From contig CAWGFI010000007.1 of NCBI GenBank assembly GCA_963821845.1, positions 54,729 through 118,728 on the forward strand: DNA of 64,000 nucleotides, given 5' to 3'. Within the stretch, counting starts at the first letter, position 1. Each line of letters opens with the position of its first letter. The notes beneath the pieces are model-generated. The model made no database searches. It worked only from the letters and a program-made list of their open reading frames with translations, and was not told the DNA's origin. Shown piece after piece: positions 1 to 64,000 of the stretch. A program made the position numbers and the translations under genes. This DNA comes from an uncultured delta proteobacterium. Its GTDB lineage: Bacteria > Desulfobacterota > Desulfarculia > JACQYL01 > CAWGVV01.

Positions 1-342
1 CGGGATACCCACGACGTTCACAGCCTTGTATTTGGCCTGCTCCATGTCGATGAGCGACGAGTTGGCCAGTAGCAATCCTTTTTTCTGTACCCGGGGTCCG
101 AACTTCTCCATGGATGGCAGGTTCATGGCGATGACGCTGACCGGGTTGTGGATAATGGGCGAGCCCACTTCCTCGTCGGACACCACGACCGTGCAGTTGG
201 CCGTGCCTCCGCGCATTTCCACGCCGTAGACCGGCATGTAGGTGGTGTTTTTATTTTCCTCGATAGCGGCCTGAGCCAGCAGGTTGCCGATGAACATGAC
301 GCCCTGGCCGCCGAATCCGGCGATGATGGTATCAAAGTACAT
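1..342 (-). CDS. 2-oxoacid:acceptor oxidoreductase gamma subunit (3' end beyond window)
   Basis: Not in ORF track; manual translation from ATG at 342 gives [19 protein letters not shown]...[18 protein letters not shown], the PorC/KorC-family signature; follows beta subunit. Confidence 0.9.
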
Positions 343-351
343 AAGCGCCCC

Positions 352-1104
352 TCACTGCTCGTCCCTGGCGAACGTGTCTTTGTAGACGCCAAGTGGGAAA
401 TAGGGAACGAGTTCTTCCTTTACGCGTTTGTTCGCTTCCAGAGCCGACATCTTCCAGTTGGTGGGGCAGGATGACAGCAGCTCCACGAATCCCAGACCAT
501 GTCCTTCCAGTTGCGCGTCGAACGCCTTACGGATCATCTTCTTGGCCTTCATGAGGTGTTTCGCGTCGTGCAGGCTCATTCGGGCGGAGTAGGCCGTTCC
601 TTCCAGATCGGCCATGATCTCGGCCATCTTGATGGGATACCCCTCGGTCCGCGCCTGACGGCCGGCGGGGCTGGTGGTGGTCTGCTGGCCGATCAAGGTG
701 GTGGGCGCCATCTGGCCGCCGGTCATGCCGAACACGGTGTTGTTCACGAAGATGACGGTGAGGAATTCGCCCCGGTTGGCGGCGTGCATGATTTCGGCGA
801 TGCCGATGGCCGCCAGGTCGCCGTCTCCCTGGTAGGTGAACACGAAGTGGTCGGGCATGGAACGCTTGACGCCGGTGGCCACGGCCGCGGCGCGTCCGTG
901 CGGGGCTTCGAGCGTGTCCACGTCAAAGTAATCATAGAGCAGGACCGAGCAGCCCACCGAGGCCACGGCGATGGTTTTTTCCCGCAGCTCGTAATGGTCG
1001 ATGGCTTCGGCCACCAGGCGGTGGATAACGCCATGGTGGCACCCCGGACAGTAGTGCGTGGGAACGTCTTTCAGACTCTGGGGTCTCGCAAAAACCTGTT
1101 TCAT
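352..1104 (-). CDS. 2-oxoacid:ferredoxin oxidoreductase beta subunit (TPP-binding)
   Basis: YCPGC motif, GDGD...NN TPP-binding motif, operon context. Confidence 0.93.
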   Translation of the reverse strand: MKQVFARPQSLKDVPTHYCPGCHHGVIHRLVAEAIDHYELREKTIAVASVGCSVLLYDYFDVDTLEAPHGRAAAVATGVKRSMPDHFVFTYQGDGDLAAIGIAEIMHAANRGEFLTVIFVNNTVFGMTGGQMAPTTLIGQQTTTSPAGRQARTEGYPIKMAEIMADLEGTAYSARMSLHDAKHLMKAKKMIRKAFDAQLEGHGLGFVELLSSCPTNWKMSALEANKRVKEELVPYFPLGVYKDTFARDEQ

Positions 1105-2156
1105 GATATCCTCTTGTATTCTTTGCGGATTTCCTCGTACAGCTCATTGGGGGTGGGAATAGAGCCGGGAGGCCTTCCGTAGAATCCGACATCCGCGGTT
1201 TTCATGACCGCCAGTTTTACGTCCTCGACCATCTGGCCGGTGTTCATTTCCATGGCCATGAAGTTGTGAACGTTTTGCGCCAGTTCCCCCAGATAGTCCG
1301 TGGGGAACGGATAGAGCGTAATGGGGCGCACCAGTCCGATCTTCATGCCGTTTTGACGGGCCATGGCGATGGAAGTTTTCACGATGCGAGCCATGGAGCC
1401 GAAGGCGACCACGATCAGGGTGGCGTCGTCCACGTTCTGGGCCTCGAAGCGTACTTCCTTCCGCATCCGCTGGTATTTCTTGAAGAGATTCCAGTTGTGC
1501 ACGGTCAGTTCGCCGTCGGCCAGATAGAGCGACTTGAGAATCCGCTGCGGGCGCTCCTTGGCGCCGGTGAGCGCCCAATCCTTTTTATATTCCTTGATTT
1601 TCGGAGTTTTCAGCTCCACCGGCTCCTTCATTTGCCCGAGGATGGAATCGCCCATCACGATAACCGGGTTGCGGTACTTGTCGGCCAGATCGAACGCGGT
1701 TATCACCAGATCGTAGTTCTCCTGCACCGAATGGGGCGCGAGCACGATGGTGCGATAGTCACCGTGGCCGCCGCCCCGGGTGGACTGGAAATAGTCGCCC
1801 TGCGAGGGCGAGATGCCGCCCAGCCCCGGACCGCTCCGGCACATGTTGATGATGACTCCCGGTATCTCGCTGCCCGCCAGGTAGGAAATGCCTTCCTGCT
1901 TGAGCGAAATTCCCGGGCTGGACGACGAAGTCATGACGCGGGCGCCCGTGGCGGCCGCGCCCAGCAGCATGTTGATGGAGGCGACTTCGCTTTCCGCCTG
2001 AATAAAGACCCCACCCACCTCGGGCAGGTGCTTGGCCAGATATTCGGGCACTTCGTTCTGAGGCGTGATGGGGTAGCCGAAATAGTAGCGGCACCCGGCG
2101 GCTATCGCGCCTCGGGCGATGGCCTCATTGCCTTGGGACAATATCTTTTTCGACAC
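1101..2156 (-). CDS. vorB: 2-oxoacid:ferredoxin oxidoreductase alpha subunit (VorB-like)
   Basis: GNEAIA, YPITPQ, QAESE, TSSSSPG motifs; 4-nt overlap with beta subunit. Confidence 0.9.
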   Translation of the reverse strand: MSKKILSQGNEAIARGAIAAGCRYYFGYPITPQNEVPEYLAKHLPEVGGVFIQAESEVASINMLLGAAATGARVMTSSSSPGISLKQEGISYLAGSEIPGVIINMCRSGPGLGGISPSQGDYFQSTRGGGHGDYRTIVLAPHSVQENYDLVITAFDLADKYRNPVIVMGDSILGQMKEPVELKTPKIKEYKKDWALTGAKERPQRILKSLYLADGELTVHNWNLFKKYQRMRKEVRFEAQNVDDATLIVVAFGSMARIVKTSIAMARQNGMKIGLVRPITLYPFPTDYLGELAQNVHNFMAMEMNTGQMVEDVKLAVMKTADVGFYGRPPGSIPTPNELYEEIRKEYKRIS

Positions 2157-2171
2157 AAAATCCTCCCGGAA

Positions 2172-2375
2172 TTATTTCCAGACCTCGATGACTATATCCG
2201 GACACATTTCCGCGCACAAAGCGCACCCCGTGCATTGGTCCATATCCTGACACCCCGCCACGCGGTAGCCCTGGCGGTTGCTCCTATCGGTTATGCTCAG
2301 GATATGCTTGGGACAGACTTCAATGCAGAGGGCGCATCCCTTGCACCGTTCTTCTCTGAACTCTACCTTTGCCAT
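2172..2375 (-). CDS. 2x[4Fe-4S] ferredoxin (delta subunit)
   Basis: Two CxxCxxCxxxCP motifs; first gene of the oxidoreductase operon. Confidence 0.92.
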   Translation of the reverse strand: MAKVEFREERCKGCALCIEVCPKHILSITDRSNRQGYRVAGCQDMDQCTGCALCAEMCPDIVIEVWK

Positions 2376-2393
2376 AAAATCCGATATCCTCTC

Positions 2394-3329
2394 TTAAGCT
2401 CTTTGGAGAAACGCGTTCAGTGTCGCGACGTCTTCGACTCCATATATTTGCGGAGCCGCTTCCTTGGGAGCCATTTTTTTCAGGAGTCCTTGCAGAACCT
2501 GCTTGGGGCCGACCTCCACGAATACATCCACGCCGTCGTCGAGCATATTTTTCATGATTTCATACCAGAGCACCGGCGAGTTGATCTGCCCGCTCATGAT
2601 CTGCTTGATTCTGGCCGGGTCGTCTTCCCGCGCGCCGGTGACGTTGAATAGAATGGGGCCGATTGGGGCGTTGAACGGGACCGGTTCCAGCGCCTGCCTG
2701 AAATCCCTGGTCGCATCGTCCATCAGGGAGCTGTGCCAGGCGCCGTTCACCTTGAGGGGAATGGCCTTGCCGCCCCGTTCCTTGGCCAGCTTGGAAGCCG
2801 CGGCCACGGGATCGGTTTCGCCGGAGATGACGATCTGGGTGGCGCTGTTGTAGTTGGCGATGCCGCAGACACCCTGGGCCTTGGCGCTTTCGACCAGTTC
2901 CTTGACCTGATCGTACTCGAGCCCCAGAATCGCGGACATGGCGCCCGGTTTGGCCTTGGCGTCCCGGTCCATGAGGTCCCCGCGCAGGCTGACCAGTTTC
3001 AGGGCGTCCTCGGCGGTGATCACCGATCTGTTCCACAGGGCGGAATATTCGCTGACGCTGTGTCCGGCGGCGTAATCGGGCGTGAAACCTTCGCGGGTCA
3101 GGGCCGTCATCGCGGATATGATCACCGCCGTAAGCGCGGGCTGAAGGTTGGCGGTCTCGGTCAGTGTTTCCATGGGGCCTTCGAAGCACAATTGTTTTAT
3201 CGGCTTTTTGGTTATGTCCTCGGCAAGTTCGAAAATCTCCCTGGCGAACGCGAATTCATCGTACAGGGCCTTGCCCATGCCCACATATTGCGACCCCTGG
3301 CCGGGGAACAATACCGCCGTTTTGCCCAT
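2394..3329 (-). CDS. fabD: Malonyl-CoA:ACP transacylase
   Basis: Starts MGKTAVLFPGQGSQ; QPA, GHS, AWHS, EVGP motifs. Start moved to ATG at 3329. Confidence 0.93.
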   Translation of the reverse strand: MGKTAVLFPGQGSQYVGMGKALYDEFAFAREIFELAEDITKKPIKQLCFEGPMETLTETANLQPALTAVIISAMTALTREGFTPDYAAGHSVSEYSALWNRSVITAEDALKLVSLRGDLMDRDAKAKPGAMSAILGLEYDQVKELVESAKAQGVCGIANYNSATQIVISGETDPVAAASKLAKERGGKAIPLKVNGAWHSSLMDDATRDFRQALEPVPFNAPIGPILFNVTGAREDDPARIKQIMSGQINSPVLWYEIMKNMLDDGVDVFVEVGPKQVLQGLLKKMAPKEAAPQIYGVEDVATLNAFLQRA

Positions 3330-3649
3330 ATATGGAACCACCTTTCTTGCGAGTCGAAGCTTTATTTTATATAAAGAGAAGGAACAGGTTTGCAAGCGCT
3401 TTCTGAAACAGGAAGCCGCTCATTGCGCCGATTGGTCCGGGAAAATCGTTTATGGCGGGGTATCGCGGGCCATTCCGGCCGGACGGGTAAGACCGTTGCG
3501 CTTGCGCTTCGAGCGATCTTCGCCTATACATAAGGTTCGGGATAAACGCTCGGGTAAACAAAAAGGCCGACAGCGGGGCGGAGCGCCGATCGAGGTGGCG
3601 CGATCACGCTCCTTAAAAAACGGCTTTGCGCTCCAAAGGGAAGATCATC

Positions 3650-4318
3650 ATGAGGTTACGTTTCATAGCCGCGATTGCTCTGACGGTAATCTGCGTGTCG
3701 GTTTACGCCCTGCCGGCGCGTTCCTCGGAACAGATGTTTGTGACCGACAAACTGAAGATCAACATACGGTCGGGGCCAAGCCTGGAACACCGGATTCTGT
3801 CCATGGTTTCCAGCGGCGAACAGGTTGAGGTCGTCGAATCCAACGAAGGCTGGTCCAAGGTCGTCACCGCCGACGGCGCCGAAGGCTGGACCCAGTCGCG
3901 CATGCTGGTCAAGGAAAAGCCCGCGGCGATGCAGGTCGAACAATTCCGCAAGGAAAATGCTCGCGCCAAGGAATCCTCGACCCAGGCTGAAAAGGAGCTG
4001 GCGGACCTCAAGGAGCGCGTTTCCGGGCTGGAAAACGAGCTGAGCGTCACCTCCGGCAATCTGGTCAAGACGGAAGAGCAATACAACACCCTGCGCTCCG
4101 AATCCGGGCAGTACCTGGCGCTCAAGGATAAGTATGACAAGCTCAAGGCGTCCAGTGAAGCCCAGTCGCAGCAATTCAAGGACGTCAACTCGGAGTATGA
4201 AAAACTGGCCTTTTCCCAGCGGATTCAGATGGCGCTCATCGGCTCGGCTGTTTTTATCGTCGGCTGGATTATCGGCTATACTGTACGCAGGGGCCGCAAA
4301 CGGGGATTGTTGCGTTAG
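3650..4318 (+). CDS. SH3-domain, coiled-coil, C-terminally anchored membrane protein (YgiM/TIGR04211-like)
   Basis: Signal peptide, IRSGPS...GWSKV...EGW SH3b pattern, coiled coil, C-terminal TM followed by basic tail. Confidence 0.8.
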   Translation: MRLRFIAAIALTVICVSVYALPARSSEQMFVTDKLKINIRSGPSLEHRILSMVSSGEQVEVVESNEGWSKVVTADGAEGWTQSRMLVKEKPAAMQVEQFRKENARAKESSTQAEKELADLKERVSGLENELSVTSGNLVKTEEQYNTLRSESGQYLALKDKYDKLKASSEAQSQQFKDVNSEYEKLAFSQRIQMALIGSAVFIVGWIIGYTVRRGRKRGLLR

Positions 4319-4388
4319 ATGGGAAACGGATGGAACGGCCGGGCGCTCCTTGTTTATCGTTTCGAGCGCTATTCCGCGTTTCCTTTTT

Positions 4389-4476
4389 TGTCACCCCGCG
4401 GCTTGACCTCGGGGTCCAGAGTATTTGAAACCAGGTAGAGAAGCCCTGGATTCCGCGATCAAGTCGCGGAATGACG
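4389..4476. repeat. CGTC-type palindromic repeat doublet
   Basis: gtcaccccgcggcttgacctcggggtccag, spacer, ctggattccgcgatcaagtcgcggaatgacg; between convergent genes. Confidence 0.9.
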
Positions 4477-4542
4477 AAGGACTTTCGTCGCCCTATATGG
4501 GGAAAACGAAAAAGTTGCATCGTCTCCTACCGAAGCGGTATC

Positions 4543-6027
4543 TCACACCCGGTTTATGGGATGCTTCTTCCTGAACCGTATGCGGTATTTCAAACCTGAT
4601 TCCCTTTCCAGCTCTATGTCCCCGTCAAGCTGCCTTTTGGTCAGGTTGTACACGATCTTCAAACCCAGCGACGGGCATTCCTCGAGGTCCAGGTATTCCG
4701 GCAGACCCACCCCGTTATCCGCGAAAAGTATCTCGATTTCGTCGCCTTCCAGGCTGCGCAGCGCTATGTCGATCCGTCCCGCCGAGCGGTCCCGGAAGGC
4801 GTATTTCATGGCGTTGGACATGAGTTCGTTGATGATCAACCCGCAGGGGATCGCCCGATCGATGGAAAAGGGAATGGATTCAAGGTCCAGGTTGAGGGCG
4901 ATGCGCGTATTCAGGCATCGCAGACCGGCGTATATGGTCTTGGTAAGGTCCCCGATGTAATCGCCCATGTCGATGTTGCTCAGGTCCCGTGATTGGTACA
5001 GCTTTTCGTGCACCAGGGCCATGGCCTGAATTCTGTTGCGCATTTCCTGGAAAGACTGCTTGACGCTCCCGTCCTTTATGTTCAGCGTGTGGAGGTTCAT
5101 CAGGCTGGAGATCACCTGCATATTGTTCTTGGTCCGGTGATGAAGTTCCTTGAGCAGGATCTCCTTTTCCTGCAGCGCAATCCGCAAACTCGCTTCGCTG
5201 TCGCTCAACTGCTTTACGTTCATTTTCAGTTCGACGTGCGCCCGGCGCAGTTCGGCAGCCGCCGCTTCCCGTTCGGTCACGTCGCGGAATACCAAAATCA
5301 CGCCCAGGGTATTTCCCTTGTCGTCCTTGATGGGCGCGGCGCTGTCGTCGATGGGTATTTCGGTTCCGTCCCTGGCTATGAGCACGGTATGATTATCCAT
5401 GCCCAGGGTCAGGCCTTCAAGCAGGGCCTTGGCGGCGGGGTTTTCGGCGGGTTGGCGGGTGTTCTTGTCCACGATGTGGAATACCTCGCTCAACTCCTTG
5501 TGCAGGACCTCTTCCAGGTTCCAGCCCATCAGACGTTCCGCGACCGGATTGACGAAGGTTACCAGGCCGTCCCTGTCGGTGGCGATCAAGGCGTCGCCGA
5601 TGCTCCGAAGGGTCGTGGCGAGCCATTTTTCATTTTCCTTGAGGCGCCGTTCGGTCTCGTGCTTGTACAGCGCCATGTCGATGGTGACGCTCAGTTCCCG
5701 TTCCTGGAAAGGCTTGATCAGATACCCATACGGTTCGGTTATCTTGGCCCGTTGCAGGGTATCCTCGTCCGCGTAGGCGGTGACGTAGATGACCGGTATG
5801 TCGAACCGGGTCCGAATCTGTTCGGCCGCGGTCACGCCGTCCATGGACCCCTGGAGCATGATGTCCATCAATACCAGGTCGGGGGACAATTCTTCGGCTT
5901 TTCCGACCGCGTCGTCTCCGGTAAAGACGGTATCTATGGGATCGTATCCCATGCTTTTCAGCCGGTACCGCATGTCCAGAGCTTCAACTCCCTCATCCTC
6001 AACAATCAGTATCTTCGCGCCACGCAT
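4543..6027 (-). CDS. Receiver-PAS-HisKA_2 histidine kinase
   Basis: ILIVEDE/LVLMDI receiver, PAS, ELHHRTKNN H-box, ELMSNAMKYAF, DNGVG, SLGL. Confidence 0.9.
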   Translation of the reverse strand: MRGAKILIVEDEGVEALDMRYRLKSMGYDPIDTVFTGDDAVGKAEELSPDLVLMDIMLQGSMDGVTAAEQIRTRFDIPVIYVTAYADEDTLQRAKITEPYGYLIKPFQERELSVTIDMALYKHETERRLKENEKWLATTLRSIGDALIATDRDGLVTFVNPVAERLMGWNLEEVLHKELSEVFHIVDKNTRQPAENPAAKALLEGLTLGMDNHTVLIARDGTEIPIDDSAAPIKDDKGNTLGVILVFRDVTEREAAAAELRRAHVELKMNVKQLSDSEASLRIALQEKEILLKELHHRTKNNMQVISSLMNLHTLNIKDGSVKQSFQEMRNRIQAMALVHEKLYQSRDLSNIDMGDYIGDLTKTIYAGLRCLNTRIALNLDLESIPFSIDRAIPCGLIINELMSNAMKYAFRDRSAGRIDIALRSLEGDEIEILFADNGVGLPEYLDLEECPSLGLKIVYNLTKRQLDGDIELERESGLKYRIRFRKKHPINRV

Positions 6028-6043
6028 GGGGATCAGTCTCCGG

Positions 6044-7594
6044 CTATTTTTCCACCTTGAAGATAATAGCAAATTCCGCGCCGTCTCTTGTGTCGATGCG
6101 CAGGGTACCGCGAAGCTGGCTTACCAGCACGCTGACCAGCTTCAGCCCCAGGGATTCGCACTGCTGCACTTCAAGCCCCACGGGCAGGCCGACGCCGTTG
6201 TCGCCGATGGTCAATATGACTTGATGGTCGGCTTCATGACGCCGCAGATCAATGCGGATTTCGTGTTTCCCACCGTCCGCGGGATCGGGAAAGGCGTATT
6301 TCAGCGAATTGGATACGAGTTCGTTGATGATCAGAGCGCAGGGGATGACCGTATCGACGCCGATCGTGATGTCTTCCACCCGTATCCTGGGGGTTATGGT
6401 CCGTTCGCTTACCCCGTAGGATACAAAGAGGTTGGTTATCAGGTTGCGGATGTATTCGCCCAGATCGACCTTGGCCAAGGATTTGGACTGATACAGTTTT
6501 TCGTGGATCAGGGCCATGGAGTAGATGCGGTTCTTGCTCTCCTTGAAGGGTTCCAGGGCCTGTTCATCCTTGAGCTGGGACATCTGGAGGTTGAGCATGC
6601 TGTAGACGATCTGAAGGTTGTTCTTGACCCGGTGATGGATTTCCTTCAGGAGCGCCTCTTTTTCCCGCAGGGAACTCCTGATCAGATCCTCCGATCGCTT
6701 GCGTTCGGTGATGTCGCGAAAAACCATGACCGCCCCGACCACGGCGTCATCTTCCATGATGGGCGTGCTCAGGAATTCCACGGGGAAGGGCGTCCCGTCC
6801 TTGCTCAGGAACTCGCAGTCCGTCGCGTGTTGCGTGTTTCCGCTCCTGAGGGTCGAATGGACGGCGCATTCCTCCGGGGGATAGGAGCTGCCGTCGGGCC
6901 ACTGGTGATGGTATGTCTTATGCGCGTTCCGGCCGATGAGTTCGTTCTGCTCCCAGCCGATGATGCGCGCGGCGGAAGGGTTGACGAAGGTGATGTTTCC
7001 GTTCAGGTCCATGCCGCAGATCCCTTCCCCCACCGAGTTCAGGATAAGCTCGTGCCGCCGTTTGGCCTTTTCCAGTTCGGCCGTGCGCTCCCGCACCAGC
7101 TCCTCGAGGTGATCGTGGTGCCGGTTCAGTTCGCGTTCCTTGTTCAGCCGCTCAAAGGTCGCGCCCGCCAGACCGGCGATGGCTAGATAGATGTTGAGCA
7201 ATTCGTTGGGCAGCGGTTCTCCGTCCTTGTGGCCGATGAGCATGGCTTTTTCCGGTTGATGCTCCTCCGCGATCGGGAGAAAGGCGGTCATGGACGGAGA
7301 CGGCGTCGAAACGATCCGCGAGGCCAGAAATCCGCTGTCCAAAACGTCGTCGATAAGGTTTCGGACTTCGTCCGAAAATATATTCCGGGCGCCATCGGGC
7401 AGGGTGCAATGATGGATGGTGATTCCGTTGTCGGAGTCCCGCTGGACAAAGGCGGTCCATTCGGCCGGAAAGTACATCAGCACGAATTTCCCCAGGTGAT
7501 CCCAGATGTCCTGTTGCGTTTTGAGGCGCACTATGTACTGGGCCGATTTGATGAAGGCTTCGAACAGCTGGGGATTGACGTCTTGGAGATTCAT
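6044..7594 (-). CDS. GAF-like/PAS HisKA_2 histidine kinase
   Basis: PAS (GICGMDLNG...FVNP), EIHHRVKNN, ELVSNSLKYAF, DNGVG. Confidence 0.9.
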   Translation of the reverse strand: MNLQDVNPQLFEAFIKSAQYIVRLKTQQDIWDHLGKFVLMYFPAEWTAFVQRDSDNGITIHHCTLPDGARNIFSDEVRNLIDDVLDSGFLASRIVSTPSPSMTAFLPIAEEHQPEKAMLIGHKDGEPLPNELLNIYLAIAGLAGATFERLNKERELNRHHDHLEELVRERTAELEKAKRRHELILNSVGEGICGMDLNGNITFVNPSAARIIGWEQNELIGRNAHKTYHHQWPDGSSYPPEECAVHSTLRSGNTQHATDCEFLSKDGTPFPVEFLSTPIMEDDAVVGAVMVFRDITERKRSEDLIRSSLREKEALLKEIHHRVKNNLQIVYSMLNLQMSQLKDEQALEPFKESKNRIYSMALIHEKLYQSKSLAKVDLGEYIRNLITNLFVSYGVSERTITPRIRVEDITIGVDTVIPCALIINELVSNSLKYAFPDPADGGKHEIRIDLRRHEADHQVILTIGDNGVGLPVGLEVQQCESLGLKLVSVLVSQLRGTLRIDTRDGAEFAIIFKVEK

Positions 7595-9200
7595 GCTTCT
7601 TCCACTGCGAGCGGCTTCAGGTACAGGTTTTCCAGAAACAACGTTTCAAAATCCGAGGTCTGGGAGAGATTGATAATGGACGCCCGTTCGCGCAGCGCGG
7701 CCAACTCCACCGCCTTGGCCGGGGAAAGGAGCAGGTGCTCGCACCCGGCCAGGGCCGTGTTTCCGCAAAGCTCGATTCGTTCGGCCGGGATGTCCGGCAG
7801 GAGTCCGACGAGCTGCGCGGCCTCGACGTTCAAACTGCCGCCGAACACGCCGCATACGTGGACGCGACTCAAATCCCGCGTGTTCATTCCCGCCGATTCG
7901 AGCAATTTTCCGATCCCGACGCCAATGGCCGCCTTGGCGCGCTGGAACATATCGACGTCCCTGTTGGTCAGGCGAATGGCCGGTTTCGCTTCTTGCAGGG
8001 TAAACCCTCCCCTGGCGTGGGGCTCGGTGAGTTTACCGGTGGCGGTCAGAACCCCTTCGCAGCGCAACAGGGCGATCAGATCCACCAGGCCCGAACCGCA
8101 AAGCCCCCTGGCTCCGCCTCCGCCGATGACCCGCGCATCCAGCGCGTCGTCGGGGCCGCGCCGGTCAACGTGGTAGACCGCGCCGGGCTCGGCGGGCATG
8201 CCGCAGGTTATCCCGCACCCTTCAAAGGCCGGTCCGCCCGCGGCGGAAGTCACCCACAGCGCGCGGCCGTCCCAGAGCGCCATTTCGGAGTTGGTCCCGA
8301 AATCGATCAGGAGTCCCCGGGCCGTTCGGTCAGGCCCGTGGCCAGGGCTCCGGCCAGCAGATCGGAACCTACGAAACCGGCGTACGGGAGCACGATTTCC
8401 ACGGTCGCCTGGGGATGGACTCCCAATACGCTTTTCCAGGCGCGCTCGTATTCCCGCGTGAGTTCGACCGGGCGGGTCCAGGAACGGGGCTGCAACAACA
8501 CGCGCGGGTCGGTTTGCGTCAGCAGGGCCAGCATGGAGGTGTTTCCCACGATATTGACGCGGGTGACCTCGGCGAGGCTGAAGCCGTCCCGCGCGCTCAT
8601 ATCCAGCAACGCCTCGAAAATGGCGTCGAACGGCATGCGGGCCAGCTTTGCCGCGTTATCGGGCGAGGCGTCGGCGGCGATTAGCCGGGTCATCACGTCC
8701 GAACCGTAGTAGGATTGAGGATTCATGCCTCCACGGCCGAAGAGCCGGAGCCCGCGATCCATGTCCCAGAGCGAAAGGCTGATGTGCGTCGTGCCCAGAT
8801 CGACGGCCAATCCGTACTCGGTTCCGCCGCGCTTGGAGCGATTCTCGACGTCCGGAGACGGGGAAGCCGGGGATAGGCGTTCCGGGGCCAGTTCCCGCCA
8901 GTCGGGGTTGAATACCTGGCCGACGATGCGCACGCGCAGATCGTTTTCCGGCCGCGCCTGGCAGGCGAGGCGGATGTTTTCTCCGATCTGTTCGGGAGAA
9001 AGGTTGAGCAACTCGCTCGCGGTGGGATCGTTGGCCGTCCCCGCCTCGATCTGGACAAGGCATAGGCCGCAGGCGCCGTTCCCCAGACAGCCGGAACGGA
9101 CCTGAATATCCGCGGCGTCGAGAATTTCGCGCAGCGAAAATCCGGGAGAAAAAGGCGTTTCACGCGTAACGCCACGGTTAATGACAGTGAGTACCGGCAC
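7591..9200 (-). CDS. Reductive activator of corrinoid proteins (RACo; 2Fe-2S + ASKHA/DUF4445), one frameshift near 8315
   Basis: CLGNGACGLC...LACQ ferredoxin, VDLGTT; adding one G to the GGGG run restores RPGGLLIDFGTNSEM and joins ORFs 8307-9200 and 7591-8283. Confidence 0.88.
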
Positions 9201-9203
9201 GTA

Positions 9204-10217
9204 TCAACTCGTCACCACGGCCGCCGCCACCATCGCGGCGACATTCTCCGTCTTGGATTCGGGCGGGATCTCACAACCCGACGAAAGGATGAATCCCTTG
9301 CGCTCCCTGAAGGCGCTCAGGAGATTTTCGGCTTCGGTTGTAACGTCCTCGGGAGTTCCCTCCACGAACAGAAGCGACTTGATGTTGCCGTCCAGGCAGG
9401 TAGCCGGCAGTTGGGCGCAGGCTTCGGCGGCGGCGACGTCGTAATCGAAATTGGCGATATGAGCCCCGACGCCGGGGAAGTAGGGCAGAATCGGACTCAC
9501 CGCGCCGGACACATGGAGCCAGTTGGCCGTCGCGCCCGCCTCCATGAACGACCGGAAAATCCGCTCCAGCCGGGGAAGTTCCAACTCTCTGAACAGCTTC
9601 GGGGGGATGACGACCGGGGAGGCGGAGGGATCGAAGACCATGGGTATGTGAGCTCCGGACCCGATTTGCGCCAGGCCGAAGGAAATGATGACTTCGGTGG
9701 CGAAATTCATCAGCGATTCCAGCCGTAGGGGATCGTCCACCGCCAGATACAGCGTGTTTTCCAGCCCGAGCAGTTGCGCGGAGAGCGTAAAGGGTCCCAG
9801 GACGCAGCCGACGATCAGCGTCTCGTCGCCGAGTTCCTTTTTGAGGACGCCCAGCGCCTTCAGCATTTCCGCCATGCGCCCGGTCCGTTGGGGATCGGGA
9901 AGGGACAGCGAACTCCAGTCGCCGTCCGGAGACAAGGCGTATTGTTCGATCACCGGATATTGGTTGGCCGGGTAGCGCAGAACCGAGCCCACGGCTTCGG
10001 TTTCCACGCCCACGCCCATCACGGAAAACACCGCGTCATAGCCGTAGCGTTCCAACGCGTTCAGTTGGCAGCGGGCGAGCATTTCGCCATCGCGAACATA
10101 CTCATCCACGGCGACCCCGGCGAGCGAGCCGGCGTGGCCGAACACCTGCGCGATGACCGGCGCGCGGTCCGTGTCCTGAAATTTGATGGCCGCTTTAATC
10201 CGTTCCAGACTGTTCAT
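9204..10217 (-). CDS. UroD-family (MtaA/CmuA-like) methylcorrinoid methyltransferase
   Basis: ERIKAAI...DRAPV, GPFTL, DPSAS, GNI, ILSSGCEIP...ENV motifs. Confidence 0.85.
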   Translation of the reverse strand: MNSLERIKAAIKFQDTDRAPVIAQVFGHAGSLAGVAVDEYVRDGEMLARCQLNALERYGYDAVFSVMGVGVETEAVGSVLRYPANQYPVIEQYALSPDGDWSSLSLPDPQRTGRMAEMLKALGVLKKELGDETLIVGCVLGPFTLSAQLLGLENTLYLAVDDPLRLESLMNFATEVIISFGLAQIGSGAHIPMVFDPSASPVVIPPKLFRELELPRLERIFRSFMEAGATANWLHVSGAVSPILPYFPGVGAHIANFDYDVAAAEACAQLPATCLDGNIKSLLFVEGTPEDVTTEAENLLSAFRERKGFILSSGCEIPPESKTENVAAMVAAAVVTS

Positions 10218-10839
10218 TGGGCGCCCCGGTAAGCTCCTCGAGATAACGGAGACTGTCAAAGGCCGATTCGGCCAGGAAATCGACGTTGAGTTTGTCGGGC
10301 GCCGATTGCTTGAGCGCCGCGCCTCCGGCAAGGACTTTCACGCCCTCGATCCTTCTGAGGGCCAGTAGTCCCTTGACCTGTTTCAGGAGCGGAATGACGG
10401 GGGTGAGCAGGCCGCTGACGCCGATGGCCAGGGGTTTTTCCCGTTCCGTCACTTCGATAAGCCGACGCAGCGGGCAGTCCTTGCCGCAATCCACGACGTC
10501 GTAACCCTTGGCCGAGAGGACCGTCTTGAGGATATTCTTGCCCAGGTCGTGCACGTCGCCTTCCAAACTGGCGATGACGACCGTCGCTTTCCCTTTTTCC
10601 CTGGTCGATCCGACCGGGTACAGGATTTTCATGACCTCGGTCACCGCGCGGCCCGCCAGCATGATTTCGAGCAGGTTGAACTGCTCCAGCGTGCATTTGG
10701 CGTCTAGCGCGGTCATGGCGGTTTCGATGCCGTCGATGACGATGCGCCGTGGACTGACCCCGTCTTCGCGAAGCCGTTTCGCCCGGCGAACCGATTCCGC
10801 GGAGTCGCCTTCAAGGATAGCCGCGATAAGCTCGTTCAT
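10195..10839 (-). CDS. Cobalamin-binding corrinoid protein (MtaC/MttC-like)
   Basis: Cap domain plus EGDVHDLGKNI (DxHxxG), SGLLT, GGA motifs. Confidence 0.9.
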   Translation of the reverse strand: MNELIAAILEGDSAESVRRAKRLREDGVSPRRIVIDGIETAMTALDAKCTLEQFNLLEIMLAGRAVTEVMKILYPVGSTREKGKATVVIASLEGDVHDLGKNILKTVLSAKGYDVVDCGKDCPLRRLIEVTEREKPLAIGVSGLLTPVIPLLKQVKGLLALRRIEGVKVLAGGAALKQSAPDKLNVDFLAESAFDSLRYLEELTGAPNEQSGTD

Positions 10840-11244
10840 TATAGGATCACCCTGCCCTCTACATACTCTAATGGATACCAAAAATATATTCCATCGCGAC
10901 CGATGTGAAAACTATATGCCAAGCCGACGCTCGGGTCAATGTTTCTTGGCTCCGCCGAAGATTCCCACGGCGTCGATCGATCGGGGTTTCATCCACTCCC
11001 CACTTTAAAAGAACTATCGCATGGCCGAGTGGATCGCGACAATATCGTATTGCTCGCAATGGATTACTAACGTGAAACTAACATTCGGAAGGCGGCCGCG
11101 TCGATCCAACCGCGCTGTCCGGACATAATGAACGCATGCAAATTGTTTGCCCGGATCATCCGGTCAAGGCGGGCGCCTCCGAACCAGGGCGGCGGGGGAA
11201 GAAATTCCTCCGCGATGGATTTCCCTCTCGGACTTTTTACCGCT

Positions 11245-12141
11245 TCATCCGGGTTTTTTGGCCGCATGCCGCGTGGAACCCAGGTAGATGCCGACAAGCG
11301 CCAGGGTCACCCCGGCGCCGTCCCACCGGGTGAACGGCCGGGAAAAAAAGAGAACATCCCAGACGATGGACAGCAGGGGTTGCAGGAGCAGAATGAGCCC
11401 GGCGATGGATGTTTCCACCAGGGACATGCCTCGGGCTATCAACATCCACCCCGCCACCTGGCACAGCAGCCCGTAGGCCGTCAAAACCGTCCAGGTTCGC
11501 GCGTTGGGAATGACAAAGGATTCATGGCTCGCCGCCGCGATGGGGCTCATGATGGCCGCGGCGGCCAGCGATATGATCGCGAGGTTGGCGAACGGGCTCA
11601 AGGCGTCGGGCCGCAGCCGGGAAGTCCGCAGGGTGATCAGGTATGCCGAATACCAGACCGCCGTTCCCAGGCCGAGCCATACGCCCGTTTTATACGCCGG
11701 GGTAAGCGCGTTCCAATCCACGCCCACGATCAGGTACAGGCCGGTCATGGAAAGCAGGATGGAGAGCGCCAGCCGGAAGGAAATGGCCTCTTTCGAAATC
11801 ACCAGCCCGTAACCCGCCAGGGCGAAAACCTGAAAATTGGCCAGCAGGGTGGACAGGCCCGGTCCCACGGCGTGGATGCTGGGGTGCCAGAAGCAGAGGT
11901 CCATTACGAAAAAGAAACCGCACGCCAGCGCCAACAGCAGCGGTTGAACGCCGCGCCAAAACCGTTCCCGGCGGATCAGGGCGATGGCCGTCAGGATGAT
12001 TCCGCCGAACAGCATCCGGTAGAATCCGGCCACGAACGGCCCCACGTCCGCCACGCGGACGAAAACGGCGGAAAAACTGATCATGACGGCGCCGGTCAGA
12101 AGCTGGATCACGCCGGAAAATCTGGTCGCGGGTATCTGCAT
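11245..12141 (-). CDS. DMT/EamA family transporter
   Basis: About 10 hydrophobic segments in two repeats. Confidence 0.85.
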   Translation of the reverse strand: MQIPATRFSGVIQLLTGAVMISFSAVFVRVADVGPFVAGFYRMLFGGIILTAIALIRRERFWRGVQPLLLALACGFFFVMDLCFWHPSIHAVGPGLSTLLANFQVFALAGYGLVISKEAISFRLALSILLSMTGLYLIVGVDWNALTPAYKTGVWLGLGTAVWYSAYLITLRTSRLRPDALSPFANLAIISLAAAAIMSPIAAASHESFVIPNARTWTVLTAYGLLCQVAGWMLIARGMSLVETSIAGLILLLQPLLSIVWDVLFFSRPFTRWDGAGVTLALVGIYLGSTRHAAKKPG

Positions 12142-12192
12142 GAATATAATTGTCCACAGGCGGCGTCGAAAACAAACGTTCGCGTCGGCGCG

Positions 12193-12582
12193 TCATTCGA
12201 TAAACTCGGCTATCTCACTGTACTTCATTTTTATCTTGTGGATGATACGATCGTATTTTCGAAGCTTTTTGACGGAGCGTATAACCAAATAGGCGCCTAA
12301 AACCACCAAGGCCGCGTTGATCGTCAGCAGCGGAATGAGCAGATTGCCCACCCGCTCGATCTCATAAAATTTTGACGTGACGATGAGAAAGCTGGTGAAG
12401 CTCAGCGGCAGGACGAGAACCGCGATTCCGGTTCTCATCGACGCCAGAGAGGTTCTTTTCTCCGCTAAAAGCAGTTGTACTTCATTGATGATGATGGCGT
12501 CGAAGGTTCGCTGGTTTGGAACGTGATCCGGAATATCGATGGAGGCTGATGGCTCCTTGTCCGGAGTGGTCGAATCGGCCAT
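12193..12582 (-). CDS. Small membrane protein (DUF202/YidH-like)
   Basis: LAEKRTSLASMRTGIA motif followed by two TM helices. Confidence 0.7.
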   Translation of the reverse strand: MADSTTPDKEPSASIDIPDHVPNQRTFDAIIINEVQLLLAEKRTSLASMRTGIAVLVLPLSFTSFLIVTSKFYEIERVGNLLIPLLTINAALVVLGAYLVIRSVKKLRKYDRIIHKIKMKYSEIAEFIE

Positions 12583-12887
12583 GATCTACTCCATGTGTGT
12601 CTGAGATTATACCATACGCGTGGTCGCGCCGTCCGAGTGCTTTAGCATAACCATTAATCCGGGGTCACTGCAAATAGTACCTCGGATTTTCAAACCGCGC
12701 GCCCGCGTCCGCTCCACCGGCCGCGCATTCGATCATTTCCCGAGAGAAAACGGCGTAGGATTCAATTTTATTCTCAAGAATTATCAATAGAAGCACGAAT
12801 AATATTCAAAGTAGCGGTATACACTATTCTAAAAAGGCATTAAGCGGATTATAAGCGAATAGCGCTAGTAAATTCAAAAGGTAAACG

Positions 12888-14858
12888 ATGAAAATTCAAA
12901 ATAAGATCCTCCTTCCCATCTTATCCTGCGTGCTGCTGCTCTGTATCGGCGCCTATTTCCTGGCGCAACGCGCCGTTTCCAATCTGGCGCGGATTCAGAT
13001 CGCCACGACGCAGACTCTGAGTGAAAACGCGGTCGAACGGCGCATGGAAGATCAGGCGCGGAAAATACGCGCGCTCATCGAGAGCGAAAGCAGGAAAGCC
13101 CTGGAACAGGCGTCCTTGTTTTCCAGGCTTCCCTCGGTCCAAAAGGCGTATAAACTCGCGGCCACGGGCAATATGGACGACGAGAACGATCCCGCGGTTC
13201 AGCGGGCGAGGCAGGAGCTGCGCCGGGAACTGGCTCCCTACGTGGACGGCTACAAATCCGTGACCGGCGCCGGAGGGTTGAGACTCCATTTTCATCTTCC
13301 CAACGGCCGCAGCCTGGTCCGTCTGTGGCGGGACGGCTGGCAGGTCCAGCGCGACGGCAAAAAACTGGACGTCTCCGACGATATATCCTCCTTTCGCAAA
13401 ACCGTCATGGATATCAATCGAGGCTCGCATGAACCCATCACCGGCATCGAAGTGGGCCGGGGCGGTTTTGCCCTGCGCGGCCTGGCGCCCCTGGTGGGAA
13501 AAAACGGCGAGCATCTGGGTTCGAACGAGGTTCTGTCTTCCTTTGACGAAGTCATCCAGGCGGCGCGTTTAGGCAACGGTCAGCATTACGGCATCTTCAT
13601 GAATCAGGATCTGCTCTCCGTCGCCACCAAACTCAAGGACCCGCGACAGTATCCGGTCGTGGACGATAAGTTCGTACTGTGCGCCTCGGACGATCGGGAA
13701 GCCGTTTTGAGCCAGGTAAACGGGGCGTTGCTGGACGAGGGCGGGAAAAAACTGGTAATCGCGTCGGTCGGCGACCGGAAAGTGGGTGTTTTTCCCCTCG
13801 AGGATTATTCCGGCAAGCAGGCGGGCGTTTTTGTTTTGTCCCTGGATAACAGCGAACAGGTGAACGCCATGCGACAGATCGAACAAAACGGCCGGAACAC
13901 GCTCGTTTCCCTGCGCTGGGGCAGCGGAATCGCCATCGGCCTGTTCTGCCTCATTCTGGGGTTGATCGTGTATGGCGCCACCCGCATACTCATCAAACCG
14001 GTACACCGTATCATCGCCTCCCTGCGAAGCGGCGCGACCCAGGCCGCTTCGGTATCCACGCAGGTTTCCGGTTCAAGCAAACGGTTGGCCGACCGCGCGG
14101 CGACCCAGGCCACCGCCATGAAGGAAAGCGCGTCCACCTTGGACAATCTGGCCTCCGTGGTCAAGGCCACGGCGGACGATTCACGGGAGGCCGACCGGCT
14201 GACGGACGAAGCCCTGGAAACCATGGGCCGCCTGCGGGGGTCCATCGATGACATGGGCGCCAAGATGAAAGAGATCGAGCGGCTGAGCGACGATACCGGC
14301 AAGATCGTCAAGTCCATCGACGAGATTTCCTTCCAGACCAACCTGCTGGCTCTGAACGCGGCGGTGGAGGCGGCCAGGGCCGGAGAGGCGGGCGCCGGTT
14401 TCGCGGTCGTGGCGGGTGAAGTCCGCAACCTGGCCATGAAAGCCGCCAAATCTTCCGGGGACACGCAACGCACGCTGGCCGACATGGTGTCGAGAATCCG
14501 CGCCAGCTCGGAACTGGTGAGCAGGACCCACACCGGATTCGGGGAGGTTTTCACGGCCACCGAAAAAGTGGACACGCTGATAAAACACATCTCTTCGGCG
14601 GCGTCGACGCAGTCCGAGGGCATCTTCAGCTTGAACCAGGGAGTCACGGACGTCGAGGAGGACGTGCGGCGAAACGCCGAATACGCGCGGGATTCATCCT
14701 CGGCGGCGGAAGAAATGAACTCCATAGCCGGAAATATGCGAAGTATCGTGGATGAACTGTCCTCCATCGTGGAAGGACGCCGAAAAACGCAGGCCGAAAG
14801 CATCCCGCTGATCGAGGCCGGCGGCGACCGGGAACTGTCGGTCGAGGAGGGGTTTTAA
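12888..14858 (+). CDS. Methyl-accepting chemotaxis protein with Cache-type periplasmic domain
   Basis: Two TM segments; [40 protein letters not shown] hairpin signature. Confidence 0.93.
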
Positions 14859-14938
14859 ATTCAGTCAAGTAGATCCGGTGGCGGCGGGTTTCCTTTGAGG
14901 AGCGAAAAATCTTTCGCCCCTCCAATTCCTTCTCTTCC

Positions 14939-16549
14939 CTACTTCCGCGCCGCCGGGATATTCTCCGAGAATCCGGGCAGAATGGATTTGAAAAAGGCGT
15001 TCTGAATCAAGTTGACGATAATCTGCAAGGGGTCGGCGTTGGGATCTTCGAGCGGCCCGGAGATGTCCGCCTTGGTCGCCACCCGGTCTTGCGGGTTTTC
15101 GAGCAGTTTGCTGATGGCGCCCACGACTCCCACGTAGAGATCATGGAAGGCGTTCTTCTGATCCTCGGAACGCTTGTCGGTCACTTCCATGTCCTTGAAC
15201 ATCGGCTTCACATACCCGTTGACTCGCTGGTTACCGACATCCATTTGCGAATAAAAGGAAAACAGTCCGGATTCGATGTCGAAGTCCCCGTAGGCGCGAA
15301 AGATGTCGCTCATGGATTTCAACTTGGCGTTTTCGATGGCCATGTCCAGGTCGAAATCCGGTCCGTTCTTTTCCGGGCGAAACGTGGCCGTTATCTTGGT
15401 TGGGCCCGAATCCATGAAATTGCCCGTAAGGTGAAACGTGGCCGGACCTTTTTCGAACTGATTGCTGAAGTTTGCCAGCTCCGCGTTGGTGTCGGATATG
15501 AAGACGCGGTAATTGGGGTCCGTGGTTTCGTTAATGAACCCGAATACGCCGTTGGTGATTTTCAGCCGCTCAATTTCCGTGGTTACCGTCGGGTTGTTGC
15601 TCAGCTCTTTCGCGGACTGGGCCGCCTTTTTCGTAACGCTCTTTTCGTTCGAGCCTTTCTTTTCCTTCCCGGCGTTTTGAGCCTTGTGCGTGTAATTGAG
15701 CTTGACGCCGTCCAGGGTCAGTTCCGTGATCTCGTAGGTCTGCTCCTTCGCGCCGTATTCCACCTTGCCGCGCGTGGAAAGGACGCCGGTGGTAAGCGAC
15801 ACATCGTAGCGCTGGGCGATCGGTTCAAAGTAATCCAGTACCATCTTTTCCAGGTCGAACGAGCCCTTGACGGTCACGTGAGGTTGAGCCAGAAAATTGG
15901 CGTTTCCATCGACGGTGAGCGACCCGTTCTCAAAAACAACGCCTTCAATGTGGACGCTCGATGGATAGACGTCTTCCGGGGAGCTGATGTTCTGGATGTT
16001 ACGGGCCACCAGGTTGATGTGACTCATTTCCAGCGGCTTGAAGTCGCCCTTGGGCGCATAGCTCATCCGGGCGTCGTGGACCAGAATGTAATCCATTTTG
16101 AGGGGATACACGGATTCCACCGCCTCCTGCCAACTCTCCCGCATGATGGGATAATTTTCCTTCTTCTCTTGCTCGATGTTGTTGAGATCCACATGCAGCT
16201 TGGGCTGGAAAACCTCAACGTCCCCCACCACGCGGCCGCGCACGATCTGACTCCAGTGTATTCCGGATTTGAGCCGGGGTATGGAAACGATGGGCGGGTC
16301 TGGCGCCGCTTTCTGGATTATATCGAAATCGTAAATCTCGGCGTAGAGGCCGATCGGGTGAAGCCTGAGTTTGCCGATCCGCATTTCATACGCCTTGAGA
16401 TGACTGTTAATTTTGTTCTGCGAGTATTCGCGAAGTTTATCGTTCGCCGCGTATGAAGCGATTATGGCCACGACAATCAGGCCGAACACACCAATCAATA
16501 TCCAGCCCAGCACACGAACCGCGCGATTTCCCCAGCTGAACGGAGTCAC
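14939..16549 (-). CDS. DUF748/AsmA-like membrane-anchored protein
   Basis: GGAGG RBS before GTG at 16549, N-terminal TM, C-terminal ATKADISGPLEDP...LIQNAF pattern. Confidence 0.7.
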   Translation of the reverse strand: MTPFSWGNRAVRVLGWILIGVFGLIVVAIIASYAANDKLREYSQNKINSHLKAYEMRIGKLRLHPIGLYAEIYDFDIIQKAAPDPPIVSIPRLKSGIHWSQIVRGRVVGDVEVFQPKLHVDLNNIEQEKKENYPIMRESWQEAVESVYPLKMDYILVHDARMSYAPKGDFKPLEMSHINLVARNIQNISSPEDVYPSSVHIEGVVFENGSLTVDGNANFLAQPHVTVKGSFDLEKMVLDYFEPIAQRYDVSLTTGVLSTRGKVEYGAKEQTYEITELTLDGVKLNYTHKAQNAGKEKKGSNEKSVTKKAAQSAKELSNNPTVTTEIERLKITNGVFGFINETTDPNYRVFISDTNAELANFSNQFEKGPATFHLTGNFMDSGPTKITATFRPEKNGPDFDLDMAIENAKLKSMSDIFRAYGDFDIESGLFSFYSQMDVGNQRVNGYVKPMFKDMEVTDKRSEDQKNAFHDLYVGVVGAISKLLENPQDRVATKADISGPLEDPNADPLQIIVNLIQNAFFKSILPGFSENIPAARK

Positions 16550-16820
16550 AGTGCCCCTCCTTATGCGTATATTAACCTCGAATTCATTATAATATCGGTT
16601 TCTCCGCGGCGCCTTCGGGTATATGCGGTATATTGCGTTGGGAAGGCGGGTAAGGAAAGTCGATGGCGGCCGTTCGATGCGGGAAATAGCTATGACGCGC
16701 CGTGATGCCTCGGCCCCTGGAAAGGACGCACAGGGGTAGGGGTAAAAAAATTTTTGCCCCTGCAAATCCCCGGCGCATGGACAGGTCCGATAACCGTCAT
16801 CATGCCTGCGATATTGTTGA

Positions 16821-16880
16821 TCATTTCGAGCGCAGCGAGAAATCGCCTACAGGGGGTGTGGGGGAAGAGATTCCCCCACC
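16821..16880 (+). repeat. Dispersed ~60-nt repeat (gtcatttcgagcgcagcgagaaatc + G/C hairpin); also 20210-20260, 38525-38583 (rev), 40043-40100, 40773-40832, partial near 25090-25157
   Basis: Shared core TTTCGAGCGC(A/G)GCGA(G/T)AAATC followed by a GGGG...TCCCCC stem at each site. Confidence 0.8.
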
Positions 16881-16920
16881 ATGCTTTTTCTTTCTTTATG
16901 TATTTGCGGCGTTCGGCCGC

Positions 16921-17286
16921 TCAGGCGCAGTGTTTGGGGTTGGGCAGTCCGGCCAGTCTGCGGGCGCCGCGTTTGATCCCTTCGGGGAACAGCTCTTCCA
17001 GCTCCATCATGCTGACCCCGGTGCCTTTCTTGATCTGGCGGTTCAGGGGAGCGCGGCCGTTTTGGCTGTAAAAGAGGCGAAGAAAGTGAATGACCCGCCA
17101 TTGCCGTTCACCGAGGCCCGGCAGACCGTCTTCCCGGGCCAGGGCCTCGGCGGCGTCCTCGGACCAGTCCTTGAAGTCCCAGAAAAAATCCTCGTCGTCG
17201 AAAAGGATGTCCCTTCCGGCTAAAGAGCGCACACGCCGGGCCGAAGTCCCGGACGCTTGATCCGTATGGTCGGCGTGCGCGCTCAT
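16921..17286 (-). CDS. TusE/DsrC-family sulfur relay protein (single C-terminal Cys)
   Basis: DDEDFF..WSEDAA..LA, WRVIHFLR, LFP.G, RLAGLPNPKHCA. Confidence 0.85.
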   Translation of the reverse strand: MSAHADHTDQASGTSARRVRSLAGRDILFDDEDFFWDFKDWSEDAAEALAREDGLPGLGERQWRVIHFLRLFYSQNGRAPLNRQIKKGTGVSMMELEELFPEGIKRGARRLAGLPNPKHCA

Positions 17287-17290
17287 AGGG

Positions 17291-19954
17291 TCAGGATACT
17301 GATTTCAGGGCCTGCTTGACCTTTTCGGGGGTCGCGGGCAGTTGCAGCACCCAGGCGCCGGTGGCGTCCTTGATGGCGTTGATGATGGCCGGAGCCGTGG
17401 GAACCAGGGTCATTTCGCCCACGCCCACGGAACCGAGCGTTCCATGAATCCGCGGCGTTTCGCGGGTGATGATATCCATGTCAAAGTACGTCTTGAAGGT
17501 GGGGAACTTGAAGGTCTTCCAGTCCTTGGTCTGACCGGCCACGAATTCCTCGCGCAGCGCGTAACCGGCGCCCTGGTCCATGCCGCCTTCAAGCTGTCCT
17601 TCCAGGTTCTGGGGATGAATGATCGGACCGGCGTCCACCGCGGTGGTCATCTTGATGATCCGCACGTCGCCGGTTTCGGTGTCCACCTCGATCTCGGCCA
17701 ACTGCACCGCGTGCACCTGGGACTGGAACGAGGGACCCTGGCCGGTCTTGGGATCGAGCGGGCCGGCGTCTTCGTTCTTCTTGGTGCCCAGGTAGCGGGT
17801 CGGTTTGCCCGCGGCCTTGAGTTCATCGCCGTTCTTGGCGCCGGTTTCCGCCATGACTTTCTTGAGTTCTTCCAGCGCGTTGACCATGGCGCCGCCGACC
17901 ATATAGGTTATGCGGCTGCCCGCGGCAGGGCCCGTGGCGGTGGTCACGTCGGTGTCCCGGTTGTTCAGGCGCACCTTGTTCAGGGGAATATTCATCACAT
18001 GGGCCGCTATCTGGGTGAACATGGAATCGTTTCCTTCACCCGGGTCGGCGGCGGCGGCGTAAACGCTCACGCCCCCATCCGGGTCCAGTTCCACGGCGCA
18101 AATGCCGGTGTCGCCCGGACCTCCGATTCCGAAAGATCCAGTGCCCAGGCCAACGCCTCGCTTGATCTTGCCGTTTTTGTTCTCGGCGGCTTCGCGACGG
18201 GCGCGTTCATAGTCGGGCCGAATGGCGTCCATCAATCCCTCTATCGGCCATTCCTCCACCACGCGTCCGGTCGATTTGGACTGTCCGGGTTGCAGGAAGT
18301 TTTTGACGCGGAACTCGAAGGGATCGATGCCCATCTTGTCGGCCAGCATTTCCATGGCGCATTCCAGCGCGAAGTTGACCTGCGGCGGCCCCGCTCCTCG
18401 GGCGGCGGCTCCGAACGGATTGTTGGTGTAGACCAGCCGCGCCATGGCCTGAACGTTGGGGATGTTGTAGGAGCCGGACAGCATGTAGAACGAGCGGTTT
18501 ACCACCACGTGCCCGATGGAATTGTACGCGCCGTTATCCACCACGAAATCGTTGCAATAGGCGGTGAGTTTGCCGTCGGAATCGGCGGCCAGTTTCACTT
18601 TCATGGTAAAGGGGTGCCGCTTGGGCGTCAGCTTCATGCTTTCGTCCAGGCTGGGGATATATCGGACCGCCCTCTGGAGATGGATGGCCATGGCGCCCGT
18701 TACGGCCTCGGAGGTGATTTCGATCTTCATGCCGAACTGGCCGCCCGCGTAGGCTTCCAGGTAGCGCATGTTTTCCCAGCCCAAAGCCTCCTGCAGAACG
18801 CTCATGTGCAGATGGATGTTGATGCTTCGGCCGATGATCACCAGCTTTTGCTCGTCCTCGTCCTCTTCTTCCTCGAAAAAGGCGACACAGGCTTCGGGTT
18901 CGATGGCCGCCTGATGATTGAGCTGCGTGGTGAATTCCGCCTCGATTACCGCGGCCGATTTAGCCAGGGCGGCTTCGGCGTCGCCCTTGATCTGAGGCTG
19001 GGAGAAACACAGGTTGGGGATATTGGCATGGATTTGAGGCGCTCCCTCGGCCAACGATTCCTCGGGATTCTTCAAAACCGGCAGCGGTTCCAGGTCCACC
19101 TTGATCGCCTGGACGGCGGCCAGGGCCTGTTCGCGCGTAAAGGCCGCCACGGCCGCGATGGGATCTCCGATATACCGGACCCGGTCTTCGCACAGCACCG
19201 GCCGGTCCGCGACGAGAAGTTTCAGTCTGTTGGTGCCCTTGATGTCCTTGGAGGTGATGATTCCCAGGACGCCTTCCATCTTTTCGGCTTCGGAATAGTC
19301 GATGGATTTGATGAGGGCGTGCGGTACGTCGCTCCGAAGCACGGCCATCTCCGCCGCGCCGTCGATCTTGATGTCGCTCGTGAAGTGGCTGGTTCCGCAG
19401 GCTTTGGCCATGGATGAAGGCCGGGGATGCGATACGCCTATCATGCCGTCGGAAGGTTTGGGACGGACTTCATCGGGCGTGGTTTCGCCGCGCAGGAACT
19501 GTCCGGCCAGCTTGACCGCGTCGATGATTTTCTTGTAGCCGGTGCAGCGGCAGATGTTGTGGCGCAGCGCCTGTTTGATTTCTTCGGTCGATGGATCGGG
19601 ATTGGCGTCCAACAAGACCTTGGCGGCCATAATCATTCCCGGTGTGCAGAAGCCGCATTGAATCGCCCCGGAAAGGACAAAGGCTTCCTGGATGAGGTGC
19701 GGGTTGGCGGGTGTGCCCAACCCCTCCACGGTGATCACGTCCGCGCCATTCAATGACGTGACTTTAGTGAGGCAGGAGCGCACGGCTTTTCCGTTTACGA
19801 TCACCATGCATGCTCCGCATTGGCCTTTCCGGTCACAGGATTGCTTGGCGCCGGTGAGTTTGAGATCCTCCCTCAGCAGTTCCAGCAAAACCTTGTCCGA
19901 ACCGGCCACGACCTCCTGCTGTCGGCCGTTGATGGTCAAGCTAATCTTTTTCAT
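17291..19954 (-). CDS. Molybdopterin aldehyde oxidoreductase (Mop/xanthine oxidase family, fused 2x[2Fe-2S] + Mo domains)
   Basis: SCDRKGQCGAC, QCGFCTPG, CRCTGY, GGQFG, ARGAG, QLEGG..QG, GVGE. Confidence 0.93.
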   Translation of the reverse strand: MKKISLTINGRQQEVVAGSDKVLLELLREDLKLTGAKQSCDRKGQCGACMVIVNGKAVRSCLTKVTSLNGADVITVEGLGTPANPHLIQEAFVLSGAIQCGFCTPGMIMAAKVLLDANPDPSTEEIKQALRHNICRCTGYKKIIDAVKLAGQFLRGETTPDEVRPKPSDGMIGVSHPRPSSMAKACGTSHFTSDIKIDGAAEMAVLRSDVPHALIKSIDYSEAEKMEGVLGIITSKDIKGTNRLKLLVADRPVLCEDRVRYIGDPIAAVAAFTREQALAAVQAIKVDLEPLPVLKNPEESLAEGAPQIHANIPNLCFSQPQIKGDAEAALAKSAAVIEAEFTTQLNHQAAIEPEACVAFFEEEEDEDEQKLVIIGRSINIHLHMSVLQEALGWENMRYLEAYAGGQFGMKIEITSEAVTGAMAIHLQRAVRYIPSLDESMKLTPKRHPFTMKVKLAADSDGKLTAYCNDFVVDNGAYNSIGHVVVNRSFYMLSGSYNIPNVQAMARLVYTNNPFGAAARGAGPPQVNFALECAMEMLADKMGIDPFEFRVKNFLQPGQSKSTGRVVEEWPIEGLMDAIRPDYERARREAAENKNGKIKRGVGLGTGSFGIGGPGDTGICAVELDPDGGVSVYAAAADPGEGNDSMFTQIAAHVMNIPLNKVRLNNRDTDVTTATGPAAGSRITYMVGGAMVNALEELKKVMAETGAKNGDELKAAGKPTRYLGTKKNEDAGPLDPKTGQGPSFQSQVHAVQLAEIEVDTETGDVRIIKMTTAVDAGPIIHPQNLEGQLEGGMDQGAGYALREEFVAGQTKDWKTFKFPTFKTYFDMDIITRETPRIHGTLGSVGVGEMTLVPTAPAIINAIKDATGAWVLQLPATPEKVKQALKSVS

Positions 19955-20328
19955 TTCTTACTCCCCGTCAACTAGGTCTCGGATTTGAAGCTTTACGATT
20001 ACGATTATTGCGCTAACCGTGACACAACCAGGTATCTTGGCGCCATTTGCAACCATTTTCAAGGGCAAGGAACGCATTTTGATCATTTTGTTTGGCGGCC
20101 CTAGGGCTCCAGGATGGTGAAATATACCGAATTCACGGCGTGGCGACCGAATACAACGTTGCGAGGCGCGCAATACAGTATTCACCCGGCGCCGCTCGCG
20201 CTGATGAGTGTTATTTCGAGCGCGGCGAGAAATCCCACGCAGGGGAAAAGATTCCCCCATCCTGCTTTTCTTTTCCTACCTGACGGATTCCCTCGGTTTA
20301 TGACAAATCGGCAGGCCCCTCACAGCGT

Positions 20329-21444
20329 CTACTCCGCCTTTCCCAGATACTTGTACAGGGTTTTCCGCCAGGTATCTTCCTGTATGAGCCTGAGCAGCGC
20401 GATATTGATCGGCTCGCGCAAGGGGCTGTTCTCCTGAAGCGCGAAACCGTAATACTGGGTGTCGAACTCCACGGCCAGCGCCTGAATCTTGCCCACCAGT
20501 TTATGAGCGGCGAGATAGCGCAATATGGGGGCGTCATACACCACGGCTTCGACTTCGTCATTCTCCAGGGCCCGTATGGTGTCATCTAGGGTTTCAAAGG
20601 TTTTATAGACGATGAAATGCTCTTGCAGGTAAACCTCGCTGGTGGAGCCGCTCACCGTGGCCACGCGGACGTTGGTAAGGTCCGCGGGTCCGCGAATCAC
20701 GGGGGTGAGATGCGTGACCGTCAGGGTGGTGGTGATGTGCGCGGTAAAACTGGCGACCATGACCACGGACGTAAACATCCAGACCACGGCCACCAGCCGC
20801 CCGGCAAAGGTTATGGGCGCCTTGTCTCCATAGCCCACCGAAGTCATGGTTACCGCCGACCACCAGAATCCGGCCCCGATCCCGTGCGGGACCTTCCCGC
20901 CGAACTGTTCGGCGTTGCGCTTGCGTTCGAACAGCCAGACCAGCCCGCCGACCACGAACAGGTGTATCGCCAGCAGCGACAGAATGGCTAAAAGGGTGGG
21001 GGAAAGGATTCTTCGCATGACATCCTTCCAGCCCGGTTTTTTGACGTGCCGCGCCGCTATGGTCAGGCCGGTCACGAAGTAGGGGTGCGTGAAATCGAGA
21101 TAGGTTTCGCGTTCGGACGTGATGGTGAGCGCCGGCAGGGCGGCGTCGATAAGTCCGTTCTCCACGGCGTCGATAAGTCCGTTCTCCACGGCGTCGATGG
21201 CCGGGGCCAGGTCTATTTCCCGGAACTCGCAATCCATATCGAGTTCCGCCATGATGGCCCGCCAGAGTTCGATGCTGATCCCGTTCCAGCTTCCGTCGTC
21301 GCCTTTCATGCAGAACGGGGGCGCGTCAAAAACGCCGACGATCAGCTTCCGGGGTGTCGCGGTCCGGGTTTTGTCCTTCGCCCAACCGCCCGTAGCGAGG
21401 CCCAGAATCAGAAGAAACAAGACACAATGGAGAACGATCTTCAT
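20329..21444 (-). CDS. GluR0-like ligand-gated K+ channel (periplasmic binding domain + pore)
   Basis: Signal peptide, S1 (DAPPF, TITSERE..LDFTHPY), TM, WWSAVTMTSVGYGDKAP pore, TM, S2 (YGFAL). Confidence 0.85.
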   Translation of the reverse strand: MKIVLHCVLFLLILGLATGGWAKDKTRTATPRKLIVGVFDAPPFCMKGDDGSWNGISIELWRAIMAELDMDCEFREIDLAPAIDAVENGLIDAVENGLIDAALPALTITSERETYLDFTHPYFVTGLTIAARHVKKPGWKDVMRRILSPTLLAILSLLAIHLFVVGGLVWLFERKRNAEQFGGKVPHGIGAGFWWSAVTMTSVGYGDKAPITFAGRLVAVVWMFTSVVMVASFTAHITTTLTVTHLTPVIRGPADLTNVRVATVSGSTSEVYLQEHFIVYKTFETLDDTIRALENDEVEAVVYDAPILRYLAAHKLVGKIQALAVEFDTQYYGFALQENSPLREPINIALLRLIQEDTWRKTLYKYLGKAE

Positions 21445-21656
21445 GTATGGGTTTCCTCGGACAAAGGCTGCGCGTTACAGCCGGCCGGGACGTGGCCGCG
21501 CCATGGGCCGGTTAGGGAAACATCTGCTTTGACGCGTATGCGGACCAGCATAATGAAACGGCGCCCCGGTTGCAAGAGCGTAGTGACTATTTTGCGAATC
21601 ACCGGAGATAAATTATGCGAAGATTAAAAAACATGCATCCCTAACGCGGGATTATG

Positions 21657-22256
21657 AGCGGGTAGCCGAAAACAATACCCGCAAGTGCGCCACGGTCCGA
21701 GTATTGGCAAGCCCAATATGCTTCGTCATTCCGCGGCTTGACCGCGGAATCCAGATTCTTAAAAATATCAAATAATTCTGGACCCCGCGATCAAGTCGCG
21801 GGGCGACGAATATTAAAAATGTGGTGTTATCCGAATGTTTAGTCAAAGGATTGGATGAGTAGAGAGATGGCTTGATAGCGGGTAGCCGAAAACAATACCC
21901 GCAAGTGCGCCACGGTCGCGAGTATTGGCAAGCCCAATATGCTTCGTCATTCCGCGGCTTGACCGCAGAATCCAGATTCTTAAAAATATCAAATAATTCT
22001 GGACCCCGCGATCAAGTCGCGGGGCGACGAATATTAAAAATGTGGTGTTATCCGAATGTTTAGTCAAAGGATTGGATGAGTAGAGAGATGGCTTGATAGC
22101 GGGTAGCCGATACCCGCAAGTGCGCCACGGTCACGAGTATTGGCAAGCCCAATATGCTTCGTCATTCCGCGGCTTGACCGCGGAATCCAGATTCTTAAAA
22201 ATATCAAATAATTCTGGACCCCGCGATCAAGTCGCGGGGCGACGAATATTAAAAAT
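21657..22256. repeat. Tandem ~220-bp repeat (about 2.7 copies), each with a CGTC palindrome doublet
   Basis: agcgggtagccg recurs at 21657, 21877 and 22098; doublets at 21724-21808, 21945-22029 and 22160-22244. Confidence 0.93.
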
Positions 22257-22509
22257 GGCTGCGGACAAGCGGTTCTTATGGTTCACTTATGCCGATCCAC
22301 GTTTTAGTCTATTCTCGGCGGATTCATGAATATGAGAGCGTCCGATTCCGATAGCCCTATCTACGAAAAGATTTTGAACCTTACAGCCGGTGAAATCAGC
22401 GGAAGACCGGCGATAGAGTCGCCGCTTCTTTCTCATCCGTAGCATGGTCTCCGTCAAAAATATTTTAATTTTCCATTTAGTTTTAATGAGTTACGACCGA
22501 TATACTTTC

Positions 22510-22547
22510 AAAGGCGAGAGGCGGGCTCCTTGCCTCGCGCCTTTTTT
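22510..22547 (+). terminator. Putative rho-independent terminator
   Basis: aaaggcgagaggc-loop-gcctcgcgcc followed by a T run. Confidence 0.55.
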
Positions 22548-22674
22548 GAGTTATTCGCGTTCTATTGATCCTGAAATTCTTTTGAGGGGCTGAATAACAA
22601 TCAGTCAAATCAGGAATATCAGCGGAATAAACCGAGGCCGCCCCGAAAACCTGAACGATGCGGATAAAGCGCGT

Positions 22675-24869
22675 ATGATTCCGGAAAAGTCAAAACCGCT
22701 TGGTTCTAACGCCAGGATCAGGGAATTGCTGATCATCGTCGGGATAACCGTGCTCGCGACGATCATTTTCTTCTCTTTCGGTTCCTACCATCTTATTCAT
22801 TCCTTTTTTTCCAATGTTGAAAACTGGAGGGTCGAGGAACTGATTCTTTCCGCGTTCGTTCTTTCCATAGGGTTGGTGTGGTTCTCCTTCCGCCGCTGGA
22901 AGGAGGTGGATCGGGAAAACGCGGTGCGCCGCGCCGCCGAAGCTGCCTTGAAGGAGAGCGAACGGAAATATCGCGACCTGGTCGAGGACATCAGCGAGGT
23001 CATTTACGCCACCGATTCCGAGGGTACACTAACCTACATCAGTCCGGCGGTTAAACAGCTTTTGGACCGGCGGCCCTCCGAAGTGATCGGCCATTCGTTC
23101 AACGAATTCTTTCACGCGGAAGACTTGCCGCAGGTGCGGAAGCGTTTTTTGCAAATAATGAACTACAAAGCCGAGTTTGGCCCTTCCGAATACCGTACAG
23201 TAACGAAAAACGGGAAAATCCGCTGGGTCCAGGCCTCCAGCAAACCCTTTTATGAAGGAGAACGGATCGTCGGCGTCAAGGGCATGCTGAGCGACATCAA
23301 CGAACGCAAGCTGGCCGAAGAAGCGCTGAGGGAATCCGAGGAAAAATATCGGTTGCTCATTGAAAATTCCAACGACGCCATATTCGTCGCCCAGGATGGA
23401 GTCCTTAAATTCTTCAACCCTCGGGCTCTGCAAATGATCGGGCTTTCCGCCGGGATCTGGCTCAGGCCAGATTCCTGGAAATGATTCACCCGGAAGACCG
23501 GGCCATGGTGGCCGACCGGCATCGGCGCAGGCTGATGGGGCTGGAAACGCCGCCCACCTATACCTTCAGATACATCAACGGCGCGGGGGATACCTCCTGG
23601 GCGCAACTGAGCGCCGTGGCCATCACCTGGGAAGGCCGTCCGGCCACTCTCAATTTCCTCATGGACATCACGCAGCAGAAAAAGCTCGAGGCGCAATTTC
23701 ATCAGGCGCAAAGGATCGAGTCCATCGGAACGCTCGCGGGAGGTATCGCCCACGATTTCAACAACATCCTCATGGGCGTTATGGGTAACGCCTCCCTGAT
23801 GCTCATGAACCTGGATGAAGCGAACCCTCACTACGAAAGGCTGAAGGTAATCCGCAGGCTTGCCGAAAGCGGAGCCGAACTGACCAAGCAGCTTCTGCAC
23901 TACGCCCGCAAGGGGCAGTACGAGGTCGCGCCGTTGGACCTCAACCATATGATAGCCGACTCGCTCAACGCCTTTGCGCGGACCAAGAAGGAAATTCGTG
24001 TCCATTGTGAATATGAAGAAGATCTGACGGCGATCGATGCGGAAAAAAGCCAGATCGAACAGGTGCTGCTCAATCTGTTCGTCAACGCCGCCGACGCCAT
24101 GCCCCGAGGCGGGGATCTCTACTTGGAAACCTCCAATGTGACTCACGAACAGATGAAGGGGAAATCGTACGATCCCAAGCCGGGAAATTATGTGCTTCTG
24201 AGCCTCACCGACACCGGCGTGGGAATGAGTAAGGATGTCTTGCGCCGGGTTTTCGACCCCTTCTTTACCACCAAGGAAATGGGGCGGGGAACCGGCCTGG
24301 GTCTTGCCTCGGTGTACGGGATCGTCAAAGGGCACGGGGGGTATATTGACGTAAGCTCCGAGGTCGGGTCGGGAACCACCTTTGACGTGTACTTGCCCGC
24401 GTCAGCCAAAAAGCCGAGCGCTTCGGAACATAACAAGGAGGGCGTTGTGAAGGGAACCGGCACAATCCTGTTAGTCGATGATGAAGAGTTCATTCTGAGC
24501 GTGGCCAAGGACATGCTCGAGCACTTGAACTACACGGTCCATGTGGCCGCTAGTGGCCGGGAGGCCAGAGAGGAATACCGGAAGCGACACCCGGAAATAG
24601 ACCTCGTGATCCTGGACATGATCATGCCCGACATGAGCGGCGGAGAAGTCTACGATAAACTCAAGGAGATCAACCCCTCGGTTCGGGTGCTTCTTTCCAG
24701 CGGCTACACCATCGACGGTCAGGCTCAGGAAATACTGAATCGCGGATGTGACGGATTTATCCAGAAACCCTTCAGCATCATGGACCTGTCCAAGAGGATC
24801 GATGAATTGATTCAGGAGGAACGGCTCTCGTTTCGCAAAACCGGATCTTTGAGCGCTACCCGAAAATAA
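22675..24869 (+). CDS. Membrane-bound PAS-PAS hybrid sensor kinase with receiver (CckA-like), frameshift near 23452
   Basis: One added G gives AGDLAQARFLEMIHPED and joins the two ORFs; GGIAHDFNN H-box, NLFVNAADAM, PFFTTK, GTGLGL, C-terminal receiver. Confidence 0.88.
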
Positions 24870-25014
24870 TCGCGCGGGAACTTAAACCCGCCATGCCCCG
24901 TTCGGCTTCAAGTCATTCCGCAGCCTCAATGAGGGGAGTGACGCAGCCGGGGAGAGTGTTCTTCAACGGGCTGAAAATAATGGAGAATGTACAATCACCG
25001 GCAAGTTCCTGGTT

Positions 25015-25066
25015 CGTCGCCCCGCGACTTGATCGCGGGGTCCAGCAGCCAGGCCGCGGAATGACG
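25015..25066. repeat. CGTC palindrome plus partial partner
   Basis: cgtcgccccgcgacttgatcgcggggtccag...ccgcggaatgacg. Confidence 0.85.
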
Positions 25067-25374
25067 AGCCAAGTGGCCATTTGAAGCAGACGAGTCCGAG
25101 AAATCTCTCGCTGGGGGCGCCAGGCTCGGAATTTACCGCGCAGGATTTTCCCCCATGCCTTTATCGACGCATCTACGGCCGGTGGCGGACTTTTGAACGC
25201 CGTCCTTCAGGAATTTTTCTTCCAGTAAACTGTTTTTCCCCCCCTCGTCGCGGAAAACGCCCGCTCGCGCCCTATTCGCTCCTTCGTTGAAGACCTTTTC
25301 TTGACTTGGATATCCGGCGCCTTAACTTGTTCTTGAGGACCCGAAGCAATTAAATTTAAACTTAGGAGTCATAA

Positions 25375-25986
25375 ATGGACATAAAAATAAGATCCGACAC
25401 GGGAAAAAATCATGGAAAGCGGATGACGCTCCCGAGTGGCTCAAGAAACTTGAAGCTTTTTGCTTCACTTGCTTTCATGTTGGCTCTTATCCTGTCCATT
25501 CCAACCGGATGGGCAATGGAATCGTATTTTTTCGAAGAAGGATACAAGGACGCCAAATGGGGCATGAGCATGGATGAAATTAAAAAAGCGCGCGAAGGCT
25601 CACTGCTCCTGTACAATGACGAGGAAGGGCTTGTCTATCACGATGTCTTTGAAGGGATTCCGACGGTCGTCGTCTATAAATTCAAGGAAGACAAACTGAA
25701 CACGGTTATCGTGAATTATCAGTTGAATCTCATGAACCGCGACAACTACCTCGATCAATATAACCGTATCGAACGGTATCTGGACAACACCTACGGAAAT
25801 AGAACCGTGTGCCGCGAAGCGACGATCAAGGAAGCCTGCATGCGCGATTTCGGTTCGGAGCGGCTTTTCGAAAACGGCCTGTACATGACCACCTGGAAAA
25901 GCGACGGTTCCGACGCCCTGTTAATCATGAACAGCCACACGTTCAGGGTAAGTCTTATCCTGCAATGCGCGTGTGAGTCTTTGTAA
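25375..25986 (+). CDS. Hypothetical exported protein
   Basis: GGAG RBS, hydrophobic N-terminal segment, GYKDAKWGMS motif; true start may be downstream. Confidence 0.65.
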   Translation: MDIKIRSDTGKNHGKRMTLPSGSRNLKLFASLAFMLALILSIPTGWAMESYFFEEGYKDAKWGMSMDEIKKAREGSLLLYNDEEGLVYHDVFEGIPTVVVYKFKEDKLNTVIVNYQLNLMNRDNYLDQYNRIERYLDNTYGNRTVCREATIKEACMRDFGSERLFENGLYMTTWKSDGSDALLIMNSHTFRVSLILQCACESL

Positions 25987-26000
25987 CACCCCTTCTCACC

Positions 26001-26028
26001 GTCAACCATTTTCCATTAAGAGGTTGAC
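26001..26028. promoter_or_regulatory. BirA operator (bioO)
   Basis: Perfect GTCAACC-N14-GGTTGAC inverted repeat about 130 nt upstream of bioA, matching the deltaproteobacterial BirA box pattern. Confidence 0.85.
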
Positions 26029-26158
26029 AACCATTCCCGCCATGAGGCATGAAAAACTTTGATATCGATGGACGCGGGAGAGGCATCCGTGCTTCGCCTC
26101 TTCCACGGCGTCCTTGTTTTCATGTCCGATGCAATCACGACACGACAGGATGTACCGC

Positions 26159-27521
26159 GTGGCAAAATCCGAACTTTCGAACAACAAGCTCGCGCAATGG
26201 GACAGGGATTATGTGTGGCATCCCTTTACCCAGCAGCGGGAATGGACGCAATCCGATCCGCTGTTCATCGATCGCGGAGAAGGCGTTTACCTCGTGGCCC
26301 GGGACGGCGTTCGCTACCTGGACGGCGTCTCCTCGCTGTGGGCCAACATCCATGGCCATGGCGTGGACCGAATCGACCGGGCCATCGCCGATCAACTGAA
26401 AAAAATCGCGCACACCACCATGCTCGGCCTGTCACATGAACCCGCCACGGTTCTGGCCAAACGACTGATCGACGTCGCTCCGGCGGGTCTGAAGCGAGTT
26501 TTCTACTCCGAAAGCGGCTCCACGGCCGTGGAAATCGCGCTCAAAATGGCCTACCAGTACCTGGCGGAACCAGGGGAGCAAGGAAAAAGACACCTTCCTC
26601 AAGCTGAGTAACGCCTATCACGGTGACACCATCGGCGCGGTCAGCGTGGGCGGCATGGATCTGTTCCATGAAATCTACCGGCCCCTGCTGTTCCCGACCT
26701 TCCAGGCGCCGTCGCCCAGTTGCTATCGGTGCGAACTGGAGCTGGAACCACAAACCTGCGCCATGGCCTGCGCCGGGGAGGTTGAAAAGATACTGGACCG
26801 CGACGGCGCCCGCATCTGCGCCATGATCGTGGAACCACTGGTGCAGGGGGCCGCCGGGATCCTGACCGCGCCGGAGGGCTACCTGCGGCGGATTTATGAA
26901 GCTTGCAAGGCCCATGACGTCCTGTTTATCGCCGATGAAGTGGCCGTGGGGTTCGGCCGTACCGGCCGCATGTTCGCCTGCGAACACGAAAGCGTGACCC
27001 CCGACCTGATGTGCCTGGGCAAGGGCATCACCGGCGGCTACCTGCCGCTGTCCGCGACCCTGGCCACCGAGGCCGTCTATGAACGATTCCTGGGCGAACA
27101 CATCGAATATAAAACCTTTTTTCACGGCCACACCTACACCGGCAACCCACTTTCCTGCGCCGCCGCGCTGGCCGGCCTGGACGTGTTCGCCGAAACCCAA
27201 GTCCTGGAAAAACTCCCTTCCCGCATCGGACATTTCGCCGAAAAGCTGTCCAAACTGAAGGATCATCCGAGCGTGGGCGAAATCAGACAGCGCGGCATGA
27301 TGGTGGGGATCGAACTGGTCGCCGACAAGGCGTCCAGGGAACTCTATCCCCCGCAGGACCGGATCGGCCACAGGGTGGCCATGGCCTGCCGCCGCCATGG
27401 CGTCGTCATACGCCCCTTGGGCGACGTGCTGGTACTCATGCCGCCGCTTTCCATGAACGAGAGTGAACTGTCCACGCTGGTCGTCGCCGTTCGGGCGGCC
27501 CTGGGGGAGGTCCTCGGCTGA
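26159..27521 (+). CDS. bioA: Adenosylmethionine-8-amino-7-oxononanoate transaminase, frameshift near 26561
   Basis: [26 protein letters not shown]; removing one C restores YWRNQG...AYHGDT; [16 protein letters not shown]. Confidence 0.92.
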
Positions 27522-28725
27522 TGGCCTCTTCCTGGGATTGCTTTTTCGAAGACTCGCTTACCGCGCTCAAGCGTCAGGGACGTTACCGCTCCCTGCGGGT
27601 GGTGGACGCCGTCGAAGGCCCCTGGGTGCAAGTCAACGGAGCCAGACTGCTCCAGTTCGCCTCCAACGACTACCTGGGGCTCGCCCAGGACCGGCGCCTT
27701 CGAGCCGCCGCCCGGCGGGCCGTGGAGGAATCGGGGCTGGGCGCGGGCGCGTCGAGGCTGGTGACCGGCAACAGCTCGGAACTGAGCAAGCTGGAAGCCG
27801 AGGTGGCGGCCTTCAAACAAACCGAGGCCGCGCTGATTTTTCCCACCGGCTACGCCGCCAACGTGGGCGTCATCTCCGCGCTGGTGTCCAAGGATGACCG
27901 CATCATCAGCGACCGGCTCAACCACGCCTCCATTGTGGACGGGTGCAGGCTGAGCGGCGCGCGTATCGATATTTATCCTCACCGCGACGTGGCCGCGTTG
28001 CGGCGATTGCTGGCGGGAGCGCGAGTAGGCGGGCGAACGCTGGTCATAACCGACGGCGTGTTCAGCATGGACGGCGACGTGGCGCCAATCCCGGAAATTC
28101 TGTCCCTGTGCCGCGACTACGGCGCGCTGCTCATGGTGGATGACGCCCACGGCACGGGCGTATTGGGGAAAAACGGACGCGGCAGCCTGGAAAGCCTGGG
28201 CGTCCATGACGATTCCCTGGTCCAGATCGGCACCTTCAGCAAGGCGTTGGGCAGCTTGGGCGGATTCGTGGCCGCCAAAGGAGTGGTTGTCGATTACCTG
28301 ATCAACCGGGCCCGCACACAGATCTATTCCACCGGCCTGCCCGCTCCGGTGGCCGCGGCATCCGCCAGGGGCTGGCCATCGTGTCCAATGAACCGGAATT
28401 GCGCGTCAAGCTGGCCGCGCTGGTCAAGCGGCTGCGTGACGGAATCAACTCTCTGGGCTTCTACGTTCCCGACGATCCCACGCCCATCATCCCGCTGGTT
28501 ATCGGCGCCGATGAAAAAACCGTGCGGTTTTCCGACGAACTGCTGCGGGCCGGAATTCTGGCGGCCGCCATCCGCCCCCCATCCGTTCCTCCCGGCGAGA
28601 GCCGAATCCGCTTGAGCCTTTCGGCGGCTCACGGCTCGGATCACGTGGATATGCTGCTCGACGCGCTGGACGGTATTGCTCGCAAAAACCGGAGCCAATC
28701 ATGGCCTCTGACGGCGTCTTCATAA
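27521..28725 (+). CDS. bioF: 8-amino-7-oxononanoate synthase, frameshift near 28372
   Basis: FASNDYLGLA, GAGASRL, NHASIVDG, FSMDGD, DDAHG, GTFSKALG; one added G restores ARGLAIVSNEPE. Confidence 0.92.
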
Positions 28726-29387
28726 CCGGGACCGACACCGGCGTGGGAAAAACCTTTGTTTCCGCGCTGCTGTTAAAGGCGCTCCTGGGCCGGGGCGTGG
28801 ACGCCGCCTACGTGAAAACCGCCGCCACCGGCGTGGTTGACGGCCACTGCGAAGACGTGTCCTTCGTGGTCAAATACGGCGGGGCTTCCGGCGATCTGAA
28901 CGACCTGTGCCCGGTATTGCTGAAAATTCCGGCTTCGCCCTACGCCAGCGCCCTGGCCGAAAACACCTCGGTCGACTTGAACGCCATTATGAACGCGGTC
29001 GCCCGCGCCCGTTCCGCCCATGAGTTCGTGGTGGTGGAAGGGGTAGGGGGCCTGCTGGTCCCGCTCACCCGCGACCGCATGGTTTCGGACCTCATCGCGG
29101 AACTGGGGCTCCCGGTTCTGGTGGTGGCCCGGCCGGGGCTGGGCACGGTCAATCACACCCTGCTGACCCTCGATAAACTCAAAACCTCGGGCATTCCGGC
29201 CATGGGTTTCGTAACCAGCGGCGCCTTCGACGCCACGGACCCCACCATCGTCTCCAATCCCGCGCTCATAGAGCAGTTCTCCGGCGTGCCCTTCCTGGGA
29301 AACGTCCCCCCCTGCGATAATCTCGATCACGATTTTTCCGCTTGGACCACGTACCTGGAAAAGACGGTTGAGCGATTGGGATTTTGA
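28701..29387 (+). CDS. bioD: Dethiobiotin synthetase
   Basis: FITGTDTGVGKT P-loop, EGVGG, LGTVNHTLL. Confidence 0.93.
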   Translation: MASDGVFITGTDTGVGKTFVSALLLKALLGRGVDAAYVKTAATGVVDGHCEDVSFVVKYGGASGDLNDLCPVLLKIPASPYASALAENTSVDLNAIMNAVARARSAHEFVVVEGVGGLLVPLTRDRMVSDLIAELGLPVLVVARPGLGTVNHTLLTLDKLKTSGIPAMGFVTSGAFDATDPTIVSNPALIEQFSGVPFLGNVPPCDNLDHDFSAWTTYLEKTVERLGF

Positions 29388-29393
29388 ACGCCT

Positions 29394-29452
29394 TTTTAAA
29401 GAGCTGGAACGCTTTTGGAAAAGGGTTCCAGGACTCCCAAAACTTTTTAAAC
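29394..29452. repeat. Dispersed AT-rich hairpin repeat; relatives at 30629-30692 and 38908-38960
   Basis: aaag(c)tttttg..gggg...gg(a/t)aac-ttt-cc..aaaaggtt.cc pattern; this copy is reversed and more divergent. Confidence 0.6.
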
Positions 29453-29453
29453 T

Positions 29454-29670
29454 CTGGACCTCGCGATCAAGTCGAGGGGCGCCGGGAATGAATGTATAAC
29501 GACTACGCCCTCCATCTGGCGGCTGTTCCACGATTCGTTTTCGTCAACCGTCGTTTCTCCTACGCGTTAACGCCCCCAATCGTCATTGCCCGGCTTGACC
29601 GGGGCATCCATGATAGGATTTAAGGAGCGTACGTTCGTCTGGATTGCCCGGTCAAGCCGGGCAATGACGA
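29454..29670. repeat. CGTC palindromes: single at 29454-29484, doublet at 29581-29670
   Basis: cgtcattgcccggcttgaccggggcatcc...ctggattgcccggtcaagccgggcaatgacg. Confidence 0.88.
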
Positions 29671-29764
29671 AATACGGTAACTTCGGGCAGGTTGCCCGTT
29701 ATGCGCAAATATCCTATACTGCGTTTGAGACGGCTGTAATCTCAAGCGGAAAGGGAGACGGGAC

Positions 29765-30418
29765 ATGTCCGAACGCGGGCGAGTGGCCATTCTGGCGGTG
29801 GATATTCAGAAGGATTTTACCGAAGCGCACGATGGCTCGCTGGCCGTGCCGGGGGCCGACGCCGAATACCTCAAGGCGGTCAATAATGCCGTCGATCAGT
29901 TAAAACATGCGGTATTTCTGGTTATTGCCACGCAGGACTGGCATCCCGAAGGGCATGTCTCGTTTCATTCCAGCCATCCGGGTAGCGAGCTGTTTCAACC
30001 GCATTCCCTACCCAATGGCCGCGCGCAGATGATGTGGCCTGAACATTGTTTGCAGGAAAGCGGCGGCGCCGAACTGACTTTGAACCCCGATGCGGTCAAC
30101 CACACTGTTAAAAAGGGCGCGGACCCCGGTTACGACAGCTATTCCGGTTTCAAGGATGAAGGGGACCGGGAAACCGGTTTGGACAGTCTTCTGCGAAAGG
30201 AAGGAATCAAAACCGTGGTCGTGTTCGGGCTGGCCACCGACTACTGCGTTTTGTACACGGTGAAACACGCGCGGGAGCAGGGATACAACGTGGCGCTGAT
30301 CAAGGAACTCTGCCGGGGAGTGGCGCCGGACACCACGGATGCGGCGCTGAAAGAAATGCGGGACTTGGGCGTTACCATATGGGACACGTTCGACCTTGAG
30401 AAAATTAAGGATCTTTGA
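29765..30418 (+). CDS. pncA: Nicotinamidase/pyrazinamidase
   Basis: VDIQKDF, QDWHP, WPEHC, KG...DSYSGF, GLATDYCV. Confidence 0.92.
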   Translation: MSERGRVAILAVDIQKDFTEAHDGSLAVPGADAEYLKAVNNAVDQLKHAVFLVIATQDWHPEGHVSFHSSHPGSELFQPHSLPNGRAQMMWPEHCLQESGGAELTLNPDAVNHTVKKGADPGYDSYSGFKDEGDRETGLDSLLRKEGIKTVVVFGLATDYCVLYTVKHAREQGYNVALIKELCRGVAPDTTDAALKEMRDLGVTIWDTFDLEKIKDL

Positions 30419-30455
30419 TCCTGATTCCCCGTAGATCCCCACGATTTTATTGATT

Positions 30456-30562
30456 CGTCGCCCCGCGACCTGTCCACGACGTGTCGGGACTTGATCGCGG
30501 GGTCCATAACCTATTAAATATATTGAAGAACCTGGATTGCCCGGTCAAGCCGGGGAATGACG
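30456..30562. repeat. CGTC palindrome doublet; left arm carries a 21-nt insert
   Basis: cgtcgccccgcgac[ctgtccacgacgtgtcgggac]ttgatcgcggggtcc...ctggattgcccggtcaagccggggaatgacg. Confidence 0.85.
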
Positions 30563-30787
30563 AATTGAGGCGCAGGCGTTTTCTTGTTTGGTCTGGTCAG
30601 GGTTTCACCTTTATCCGTGATAAAAGTCTAAAGCTTTTTGAAAGGGGTTTGGGGGAAACTTTTTCCCGAAAAAGGTTCCCCCATTTTTTAAAAAATCCCC
30701 GCCTCTTTTGTTACTATCCGGTTTGCGTTCGACGCAATAATCGGATAAGGAAAATGCTATTCCTAACAAGTGAAGGTATTCGTATCC

Positions 30788-33066
30788 ATGCAGGAAAACC
30801 ACATCAGCAAAATCGCCGAGGAGTTGGGGGTCGGACTGAAACAGGTCCTGGCCACCGCCGAACTGCTCAATGAAGGCGCGACCGTGCCTTTTATCGCCCG
30901 TTACCGCAAGGAAGCCACCGGATCGCTGGACGAAGTGGCGGTCACTGACATCAGGGACCGGCTGCGCCAGTTGGAGGATTTGGACAAGCGGCGCGAGGCC
31001 ATTCTCAAGTCGCTCGAAGAACGCAATCTGATCACGGACGAATTGCGGGGCAAAATCGACCGGGCCGAGACGCTCACCGTCCTGGAAGACATCTATCTTC
31101 CCTTTCGTCCCAAACGGCGCACGCGGGCGACCATCGCCAAGGAAAAAGGGCTGGAGCCGCTGGCTCAACTGCTGTTCGAACAGGCCGAAGCGCTCGATCC
31201 GCTCCGGGAAGCCGAAGCCTATCTCAATGAAGAACTGGCTGTGGCCTCGGTTGAAGACGCCCTGGCCGGTGCGCGGGACATCATCGCCGAATGGGTCGAC
31301 TGAAGACCAGGCCGCCCGGGAACGCATGCGGGCGTTTTATGAAGAAAAGGCGGTCATCCGTTCCAAGGTCGTGCCGGGAAAGGAAACCGAAGGGGCCAAG
31401 TTCCGGGATTATTTCGATTGGGAAGAAGGGGCCGCGACGGCTCCGTCGCACCGGGTTCTGGCCATGCGGCGAGGCGAAAAAGAAGGCTTCCTCATGCTGC
31501 AGACGAGGCCGTCCGAAGAGGAGGCCCTGCAACTGCTGTCCGCCATGTTTGTCAAGGGAGGCGGTCCGGCGTCCCAACAGGTGCGGAATAGCGGTGGAAG
31601 ACAGCTACAAGCGGCTGTTGTCCTTTTCCATGGAAACGGAAATCCGGCTGGCTTCCAAGAAACGGGCCGATGAAGAAGCGATCCGGGTTTTTGCGGATAA
31701 CGTGCGGCAGCTCCTGATGGCGCCTCCGCTGGGCCAGAAAAACGTGCTGGCCATCGATCCCGGTATCCGGACCGGCTGCAAAATGGCTGTTCTGGACAGG
31801 CAGGGCAAGTTATTGGACACCGGTGCCATATATCCTTCCCGCTCCGCCGCCGAAAAGATCGCCGCCGCCGAAAAAGTGAAGCAGCTGTGCGCCAAATATA
31901 AAATCGAAGCCATCGCCGTGGGTAACGGCACGGCCGGCCGGGAAACCGAAGCGCTGGTGAAAGGTATCGACCTCCCCGACAAGCCCCTGCTGGTGCTGGT
32001 CAACGAAAGCGGCGCGTCCATCTATTCAGCGTCGGAAGTGGCGCGCAAGGAATTTCCGGACCTGGACTTGACGCTGCGCGGGGCCGCGTCCATCGGCAGG
32101 CGGCTGATGGACCCGCTGGCGGAGCTGGTCAAGATCGATCCCAAGTCCATCGGCGTGGGGCAGTACCAGCACGACGTCAATCAGCAGGAGCTGAAACAAG
32201 GTCTGGACGACACGGTCATGAGCTGCGTCAACGGGGTAGGGGTGGAAGTCAACACCGCCAGCGAACAGCTCCTCACCTACGTGTCGGGCCTGGGGCCGCA
32301 GCTGGCCCGGAACATCGTTTCCTTTCGCGACGAACACGGCCCGTTTTCGACCCGGAACGAACTCAAGGAAGTCCCCCGGCTGGGGCCCAAGGCCTTTGAA
32401 CAGGCGGCCGGTTTTCTGCGCATCAGAAACGGCGGCAACCCGCTGGACTCCAGCGCGGTGCACCCCGAATCCTATCCCATTGTGCAGAAAATGGCCAAGG
32501 ACCTGTCCTGCGAGGTGCGGGACCTGCTGCAAAAAGAGGAACTGCGCAAATCCATCAGACTGGCCGGTTATGTGACCGACATGGTGGGCATGCCCACCCT
32601 GCTGGACATCATGGACGAACTGGCCAAGCCGGGCCGCGATCCCCGCAAGCAGTTCGAAGCCGTGGGGTTTGCCGAAGGCATCAACACCATCGAAGACCTT
32701 GAACCCGGCATGAAACTTCCCGGCGTGGTCACCAACGTGACCGCCTTCGGCGCTTTCGTGGATATCGGCGTGCATCAGGACGGGCTGGTGCACATCAGCC
32801 AGATCGCCGACCGGTTTGTGAAAGACCCGGCGGAGGTGGTCAAGGTTCAGCAGCAGGTCAGGGTGACCGTTCTGGAAGTGGACCGGGAACGAAACCGCAT
32901 TTCGCTGTCCATGAAAGAAAATCCGTCCCAGGACAGGAAATCGGCGGACAAAAACGAATCCCCGGCCCCGCGTCCCAAGCAGAAACAAATGAAGAAAAAA
33001 GCCGAACCCGAACCGTTCAACAATCCATTCGCGGCGGCTTTTAAGAAGGGCAAGAATAAACGGTAG
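30788..33066 (+). CDS. tex: Tex (YhgF) transcription accessory protein, frameshifts near 31297 and 31585
   Basis: GATVPFIARYRKEATGSLDE, AIDPGIRTGCK, NESGASIYSAS, IGVGQYQHDV, C-terminal S1 domain, spread over three reading frames. Confidence 0.93.
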
Positions 33067-33098
33067 ATAGAGCGGGGCGGAGAGATCTTGCCCCCACA

Positions 33099-33737
33099 CT
33101 ACTTATTGATTTTTTCCAGGAATTCTACCAATAAATCCACGGTGGTGGAAGGATTGCTGGTGGGCAGATCACCGTTGTTATCATGGCGTTCTCTTAAATG
33201 GCGGGCATTCTCAATGGCTGTAGACTGCAAGTGGCGTAATTCTTCATATACCGATGGACGGCCTTTTACATAGCCATCCAAGCGGCCAGTGGCGCGTAAT
33301 TGCTTTGCGCAGTCAACTCTATGGATGTGGGCGGTTTGTCTATCATAATGAAGTAAATACCATAGCTCGAAACATGGATTGGAAAATGCTACGTTGAAAC
33401 TATTCCCTTTAGCCATATCCATTGCTTGTTCTATGGTTTGGTGATCGTCATGATCGAATACCACCCAAATTTCATCGTAAACCAATCCGTCGGCTTTCAT
33501 TTCCTCAAATACGTCTTTTGCGCAACGCACCAAGGTTAACGGGTCGGTACCATTACACTCTTTGCTGGTCACTATTTTTATACGAGTTTCAGGGATTCGT
33601 TTTCTTATTCTTATGCCATGGAAATACAAAGGCTCGGTTTTCAAACCCTCACAAACAATTAATATCAACGGCTTGGGGGGAAGCCTACGAGACGTTCTAC
33701 CCCTTCTCCCTCCCTTTCTAAATGCTCCGCTACTCAT
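33099..33737 (-). CDS. RloB-family (TOPRIM-like) protein, AbiLii-like
   Basis: LIVCEGLKTEPLYF, WVVFDHD, SNPCFELWYLLH, NPST.V..LV motifs. Confidence 0.88.
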   Translation of the reverse strand: MSSGAFRKGGRRGRTSRRLPPKPLILIVCEGLKTEPLYFHGIRIRKRIPETRIKIVTSKECNGTDPLTLVRCAKDVFEEMKADGLVYDEIWVVFDHDDHQTIEQAMDMAKGNSFNVAFSNPCFELWYLLHYDRQTAHIHRVDCAKQLRATGRLDGYVKGRPSVYEELRHLQSTAIENARHLRERHDNNGDLPTSNPSTTVDLLVEFLEKINK

Positions 33738-35125
33738 GCGTGCGTCTCTTTGCTGTCTGAAATCGGGCCAAAGGTCGCGTAGTCTGGCTCATCCAACAAT
33801 TTTTCGATATAAGGGATTCCACCATATCTGCCCGCCAAGTACCCCTTTTTCAGGTTTTCGTCGTTCCTGATTTTGTGATCTTTGAAATCCCAGAGAGAGT
33901 ACAATTGAGTTCCACCTTGATCGTCTTTTTCGGTCAGCCATATCTGATCACGCCGGAACAAATCTTTGGTGTCCAATAGATTTACGTCATGAGTTGTAAA
34001 TATCAGCTGACCACCCTTACGGTTTATGTCGTTATCGTGAAACATTTCCACAATTGCACGTGTAAGTAGCGGATGAAGACGCACATCCAACTCGTCCACA
34101 AACAAACATTCCCCTCCCATAATCGAGAGAAGAAGCGGACCAGCCATAGCAAAATATTTACGAGTTCCGTCTGATTCTTCAAACAGATCGAAAGCAATTG
34201 ACTTTTGCTTTCCTTCCACGCTTTTGCCTTCGTGCAAAGTAATTGCTCTCAGAACCTTTGCCACTTTTGCGTCGCTTCCGCCTAATTTAGTTATTAAATC
34301 TTCAACAGTTTGGATTAGCTCTTCAGGTGGAGATATAAGGGATGCTCGCATAGAATCCCGCAAAGAAACTGTGTCTATTTGGAAGTCAGCAATTCCAAGA
34401 TCAGCATTTTTTAATAAATATAAGGTCCAAAGTTTAAATTCATCTTTATCCCGAGCCATTTTCAAAGTGAATTGTTCTAGTTTATTCGATAAATCTATAT
34501 TTATAATTTTCCTGAAGTGAAACGAAAACCACTCTTTTATAATTTTGGCGAGTGGATGTTCGAATTGAGCGGCCACGGAGATAAACAGGACGTTATTTGC
34601 GGTCCTATTGGCGAGCCGTTTCGCTTCACCCGACCAATGTGGTCCGAAAGTATACGCATTGGAGGGGTTTTCCGGGTCGTGCTTACTACCATCGCGTTCG
34701 AATAAGAGCCGCTTACGATTTTCCGGATAGCTATACAGCCATTCGTCAAAAATTCGCCTAGAGTCCAGGGAAAACCCATAGAGATACGGGACGCGCTCAA
34801 TCAAAAACATTGCTTCAAATTCAGTCGGTTTCTCGCGATATTGTTCGTCCAGCTTGAAAGGGATCACGCCCGTTGGATTTCCCTCGCTTTTCTCTTTAAA
34901 GGAATTGACCACGTAATCTTTCATGAAACTCAGGGCCTTGAGCAAATTCGATTTGCCGGATGCGTTCGCCCCATAAATGGCGGCTGTTTTTAGTAAATCA
35001 AACTTGCTTCCTTGGGCTGATTCGATCACGTTTTGAGGTAGCGACCTGTCGCGAGAGGCCTCCATGCTCAAGGTAACCTTGTCTTTAAAGGACAAGAAAT
35101 TTTCAACGCTGAACTCGATTAACAT
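33734..35125 (-). CDS. AAA_21/RloA-type ATPase, AbiLi-like
   Basis: IYGANASGKSN Walker A, ESDGTRK signature, VDELD..LHP Walker B, QLIFTTH, YLAGRYGGIP; ATGA overlap with RloB gene. Confidence 0.9.
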   Translation of the reverse strand: MLIEFSVENFLSFKDKVTLSMEASRDRSLPQNVIESAQGSKFDLLKTAAIYGANASGKSNLLKALSFMKDYVVNSFKEKSEGNPTGVIPFKLDEQYREKPTEFEAMFLIERVPYLYGFSLDSRRIFDEWLYSYPENRKRLLFERDGSKHDPENPSNAYTFGPHWSGEAKRLANRTANNVLFISVAAQFEHPLAKIIKEWFSFHFRKIINIDLSNKLEQFTLKMARDKDEFKLWTLYLLKNADLGIADFQIDTVSLRDSMRASLISPPEELIQTVEDLITKLGGSDAKVAKVLRAITLHEGKSVEGKQKSIAFDLFEESDGTRKYFAMAGPLLLSIMGGECLFVDELDVRLHPLLTRAIVEMFHDNDINRKGGQLIFTTHDVNLLDTKDLFRRDQIWLTEKDDQGGTQLYSLWDFKDHKIRNDENLKKGYLAGRYGGIPYIEKLLDEPDYATFGPISDSKETHA

Positions 35126-35332
35126 GGATTGACTCCTCGTATATAAAATATAAAAAGAAAAAGTAGTTCTATTGAGAGGTAATAATAACCTACATTAGAA
35201 CATTTTTTCACAAAAAAGCAATTCAAATTGGCACTTTTAGGTTATTTGAAATGCAAAATCAGAGCCACAAATTGGCATCTTTTTTTCTGCTTTTCATTTC
35301 TCTTCCCTTAGGCCGGTCTTTTGGCCGTATTA

Positions 35333-35424
35333 GGCGGGTTTCGCCTGGCGGCTCTACCCGCCCTACGCGGACTACCCGCCCTTGTAGGCTCGCCTGTAGG
35401 GGGCGGTTTGAAACCGCCCCCTAC
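35333..35424. repeat. GTAG-type palindromic repeats; relatives at 36682-36710, 38843-38869 and 54471-54504
   Basis: GTAGGGGGCGGTTTGAAACCGCCCCCTAC at 35396-35424; 35333-35366 is nearly the reverse complement of 54471-54504. Confidence 0.8.
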
Positions 35425-36645
35425 TCAATAATGTCGGTTCTCATTCCCATCACCTCTTCGCCATCCCCGGCCAGGGGAATGTCATAAGTTTCCGAAAGAT
35501 AGGAAAGCGGCGTGTGGGCGGCCAGTCCCAGGTCCTTGAGGAGGATGCGGTCGCGTTCGGCCAGTTCCTTGAGGTTTTTCTCCGCCTCTACTCGTCGCCA
35601 TACCTTGGGATAGCCGTTCCGAAGCTCTTCGGGCGGGAAGTTGAGATGGCAGATCCAGCGCACGGCCTGGCGGTTGATCGCTTCGCACAGCGCGTCGGCG
35701 TCGGCCTTTACGATGTCCAGCCGCACTTCGTTGTGCACCTTGCCGAGCGCGTAGGTTCCGGCGTCGCTCGTTTCCGAGGTAAGCGTCTGGCCCAGGATCA
35801 CCTTGGCGATGGCGCGGTTCATGAACTCGCACAGATCGGCGTAGGTGTTCACCGAACTGGAACGGGACGCCTCCAGCAGCTCGATGGTCATGTCCTGCGG
35901 CACGATAATCGCCGGTTTCCTGCTGAATGGCGTCGATGGCTTCCAGAAGCTTGTCCCGTTCGGCTCCGGTGGCGGTGGGCGGATACTTGCCGATGGCGGT
36001 GGGGGAGCCGAATTTTTCGGCGAAAATCATCCAGAACTTGATGGCGTTTTTCTTGAACCACACCGGCCAGTACAGACGGTAGCCCAGCCCCAGCCCGAAC
36101 GGATTGTGCGACGACGCGCCGTAGCGAAAGGTCTGAAATTTGCGCTCCGGAAGCGCTTCCCCTTCAATGGGGCTGCCGTTGGTAAAGCAGCCGGGGCTGG
36201 TCGTCCCAGTCAAAGGTGAATCGATGCGGTTCGCGGCCCCGGAATTCCCCGATCCATCACCTGCCCCTCGGACGCTTCCCACATGATTTCCGAAACCTTG
36301 TAGCCGGTCGAGCAGCGCCTGGAGCAGTTCAAAGCAGGCGGCGTCGAAGTTGGTTTCCTCCAACACCGATCGCACGAAATCGGCCACGCGCCGGTCGTGC
36401 GGGCTTCCGGTCTTGGGGATCACTTCCCATTCCCGGCCGATCACCGCCAGCCGTCTGGTCTGCACACCCGCGAACACCTGATCGTCCCGTTCCAGCTCCT
36501 CGTATACCCGCACGCCACGTCCCCGCGCTTCGGCGCGCAACAGCTTGTCCGGGTTGTCGCGGGTTCCGAGCCACCCGTAAAATAAATCCACATCCTTGCG
36601 CGTGGACGCTATTTCGTTCAGTAATGGCCGAGTGTCCGTCGTCAT
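35421..36645 (-). pseudogene. Mu gp29/DUF935-type portal protein, frameshifted
   Basis: YEELERDDQV...RRLAVIGREW, GLG..LYWPVWFKKNAIKFWMIFAEKFGSP, MNRAIAKVILGQTLTS, ALGKVHNEVR across several frames. Confidence 0.8.
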
Positions 36646-36729
36646 GGCATATCTCCTTGAAAGAAAGGATTTTTTCCTGTCGTCAGGGGCGGTTGGCGAA
36701 CCGCCCCCTACAGGGTTTGCGTATCATTT

Positions 36730-36899
36730 CGTCATTCCGCGGCTTGACCGCGTAACGAAGAAAGAAGTTGGCCTGGATCCCCCGGTCAAGCCGGGGGATG
36801 ACGAGGGTGGTGGTTGTTCATCGTTGCCTGGGGTGTTGTCATTGTTCGTTGCCTAGGTTGTTATTGTTCGTTATTGCCCGGCTTGACCGGGCAATCCAG
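36730..36899. repeat. CGTC palindromes (36730-36803, 36869-36899) with short degenerate tandem between them
   Basis: ctggatcccccggtcaagccgggggatgacg; cgttattgcccggcttgaccgggcaatccag. Confidence 0.85.
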
Positions 36900-36970
36900 T
36901 CATTTCAACTAGTTGTGACGCCTCCCAAAAAGTTTCCGCCATTTCCACTAACAAAAATTCCCTTCTCTTC

Positions 36971-38513
36971 TCAATAATTGGACATGCCTCCCGCCGCTCG
37001 TCTTCTGCCGCTGGCCGCGTATTCGAATCCCGCGCCGGCGTCATGAAGCAAACTGACCGCGCCTTCCAGCGCGTCCGCGCCGTCGTCGGGAACCGAAGGC
37101 TGGTCCAGAAAAGGAGTTGTTCCACCAGCGTTTTCTGATCTCCCTGATCCTTGCGGAACAGCAGCGATCCGTGTTCCACCAGGTGCGAAAGCCCGGCTAT
37201 GATGCGGGCCTGCTTGTTGGACGCGTGATGCATGGTTCTTTACGGGCAGATGGTAGCCTTTTTCACGGGCGGCGTAATCCAGGACCGCGCGCAGGAAGTC
37301 CTTGAGCGCGTTGTCTTCCACGCCCAGACGCAGCCAGCGATGCAGCCCGTACCGCTGGTAGGCGGCGTCGATCATGATGCGCCGGGGTGGCCTTGCGAAT
37401 CCAGGCGTCCAGCACATAGTAGATCATGGCTTCGCGATCCAGGCCCACGGTCACCAGGGCCTTGTCGTCGCCGGTTTCCTTGCTGGACGGGTCCAGAAAG
37501 CCCACCACGATCAAGGCCTTACCGGCGATTTCGCTGGGGTGGTAATACCTGATCCATTCTTCCCGGAACGCGCGCGTCTTCATCCAGGGGGTTGTTCTGC
37601 TTCTCCTTGTTAAAGGCGATGGATCCCATCATGCGCTTTTGTTCCATGAGTTTGGACACGGGATGCCGTTCCGGCCACAGGGACGATCCGTCACTTTGGA
37701 CAGCCCGGTAGATTTTGCGGCTCCACTGATTGAACGGCTCCTCCTCTCCGCGCGCGATGATGTTGAGCGCCGAACTGCGCGCCAGAATGGTGCCGATGAT
37801 GAACAGCGATCCATCCGGCGCTATGCCGGGATACACGGCTTCCACGATCCATTTGAGCAGGGACCGAACCAGGCGAGGATTCTGGACGTTAAGGTCGTTC
37901 TCCAGGTCGTCCAGAATGACCAGATCGGGCCGGTGCTGGCGGTGCTTGAGTCCCCGCACCCGCTGTCCGCGGCCTCTCGCCAATACTCGCACGTCGTTGG
38001 TGGTGGTGAAATCGTCTGAAGACCACGTTTCCCGCGCCAGTTGTGCCGAAATCCTGGATGATTCTCCGGTTGCGGCACAGTTCCACCAGAATATAGGAAG
38101 TCAGGTCGCTGGCCAGATCCTCGGTGTCCGACCCGATGATGATGAAATGGCGCAGTTTGAACAGCAGCTGATGCAGGGCATAACCGAAGCTGGTTATGGT
38201 GGATTTGGCGAATTCGCGCGGCGCGGCCACGGCCACCGGAATAACCGGTTCTTCCGTTGACGGCCGTTGATCGAGCATATCCACCAGTTCATGATGGAAC
38301 GGGGCTTCCTTGTCCGTGAAGTAATGAGGCAGATAAGTCCGGAAAAAATAAAAATGATCGCTTTTCGCGCGCTGCTAACCGTTCCTTACGCGCTTCACCG
38401 TCCGGCGGCGCTGCCAGCGTGTCTTCCCGGCAGCGAATGAAGAAGCGCCTCGCACCGCCGTCGTAAACTCGGTCTTGGAAAGTTCTTTTATGTATGGTGA
38501 TTTTTTCGGCCAT
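36971..38513 (-). pseudogene. Phage terminase large subunit (Mu gp28-like), multiple frameshifts
   Basis: VAAPREFAKST Walker A, RVRGLK...RPDLVILDDLEND Walker B, IGTILA, FLDPS nuclease motif, DDGADALEGAV; fragments in at least six ORFs. Confidence 0.85.
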
Positions 38514-38744
38514 TAGAATCATTTGTGGGGAATTTTTCCCCCGCGCCCCCTGCGGAGAGATTTCTCGCTGCGCTCGAAATGACAAGAGCGGTTCTAGAAC
38601 CGCGCTATGGAAAAATGTTTTTTTCGCTCTCGTTCCCAATGAACTTGGGGACTATTGGTCGTCGGGCAGTTCACTCCCATCCGTAGGCCGTTACCAGGTA
38701 CAACCAGGTAACGAGAAGTTTCGAATCGGCAACAGTGCCGTTTT

Positions 38745-38820
38745 CGTCATTCCGCGACTTAATCGCGGAATCCAGTGTTTTCAAATGCTTCTGGACTCCC
38801 GGATTTCGCGCGGGGTGACG
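38745..38820. repeat. CGTC palindrome doublet (degenerate right arm)
   Basis: cgtcattccgcgacttaatcgcggaatccag...ctggactccc...ggggtgacg. Confidence 0.8.
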
Positions 38821-38985
38821 AGGTGGGGGCTTTTTCAACAGCCTGGGGCGGTTCGCGAAGCGCCCCTACAGTACATAAAACGCTTTTTACGCGCCGAAGG
38901 CGCAGGCGAAAGCTTTTTGAAGGGGTTTGGGGGTAACATTTCCCAAAAGGTTACCGCCATTCAACTAACTACAACTATTTACCAT

Positions 38986-39423
38986 CTACCCATGTTCGGC
39001 GAGATATTCGAAAAAAGCCGTGGATGAGTTGCAATTCCGCGTCTAAACGATCCGGTTCCAGGGTTGTTTGAGGTATTCGGCGTAGCGGCCCATAACTTCC
39101 AGAGTCGCCGTCGCTCAAGTCCACGCCGCCTTTTTCCATCCGTTCGATGCTGGCGGTGATTTTGGCGATTTCGTCCACATCGGCCGAGGTCATGTTTTCA
39201 TCCAGTTCGAGGATTTTATGTTCCAGTCGTTTCTTCAGGATGTCCACCGCGCCGCGCTTGTAAACCGTCGCCGCCATTCGTTCTCGGCTCCATCCATAGA
39301 GTGAACTCCATTTTTTAAGGGAAGAGACGGAAACGGGGATCAGTTTGGCGATGCTGGGGACACTTTTACCGGCCAGGTATAATTCCTTTGCCCGTTTTCC
39401 GTAGACTTCAAATTTGTTCTCAT
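38986..39423 (-). pseudogene. HTH protein, DUF1804/Mu gp27-like putative terminase small subunit, frameshifted
   Basis: Manual translation RAKELYLAGKSVPSIAKLIPVSVSSLKKWSSLYGW (HTH) upstream of the listed ORF; start frame broken; position before terminase. Confidence 0.6.
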
Positions 39424-39424
39424 A

Positions 39425-39667
39425 TCAGACTTCAAGTTCGAGTCGGGCCACGTCCTTACTCACGTTTTTCCACCGTTCGCACAGGCCGGTCAGTTCCTGA
39501 GCGGCTTGCAGAACTTTGTCGGTTTCGATGGACTCCACGCCGTCAAAGGGAAAGGCGTAGTATTCCAGGTCCTTGACGCACCGGTCGATTTTTATTTCCA
39601 GGGCCTCCAGTTCCTGCCGTTTTTCCACAATGAGGCCCCGCTTCATCAGTTTATGTTTTTCCGCCAT
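39425..39667 (-). CDS. Hypothetical small coiled-coil phage protein
   Basis: Intact 80-aa helical ORF abutting the HTH gene, as in Mu-like pre-terminase genes. Confidence 0.6.
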   Translation of the reverse strand: MAEKHKLMKRGLIVEKRQELEALEIKIDRCVKDLEYYAFPFDGVESIETDKVLQAAQELTGLCERWKNVSKDVARLELEV

Positions 39668-40127
39668 GGTTTTTGTTTCCCCGCTACTGTCAGTTGATTC
39701 GGTTTAAAGAAAGAGCGCCGGTTGCGCATCGATCGAGAGAATGTTCGCCCCGGGAATCTATTGAGTTGATTGTTGAAGGCGCCCCTCACCCTTGCCCTCT
39801 CCTCGGAGGCTGTCGATTTTGGAACAATTTGGTTTTCGGAAACCAAATGTTTTGCGCTTTCTTCGCCACTCAATTCGCGCAGGTTGATGCGATTTCACGG
39901 CTACTCCCCCCTAGCCCCCCTCATTGAGGGGGGTGGCGAAGCCGGGGGGAGTTAATGTAAGGATATGAAATTGCTTATATAAATTAGCTGATCCTCGAAT
40001 GTCGATCCGGCATGGTTTCATTTGCGCCAAGCGTCCGCGCTTGTCATTTCGAGCGCGGCGAGAAATCTCTCGCCGGGGCGCGGGAGGAGAAATTCCCCCG
40101 CAATGCATTTCTTCTCGTTTTTTGCCC

Positions 40128-40471
40128 TCACCGTATGTAGTAGGCCATGGCGGCGTTGAACAGGAACACCAGCGCGGCCAGACCTCCGGCAAAAAGGTAA
40201 ACCGCGAATCCAGCCGCTGAATCCGGCCTTCCACCTGCTTTTCCATTTGCCGCCAGCCCTGCTTCACGGTCTCTTCGCGCTGTTCCCACTGGCCTTGCAG
40301 ACGCCGCTGTTCCTGGCGGATTTCGCCCACGTCGCGGCAGGCCAGTTCATTGACCCGCCGCTGCTCGGCGATACTCATGCGCACCACGGTTTCCAGCTTG
40401 CCCATGCCGACCCGCAGTCCGTTCAATCCTTCGTTCAGTTCATCGAGCGTCGCTCGCAGATCGTCACTCAT
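40128..40471 (-). pseudogene. Coiled-coil protein with C-terminal TM (phage-type), one frameshift
   Basis: GGAGG RBS; correcting the T-run after SRFTF gives FAGGLAALVFLFNAAMAYYIR-stop. Confidence 0.55.
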
Positions 40472-40846
40472 GGTGGTCCTTCATCCTTCCGTCTGTGGCC
40501 TCGTTTTCCATCCTTAAAGAAGGGGGGAAGGCGGTCCGTCCAGGCGCCTGTCCGGACCGCCGGAAGGAAACGAGGCGGGTACAATCGGACCCAACCATAG
40601 ATCAGTTTGACGATGAATGGTGTCGCGGGAGTGTACGGGTGTCACGAAATGATGGGGAAGCGCGTTTATTGGAGAAAATTTGGAAAGAGGGTTTTTGGCT
40701 CGAGCCGCTTTCAACTTCTCGTTACCAGGTTGTACCTGGTGATTGGAGCGAGTCGCTTTTCATAAGCGTTTTGTCGTTTCGAGCGCGGCGATAAATCTCA
40801 TGCAGGGGGCGCGGGGGAGGAAACTCCCCCGCCAGGCTTGAAGTAT

Positions 40847-41047
40847 TTATCCCTTGAAGGTGGAACCGGCGGGCAGCATGTCGTCCGGCGGCGGCTGTCC
40901 GTGTTTTTTACGGTATTCTTTCCGTTTGCATTGTTCCATCTTGGGTCCCTGGCAGTATTGTTTTACAAGACCGGAGCACGCGGCGGCATAGCTTTTAGCG
41001 TATTTGTTGAAAAATCCGCACTTTTCCAGAAGTTCGCAATTCGCCAT
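40847..41047 (-). CDS. Small Cys-rich hypothetical protein
   Basis: AAGGA RBS; 66 aa with C-x5-C-GFF...C...YC...C and PDDMLP tail. Confidence 0.7.
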   Translation of the reverse strand: MANCELLEKCGFFNKYAKSYAAACSGLVKQYCQGPKMEQCKRKEYRKKHGQPPPDDMLPAGSTFKG

Positions 41048-41306
41048 TTCTCATCCTTCCTTTTTATAGCGCGCAATTCCGCATGGCGTCAAAATAATTA
41101 TGTGAACAGCATAATGCAATTATCGAATAATTAATGAAGAAACTTTAGTCATATTAGGAAAAATGCTTGTAGCAAAGTATAAAATTAAAAAGAAAGGGAA
41201 AATAGAGAGATAATAAACAGATAAATCGATGCTCGCCGGTTTCTTGAGCGGAAACCGGACCTTGCGGGCTCCTCCGGCGCGAGCCGCCATGAATCGAGAT
41301 TTCCTA

Positions 41307-41335
41307 TTGACGCGGTCCGACGCGCGCGGGACAAT
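41307..41335 (+). promoter_or_regulatory. Candidate sigma70 promoter
   Basis: TTGACG-17 nt-GACAAT about 70 nt upstream of the oxidoreductase start. Confidence 0.5.
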
Positions 41336-41403
41336 ACTACGTGACGGATAAATCTACAACGGCCGTTTCGCTTCGGCGACGGGACGCTTAAAAGGGGGAA
41401 TAT

Positions 41404-42342
41404 ATGGCGACCATGCAGGCAATCAGATTTCATTCGTACGGCGGACCGGAAGTTCTGGTTTCGGAAGAGATACCTCGACCTCGACCCGACGCGGGCGAGG
41501 TTTTGATAAAAGTCCACGCGGCGGGCGTCAACCCGCTGGACTGGAAAGTCCGAGCGGGTCTCAGACGGGACTGGCTGCGACACCGGCTCCCCTTGATTCC
41601 GGGCTGGGATGTCTGCGGGACCGTGGAGGAAACGGCTTCCGATGTCACCGATTTCAAGGTCGGAGACGCCGTCTTCGGCCTGCTGGATTTCATGTATAAT
41701 GGCGCATACGCGGAATACGTGGCCGCGCCCGCGCGGTATCTGGCTCGCAAACCGAAATCGCTCGATTTTCTCCAGGCCGGCGCCGTGCCTTTGGCGTCCC
41801 TGACGGCCTGGCAATCCCTGTTTGACGTGGCCGATCTCCAATCAGGCCAGACCGCGCTCATCCACGCGGCGTCGGGCGGAGTGGGAAGCTTCGCGGTCCA
41901 GTTCGCCAAATGGAAGGGGGCCAGGGTATTTGGCACGGCTTCCGCCGACAACGCGGGTTTTCTGCGGGAACTGGGCGTTGACGAGGCTATCGATTATCGT
42001 TCCACCCGTTTTGAAGAGGTCGCCCATGACGTGGACATGGTCTTCGACACCATCGGCGAGGACACGCAGAAACGTTCCTGGCAGGTTCTGAAAAAAGGAG
42101 GAATTCTCGTGGCCACGCTGGGAATCACCTCACCCGAAGAAGCCGAAAAGCGCGGTGTGCGGGGAGAAGGGGTCAGGGTCCATCCCGACGCCGCCGAACT
42201 GTCCAAAATCGCTTCCCTGATCGACGACGGTACCGTGAAGCCGTCGGTCAACACCGTTTTTCCGCTGGCCAAGGCGGCCAAGGCTCACGAACTGAGCCAG
42301 TCCCACCACGCCAAGGGAAAGATCGTTCTCAAGGTGATTTGA
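41404..42342 (+). CDS. NADPH-dependent quinone oxidoreductase (MDR family)
   Basis: AAGVNPLDWK, GWDVCG, HAASGGVG, HAKGKIVL. Confidence 0.9.
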   Translation: MATMQAIRFHSYGGPEVLVSEEIPRPRPDAGEVLIKVHAAGVNPLDWKVRAGLRRDWLRHRLPLIPGWDVCGTVEETASDVTDFKVGDAVFGLLDFMYNGAYAEYVAAPARYLARKPKSLDFLQAGAVPLASLTAWQSLFDVADLQSGQTALIHAASGGVGSFAVQFAKWKGARVFGTASADNAGFLRELGVDEAIDYRSTRFEEVAHDVDMVFDTIGEDTQKRSWQVLKKGGILVATLGITSPEEAEKRGVRGEGVRVHPDAAELSKIASLIDDGTVKPSVNTVFPLAKAAKAHELSQSHHAKGKIVLKVI

Positions 42343-42541
42343 TTCCGGGAATGAAGCGAATGGGGATAATTTCCGCGCCTCGAAGATCCCGACGTGGTCG
42401 GGGCGAATTATAGGGGCAAAAGTTTTTTTTGCCCCTACCACGCTTGAATTGACAAGTATGGAACACTTGGCCCGATCCACTGTCATTTCGACCCAAGGAA
42501 GAAATCCCGTTGTTTTTCACCGTGATTATAGAGGAAAGACC

Positions 42542-43000
42542 ATGAAAATCGATCTGGGCGGAAAAAAGGCGATTGTCAGTGGTTCCACCGAAGGCATCGG
42601 GCTGGCCGCGGCTCGAGGCTTGGCCGAGGCGGGCGCCGAAGTAGTCATCAACGGTCGCAGCGGCATTGAAGCGGCCGTAAAAAAGATCAAGGACGCCCTG
42701 CCGGGCGCGAAGGTGAGCGGAATCGCCGCCGACCTGGGAACGGCCGAAGGGTGCGACGCCGTGATCAAGGCTTGCCCGGCGTGCGACATCCTGGTAAACA
42801 ATCTCGGCATTTACGCCCAAATGGATTTCTTTGAAATTCCGGACAGCGAATGGGAGAAATTTTTTCAAATCAACGTCATGTCCGGCGTGCGCCTGTCACG
42901 CGCCTACATCCAAGGGATGGTTAAAAACGGCTGGGGGCGCGTGATTTTCCTCGGCTCCAGTCAGCCTTTAATATCCCCCCGGATATGATTCACTACGGCT
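42542..43000 (+). pseudogene. Short-chain dehydrogenase, 3'-truncated
   Basis: VSGSTEGIG, VNNLG, GRVIF; frame-corrected NIPPDMIHYGF, then similarity stops before the catalytic Lys. Confidence 0.8.
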
Positions 43001-43062
43001 TCCCTACGCTGAAGGCGCAAGAGGCTGGGTTCCTCGATGTGATACAGAAATTTCAATCATCT

Positions 43063-43190
43063 CGTCATTCCGCGGCTTGACCGCGGAATCCAGGATTTTC
43101 ACTGTACGCCGGAGATCTCTGGACCCCGCGATCAAGTCGCGGGGCGACGGGACAAGTCCCGACACGTCGTGGACAGGTAGCGGGGCGCCG
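43063..43190. repeat. CGTC palindrome doublet plus insert-bearing variant arm
   Basis: Doublet at 43063-43149; 43151-43190 is the reverse complement of the 30456 variant. Confidence 0.88.
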
Positions 43191-43223
43191 AGGAAGAAAA
43201 GCGCGAAGCGCGCGATGTTTTGA

Positions 43224-44048
43224 TCAATAATCGTGCTGAAAGCGCCGGATGATGTATCCGCCGGATTTCTCGTCCGGCTCCAGTTCCATCAAACCTCTGC
43301 TGGCCGCCTCGTCGAGGAGGCGGCTGAAGGAACGGAAACCGTAGTAGGATTCGTTAAAGCCCGGACGTCGCCGTTTGAGAGTCTGCTTGACCATCGAGCC
43401 CCAGATTTTTTCCTCCGAGCCTCGCTCCTCGGCCAGAGCCTCCAGCGTCTCCATCAGCAGATCGAGCACTTCTCGGGTGAGCGCCTCGGCCTTGTCTGCC
43501 TTGGTCGTGGGAGCGGGAGTTTTGCCTGCGGCTTCCGCTAGCTTGCGAGCGCCTTTTTTCCGCTTCTTCGCTTCATTGGCCAAGTCGTCGTAATAGATGA
43601 ACTGATCGCAGTTGGAAATCAAAAGATCGGAGCTGGAGTTTTTCACCCCTACGGCGATGACGATCCGGTTGTTTTCACGAAGTTTGCTGACCAGGGGGGA
43701 GAAATCGGAATCGCCGCTGACGATCACAAAGGTATCCACGTGCGGTTTGGTATAGCAAAGGTCGAGCGCGTCCACGACCATGCGGATATCGGCGGAGTTT
43801 TTGCCCGACTGCCGCACATGCGGAATCTCGATGAGTTCGAAGGCGGCTTCGTGCATGGCGGCTTTGAACTCCTTATAGCGCTCCCAGTCGCAGTACGCCT
43901 TCTTGACAACGATGTTTCCCTTGAGAAGCAGCCGTTCCAGTACCTTGGTAATATCGAACTGCGCGTAACGCGCGTCTCTTACTCCAATCGCAATGTTTTC
44001 GAAATCGCAGAAGACAGCCAGGTTCTGGCTCTCCAAAGTCTTACTCAT
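43224..44048 (-). CDS. NYN (LabA/DUF88) domain protein with C-terminal OST-HTH
   Basis: VFCDFEN, GKNSADIRMVVDA, VSGDSDFSPL, PGFNESYYGFRSFS. Confidence 0.9.
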   Translation of the reverse strand: MSKTLESQNLAVFCDFENIAIGVRDARYAQFDITKVLERLLLKGNIVVKKAYCDWERYKEFKAAMHEAAFELIEIPHVRQSGKNSADIRMVVDALDLCYTKPHVDTFVIVSGDSDFSPLVSKLRENNRIVIAVGVKNSSSDLLISNCDQFIYYDDLANEAKKRKKGARKLAEAAGKTPAPTTKADKAEALTREVLDLLMETLEALAEERGSEEKIWGSMVKQTLKRRRPGFNESYYGFRSFSRLLDEAASRGLMELEPDEKSGGYIIRRFQHDY

Positions 44049-44116
44049 ACTATTCTTTCACTCCACGAACGTTCCCGAACGCTTCGGCGCCCGGGATAAC
44101 TATGGTCGGCGTCCCG

Positions 44117-45001
44117 TCAAACTATTGCGACACGGTACAGCGGCATTAACGTGTTAAACAGTCCCGCGATATCGCCGGCTATTTCCTCGCCTCGCTTGAC
44201 GGCGTCTTCCTTATCGAGTTTCACGGCGACTTCCAGGTCGAGGCCTCCCGCTGCATGAACGGATTCAAAATACGTCGCTATGGATTCCACGCTCTTCTGT
44301 TCTTTTGAGGCGTTCACGCTCCAACCGCCGTTAACGGGCGTCAATTCACTGATGTGGAACGGAGCGCGATCATAAACCACGATTGAATTTTTAAGCGACA
44401 GCCCGCGAATCACGTCATCGTTTTCCGGACGCGCCAACCAGTAGGAAAAAGCGTTCCAGTCCCGCGACGTTCCGCCGTCGATGTCAGGCCGGGCCACGCC
44501 GAATCCGAAAATCAGCGACAGATGATTGAGTCGCACGAAAAATCTGGCCTGTTGCGCGGCGTCGCCTTCTCCTCGGTGCTTGATATCGGACCAGTGCACT
44601 TCGGGCTTTTGGCCGAACGCCCAGGAGTTGAAATTGAAGCTGCTTTGGGGCATTTTTTCAGTCACCGCGCCCCCCAGTTGTTTTCGTCCCCGCCAGGTGG
44701 TTTGGGCGGCGGTGTCCTTGAAGTCATCGAACTTGAGACCTCTCCAGAGCGCATTCGGGTTCCCACGAGACTGTGACACGGCGGAAATGCGGGCCATGGT
44801 GGCTTTTTTGTCCTTATCCATCCGTTCCCGGCGACGCCGCGTCTGAATTCGCTGCTGCAGCTTGATTTCGGTGCGTATCTCTTCGCCATCCGTCCATCGA
44901 ATGATCATTTCGTCATTCTGGATGGAAATAACCGTGAAAATTCCTTTTTCATTTTCATATTGTTGATCAACGTGGAACTCTATATTGCCGAGCGTATTCA
45001 T
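44117..45001 (-). CDS. Hypothetical protein
   Basis: 294-aa ORF with GGAG RBS; no recognised motif. Confidence 0.7.
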   Translation of the reverse strand: MNTLGNIEFHVDQQYENEKGIFTVISIQNDEMIIRWTDGEEIRTEIKLQQRIQTRRRRERMDKDKKATMARISAVSQSRGNPNALWRGLKFDDFKDTAAQTTWRGRKQLGGAVTEKMPQSSFNFNSWAFGQKPEVHWSDIKHRGEGDAAQQARFFVRLNHLSLIFGFGVARPDIDGGTSRDWNAFSYWLARPENDDVIRGLSLKNSIVVYDRAPFHISELTPVNGGWSVNASKEQKSVESIATYFESVHAAGGLDLEVAVKLDKEDAVKRGEEIAGDIAGLFNTLMPLYRVAIV

Positions 45002-45836
45002 CGCTATCTCCCGTACTCGATAAGGCTTGAGTATTGTGTAATTTGTCGGCTGAAAGAAAAGAAGCTTGAACCTTGAGGTGTTAATAGTACATTTCCATCA
45101 TGACAAGCGGCGCTGTCTTGACAAGGCCCATTTCCTTTCTTTTGTTCTCCCCAGATCCGGTAATTATCCGGCCTTATTCATTCCCTTATTCAATTATGAA
45201 GCCGGTATAATACGTTCAGCTCGTATGAAAAGGCCGTGCCCCGGCGTTGTCGTTTTCTCCCGGCGACCTGTGTGCTGAAAAAAGTGACGCCCTGGCGCCA
45301 TGAAAGGAGGAGAAATTGAATTAGGATGCGGCTTTTTATCGGAAAAAAAGGAATGATAGAAAGGAGCGCTTTATCCCGATATGACTACTTTGGTCCTATC
45401 CATTTTCTAACAATATAGTGTTAAGAGCGTTTTTTGTCAAGTTTATTCCTACCCTGGCGTATTATCCGGAACGAATCGTCATGGTAACGTAGCCGAATTA
45501 ATGGGGATTACCGATTCAAATGTCGATGGTTCGATCATGCCCAGAGCGACAACAACCGTTAACCTTTTCCGCGATTGGCGTATGACGTTCGGACACGCAC
45601 GTGAGGTAAATGCATCATGCTACCCGACCGGCGTCGTTTCTATAATAGTCGTCCGTGACGAATATCGGCCATACGCCTGTCGAATACCGGTTTCATGGGT
45701 CTGGAGAAGCAGAAAGCGGAACATACTGTTGCGTGATCGAAAAACGTAACTATTTTAAAGCCATGACGTTTTTTATCGACAAATACAGCCGATTCGTCAA
45801 TCCGCGAAGCGGCTTTACCGAGAGGAGGGTTTCACT

Positions 45837-46013
45837 ATGTTATATTGGGCCCTATTATTCTTAATCATTGCGCTTGTCGCCGGTGTTTTCGGCTTTACTG
45901 GAGTATCGGTTGCCGCCGCCGGAATCGCTAAGATATTGTTCTTCGTATTTGTGGTTCTCTTTATCATTTCATTGATAGCTGGATCTTTCGGACATCGTGC
46001 ACATCGCATCTAG
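45837..46013 (+). CDS. DUF1328 (UPF0391/YtjA-like) small membrane protein
   Basis: Absent from ORF track (58 aa); [38 protein letters not shown], with GGAGG RBS. Confidence 0.9.
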
Positions 46014-46326
46014 ATTCCAATGTCTCGAAATAGCAATTAAATACATCACCAAGGTATCTTTCGAAGAGAGGGTTTATCCCTCTTTTCGAATTTTAGGGAA
46101 TAACCGCAATTGCCAGTCTTCTGTTCAAATAAGGTCATTAACCTATGGCGCTCCCTGAAATTCAGTATTATTCCTTTATCCATTAAGAATAAGCAGTGAA
46201 AGGAAGAAAAACATGTTGAGAGGCGAAATAGTGTGTAACCCATAAAGAAAAACCATAAGCGATCCGCTTTCAGAAAGCGCTTCGCCCGAATGGACGGAAG
46301 GGAGAAGATACCAAGGAGGACGTATA

Positions 46327-47052
46327 ATGAGCAAACATTTCATACTAAGAGCTATGCCGCTTATTGCGGGAGGAGTTGAGGTTACAAAAAAATCCTTCGA
46401 TGAGATGCGAGGCTTCCGCAAGGCAGGGGCTCTGGATTATATGGAAGGCTTGGCGAAAATGACCAAATATTTCGCCTGGCTCCAGGAAGGAATAGCGGGC
46501 GATTTCCTGGTTGAATACTGGGAATCGCCTCTTGCCTGGGAAGAAATTGCCGCCAACGCCAAGGAGGCCGATAGCCCCCACCTGCGATGGGCGCACGAAC
46601 AGATTACCGCCATGACGGGCGGCAAATCGGAGGCGACTCTTGATGTAGCCTTTGAAAACCTTTCCGATTGGCCCGAAAAAGGCGGAAAGACCGGCATCGG
46701 GCCGCCCGCGGCGTTCGCGCTTCGTATTTTACCCGGAAAAATCGATCTGCTGAAGGAAACCATAGCGGAGTACAAGCAAGGGAGCTTTAAAAAAGACGCC
46801 GAAGCGCATCTGAAGATGTTGCAGTACGTTCGCTGGATCTCCGCTCTTCAGCGGATGGACGGCAATGACTATTACGTTCAGTACCTCGAGCTGGAAAAAG
46901 ATCTTCCGGCCACCGCGCGCATTTTAAGTGAATCGGATAACGCCTACGCCAAAAAAATGGAGGAGAAATTCAAGGAATTCAGCGGCGTGGATTTTCGGGC
47001 CGGATGGCCGAAGTCGACCCTGTTGGCGGAGTTGAAGGATTTTAAGGGATAA
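46327..47052 (+). CDS. Hypothetical protein with two similar halves
   Basis: GGAGG RBS; halves share patterns AMPLIAG/ALRILPG and AWLQ..DFLVEYWE/SALQ..DYYVQYLE. Confidence 0.7.
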   Translation: MSKHFILRAMPLIAGGVEVTKKSFDEMRGFRKAGALDYMEGLAKMTKYFAWLQEGIAGDFLVEYWESPLAWEEIAANAKEADSPHLRWAHEQITAMTGGKSEATLDVAFENLSDWPEKGGKTGIGPPAAFALRILPGKIDLLKETIAEYKQGSFKKDAEAHLKMLQYVRWISALQRMDGNDYYVQYLELEKDLPATARILSESDNAYAKKMEEKFKEFSGVDFRAGWPKSTLLAELKDFKG

Positions 47053-47116
47053 AAGAGCGGGAAGGCCGGTAACCGAAGAAGGGCGGGACTTCCTCGTTGT
47101 CGCTCTCGTCACGCCT

Positions 47117-48271
47117 TCAGAAGAGCAGGTATCCGTCCGGCGCCAGATCCGTGGCCAGCATGACCATGTTGATTTCGCGGTGGTCGATCCAGACGCCGCC
47201 TCGCCTGTTTTCAGGCTCCATCCAGAAGGACTCGATGGTTTCGGCGAGGGTCGTATATTCCAGCAGGCTTTCGATCTGTAATGCCAGGATATGCTTGTCC
47301 GGGAAGGAAGCCGGATGCTCTTCGATGATCCGCTGGAGTTTTGGCGCGGCCTTGAGGCCGATGGATAATCCCAGTTCCCTGAAAGCCAGCCGGTAATCGG
47401 CGGGGAGCGTCAGCAGATTCTGTCGGATAAAGGACTGCAAGCCGCGCAGAACGCAGTGCAGAAGTTCTTCCAACAGCCCCGGCTGTCCGATGCCTTCCCT
47501 TACCGTCAGTTGGGCCACCTTGAAGGCGTCGCTCAAAAGCCCACCCAGGCCCAGGGGATCGTCCGTGGTCCAGTTTTTCCCTTCGCAAATGAGCGCCATG
47601 TCCGCTATTTCGGCGCTCAGGTCGGAAGCCTCCGCGATATCCTGAAGCTGATGATAGGTCACGAAGCCGTCCAACGGATCGTGATGCCCCATGGAAGATA
47701 CGAGCGGATAGGAAAGGTCCGAACTCATTTTCCAGTACATGCGCTTCCGGCCGCCCCCGGGCGGAGTGTAAACAAAATGCTTATGAGCGGTTTTGGCCAG
47801 TTCCACGGCCCAGGTGTTGTAAACCGGATCGCCAAGGGCGCGGGTGACCCGGTTAAGCGCGTGCATCCACTTGGTCAGATAATGGAAGTACTGGCCGTCC
47901 CGGTCCCATTCCACACGTTCGTCGTACGGTTCGGCGGGGCCGCGTTCCTTGAGCTTCTTACCGATTCTCAAACCGCCGATCGTGGGATGCTTCTCGCCTT
48001 CCGCCTCGTCCAGCCCGCTGATCCACCCGGACTTGGGGTCGTCCCCACGTCGCCGGCCGAGGGTGTGATGGACCTGATCCACGAGCCGCAGCGCCAGATC
48101 CCGGTACCTGGTGTCTTCCGTCAGATTGTAGAGACCCAGGAAATTGCAGACGGCAAAGGCGTCGGTCCAGAGATATCGTTTCGGCGGGGAGGCGCCGCGC
48201 GAGATTCCGGTTGTTTCCGCAAAATCGGCCATCAACTCCACCAGCGTGGATACGCTCGCGCTGTGCTCCAT
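47117..48271 (-). CDS. Conserved hypothetical protein (possible six-hairpin glycosidase-like fold)
   Basis: RYLWTDAFAV, DGQYFHYLTKWMHAL, HREINMVMLAT motifs; GGAG RBS before ATG at 48271. Confidence 0.7.
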   Translation of the reverse strand: MEHSASVSTLVELMADFAETTGISRGASPPKRYLWTDAFAVCNFLGLYNLTEDTRYRDLALRLVDQVHHTLGRRRGDDPKSGWISGLDEAEGEKHPTIGGLRIGKKLKERGPAEPYDERVEWDRDGQYFHYLTKWMHALNRVTRALGDPVYNTWAVELAKTAHKHFVYTPPGGGRKRMYWKMSSDLSYPLVSSMGHHDPLDGFVTYHQLQDIAEASDLSAEIADMALICEGKNWTTDDPLGLGGLLSDAFKVAQLTVREGIGQPGLLEELLHCVLRGLQSFIRQNLLTLPADYRLAFRELGLSIGLKAAPKLQRIIEEHPASFPDKHILALQIESLLEYTTLAETIESFWMEPENRRGGVWIDHREINMVMLATDLAPDGYLLF

Positions 48272-48660
48272 GGCGTCTCTCCGTGTCGTTTGTCTTGTAA
48301 TCGGGGCGCTTGGTATCAAATCCGCGACAATTCCATATGCCATTTGACCATAGATTGCCGTCCCTGTAAAATGTTCTATTTTATCTCCGCAAGGAGAAAA
48401 AAAATCCCCCGTGGCGCCGAAAGGGTAGTAGAATTACTACTCGGCGGCTCGCCGATCAGGAGTTTCGCCAACGGAAAATATTCAGTATCAAGGCCGCCGC
48501 GGCGATGATTTTACCGCCGCGAGAATTTGGATATCTTGATCGCTCGATTCGAGAACATGAAGGGGGACGTTACTCGGCATAGGGTAACGCATGCTTCCGA
48601 ACCTGGCGCCGAAGCGGGTCCGTTGATACCGTGATCGGCACTTTTCGTATTCCAGAGAGT

Positions 48661-49665
48661 ATGATGACACGTAGAACAATCACGCTGTTAATAACCTGCG
48701 CGCTGTTCCTGTTCGGTCTGTGCGCGTGCGAATCACAAACGAACAAAGATGGCGGCTGCGACAGGGTTTCCATCGCCGTCGCCGCTTGGCCGGGTTCCAT
48801 CCCCCTCTACGTGGCCAATGAAAAGGGATTTTTCAAGGATGAAGGGCTCGAGGTTTTTTTTCAGCTTTACTCCTCGGGGCAGGCGGCTCTTCCCGCGATG
48901 CTGGCGGGTAAATCTGATCTGGCCACCGCGGCGGACACTCCCATAGCCGTGGCCACCGTTGGAAAACAGCCGATCTCGATTGTGGCGACCATCGCGGAAA
49001 TCAAGCATGGTATTGTTTTGGTCGCCAGGAAGGACCGCGGAATCGCCACGGCCGACGATCTCAAGGGCAAGACCGTGGGCGTGACCCTCGGTTCCAGCGC
49101 CGAATTTTTCCTTCACGTGTTCCTGGCCATTTCCTATATCGATCCGGCGGACGTGCATATAGTCGATATCAAGCCCGATGAAATGGTGGAGGCCCTGCTG
49201 AGCGGAAAGATCGACGCGGTATGCGCCTGGCCGCCCTATAAAGACCGGCTCATGGAAAAACTCGGCGCCAACGCGTTCATCCTGGACGAACCGGGCGCCT
49301 ATACCGTTTCCTGGAATATCGTGGGTCGGCCGGTTTGGCTCGAGGCGCATCCCGGGTGCGCGACAAAGCTTCTGCGCGCCCTTATCAGGGCCAGCGAGTA
49401 TATCGTGGAAAATCCCCGGGAAGCCCGATCCATCGCCGCTCGGTACATAGGCCCGGAAAGCCCTCTTTTTATAGGCGATTGGGACGATTACAGCTTCGTG
49501 GTGAAATTGGATCAGAGTCTCATTCTCAATCTGGAAGACCAGGCCCGATGGATCATCAGAAACAGCGGGGACAGAAATTTGAGACAGCCCGACTTTCTGG
49601 ATCATATCTATTTCCAGGGTCTGAAAAAAGTTCAGCCTGAAGCGGTAACCATTCTCGGTGAGTAA
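48661..49665 (+). CDS. NMT1/SsuA-type substrate-binding lipoprotein
   Basis: Lipobox-like LCAC, EKGFFKDEGLEV, DLKGKTVGV..GS, WPPY. Confidence 0.85.
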   Translation: MMTRRTITLLITCALFLFGLCACESQTNKDGGCDRVSIAVAAWPGSIPLYVANEKGFFKDEGLEVFFQLYSSGQAALPAMLAGKSDLATAADTPIAVATVGKQPISIVATIAEIKHGIVLVARKDRGIATADDLKGKTVGVTLGSSAEFFLHVFLAISYIDPADVHIVDIKPDEMVEALLSGKIDAVCAWPPYKDRLMEKLGANAFILDEPGAYTVSWNIVGRPVWLEAHPGCATKLLRALIRASEYIVENPREARSIAARYIGPESPLFIGDWDDYSFVVKLDQSLILNLEDQARWIIRNSGDRNLRQPDFLDHIYFQGLKKVQPEAVTILGE

Positions 49666-49674
49666 AATACTCTT

Positions 49675-52377
49675 ATGAAAATCGTCACCAAACTGAAACT
49701 GGCCGCGTGGGCCCCCCTGCTTGTGGCGCTCATTATTGGGGTCGCGCTGTTTTTTTCCTATAAGGTATTGCGGCACACTCAGCAGGAAAATCTGGCGGCG
49801 CGGAGAATAATCAACGGCGTGCACGAACTGAACAACTTCACGCGCTCCTACATGATCCATCACGAGGAGCGGCCCAAGTGGCAGTTCCTCATGGAATACT
49901 ACACCATGTCGGAAATCATCGCCAAAGCCCATTTTGACGGCAAAGCGCAGCGGCGATACCTGGGGGACATCCGCCGGAATCTGGAAGCGATGAGAAACAC
50001 GTTTCTCGGTCTGGTTTCCTTTTACGAGCTGTCGTGGCCGCCGGAAAAAAAGCGTTTGCGGGAAGAAGCGGAGGAGCGGCTGGCCGGTCAGATCCTGATA
50101 AAGTCCCGCGACTCGGTGGCCAACGCCCTGCGCCTGAAAACAATGGTCGACGACGAGATCGCCACCACGCAAAAGAGAATCAGCATCCTGATTTTTTTCC
50201 TGATTATCGGGACCACCATTCCCCTGGCCGTTATTCTGCTGCGTATGACGCGCAACATCGCCGCTTCCTTCGCCACGCTCCGGCAGGGGACCCAATATGT
50301 CGCCGCCGGGGATTTGAACTACCGCATACGCCTTCATACCCGTGACGAAATGGGAGAACTCGCCTCGGTCTTCGATCTCATGACCGAGCGCCTCGGACAG
50401 ATTACGGTTTCCCGGGACGAGCTGCGGCGCATATCGCAGTTTCCCCAGGAAAACCCGCACCCGGTCATACGCTGTGTCGCCGACGGAACGATTTTATATA
50501 CCAACGCGCCCGCGCAAATCTGGTTGGCGACGATGGGCCGTAAAGCCGAGGGGCGGTTGCCGGAGGTTATGCGAAAAACGGTCGCCGAAGCCGGGGAGCA
50601 AGACCATCTCATCGAGATTGAAATAACCAACCCGGCGGGACGAGTGTTCGTCTTCTTCGCCATCCGCCCGCCCGACGAAGACTACATCAACCTGTACGGA
50701 ATGGACATCACCGAACGCAAAAACGCCCAGGTGGCCTTGCGGGCCAGCAACGAACGGTTGGAATTGCTGGCCATGGTGGCGGAACGGTTGCTGCGAGCCG
50801 AAGAACCCCAGACCGTGGTCGATGAACTCTGCCGCAAGGTCATGCGGCATATCGACTGCCAGTTTTTCTTCAACTACCTCGTGGAAGAGCCCGATCAATC
50901 CATGCGGCTGAACGCCAGCGCCGGAATTCCCCGTCAGGCAGCCGACGAAATAAGGCGTCTCGATTTCGGCGTGGCGGTGTGCGGATGCGTGGCCCGAGAC
51001 GGCGAACGCATTATCGCCGAGGACATTCAGCACAGCGACGATATCCGTACCCAACTGGTCAAGTCCTACGGCGTTCGGGCGTACTGCTGTCATCCCATGC
51101 TGGCGCAGGGGGGGCTCATCGGCACCCTGTCGTTCGGAACAAACTCGCGGTCTACGTTCTCCGATGACGAAGTGGCCCTGATGAAATCGGTGACCGATCA
51201 GGTGGCGGTGGCCATGGAACGGTTGCAGAACGACAAGGCCCTCCGGGAAAGCGATGAACGGTTGAACCTGGCGCTGGCCGCCGCCCGGCTGGGCACCTGG
51301 AGCCTCGATTACACCTCACAGACCTTGCAGTGCGACGAGTGCGCCCGAATGCATCTCGGTCTCGATTCCTCGCGCGAGCCGCTTTCCAAATTCCTGGCCC
51401 GGATCAACCCCGACGACCGCGCGCGGATTTACGGCGACATCATGGCCGATCCCGGCCCCATCATCGGTACCGGCCGGTTCAAGGACGAGTTCCGAATCGG
51501 GATCTCCGACGAATCCGAGCGATGGCTGATGATCGAGGCGTTGGTCCATTTCAACGGCTCGGGGTCCGAACGCCGTCCTTTCTGGAGCGTCGGCGCCACC
51601 CGCGACATCACCGACCGCAAAAGAACCGAACTGGAGCTGCGCCGGTTAAAGGACGAGCTGGAAACACGCGTGGAACAGAGAACCGCCGAATTGAGCGCCG
51701 CCAATCGCGAACTGGAAGCTTTCAGTTATTCGGTCTCCCACGACCTGCGGGCGCCGCTGCGCAGCATAGACGGGTTCAGCCGGATTCTGCTGGATAAATA
51801 CCTTGACCGGCTCGATGAACGGGGTCAAAATTATCTGTCGAGAGTAAGCGCCTCGGCCCAGAAGATGGGAACGCTGATCGATGATATGCTCAGGCTGTCG
51901 CGCATCGGACGCGCGCCGCTCATGTGGAGAAAGGTCAATGTAACCGCGCTGGCCGAGTCGCTGGTCAAGGATCTGCGTTCAAACGATCCGCGACGTAAAA
52001 TTGATGTCGAGATCGCTCCCGGAATGCGAACCACGGGCGACGAAAGCCTGCTCCGCATCGCCCTGGAAAATCTCATCGGCAACGCCTGGAAATTTACCGC
52101 CCGGGAGGACACCGGCCGCATCGAGGTGGGCAGGAAGACGGTAAACGGCAAGCAGGCTTTTTTTGTCGGCGATAACGGCGCGGGATTTGAAATGGCCTAC
52201 GTCGATAAGCTGTTCGAGCCGTTTCAGCGTTTGCACGCAATGGAAGACTTTCCGGGCTCCGGAATCGGACTGACGATCGTCAAGCGCATCGTCAGCCGCC
52301 ATGGAGGAGAGATTTGGGCGGAAGGAGCTATCGGCGAGGGAGCGACTATTTATTTCACCATTGGAGGCGATCAGTGA
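49675..52377 (+). CDS. HAMP-PAS-GAF-PAS sensor histidine kinase (phytochrome-type kinase core)
   Basis: Two TM, HAMP, FSYSVSHDLRAPL, NLIGNAWKF, DNGAGF, GIGL. Confidence 0.92.
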   Translation: MKIVTKLKLAAWAPLLVALIIGVALFFSYKVLRHTQQENLAARRIINGVHELNNFTRSYMIHHEERPKWQFLMEYYTMSEIIAKAHFDGKAQRRYLGDIRRNLEAMRNTFLGLVSFYELSWPPEKKRLREEAEERLAGQILIKSRDSVANALRLKTMVDDEIATTQKRISILIFFLIIGTTIPLAVILLRMTRNIAASFATLRQGTQYVAAGDLNYRIRLHTRDEMGELASVFDLMTERLGQITVSRDELRRISQFPQENPHPVIRCVADGTILYTNAPAQIWLATMGRKAEGRLPEVMRKTVAEAGEQDHLIEIEITNPAGRVFVFFAIRPPDEDYINLYGMDITERKNAQVALRASNERLELLAMVAERLLRAEEPQTVVDELCRKVMRHIDCQFFFNYLVEEPDQSMRLNASAGIPRQAADEIRRLDFGVAVCGCVARDGERIIAEDIQHSDDIRTQLVKSYGVRAYCCHPMLAQGGLIGTLSFGTNSRSTFSDDEVALMKSVTDQVAVAMERLQNDKALRESDERLNLALAAARLGTWSLDYTSQTLQCDECARMHLGLDSSREPLSKFLARINPDDRARIYGDIMADPGPIIGTGRFKDEFRIGISDESERWLMIEALVHFNGSGSERRPFWSVGATRDITDRKRTELELRRLKDELETRVEQRTAELSAANRELEAFSYSVSHDLRAPLRSIDGFSRILLDKYLDRLDERGQNYLSRVSASAQKMGTLIDDMLRLSRIGRAPLMWRKVNVTALAESLVKDLRSNDPRRKIDVEIAPGMRTTGDESLLRIALENLIGNAWKFTAREDTGRIEVGRKTVNGKQAFFVGDNGAGFEMAYVDKLFEPFQRLHAMEDFPGSGIGLTIVKRIVSRHGGEIWAEGAIGEGATIYFTIGGDQ

Positions 52378-52865
52378 AAAAAAACATCCCGGTCCTGTTA
52401 CTCGTAGAAGATAACCCTGACGACGTGGAACTTACCCGCGTGGCGCTGGACGATAGCAAGCTGGCGAATCTGCTGGTGGTGGTCCGCGACGGTCAGGAAG
52501 CCCTGGACTGGCTCTGGTGCGAAGGCGAGCACAAGGATCGTGACCCCTGCCAGGCCCCCTCGCTGGCGCTGCTCGACCTGAAACTGCCCAAGATAAGCGG
52601 GCTTGAAGTGCTCCGGCGGATGAGATCCGACCCGCGAACCAAATGTATCCCCGTGGTTATTCTGACCTCTTCGCGGGAAGAACAGGATCTCATAGGCGGG
52701 TACAAGATGGGCGCCAACAGCTATATTCAGAAGCCGGTCGACTATCAGCAATTTGTCGAGGCAATCAAGCAGCTCGGGGTCTATTGGATGGTTCTGAATG
52801 AACCGCCGCCGTGCGAAACAGGAGCAAAAACGTATGTCTACACCCATACGCCTTCTTCTGATTGA
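52374..52865 (+). CDS. Single-domain response regulator (Rcp1-like)
   Basis: GTG start overlapping kinase stop; LLVEDNPDD, LLDLKLPK, ANSYIQKPV. Confidence 0.9.
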   Translation: MKKNIPVLLLVEDNPDDVELTRVALDDSKLANLLVVVRDGQEALDWLWCEGEHKDRDPCQAPSLALLDLKLPKISGLEVLRRMRSDPRTKCIPVVILTSSREEQDLIGGYKMGANSYIQKPVDYQQFVEAIKQLGVYWMVLNEPPPCETGAKTYVYTHTPSSD

Positions 52866-54432
52866 GGATAATGACGATGACGCGGCTCTGATTCAGGCGT
52901 TTCTGGAGGAGGGCGGCTTTACGCCCGAAATCCGCCGTGTCCAGACCAGGGAAACCATTCGCGATGCGCTCTCCCGGGGTCCCTGGGACGCGGTCATATC
53001 GGATTACGATCTGCCCGGCTTCGACGGTTTGCAAGCGCTGGCTCTGGCCAAGGAATCGGATGGCGATACGCCTTTTATCATGATCTCCGGGGCCGTGGGT
53101 GAAGAGTTCATCGTGGAAGCCATGCGCGCCGGGGCCCAGGATTTCATATCCAAGGATCATCTGGTGCGGCTCGCGTCGTCTATCAATCGCGAGCTGATCG
53201 AAACCGAAAACCGCCGGGCTCGCCGGCGCGCCGAGCAGGCGCTGGCGGACGAATTGAAGATTCGGTCCACCTTGAACGAGCTGTATCAGCCGCTGATTTC
53301 CCCTTCTTCCAACATGGAAAGCATCGCCCTGGAAGTCCTGAACCGGGCCGGGCTGCTGACCGGCAGTCCGCATGGCTTTGTTTCGACTATCGATCCGATT
53401 AGCCGCGAAAGTATCTGCTATTTCTCGCCCGAAATGCTTCCGGAGGAATGCGACTTTGAAAAAGACCAGCGGAAAAGGTTCGCCGGTGGCGAAGAGGGTC
53501 GATGTCCGGGCCTTTGGGGGTATGCGCTCGATACCGGGAAGACTTTTTTCACCAACGATCCTTCATCCTTCCCGAACAGAACCCCGTCCCCTCCGGGCCA
53601 CGTCCCCATGGAACGATTCCTGTCCGCGCCGGTGAAGCTTGGCGAAGAGTTGGTCGGCCAGATAGCGCTGGCCAACAAGTCCGGCGATTATACGGATCAG
53701 GACGCGGAAGTCCTCCAGCGGGTGGCTCACTACTACGCCCTGGCCATTCAACGGATCAGGAACGAGGACCGGATCAGAGCCTCCCTCAAGGAAAAGGAAG
53801 TGCTCTTGCAGGAGATCCATCACCGAGTTAAAAACAATCTGGCCATCATTATCAGCCTGCTCAACCTCCAGGCCAACCACCTGCGCGACGAACGGGTGAG
53901 GGACGCGTTTCAGGATTGCCAGACCCGTATCCGATCCATGGCCCTGATTCACGAAACCCTGTATCAGTCGGCCAACCTGGCCGAACTGGACCTGGGGCAA
54001 TATATCAGAAACCTGGTGAAAACGCTGTCCGCCGCCTATCCGAACAGCTCTTCGCGCCTGGACTTCGAAATAAAGTCGGACAAAATAAACCTGCCCCTGG
54101 ATTATACGATCCCCTGCGGTTTGATTCTCAACGAGCTTATTTCCAACTCCATCAAGCATGGGTTCCCGACGGGAAACCGGGGCAGGATCGTGGTGACCGC
54201 GCAACAGCAGGACGATGAGATCGCGCTGATCGTGAGTGACAACGGAGTCGGTTTTCCTTCGGATATGGACACCGAGCATTCCAAGACGCTGGGCATGAAC
54301 CTGGTGGCCAAACTGGGCGAAGTGCAGCTCAAGGGCAAGATGGAATTGGGCGGGGAAAGCGGCGCCAAGGTAACCGTACGCTTTAAACGTCCGGAAAGCG
54401 GACCCAGCCGCGGATATAAAAACGGGGATTAG
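52834..54432 (+). CDS. Receiver-GAF-HisKA_2 histidine kinase
   Basis: LLIEDNDDD receiver, GAF, EIHHRVKNN, ELISNSIKHGF, DNGVG. Confidence 0.9.
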   Translation: MSTPIRLLLIEDNDDDAALIQAFLEEGGFTPEIRRVQTRETIRDALSRGPWDAVISDYDLPGFDGLQALALAKESDGDTPFIMISGAVGEEFIVEAMRAGAQDFISKDHLVRLASSINRELIETENRRARRRAEQALADELKIRSTLNELYQPLISPSSNMESIALEVLNRAGLLTGSPHGFVSTIDPISRESICYFSPEMLPEECDFEKDQRKRFAGGEEGRCPGLWGYALDTGKTFFTNDPSSFPNRTPSPPGHVPMERFLSAPVKLGEELVGQIALANKSGDYTDQDAEVLQRVAHYYALAIQRIRNEDRIRASLKEKEVLLQEIHHRVKNNLAIIISLLNLQANHLRDERVRDAFQDCQTRIRSMALIHETLYQSANLAELDLGQYIRNLVKTLSAAYPNSSSRLDFEIKSDKINLPLDYTIPCGLILNELISNSIKHGFPTGNRGRIVVTAQQQDDEIALIVSDNGVGFPSDMDTEHSKTLGMNLVAKLGEVQLKGKMELGGESGAKVTVRFKRPESGPSRGYKNGD

Positions 54433-54544
54433 CGAGAGGCGTGAGGCGCGCCTAGTCAGGATTAGACCACGTAGGGCAGGTGGAGCCGCCAGGCGAAACC
54501 CGCCAAATAAAGGCCGAAGGCCGACCGATTTGGAATCTTAATTT

Positions 54545-55147
54545 CTGGATCCCCCGGTCAAGCCGGGGGATGACGAAAAAAAGACTGGATACCCCGGTCA
54601 AAAAAGGACTGGATACTCCGGTCAATAACCATTCAGGCCGGCAAGGTCATGACAAGTTAAAACCTGGATACCCCGGTCGGGGCCGGGGGATGACGAGGTG
54701 GCTGTTGGTTTCACGCCCCTATTTTGAAATATTCGTCATCCCTCGGGTTTTAATATTCGTCGCCCCGCGACTTGATCGCGGGGTCCAGAATTGGCCGAAT
54801 ATTTGAATAACCTGGATCCCCCGGTCAAGCCGGGGGATGACGAAAAAAGGACTGGATACCCCGGTCAAAAAAGGACTGGATACTCCGGTCAATAACCATT
54901 CAGGCCGGCAAGGTCATGACAAGTTAAAACCTGGATACCCCGGTCGGGGCCGGGGTATGACGAGGTGGCTGTTAGCCGACATACCCGGCTTTAAATTTTC
55001 ACCCTCCTGGTCTTTAAACATTCATTGTCTTCGGTTTTTCAAGTATGCCTCGGCTCTTAAATATTCGTCATGTCGCAGCTCTTAAATATTCGTCATGCCT
55101 CGGACTTTAAAATATTCGTCATCCTCCGGCTTGACCGGGGGATCCAG
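54545..55147. repeat. Composite CGTC palindrome array, left flank of GIY-YIG gene 1
   Basis: Full palindromes near 54545, 54663, 54757, 54812, 54930 and 55117; block 54545-54705 is duplicated at 54812-54972. Confidence 0.93.
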
Positions 55148-55432
55148 TCATAAAATAGTATCATATAAGTCCGTCCAGTCAGGATTCCCGTGTTCAATCA
55201 ATTCCACCTTCCATGCTCTTTTCCACTTCTTTAACCTTTTCTCCCGCTGGATGGCCGAAGCCATAGTGGCGTGCAGTTCGTACCACATCAATTGGTGAAG
55301 GTCGTACCGTTTAGTGAACCCGTCTACCACGCCGTTTTTATGTTCCCACACTCTCTTGATTAAATTCGAAGTCACACCGACGTAAAGGGCGCCGTTTCTC
55401 TTGTTAGTCATGAGGTAGACCGCAGGTTGCAT
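55148..55432 (-). CDS. Small GIY-YIG nuclease (URI/COG2827-like), copy 1
   Basis: AVYLM...LYVGVT, conserved Arg (KRVWEH), Glu (AIQREK), Asn (GNP); 94 aa from ATG at 55432. Confidence 0.93.
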   Translation of the reverse strand: MQPAVYLMTNKRNGALYVGVTSNLIKRVWEHKNGVVDGFTKRYDLHQLMWYELHATMASAIQREKRLKKWKRAWKVELIEHGNPDWTDLYDTIL

Positions 55433-55468
55433 AATCAAGGCTTATCTTATTAGAATACTTAGAATAAC

Positions 55469-55872
55469 CTGGATACCCCGGTCGGGGCCGGGGGATGACG
55501 AAAAAAGGACTGGATACCCCGGTCAATAACCGTGCAGGTCGGCAAGGTCATGACAAGTTAAAACCTGGATCCCCCGGTCAAGCCGGAGGATGACGAGGTG
55601 GTTGTTGGTCGTTATGCGGCTATCTGGAATACTCGTCATGCTTCGGGCCTTAATACTCGTCATGCTTTGGGCCTTAATACTCGTCATGCCTTTGGGCCTT
55701 AATACTCGTCATGCCTCAGGCCTTAGTATTCGTTATGCCTCAGGCCTTAATACTCGTTATGCCTCAGGCCTTAGTATTCGTCGCTCCCCCGATCACTCAA
55801 TAATTCGTCATCCCCCGGCTTGACCGGGGGATCCAGGCTTAGCCGAATACCTGAAGAACCTGGATACCTCGG
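55469..55872. repeat. Composite CGTC palindrome array, right flank of GIY-YIG gene 1, with a six-copy 24-nt tandem at 55628-55772
   Basis: Palindromes at 55469-55500, 55564-55595 and 55806-55836; unit AATACTCGTCATGCCTCAGGCCTT. Confidence 0.93.
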
Positions 55873-55881
55873 GGGGAGTCT

Positions 55882-58272
55882 CTATTTCTCAGGTGTCCTT
55901 AACGCTTTTTTAAATTTTGCCGGGTCGAACCGTATGAGGAAGGAGGTTCCCTGGTTCCGGCTCACATCCAGCGAGCCCTTGAGTTGTCGCTCGATCAGGC
56001 TCACCACCAGTTGCAACCCCAGTTTGCCCGTATTTCGAATGTCCACGTCCGCCGGAAGGCCCACGCCGTTGTCGCTCACTTCCAGCTCCACCTCGCTCTC
56101 GCCGACGGCGCGGCCCCGTATGGTTATCTCGCCCTCGAAAGCGGATGGAAAGGCGTGTTTAAGCGAGTTGGAAATAAGCTCGTTCAGGACCAGTCCGCAG
56201 GGGACCATGCAGTCGGCCGGCAACAGGATCTGCTTGTCGATATCCATGTTCAGGCGCACCCCCCCCCGCACCTCCCCTCCCGAGGGGATTCCGTAGGCGC
56301 TCAGGAGCACATTGGCCAGGCTGCTTACATACTCCTTGAGATGCAGCCGCGAGAAATCCCTGGCCTGATACAGCGATTCGTGGATCAGCGCCATGGACTT
56401 GATCCGGGACTGGCAATCGCGAATGAAAACCTTGGCGTCTTTATCCGGCGCCTTGGCCATCTGCAGATTGAGCAGGCTGTTGATGACCGCCAGGTTGTTT
56501 TTCACGCGGTGGTGAATTTCTCCCAGCAGGGTTTCCCGTTCGGCAAGGGCGGCCCGGAGCTTTTCCTCGTCCTGCTTTTGCCGGGAAACGTCATGGATCA
56601 GCGTGAAATAGCCTTTCACCACTCCGTCATGATCGATAAACGGTATCAGGCTGGTGTTGACATATTTGGGCCCGGCTTTTTTGTAGGGCAAGACGCGTTC
56701 ATAGGCTGCTGGACGGCCTGAAAGCGCCTGGTCGACGTACCCGGAAATAACTTCATACGCCTCTTCGCCCGCGACCTCTCGCACGGTCTTGCCTTGAAGT
56801 TCCTCCACGGGCTGTCCGAACCAATGCTCATAGGCCTTGTTGACGATGACATACCGCTGGTCGCTGTCCACGAACGCCACCAGCGCGGGCAGGCCGTCGA
56901 TCAGCAGCCGCATTTGTTCGCGCTGTTCCCGCAGCGCCTCTTCGGCGGCCTTGCGTTTGGTAATGTCGTTGAAAAGAATGGCCACTTTCCGCTCTTCCGG
57001 CCGCCCCACGGGGAAGGCGTACAAATCGTACCACCGGTTGTCGAGATACTTGGCCGCGTTCGTGAACCGCTCCGGCTCGCCGGTCAGGGCGACGCGGCCG
57101 TAGGTTTCGAACCAGTGGTCCTCATGGTCCGGAACCAGCTCCCGCATTCGTTTCCCCACCGCGTCATGCAGTCCGGTCTGCGCGCCGAAGGCCGGATTCG
57201 TTTCCAGGAAGCGGAAGTCGATGGCGCGGTCACTCTCGTCAAAAAGCACCTCGACAATGCAGAACCCCTCGTCGATCTTCTCGAACAGCGTATAATAGCG
57301 CTCCTCGGTTCGCAGCAACGTTTCCTCGGCGGCCCTGCGGGCGGTCATGTCGATTATCGAGCCGATAACCTGCGTGACTCCGCCTTTGGGGCCCCGCGCG
57401 AAAACGGCGTTCCTGCTCATGACCCTGATCCAGCGGTCGTCGGCCGTCTTGAAACGGACCTCGAGTTCGAAAACGTCGTTTTCATCGGCTTTAACCAGGA
57501 GTCTTTGCTGCGCGTTCAGTCTGGGCCGGTCGTCGGGATGAAAAAGGCCGAAAAACCGCCGTTCGCTCATGGAGTTCAGCGTTTCCAGGGTGTACCCTGT
57601 AATGGCCGTGTACTGCGGATTGATGAAGACGACCTTGCTCGTGGTAAAATCGTAGATGAAAAGACCGCTCAGGGAGGACATCAGCGCCTTGTTGACAAAG
57701 GCCTCGCTTTCCCGCAAAGCCTCCTCGGCTCGCTTGCGAGCGGTAATGTCGACAAGGTTGACCCGAATCAGTTCTTTATTTTCGGCTACCGTCATGCCTT
57801 CCACGTGGAAGTAGCGGGCGCCGCCATCCCTGTCCCGTTTGATCAGCCTCACTTCGCATGAGTTTTTGGTCTGAGACTCATGGAGGCCGGTCAGGAGCGA
57901 GAGCCAGTTTTCCCGGTAATCCGCGTCCACGTATTGAGCGAACGTTCTATTGATCAGCCTTGCTCGTTCGATGCCCAGCAGGAGCGCGGCGGTCAGATTG
58001 GCTTCTTTGATTATCCCCGAGGCGTTCATGATAAGGTAGCCCACGGGCGCCAGTTCGAACAGATCGAAGTACTTGAGCCGCGATTCCTGCAAGTCTTCCT
58101 GGGCCTGCCGCAGCTCTTCGTTCTGCAGTTCGAGTTCCACCTGGTGAACCTCAAGCTCGTACACGATCTTTTCCACGTCGCTCCAGGGAATTTTTCTGAG
58201 GTCCGGCCTGGTCGAACGGGTTTTTAGTTTCTTTTCGGCCTTCCGGCGCAATCCATCGACTGGTTTTGTCAT
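55882..58272 (-). CDS. Multi-PAS HisKA_2 histidine kinase
   Basis: ELEVHQVELELQNEEL leader, four PAS-like repeats, EIHHRVKNN, ELISNSLKHAF. Confidence 0.9.
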   Translation of the reverse strand: MTKPVDGLRRKAEKKLKTRSTRPDLRKIPWSDVEKIVYELEVHQVELELQNEELRQAQEDLQESRLKYFDLFELAPVGYLIMNASGIIKEANLTAALLLGIERARLINRTFAQYVDADYRENWLSLLTGLHESQTKNSCEVRLIKRDRDGGARYFHVEGMTVAENKELIRVNLVDITARKRAEEALRESEAFVNKALMSSLSGLFIYDFTTSKVVFINPQYTAITGYTLETLNSMSERRFFGLFHPDDRPRLNAQQRLLVKADENDVFELEVRFKTADDRWIRVMSRNAVFARGPKGGVTQVIGSIIDMTARRAAEETLLRTEERYYTLFEKIDEGFCIVEVLFDESDRAIDFRFLETNPAFGAQTGLHDAVGKRMRELVPDHEDHWFETYGRVALTGEPERFTNAAKYLDNRWYDLYAFPVGRPEERKVAILFNDITKRKAAEEALREQREQMRLLIDGLPALVAFVDSDQRYVIVNKAYEHWFGQPVEELQGKTVREVAGEEAYEVISGYVDQALSGRPAAYERVLPYKKAGPKYVNTSLIPFIDHDGVVKGYFTLIHDVSRQKQDEEKLRAALAERETLLGEIHHRVKNNLAVINSLLNLQMAKAPDKDAKVFIRDCQSRIKSMALIHESLYQARDFSRLHLKEYVSSLANVLLSAYGIPSGGEVRGGVRLNMDIDKQILLPADCMVPCGLVLNELISNSLKHAFPSAFEGEITIRGRAVGESEVELEVSDNGVGLPADVDIRNTGKLGLQLVVSLIERQLKGSLDVSRNQGTSFLIRFDPAKFKKALRTPEK

Positions 58273-58548
58273 CTGCCTACCTTTGAGTTTGCTTGCTCGG
58301 GGCTCCAAGTCCTATAAGTTCATTCAATGGAGAGAGATTCTGCAAGCAAGCCATGGGTGGAAAGAACAGTCGCCTTGCAGATCTATCAGTATACCGAATT
58401 TTTCGGCCTAATCAAAGGCTGTTGCTTTTTTTATCACCGCCCTGTCGCGGAATTCGGAATATTTTTCCTTTTATTCCCGCCAAGATTGAGGAGATACGTT
58501 CTTTTCCGGGGACGCAAGACTGAATTTATGTTTATGTTCTTCTCTTTT

Positions 58549-59361
58549 CCGGACCCCGCGATCAAGTCGCGGGGCGACGAAGTGGGAACGCGTTTGCGAT
58601 TCATTCTTTACTTGGGCGTTTCTCCGATCCAGCCCTTTTTCCTGGACCCCGCGATCAAGTCGCGGGGCGACGGTGATGAACGTCTGTGCCGTTCTGCGCG
58701 CTGTCTGCTCCTTGTAACCTGAACTGGTTTTCACTATCCCCAATTTTTCATGCCCAGTAATGCTTCCCCTCCTCGTCATTCCGCGACTTGATCGCGGAAT
58801 CCAGGCGATTTTATTCTTCATTTACCAATCGACTACATATTGAAATTCAACGACAAATATCCGGATATAAATCCTGCCAACAGGGATTACCACGTTCGAT
58901 TAGTTCCAGTTTCCAGGCTCTTTTCCACTCCTTCAATCGTTTCTCCCGCTGAATGGCTGTTTCCATGGTAGCATGGATTTCATACCAGACGAGTCGATGA
59001 GTATCGTAACGGTTAGTAAATCCCTCTACCACGTGATTCTTGTGTTCCCATATTCTCTTAATTAAATTCGAGGTTACACCCACATAAAGTGTGCCGTTTC
59101 GTCTGTTTGCCAGTATGTATACCGCCGGTTGCTTATACATTGCCCTTTTTCTGGACCCCGCGATCAAGTCGCGGGGCGACGAAAGTGAATACTCGGGATT
59201 AATATTTCCTTTTCCTTAAAAATGCGCGGAACTGTCGAATACTTCAGTCCGCTCCTTCCCGACAATTTATTGGACTTCCCCCCTTCGTCATTCCGCATGG
59301 TATGGAACTCGCCGCCCAACCGCCCCCCCTCGTCATTCCGCGGCTTGACCGCGGAATCCAG
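58549..59361. mobile_element. Putative GIY-YIG/CGTC-palindrome element 2
   Basis: Palindromes at 58549-58579, 58642-58672, 58774-58804, 59151-59181 and 59331-59361 surround the nuclease gene; mobility is inferred. Confidence 0.55.
58847..59140 (-). CDS. Small GIY-YIG nuclease, copy 2
   Basis: AVYIL...LYVGVT, same catalytic residues; about 75% identical to copy 1 by manual alignment (23 differences in 93 positions). Confidence 0.93.
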   Translation of the reverse strand: MYKQPAVYILANRRNGTLYVGVTSNLIKRIWEHKNHVVEGFTNRYDTHRLVWYEIHATMETAIQREKRLKEWKRAWKLELIERGNPCWQDLYPDICR

Positions 59362-59398
59362 GGGATTTCCTTCTCATTGACCGAGGGCGCGCTATCTC

Positions 59399-62387
59399 TC
59401 ACTTCATGTTGGTCACGTCTTCGATAGCCAGCAGGATCAAGTCCCGGGTTTCATCCGTGGCGCCCATCCGCCGGCCGTTCAGGATCATCCTTTTTATTCC
59501 AATGGAAGGGAACTCATGCCTGACTTCAAAGTCCTCGAAGGATTGATCGTGGGAAAGGATATCTTCCAGCGCCGTTCGCAAATCGGGTATGTCCCACTGC
59601 CGGTTTCCCAGATCGTAGATCTCTGACCCCCGTGGTATTCTTGGGAGACACTTTAAATTTTGTATAAAAAGAACGGTTGGCCGAGAGAACCTTCAAATCC
59701 TTGTCGAGCACCAGTAACGGTTCGCGCAGGGTATTGACGATAGTTTCGTTGAGCAGAATTTCGTTCAATTTCCGAGTGGACTGTTTCTGTTCGGTTATAT
59801 CCAGAAAAGTAATCACCGCCCCGTCTATGGAATCTTCAGCCGTGCGGTAGGGAGAGACGCGCATGGAGTACCACGTGTTTTCCCGGGTCTTCACCTCCGC
59901 CTTGATCTGCTGCAAGGTGGCTATCACCTTTTGGATGTCAACGAAAATGTTGTCATATTCCAGGTTGTGGGAAATATCGGTTATGGGGCGTCCCACGTCG
60001 GAGGGGATCAGGTTGAAAAGGTCGGCGGCTCTGACGGTAAAACGTTTGATGTGCAGATGGTTGTCCACGAATATGGTGGGCACGTCGATGCTGTCCAGCA
60101 GGTTCTTCATGTCATTGTTGGTCCTGGAGAATTCCTCTAATTTTCCCTGCAACTCGGAATTGACCGTTACCAGCTCTTCGTTCAGTGATTGCTGTTCTTC
60201 CTTGGATGTTTCCAGCTCCTCGTTCGCGCTTTGAAGCTCCTCGTTCGTGGATTGCAATTCCTCGTTTGATGACTTCAGCTCTTCGTTCGATGTTTCCAGC
60301 TCCTCGATGGTAACCTGCAAGCTGATCTTGGCTTCATCGAGTTCACGTTTCATCTGCCTTACCTGGTCGGTCGCATCGAAAGCGTCGATGACGGCGTCAT
60401 CCGATGGCGCCGTTTCATTCCGGGTCGCCGCCGGTTCGGTCTTTTCAAAAACCACCAGCATGAGCCCCCGCATGGATTCGGGCTCATCAAGGTATTTGAC
60501 GGTCATCTTCACGGTAATAAAACTGCCGTTGGTCTTGACCCGGATGTTCTCGCCGCAGGATTCATTTTTGTTGGACTTTGCCTTGCGCATGGCCGAGGAA
60601 GCTGCAACCGCAAACCTTCACGGGCCATTTCGATGATGTTGAATTTGGGCGACCCCTGGGGAGGCTCCAGAAACTCTCCGGTGCGGCCGTGGAGATGGAT
60701 GATATCCCCTTGCCGATTGATGAGCACGCTGGGAGGGACGAATTTTTCCAGCAGAAGCCGTTCCAGCGCCAGGGGAAGGGGAACGTTTTCCTTGGACCGT
60801 TTCTCCGGGACCGCGTTTCCCGATTTTTCGAACCGGCGGTAAGGGGAAAATCCACCAGGGATAGACCGGCGGTTATGGAATCCCTGCGAGAGTAGATTTT
60901 CCACTTTTTATCTTCGAGCCGGAAGAGATCGACGAATCCCCCGATGGTCTCGGAAGACCCCAGAAACAGGATTCCACCAGGTCTCAGGCTGTAATGAAAA
61001 AGAGGGATCAGTTTCTTCTGCAGTTCGGCTTTCAGATAGATCATGACATTGCGGCAGCAGATAAGATCAAGCCGGGTAAAGGGGGGATCCTTGATCAGAT
61101 TCTGCGACGCGAACACGACCGTCTCCCGGACTTCCTTTTTTATGCGATAGTTCCCGTTTTCTTTTACCAGGAAACGCTCGAGCCGATCCGGTTTCACGTC
61201 GGCGCGATCACCGACGGATAAACTCCCGCCCGCGCTATATCGATGGCGTTGGTGTCGATGTCCGTGGCGAAGATCTGAACCTCGAATTCCTTGTTCATCG
61301 TTTTCATGATGTCATGGATGGCCATGGCCACGGAATAGGCCTCCTCGCCGGTGGAACAGCCGGGAACCCATACCCTGACCTGCTCGCCCTCCGCCTTTTT
61401 CTCCAACAGGGCGGGCAGGGGGCGTTTTTCCAGCGCCTCGAAGGCCTCGGGGTCCCGGAAAAAATTGGTGACGCCGATGAGCAGCTCCCTGAACAGAAGA
61501 TCCACTTCCTGCGGATTGTGCTGCAGAAAGCGCACATAAAGGTCGAGGTTGTCTAGCTGATGGATGACCATGCGGCGATCGATGCGCCTGAGGATAGTGT
61601 TTTCCTTATACTGGGAAAAATCGTGCCCCGTCCTGGCCCTGACGATTACGCATACCCTGCCGAGCGCGTCCTCCACGTGTCCGTCCGGAGGAAGCTTTTC
61701 GGTTATTTTCCGGACGGCGTGTTTGGCGTAAGCCAGCAGTTGCTCGGGCATCTTGTCCGGAGGCAGCACGTAATCGACCAGGCCGGAGGTGATAGCGTTG
61801 AGCGGCATGCTGTCATACCGGGCGGAGGCGGGCTCCTGGACCATGGCCATGCCCAGTTCCGCTTTTATCGCCTTCAGACCCAGCGACCCGTCGCTTCCCA
61901 TGCCCGAAATCACGACGCAGATGGCTTTTTCCCGCCGGTCCTGCGCCAGGGAACGAAAGAAGGAATCGATGGGGGCCCGTATCCCCTGCCGCTGAACCAC
62001 TTCCAGGAGCGTGAGGGCGCCGTTCAGGACGGCCATGTCCTTATCCGGGATCGTGACATACACGGTATTGGGTTCTATACGCAAACCGTCCCGAGCCGGT
62101 ATGACCCTCATTATGGTATGCCGCTGAATCAATTCCGGCAGTATGCTGGCGTGCTGGGGGTCCAGATGGGAAATCAGAATAAAGGCCATGCCGCTGTCGG
62201 AAGGCATGCTATCGAAGAAAGCCTCGAAGGCTTCGAGACCGCCCGCCGAGGCGCCGATTCCCACGACATAGAAGGAATTTCGATCGACTAAACCCTGATC
62301 GTCCACTTTTACCAGCGCCTTGGTGGTGTTTTCGACCGTTTCACCGGAGGGTTTCTTCGAGTTATGTTCTTTCCGAGGTTTCGGCAT
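59399..62387 (-). CDS. CheB-CheR-PAS fusion protein, about four frameshifts
   Basis: VVGIGASAGG, SHLDP, SGMGSDG (CheB); IGVTNFFRD, GCSTGEEAYS, ATDID, CRNVMIY (CheR); ELQSTNEELQSANEELET coiled coil; PAS. Confidence 0.88.
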
Positions 62388-62737
62388 AGGGAAGGCTTCC
62401 TGGCGCAAAGGCGCCTGCAAAAAAATTATTATATCGCGGTATGGGTAAATACCATAATGATTTTCAGGCTAAAAAGAAAAAGAACTTAACATTTCGCGCG
62501 AGATTTCGAGAAAAGGAGCGCAGGTAGGCCGGAAGGCGTCCCCCTGGCTTCGGTGTTTCCGCCTCCTGTGTAGGCGGCGGCGCGTCCGGCGTCCGTATTC
62601 GAAACCGGGAGGGCGGAGAAAATACATCGGAGAACTTTAGAGAAACCGGACTCCGCGGCCGAAGAATGTTTCAACTCGCAAAGCGCCGCGTGGCCCGCAG
62701 CCGGCGAACACGCGGCGCTCTCTCAAGGGATGAACGG

Positions 62738-62965
62738 CTATTTCTTTTCCATGGAATTCTCGGCCTTGTTTTTCAAATCCTCGGCCTTGTCCTCGGCTTT
62801 GTCGCCAACGTCCTTAGCCTTGTCCTTGGTTTCATCCACCGCTTTATCCACCTTTTTTCCGGCTTTTTCGAAGGTTCCTTCATCCTTCTGGCACCCCACG
62901 GCCCCCACAAACACCGAACAGGCCAATAACGCCGCCAAGAATAGGCTTACCCATTTTTTCATCAT
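62738..62965 (-). CDS. Small lipoprotein with K/D/A-rich repeats (stress-protein-like)
   Basis: GGAG RBS, signal peptide with AVGC lipobox, EKAGKKVDKAVDE repeats. Confidence 0.8.
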   Translation of the reverse strand: MMKKWVSLFLAALLACSVFVGAVGCQKDEGTFEKAGKKVDKAVDETKDKAKDVGDKAEDKAEDLKNKAENSMEKK

Positions 62966-63295
62966 TACAATCTCCTTTTCCGATCACATCGTATTCATTT
63001 TTAAATGTTAACCCCAATATTTTTAGATTCTTACCATCGTCGCCGGATCGTCAAGTCGTCCCGCGTCCGATTGCCGGTTTTAAGACCGGCCCCTTTAAAG
63101 AAAAACAGACCGCCCCGCCGGGAAGTTTTTGCGCATACTAAAAAAAGTGTAACCGCGGCATAACCATTCACGAACAAGAATAGGCTAGATAAACGACGAA
63201 ATCCAGCGTTTGAATAACCGCTCGGCTCCCCGTCGGACCAGAGGCCGCCGTTCGGCGCCATTCATGCGCCGCTTCACAGGAACTGGATATTTGCC

Positions 63296-64000
63296 GTGAA
63301 ACGCCGTTCGACCATTGTCTTCATAATTTTTCTCTTGTTTGCGCTTGACGCCGGCTATTGCGCGGATAATCAGGATGAAACATCCGTTTATAACCGATTT
63401 TCATTTCTCGCTTTCGCCGATGGAAGAGAGGTCCCGCTCCAGCCTCGAGACGTCGAGTTCCCGGACGGCGCCCGGATCGCAAAGTACTATCCGGTTACCG
63501 GAGGCGGCCCCGCAGCGCCCGGCGCCTCCCCTGGATCATAAACTGCTCCCGTGGGCGTTTATCATCATCGTAAGCGCGGCCCTGCTCGTTCTGTATGCGG
63601 GCCTCATTCTCCGGAAACAGGCGCGGATCAGAACGGACGAACTGAACAAAAAGAATTACGAACTCAACGCCGAGGTCGCCCAGAGGCGACGGGTCGAACG
63701 GGAGCTTATCGAGAGTGAAAGCCGCTATCGGGCCCTGGTGGAAAACACGCTCGAGGGACGCTTCGTCCTCGGCTACACCAGCGGCCACTTTCTGTTCATG
63801 AACAAAAGCATGCGCGATCTTTTCGGGTTGAGCGACATGGCGCTGGAACAGATCTGCCTGGGCGTTCTTTTCGATCCCCACGGTTACACGGAGCTTCGCA
63901 AGGACCTGCACGCCCTGTTGGGAGGGACCAAACCCGCGCCGGCGAGCGGCGTCTACAACGCTGTACGCGCGGACGGGACGGGATTCCGGGCCGAAATCAT
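63296..64000 (+). CDS. Membrane-anchored PAS sensor (partial, frameshift near 63500-63530)
   Basis: Signal-like N-terminus; second frame gives LLPWAFIIIVSAALLVLYAGL TM, then ESESRYRALVENTLEG PAS, open to window end. Confidence 0.65.

Follow-up and report, generated by a model that had tools for sequence, protein, structure and literature searches.

The window analysed here (the whole stretch of 64,000 nucleotides from an uncultured delta proteobacterium, GCA_963821845.1 CAWGFI010000007.1:54729-118728) contains two small GIY-YIG nuclease genes that very probably belong to the Ssn family; the CGTC hairpins around them would be the cognate SRM/NTS repeats, with single-stranded-DNA (ssDNA) enzymology assigned by homology. 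The evidence obtained in this analysis comprises family membership, an arm-gene-arm layout, genome-wide cognate repeats with stem covariation and an association that holds across phyla. Since the association, the enzymology and the analogy to insertion sequences (IS) and RAYTs were published by Chenal et al. (Nat Commun 2025; PMC11893778), the pairing at this locus represents a new example of a known system, and not the new system that an earlier note on this DNA had proposed.

The ssn genes and their hairpin arms

The features of the region, in window positions, are as follows.

54545-54973, no strand assigned: repeat cluster left of ssn-1, with five hairpins at 54545-54575 (minus), 54664-54695 (minus), 54758-54788 (plus), 54812-54842 (minus) and 54931-54962 (minus)
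54545-54706 and 54812-54973: 162-bp direct duplication in the left cluster, 99% identical
54758-54842: empty tail-to-tail doublet in the left cluster, 23-nt spacer
55045-55131, plus: 5' half-repeats (AATATTCGTCATGCCTCGG...) in tandem, 25 nt x 3.4, leading into the full arm at 55117-55147
55117-55147, plus: arm CGTCATCCTCCGGCTTGACCGGGGGATCCAG, directly adjoining the ssn-1 stop codon (TCA, 55148-55150)
55148-55432, minus: ssn-1, GIY-YIG nuclease gene assigned to the Ssn family, intact ORF, 94 aa from ATG
55469-55500, minus: 32-nt arm variant CTGGATACCCCGGTCGGGGCCGGGGGATGACG, 36 nt upstream of the ssn-1 ATG; minus-strand reading CGTCATCCCCCGGCCCCGACCGGGGTATCCAG
55565-55595 (minus) and 55806-55836 (plus): hairpin pair between ssn-1 and the kinase gene, bracketing a tandem array
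55628-55782: that tandem array of 5' half-repeats (24 nt x 6.4)
55882-58308, minus: PAS/histidine-kinase gene between the two ssn units (ORF and translation)
58551-58579 and 58642-58672, minus: two more hairpin copies
58774-58804, plus: ssn-2 arm CGTCATTCCGCGACTTGATCGCGGAATCCAG, 42 nt beyond the ssn-2 stop
58847-59140, minus: ssn-2, second GIY-YIG nuclease gene assigned to the Ssn family, intact ORF, 97 aa
59151-59181, minus: ssn-2 arm CGTCGCCCCGCGACTTGATCGCGGGGTCCAG, 10 nt upstream of the ssn-2 ATG
59331-59361, plus: hairpin closing the cluster right of ssn-2

Both proteins matched the Pfam GIY-YIG family (PF01541) over nearly their full length: ssn-1 with an E-value of 1.8e-15 (residues 6-77 of 94) and ssn-2 with 1.2e-16 (residues 15-87 of an ORF that starts at TTG, is 106 aa long and includes the 97-aa ssn-2). 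An alternative TTG start for ssn-1 is located at 55438. PF01541 was the sole family matched in the Pfam search, which detected no second domain in either protein. Residues Y6, Y17 and E64 were shared, without exception, by the two paralogues and the 12 homologues inspected; the mutations Y6A, Y17A and E64A inactivate SsnA (NMB0047/NMV_0044) of Neisseria meningitidis, the reference member of the family (PMC11893778). ssn-1 shared 63-71% identity with homologues, among them one from Bergeriella denitrificans (Neisseriaceae; 63% over residues 1-94), and the window proteins shared 55-71% identity with those of 80 homologous loci across phyla. A sequence search of the PDB found no Ssn structure, the only match being the remote UvrC (1yd6, E-value 0.0016). 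The two genes, 3.4 kb apart, were 74-76% identical in protein and 73% in DNA sequence, in agreement with the earlier note's description of two intact genes about 75% identical. Because of this protein identity, a dN/dS of 0.06 and a saturated dS, ssn-1 and ssn-2 are, as judged by sequence comparison, old paralogues under purifying selection.

Each gene fills the spacer of a CGTC...CCAG / CTGG...GACG doublet, with arms (beginning at 55117, 55469, 58774 and 59151) 0-42 nt from the coding sequence. This is the layout that the note had described, and its statements that the ssn-1 stop abuts the left arm and that the ssn-2 start lies 10 nt from the right arm agree with the coordinates. For a 291-bp interval placed at random, the probability of finding the two arms, each in the correct orientation, no more than 60 nt away is 1.8e-5. 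The arms of ssn-2 are exact copies of the commonest repeat variant of the genome (58774-58804, 26 copies) and of the second commonest (59151-59181, 24 copies). Stem type differed between the units, being of the CCCCCGG type in the ssn-1 arms and of the CGCG type in the ssn-2 arms, as if each paralogue might have its own palindrome variant, but tag types did not follow this division. The kinase gene is a bystander in a repeat-gene-repeat configuration; no clear orthologue of it turned up in G001, the one same-family genome compared (best match, 34% identity). An Rfam search of 54300-59600 found no known RNA family.

The repeat family in the genome and at homologous loci

The 31-nt hairpin (9-bp stem, CTTGA loop) is present in approximately 244 copies in the 4.05-Mb draft genome (nhmmer), and a strict pattern gave 114 genome matches, compared with 0 for the reversed control. 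It is the dominant palindrome of the window, as had been claimed, with 31 copies there and 35 on the contig; the ssn contig, with 35 copies in 123 kb, is about five times as dense in repeats as the genome on average (244 in 4054 kb). The CGTC tag, found in 154/154 full copies, and the CCAG tail are invariant, and T is conserved upstream (88% at -1, 66% at -2). Five stem pairs co-vary (6/26, 7/25, 8/24, 10/22 and 13/19), with 95-100% Watson-Crick pairing, and folding of the hairpins as ssDNA gave energies between -10 and -11 kcal/mol, at z-scores of roughly -3 to -5. In 30/154 copies pair 5/27 is G.T, which is tolerable on the CGTC strand only, an indirect hint that fits the published strand specificity of Ssn.

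Gene-free doublets of the same polarity, to which the note had given spacers of roughly 15-30 nt, were confirmed: 33 are tail-to-tail, with spacers mostly of 22-29 nt. Another 18 doublets, absent from the note, are head-to-head with a spacer of about 14 nt. The canonical 85-nt hetero-doublet is a defined composite of the two commonest arm types, the same pair that flanks ssn-2, with a conserved 24-nt spacer. Doublet spacers resemble the first 16 or so nucleotides of the ssn-1 leader, with 12/16 matches in 3/25 doublets (vs 0.12% of shuffles) and at least 10 matches in 10/25 (vs 5% of shuffles). When spacers were compared with the inner ends of ssn units across genomes, the flanks covered contained just 18 doublets, with a self-match as the only perfect one. 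A 221-bp triplication at 21657-22257 shows ordinary tandem duplication to be another way in which doublets multiply.

The link between GIY-YIG genes and CGTC hairpins is real and general. Around the 80 homologous loci, which come from many phyla, CGTC hairpins in the correct orientation reached 8.1-8.2 per kb in the 60 nt next to the gene vs about 0.2 per kb beyond 1 kb, an enrichment of about 40-fold by distance and 5-fold by orientation. Each locus carries its own genome's hairpin variant. At least one proximal arm was found at 54/78 loci and both at 21/78; the published figures for flanked ssn loci are 71% and 42%, respectively (PMC11893778). Among 41 related genomes, ssn-like genes are patchy (12/41), and a comparison of repeat counts with gene presence, as suggested in the note, bore out the association: the only repeat-rich genomes were the two with close homologues (114 and 30 matches; 0-10 in the rest). 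In G001, a 27-28-nt repeat variant of its own flanks the ssn genes. In several lineages the syntenic site of ssn is shared between species and genera, as in four Methylophilus loci, five of Lysobacterales type and sets from betaproteobacteria and Arenicellales, indicating that ssn behaves as a resident gene and not as a hopping element. Extra decayed copies at L013 and L024 resemble local tandem duplications reaching past the arms.

Relationship to the published Ssn system and to other repeats

Ssn proteins (CDD cd10448), so named by Chenal et al., are site-specific ssDNA endonucleases that bind NTS/SRM hairpins (SRM, Ssn-related motif) and cut a few nucleotides upstream (PMC11893778). Direct binding and cleavage were published for four homologues, which act on hairpins solely as ssDNA and on one strand, leaving duplex DNA uncut; the three nucleotides 5' of the palindrome and the C just 3' of it are critical for both cutting and binding (PMC11893778). 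The earlier suggestion that the nuclease nicks the hairpins thus stands as regards binding and cutting by homologues, but holds for ssDNA and a single strand only. Common to this locus and the published system are a GIY-YIG protein of a single domain, some 94 aa long and bearing Y6, Y17 and E64, and the placing of its gene between inverted hairpins tagged CGTC and ending in CCAG. In both, the repeats number hundreds per genome, form BIME-like clusters and occur in the repeat-gene-repeat configuration. The published SRM consensus, HGTCWYN(0-2)YYVSBRHN(0-5)WNVSBRGN(0-2)RNCYNB, had 168 genome matches vs about 27 in Markov controls, and 123/244 nhmmer copies fit it. In contrast to the published repeats, about half of the local ones, namely the CGTCGC/CGTCAC subfamily and certain stems, do not fit the consensus, and the 31-nt local repeat has a CTTGA loop, whereas NTS is 28 nt with a 4-nt loop. 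Here, moreover, there are two diverged paralogues, in an uncultured deltaproteobacterium-like MAG.

For the window proteins we rely on the enzymology of the 2025 paper. By homology to the Neisseria and Wolbachia enzymes, they would bind the hairpin when the DNA is single-stranded, would act only on the strand reading CGTC-stem-loop-stem-CCAG, and would cleave it 5' of the CGTC tag, a few nucleotides away, by means of Y6, Y17 and the Mg2+-binding E64; they are predicted to be inactive on duplex DNA and RNA. Their role is probably the control of repeat-bearing ssDNA intermediates, such as incoming, recombining or replicating DNA. The gene behaves like a resident, perhaps domesticated, companion of the repeats, comparable to the RAYTs that accompany GTAG REPs. 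In naturally competent Neisseria, the only setting in which a role was shown, Ssn limits the integration of transforming DNA (PMC11893778), and this role may not extend to the deltaproteobacterium-like host.

A survey of CGTC-tagged REPs (Di Nocera, De Gregorio and Rocco, BMC Genomics 2013; PMC3733652) found no associated enzyme, as the earlier note had correctly stated in writing of no dedicated transposase being reported for these repeats; here, an enzyme partner is associated. The Ssn paper (PMC11893778) does not cite that survey. Judging from their matching consensus, the CGTC REPs and the SRM/NTS hairpins are evidently the same repeat superfamily, sharing the CGTC head, palindromic stem, short loop and unpaired CCA tail and occurring as intergenic monomers, dimers and clusters. 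The RAYT/REPIN system (REPtron) is similar in having a gene of low copy number between inverted copies of a hairpin repeat native to the genome, in doublets and BIME-like arrays and, on the Ssn side by homology, in a protein that would recognise an ssDNA hairpin with a 5' tetranucleotide tag. RAYT positions, as with ssn, are syntenic and stable. The two systems differ in tag (CGTC vs GTAG) and in enzyme, a GIY-YIG hydrolase here and an HUH tyrosine transposase (IS200/IS605-type Y1) there, unrelated in fold and chemistry. Neither a RAYT/REPIN identity nor that of GTAG-tagged REPs was retained, given that the flanked genes are GIY-YIG, not Y1 HUH transposases (PF01797), and that the tag is CGTC in every full copy. 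RAYT-driven mobilisation was also rejected for this genome, because none of its three PF01797 matches has a CGTC repeat within 3 kb.

Alternative readings and the spread of the repeats

It is very improbable that the enzyme and the hairpins are unconnected, the hairpins merely piling up intergenically or acting as terminators or insulators and being neighbours of ssn through chance or local duplication. As stem-loops the hairpins are stable, and there are local duplications within the ssn-1 cluster, but chance adjacency conflicts with the low probability of two arms around a random interval, and this reading is effectively refuted by the distance and orientation enrichment at loci of many phyla, each with its own variant, together with the published assays of four homologues (PMC11893778). 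Equally hard to credit is a free-standing I-TevI-like homing endonuclease that spreads by a double-strand break in the empty allele. The genes are small and patchily distributed, and a match to TIGR01453 (group I intron endonuclease) was obtained, although at 22 bits it lies below the family cut-off of 56 and covers residues 6-35 only. I-TevI-family enzymes and the UvrC N-terminal domain do share the catalytic fold; the ssn proteins, however, are only 94-97 aa with no DNA-binding or other domain, lie outside any intron, intein or repair-complex context, and keep syntenic, stable locations. Their target would be ssDNA and not duplex, which the characterised homologues leave uncut (PMC11893778).

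Membership of the Ssn family with cognate repeats, the best explanation, is compatible with a further proposal of the note, which we consider possible but doubtful: that Ssn is the mobilising enzyme of the CGTC repeats, the arm-gene-arm unit being autonomous and the empty doublets its non-autonomous derivatives. On this reading, Ssn nicks 5' of the hairpins would start copying or gene conversion, which host functions would complete. This proposal is favoured by the identity of the ssn-2 arms with the two commonest variants and with the canonical hetero-doublet, by the defined composite structure and conserved spacer of the doublets, by the likeness of that spacer to the ssn-1 leader, and by numerous identical repeat copies, which imply recent amplification. 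The raised repeat density on the ssn contig, the distance of the Y1/RAYT-like genes from any CGTC repeat and the IS-like architecture remarked on by Chenal et al. (PMC11893778) point the same way. Against it, no target-site duplication was seen at the flanks of the genome's repeat copies, nor did a transposition event or an empty site come to light among the genomes compared, none of them a close relative; the syntenic positions of ssn in several species and genera imply that the arm-gene-arm unit itself does not hop, and both the decayed copies at L013 and L024 and the 221-bp triplication look like ordinary tandem duplication. Furthermore, GIY-YIG enzymes hydrolyse DNA with no covalent DNA intermediate, so that strand transfer by such an enzyme alone is not known; we know of no strand-transfer activity of Ssn.

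Tentatively, Ssn/SRM might be pictured as the RAYT/REPIN counterpart for the CGTC superfamily. Nicks 5' of the hairpins, on opposite strands, would fall at both outer ends of a tail-to-tail doublet and could trigger its copying by replication or recombination, and the 85-nt hetero-doublets, with their leader-like spacer, would be gene-less derivatives of the arm-gene-arm unit.

These results set the record straight in that the enzyme partner of the "orphan" CGTC-tagged REPs, Ssn, has already been identified and characterised. To this the locus adds a deltaproteobacterium-like example with two old paralogues, a repeat variant of 31 nt whose stem clearly co-varies, and BIME-like composite doublets. 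If Ssn does drive repeat spread, the origin of a second major class of bacterial REPs would be explained and a new route of repeat mobilisation defined, in which a GIY-YIG enzyme spreads repeats without transposase chemistry.

The two ssn genes and their flanking hairpins

The window contains two small GIY-YIG nuclease genes, ssn-1 and ssn-2, each of which lies exactly between two inverted copies of the palindrome that dominates the window, a CGTC-tagged hairpin referred to here as an arm.

55117-55147, + strand: downstream arm of ssn-1, touching the stop codon
55148-55432, - strand: ssn-1, intact ORF, 94 aa from ATG (possible TTG start at 55438)
55469-55500, - strand: upstream arm of ssn-1, a 32-nt variant, 36 nt upstream of the ATG
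58774-58804, + strand: downstream arm of ssn-2, 42 nt beyond the stop codon
58847-59140, - strand: ssn-2, intact ORF, 97 aa
59151-59181, - strand: upstream arm of ssn-2, 10 nt ahead of the ATG

Because the polarity of the arms is symmetric, the arrangement reads CGTC...CCAG - gene - CTGG...GACG from either strand. Re-measurement in the window reproduced the coordinates and arm distances of both genes in the earlier note, and the arm-gene-arm arrangement reported there lies far beyond chance, the probability of finding both arms, in the correct orientation, within 60 nt of a randomly placed 291-bp interval being 1.8e-5.

A Pfam search detected the GIY-YIG domain (PF01541) over nearly the full length of ssn-1 (E 1.8e-15) and ssn-2 (E 1.2e-16) and no second domain in either, and an NCBIfam search gave matches below threshold only. 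The two proteins are 74–76% identical (73% at the DNA level), with a dN/dS of 0.06 and saturated dS. Judged by these sequences, ssn-1 and ssn-2 are paralogues of long standing, and purifying selection acts on each. ssn-2 and the copy in the nearest other genome are 75% identical, a distance equal to that between ssn-2 and ssn-1, and a homologue from Bergeriella denitrificans (Neisseriaceae) shares 63% identity with the window proteins over the full length.

ssn-1 is surrounded by an unusually elaborate repeat cluster. Tandem arrays of half-repeats were observed at 54576-54625, 54843-54892, 55045-55131 and 55628-55782. These are either 24–25-nt units of the 5′ half only (AATAYTCGTCATGCCTCRG...), leading into full + arms, or 24-nt units of the 3′ half only (GACCGGGGTATCCAG plus a T-run, in the minus-strand reading), adjoining - arms; a genome-wide regular-expression search found such arrays in this cluster only. 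The cluster also holds a 162-bp segment twice (54545-54706 and 54812-54973; 99% identity, 267 bp apart), and an incomplete third copy (79 nt, 94%) is located on the far side of ssn-1 at 55501-55579. The ORF at 59526-60590 (- strand) carries a 63-nt tandem repeat (60166-60306; 2.2 copies, 73% matches) in its coiled-coil-like part.

The repeat family in the genome

The repeat unit, 31 nt long, is a hairpin with a 9-bp stem and the loop CTTGA, preceded by CGTC and followed by CCAG; its local variants include CGTCATTCCGCGACTTGATCGCGGAATCCAG, a CGTCGC type and a CCCCCGG type. In the 4.05-Mb assembly (23 contigs, 71% complete), 200 copies were found by fuzzy matching and 244 by nhmmer profile search, and a strict pattern matched 114 copies, compared with 0 for the reversed control. 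The CGTC head and the CCAG tail hardly varied among 154 full-length copies, and T was preferred before the repeat (88% at -1, 66% at -2). The stem pairs 6/26, 7/25, 8/24, 10/22 and 13/19 covary, with 95–100% Watson-Crick pairing and four pair types at 7/25. Pair 5/27 was A-T in 117 of these copies, G.T in 30 and G-C in 1, with no other Watson-Crick alternative. Since the G.T wobble is tolerable on the CGTC strand only, the hairpin pairs better on that strand than on its complement, a bias that fits recognition of one strand. Folded as ssDNA, the unit gave -10 to -11 kcal/mol (z about -3 to -5).

The repeats form doublets, an organisation like that of BIMEs. In the tail-to-tail doublets (n = 33), the spacer is conserved, about 24 nt long (AAGTTATTAAATAcTTTGAAGAAC) and found in either orientation; the usual partners are one arm of the ATTCCGCGG type and one of the GCCCCGCGA type. 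Head-to-head doublets (n = 18) have a conserved 13–16-nt spacer (about 14 nt), ACAACAACCACCT, and their stems, of the GCCCCGA and ACCCCGG types, are unlike those of the tail-to-tail class; examples from the genome-wide doublet survey are contig positions C4:35075-35149, C12:45247-45320 and C8:97603-97680. An intergenic stretch of the window (21657-22257) consists of a 221-bp unit repeated 2.8 times in tandem with 97% identity, each unit holding one tail-to-tail doublet.

Gene and hairpin across bacteria, and the published Ssn family

A homologue scan using one genome per species yielded 206 relatives, of which the best 80 loci were analysed with a generic detector for CGTC-tagged hairpins. These 80 loci came from Desulfobacterota-like MAGs and Gamma-, Beta- and Alphaproteobacteria, as well as from MAGs labelled Caldisericia, Chitinispirillaceae, Planctomycetales and others. 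Cultivable carriers of ssn include Methylophilus sp. Leaf416 and Desulfosarcina widdelii. The majority of the loci have a + arm upstream and a - arm downstream, 2–50 nt off the gene, each locus with the stem/loop variant of its own genome. In this set, the density of correctly oriented hairpins was 8.1–8.2 per kb at up to 60 nt from the gene and about 0.2 per kb at distances above 1 kb; wrongly oriented ones reached 1.5 per kb in the same 60-nt zone. One proximal arm or more was present in 54 of 78 loci, and both arms in 21 of 78.

Of 41 related genomes, 12 have a homologue, and the only repeat-rich ones are the two with close homologues, namely the present genome (114 matches to an NTS-like pattern) and the other genome of its family in this set (30); the rest, including the other homologue carriers, have 0–10. 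The two close ssn copies in that second genome are flanked by its own 27–28-nt variant with a GAAA/GGAA loop. Alongside more distant homologues of the same class (40–52% identity) lies a CGTC-tagged hairpin of another sequence, ACGTCGCATCCC...GGGATGCTCCTCG. At two loci (L087:1405-1435 and 2005-2035; L088:1427-1457 and 1849-1879), such hairpins flank homologues of about 48–51% identity as direct, not inverted, pairs.

The partnership of a GIY-YIG nuclease with CGTC hairpins that the earlier note put forward as a candidate new system was borne out across the best 80 of the 206 loci, but is already published. Chenal et al. (Nat Commun 2025; PMC11893778) defined the Neisseria NTS, CGTCATTCCCGCGMAVGCGGGAATCYRG, and a broader Ssn-related motif (SRM), which lies near 71% of ssnA homologues and on both sides of 42%; of the genomes that contain over 200 SRMs, 81% encode a homologue. 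SsnA, a 94-aa single-domain GIY-YIG protein (CDD cd10448), binds the hairpin as ssDNA only, on one strand only, and cuts a few nucleotides upstream; dsDNA and RNA are not substrates, and Y6A, Y17A or E64A each abolishes activity. Three more homologues, including that of Wolbachia, cut their own repeats, and the N. meningitidis enzyme reduces integration of NTS-bearing transforming DNA. Our searches turned up neither a later publication on this family nor a solved structure.

The published SRM consensus matched 168 sites in the present genome versus about 27 in Markov-1 controls, and was met by 123 of the 244 profile-search copies; the CGTCGC/CGTCAC subfamily misses it at the W position only. 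The positions that do not vary in the local logo match those found critical in PMC11893778: the three nucleotides before the palindrome (cutting) and the C directly after it (binding). CGTC-tagged REPs were surveyed by Di Nocera et al. (2013; PMC3733652) and, as the earlier note stated, were reported without a dedicated transposase. Because Chenal et al. do not cite this survey, it is from the matching consensus that we infer that CGTC REPs are SRMs.

Spread of the repeats

The Discussion of PMC11893778 likens NTS-ssnA-NTS to an insertion sequence, points to the analogy of IS200/IS605-type transposases and REP/BIME, and proposes domestication together with expansion of the repeats. That Ssn mobilises the CGTC repeats in trans, which would be compatible with the main Ssn/SRM explanation, seems to us possible but rather doubtful. 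It would agree with the arms of ssn-2, whose sequences are those of the two commonest variants (26 and 24 identical copies) and whose two types also build the canonical empty doublet. It would agree as well with the ssn contig, which carries the repeats about 5 times as densely as the genome on average. The doublet spacer is moreover similar to the beginning of the ssn-1 leader, GTTATTCTAAGTATTC: 3 of 25 doublets match it at 12/16 positions (shuffles, 0.12%) and 10 of 25 at 10 positions or more (shuffles, 5%). The Y1 (IS200/IS605-type) transposase-like genes of the genome are, in keeping with this reading, not close to these repeats: two lie 4 kb apart at C23:213490-213813 and C23:217948-218289, with no CGTC repeat within 3 kb of either. 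What speaks against a hopping arm-gene-arm element is that the surroundings of ssn are conserved among four Methylophilus loci and among five Lysobacterales-type loci of different genera, and likewise within betaproteobacterial, Arenicellales, Sedimenticola and Halopseudomonas sets, the flanks aligning at 66–95% on both sides. At these syntenic sites, ssn is, by its conserved context, a stably inherited resident gene. Sets spanning genera are L032/L033/L068/L071/L076, L007/L008/L015/L018 and L060/L074/L077/L078; the stems flanking syntenic ssn vary by compensated changes (e.g., TCCCGG, TTCCAG, TTCCGG).

Decayed second arm-flanked copies beside an intact ssn also speak against a hopping unit, as they resemble local tandem duplications.

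L013 (Sedimenticolaceae), 4530-4790: decayed copy, in-frame deletion of about 135 nt, catalytic core gone
L024 (Nitrosomonas communis), 4500-4860: decayed copy, interrupted and frameshifted

In both, the similarity between copies runs past the arms, which suggests tandem duplication, and plain tandem duplication multiplies doublets as well (221 bp × 2.8, window 21657-22257). The chemistry is a further counterargument: GIY-YIG enzymes are hydrolases and form no covalent intermediate. Repeat spread by Ssn would need host replication or recombination.

Y6, Y17 and E64 are kept in both window proteins, with the same residue numbers as in SsnA. ssn-1 and ssn-2 are, on sequence grounds, members of the known Ssn/SRM kind with predicted activity, the local case being distinguished by its 31-nt repeat variant and its two old paralogues.

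Follow-up and report, generated by a model that had tools for sequence, protein, structure and literature searches.

The window analysed here, a stretch of 64,000 nucleotides of a bacterial genome, contains two convergent sensor-kinase genes, which the ORF list places at 52798-54432 on the forward strand and at 55882-58308 on the reverse strand. Most of the gap between them (54433-55881) consists of copies of one 32-nt hairpin unit, and a motif search found the core motif 22 times in the window against 0.35 occurrences expected. Each copy is here called an arm, with its CGTC end as head and its CCAG end as tail; on the forward strand a right arm reads CTGGA..GACGA and a left arm TCGTC..TCCAG. 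A feature parse combined with repeat finders resolved the array at 54545-55872 into three super-units, I (54545-54811), II (54812-55468) and III (55469-55859), followed by a truncated arm (Table 1). Each begins with a right arm, followed by half-arms of 24-nt period (one or two), by the linker GGCAAGGTCATGACAAGTTAAAAC and by a second right arm; then come a 12-nt head-side linker (GGTGGYTGTTRG), a run of head-only TCGTCAT copies, a left arm and a tail-to-tail slot. The full arms, six right and three left, are 32-33 nt long, and the slot holds 23 nt in super-units I and III and, in super-unit II, a GIY-YIG gene with its leader (55148-55468).

A tandem array of repeating units, in which the right-hand module occurs three times (at 54545, 54812 and 55469), had been claimed in the initial annotation, and all of its components were recovered where it had placed them. 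The module runs from the first right arm of a super-unit to the head-side linker. Its first two copies are 99% identical over 162 nt, while the third, a variant 94% identical over 79 nt, has a single half-arm and its two arm types in exchanged positions. The "abortive CGTC starts" of the same annotation correspond to 24-25-nt tandem repeats, placed by TRF at 55045-55131 (3.4 copies) and 55628-55782 (6.4 copies). These head-only TCGTCAT "stutters", with a period of 24-25 nt, are present in one copy in unit I, two to three in unit II and eight in unit III. The linker GGCAAGGTCATGACAAGTTAAAAC occurs three times, always within the array locus and nowhere else in the genome, which indicates that the three super-units are local duplicates.

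Table 1. Coordinates of the hairpin array and of the two ssn units, as positions in the window
Feature	Position	Strand	Evidence or content
Super-unit I	54545-54811		feature parse, repeat families, TRF 54576-54625, SRM pattern matches
I, right arm	54545-54576		
I, half-arms	54585-54603, 54609-54627		
I, locus-specific linker	54640-54663		
I, right arm with 6-nt loop	54664-54696		
I, head-side linker GGTGGCTGTTGG	54697-54708		
I, head-only TCGTCAT	54733-54739		
I, left arm, CGTCGC class	54757-54788		
I, 23-nt tail-to-tail spacer	54789-54811		
Super-unit II up to left arm	54812-55147		feature parse, repeat finders
II, right arm	54812-54843		
II, half-arms	54852-54870, 54876-54894		
II, linker	54907-54930		
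II, right arm with 6-nt loop	54931-54963		
II, head-side linker GGTGGCTGTTAG	54964-54975		
II, 25-nt TCGTCAT stutter	55045-55131		
II, left arm	55116-55147		
ssn gene 1, 94 aa, single-domain GIY-YIG	55148-55432	-	ORF; Pfam; Y6/Y17/E64; homologues
Gene 1 leader, 36 nt	55433-55468	-	arm-proximal 24 nt (55445-55468) homologous to doublet spacers
Super-unit III	55469-55872		feature parse, repeat finders, SRM pattern matches
III, right arm with 6-nt loop	55469-55501		
III, half-arm	55510-55528		
III, linker	55541-55564		
III, right arm	55565-55596		
III, head-side linker GGTGGTTGTTGG	55597-55608		
III, eight head-only TCGTYAT units, 24-nt period	55609-55804		
III, left arm	55805-55836		
III, 23-nt spacer	55837-55859		
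Truncated right arm, end of super-unit III	55860-55872		
Second ssn unit	58773-59182	-	left arm 58773-58804; gene 2 58847-59140; CGTCGC-class right arm 59151-59182
Empty tail-to-tail doublet	30476-30563		spacer AACCTATTAAATATATTGAAGAAC at 30508-30531; right arm from 30532

Gene 1 starts with an ATG at 55432, and its TGA stop (55148-55150) directly adjoins the tail of the left arm. Pfam assigns residues 6-77 of the protein to GIY-YIG (E=1.8e-15) with no other family match, the NCBIfam search returned no specific family, and a search of solved structures gave the UvrC GIY-YIG domain as sole match (E=0.0016) and no Ssn structure. A promoter and terminator scan yielded nothing above shuffled expectation and no sigma-70-like promoter ahead of the gene. 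A second gene, of 97 aa and about 75% identical to the first (tblastn), lies 3.4 kb away in the same arm-gene-arm arrangement. Its arms are identical to the two arm sequences that are most abundant in the genome, and each of the two genes stands among arms of a different stem type.

Small GIY-YIG proteins of CDD family cd10448, named Ssn, have been described as the partner of such hairpin repeats (Chenal et al. 2025, Nat Commun 16:2388, PMC11893778). The N. meningitidis SsnA, of 94 aa, binds the hairpin repeat NTS solely as single-stranded DNA, cuts single-stranded DNA a few nucleotides 5' of the NTS or CGTC tag, and limits transformation by NTS-carrying DNA; 42% of the surveyed Ssn homologues have such motifs on both sides, and the NTS-ssnA-NTS arrangement was likened by its authors to an insertion sequence (PMC11893778). 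Gene 1 possesses Y6, Y17 and E64, the same residue numbers as those mutated in SsnA (Y8, Y19 and E66 in gene 2), and is flanked on both sides by inverted SRM hairpins whose CCAG tails face the gene. Judged by size, domain, catalytic residues, flanking motif and architecture, gene 1 most probably encodes an SsnA-type enzyme, and by analogy its protein would cleave single-stranded DNA near the hairpin. The general notion underlying the initial annotation, the pairing of a nuclease with its own hairpin repeats, is correct and was already published (PMC11893778).

Hairpin arms across the genome and among homologues

Read from the head, the arm consensus is CGTC, ATTCCGCGA, CTTGA, TCGCGGAAT and CCAG, that is, a 9-bp stem closed by a 5-nt loop. 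About 170 copies in the genome have this 9-bp stem and 5-nt loop, and 22 have an 8-bp stem and a 4-nt loop. CGTC-tagged REPs have been defined by 8-9-bp stems starting with AT, 4-5-nt loops and a CCA tail, and were reported without a dedicated enzyme (Di Nocera et al. 2013, PMC3733652); the arms show all of these traits, with the unpaired CGTC tag and a high copy number. Stem sequences vary among copies while complementarity is kept, compensatory double changes at 5 of the 9 stem pairs amounting to 106 cells against 31.9 +/- 6.6 in shuffles, for copies which were themselves chosen for pairing. The Rfam scan of 54300-56000 gave only chance hairpin matches, far below threshold.

The published SRM search pattern matches eight of the nine full arms of the array, including both arms which flank gene 1 (55117-55147 on the forward and 55469-55500 on the reverse strand), as well as 58774-58804 beside gene 2. 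Genome-wide, it gave 168 matches against 20-33 in controls. The CGTCGC-class arms (e.g. those at 54757 and 59151) are not matched by this pattern, and the exact NTS consensus is absent from the genome, the hairpin of the host being a variant. Overall, arms number approximately 194-290, against 23-69 in reversed-sequence controls: a structure-aware scan found 194 canonical-loop copies at 133 loci of the 4.05-Mb genome, and a broader one 290 copies, compared with 69 in the reversed sequence.

Two kinds of pairing occur among the arms. The genome contains 36 tail-to-tail doublets, whose AT-rich spacers fall into a class of 14-17 nt (consensus AAGTATTTGAAAATA) and one of 22-28 nt (consensus AAGTTATTAAATACTTTGAAGAAC). 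In nearly all of these doublets one arm belongs to the CGTCAT class and the other is of the CGTCGC class or has a GAAA loop. The short-spacer doublets (about 15 nt) are enclosed in palindromic elements, about 125 bp long and bearing outer inverted repeats (TGTTGACAAA). About 12 head-to-head doublets share the 12-nt GGTGGTTGTTGG linker, and the array at 54545-55872 alternates both kinds of junction. Both kinds of 24-nt partial-arm repeat are located on the head side of a full arm. Head-side stutters of a similar kind were also observed at C6:331024 and C2:197591. Moreover, tandem arrays are about 4 times enriched near arms (9 of 191 arrays, against 1.1% of the genome), which fits slippage at hairpin-stalled or nicked DNA.

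Homologues of the gene 1 protein, 80 of them at 57-72% identity, were collected from many phyla. An arm in the same orientation, with its tail toward the gene, lies within 120 nt on at least one side in 61 of the 80, and on both sides in 30. The exact Neisseria NTS consensus was found at 8 of the 80 loci (homologues at 57-66% identity). Arm counts in 30 relatives were compared with the presence of Ssn, but the loose pattern was too noisy for a correlation. The Tex protein of the host matched both Nitrospirota and Desulfobacterota-type MAGs, at 61-74% identity, a mixture that does not firmly place the host.

These data bear on the view that the hairpins are REPs moved by a tyrosine transposase of the RAYT/IS200 type, or mere RNA terminators or stabilisers, with the GIY-YIG gene as an unrelated passenger. 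Covariation cannot, in fact, distinguish DNA from RNA hairpins, and the position of the array between convergent genes is typical of REPs; an RNA role, if any, would nevertheless be an additional one. Y1_Tnp genes do exist in the genome (C23:213490 and C23:217948), but no arms lie near them, and a Y1 HUH transposase flanked by repeats, by which a REPIN-RAYT system is recognised, was not found. Moreover, RAYTs pair with GTAG-tagged REPs and not with CGTC-tagged ones (PMC3733652), while both GIY-YIG paralogues and 61/80 homologues are flanked by arms. Taken as a whole, this view is highly improbable.

The array in a second assembly

An exact-protein look-up retrieved a second assembly of the region (ENA sample ERZ25039495, contig_91228, 43 kb); further look-ups with the neighbouring proteins and the gene 2 protein found no additional sequence of this contig. 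Its left flank is 99.96% identical to the window over 2525 nt, and gene 1 with its leader is identical at 321/321 positions. Super-unit II is also identical save for one extra 24-nt half-arm (three half-arms there). Unit I is without the 119-nt inner module, one extra super-unit follows gene 1, so that four super-units are present against three in the window, and an extra arm plus 45 nt, 77 nt in total, is found beside gene 2. Over the 19 kb compared, all indels of at least 6 nt lie at arms, between direct repeats, with the lone exception of a 12-nt difference in a C-rich tract. The structural differences at the repeats are arm-to-arm indels with no new insertions, and no gene-versus-spacer difference was seen between the two assemblies.

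Since the second assembly carries the same array, the array exists independently of the assembly of the window. Nevertheless, either the population is variable in copy number or one of the assemblies has it wrong, and assembly error in either of the two could account for part of the apparent dynamics. That the array of the window is partly an artefact, with the number or order of units wrong and the near-identical 162-nt segments collapsed or mis-joined, is a possibility to which a minor weight should be given. The simple first unit, the three half-arms and the fourth super-unit of contig_91228 speak for it; the unit types, gene 1 and its leader are, however, identical in both assemblies, and contig_91228 carries homopolymer-type errors of its own. 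Furthermore, the two sequences diverge by 1-16% in several patches elsewhere, and the contigs may represent different strains. A divergent tract of 1.5 kb starting at the right edge of the array in the second assembly was considered as a recombination boundary and rejected, given that similar patches occur elsewhere along the contig.

Spacers, leader and the origin of the empty doublets

According to the initial annotation, spacer ends similar to the upstream end of the nuclease gene occur at 55843-55859 and before 30532, suggesting that empty doublets are internal deletions of the gene-bearing unit. When the spacers were aligned with the gene-1 leader, the similarity exceeded that of shuffled AT-rich controls. 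It was significant for the spacers of unit I (p=0.0026) and unit III (p=0.0017) and for the doublet before 30532, a typical long-spacer doublet (p=0.001-0.002), and both of the similar ends were thereby borne out. For 20 long spacers elsewhere, p was 0.005-0.014 when shuffles served as the control and 0.012-0.038 against genomic windows matched for GC, and an arm-anchored weight matrix gave p=0.010. A weaker TTGAARA-like motif also follows the tails of arms outside doublets (PWM p=0.026), so that the similarity is partly explained by an extension of the arm. No similarity to the spacers was detected in the flanks of gene 2 (p=0.1-0.9), and in four other genomes having a gene-bearing and an empty unit in one locus the spacer and the leader are unrelated.

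The spacer of unit III aligns collinearly with the final 23-24 nt of the leader (36 nt), and a spacer-like stretch of 24 nt (55445-55468) is retained between the start of gene 1 and the right arm, the gene-bearing and empty states differing by the coding sequence plus about 12 nt. The earlier proposal that the gene replaces the spacer stands as regards the slot, which holds 23 nt in the neighbouring units, but not as regards the spacer, which has been kept beside the gene. As copies of a single local unit, the units with an empty 23-nt spacer and the one that bears the gene have a common ancestry.

Whether the gene was lost from the one state or gained by the other is a different matter. If the arm-gene-arm unit were an autonomous element, the empty doublets could have arisen from it by internal deletion, in the way MITEs derive from insertion sequences, a reading that is tentative and rather doubtful. 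The homology of the spacers to the arm-proximal 23-24 nt of the leader (p about 0.002-0.01, the long spacers elsewhere included) is in its favour, together with the age of the arm-gene-arm arrangement, which is conserved across phyla and makes the gene-bearing state no local accident, and the exact match of the gene 2 arms to the two commonest arm types. Empty spacers, at 15 or 23-26 nt, are also similar in size to the non-coding interior of typical gene units (about 12-19 nt plus 0-15 nt). Nevertheless, a complete spacer beside gene 1 suits insertion equally well, the shared motif is not restricted to doublets, and the similarity does not extend to the gene 2 flanks or to the four other genomes. 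Many doublets belong to longer palindromic elements with outer inverted repeats of their own. The differences between the two assemblies all involve direct repeats, none of them being a gene-versus-spacer polymorphism; since the arms flanking gene 1 are inverted, homologous recombination between them would invert the gene without deleting it. What has held of the deletion claim is the homology between spacer and leader, with which either direction of change would agree.

The converse, in which an existing empty doublet received a bare gene cassette, made up of the coding sequence and about 12 nt, at the junction of arm tail and spacer, is unlikely, and less probable than deletion. The 36-nt leader would then be a typical leader of about 12 nt plus a full 24-nt spacer, the family mode being 12-19 nt, and the stop codon of gene 1 adjoins the arm exactly. 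Among the homologues, however, a distance of 0-3 nt between stop codon and CTGG is frequent, gene 1 being no exception, and the nearest related genome has two homologues with the same TGA-CTGGAT junction; such abutment in distant genomes with compact units points to gene and arm being inherited together. Moreover, neither an arm-less cassette nor a target-site signature was found. An empty-site comparison was attempted with the nearest genome, which belongs to another genus (flanking kinase at 41% identity) and is without an orthologous site. In a Rhodanobacteraceae locus the trailer equals the empty spacer at 30/30 positions, which seemed to be evidence for deletion; a degenerate arm lies between the two, and the locus, a tandem array of doublets one slot of which holds the gene, was rejected as such evidence.

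Ssn and the related repeat systems

The best explanation for the locus, with a probability of roughly 0.8 on the sequence comparisons made here, is an Ssn nuclease gene within a cluster of its own SRM hairpin repeats, of the CGTC-tagged REP type, which form a BIME-like array. Gene 1 occupies the conserved slot of its family, between two inverted arms with CCAG tails facing the gene, and the 1.3-kb array arose by local tandem duplication of one super-unit. It probably continues to vary through unequal recombination or replication slippage, acting between direct-orientation arms and also between 24-nt partial arms. The predicted cut sites lie on the forward strand to the left of the three left arms and on the reverse strand to the right of the six right arms, and cuts would thus fall on both strands inside every head-to-head linker. 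Ssn may, in addition, have a role in spreading or reshaping the repeats. A stronger version, in which Ssn spreads or reshapes the tail-to-tail doublets as non-autonomous relatives of the arm-ssn-arm unit and the head-side 24-nt stutters are scars of nick repair, is speculative and on balance improbable, if somewhat less so than the insertion of a bare cassette. It would account for the stutters being found solely on the CGTC side, because Ssn is reported to cut there and the nicks would be repaired repeatedly. If true, Ssn/SRM would be the GIY-YIG counterpart of REPIN-RAYT.

The locus is a further example of the Ssn system published in 2025 and not a new kind of element. It shares with the Ssn/SRM of Chenal et al. 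(2025) the 94-aa single-domain GIY-YIG protein with Y6/Y17/E64, the inverted CGTC-headed hairpins on both sides and the hundreds of hairpin copies in the genome, many of them clustered. It differs in that the hairpin is a variant (9-bp stem and CTTGA loop, with no exact NTS in the genome), that a second arm class (CGTCGC...) escapes the published pattern, that two paralogues lie 3.4 kb apart, gene 1 in a three-unit duplicated array with 24-nt partial-arm repeats, and that the host is an uncultured environmental bacterium. With the CGTC-REP superfamily, which includes Neisseria dRS3 and Rickettsia RPE-4/6 (PMC3733652), it has in common the CGTC tag, AT-starting 9-bp stems, the 5-nt loop and the CCA tail, as well as dimers of two different arm types, conserved spacers and a site between convergent genes. 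No dedicated enzyme was found for that superfamily (PMC3733652), whereas the present nuclease gene, like those of the Ssn paper, is contained in a dimer.

The REPIN-RAYT systems and BIMEs of enterobacteria and pseudomonads also present hairpins of alternating orientation, conserved linkers, an enzyme gene between inverted repeats, and doublets far outnumbering the gene; gene 2 is likewise flanked by the commonest repeat types, and both junction types alternate in E. coli BIMEs as in the present array. In contrast, the enzyme is here a GIY-YIG nuclease instead of an HUH tyrosine transposase, and the tag is CGTC, not GTAG. To our knowledge, no strand-transfer activity of Ssn has been described. 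The likeness to MITEs lies in short palindromic elements which share their ends with the gene-bearing unit, and in the 15-nt-spacer doublets contained in elements of about 125 bp with the outer TGTTGACAAA repeats. Neither a transposase nor a target-site duplication was identified here, however, and the similarity between spacer and leader is modest and limited to gene 1.

As regards the biology of the family, a hairpin variant with a 9-bp stem and CTTGA loop and a CGTCGC arm class missed by the published pattern are added to the Ssn picture. Furthermore, the two paralogues with their different arm sets constitute a natural pair for testing how hairpin sequence is read by very small enzymes. 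Finally, two assemblies of near-identical DNA which differ at the arms offer a place to ask whether ordinary repeat recombination or the nuclease is responsible for such changes.

Two ssn genes and their arms

The second ssn paralogue (gene 2) is flanked on either side by an arm, the CGTC-tagged hairpin repeat, and both arms are exact copies of the two commonest arm sequences of the genome (25 and 14 copies), with CGCG-type stems, whereas ssn gene 1 is surrounded by arms of the rarer type, with CCGG stems. This difference in arm type suggests that one genome holds two enzyme-hairpin pairs.

Features discussed in this section and their coordinates
Feature	Location	Source
Second ssn paralogue with flanking arms	window 58773-59182	
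Tandem array, three copies of a 221-bp unit	window 21724-22244 = C7:76452-76972	
Y1 (IS200/RAYT-type) transposase genes (n=2)	C23:213490-213813; C23:217948-218289	
Tandem doublet array with ssn gene	L024 2264-2930	Rhodanobacteraceae MAG

Differences between the two assemblies

At window position 59150, directly upstream of gene 2, the other assembly (ENA contig_91228, L185) is longer by 77 nt: the right arm is present there in two identical copies, and a further 45 nt accompany the additional one. The difference is a direct-repeat indel at an arm. At 55886-57400 the C-terminal half of the sensor-kinase gene adjoining the array is 77-94% identical between the window and that assembly (L104/L185), with approximately 100% identity on both sides, the variant being 87% identical to a paralogue at C20:14546-15513. 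This tract is a strain mosaic or a paralogue conversion and has no specific tie to the array, since comparable divergent patches are present at ~47.1, 49.1-49.6 and 50.6 kb.

Doublets elsewhere in the genome and in other lineages

The 221-bp units each comprise one tail-to-tail doublet, with a 23-nt spacer common to all three (ATTCTTAAAAATATCAAATAATT), and ~130 nt of other sequence, forming a second doublet array made by local duplication. Doublets with 15-nt spacers sit within ~125-bp palindromic elements (e.g. C6:45462, C16:152280, C12:118492), bounded by outer inverted repeats TGTTGACAAA / TTTGTCAACA; these elements are MITE-like, each with two different arm types. No CGTC arms were found within several kb of either Y1 transposase gene.

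Same-class relatives (G009, G012, G017, G021, G029) carry Ssn-like homologues that are more distant (38-51% identity; L094-L099, L102) and are flanked by another hairpin repeat, (T)GTCATTGCGAG...GCAATCTC. The spacer of this repeat, too, is rich in AT and includes a TTGAAAT motif. In the Rhodanobacteraceae MAG, three to four tail-to-tail doublets stand in tandem, linked by ATAAAAAATAC, and the ssn gene occupies one slot; an array of this kind is present in a distant lineage as well.
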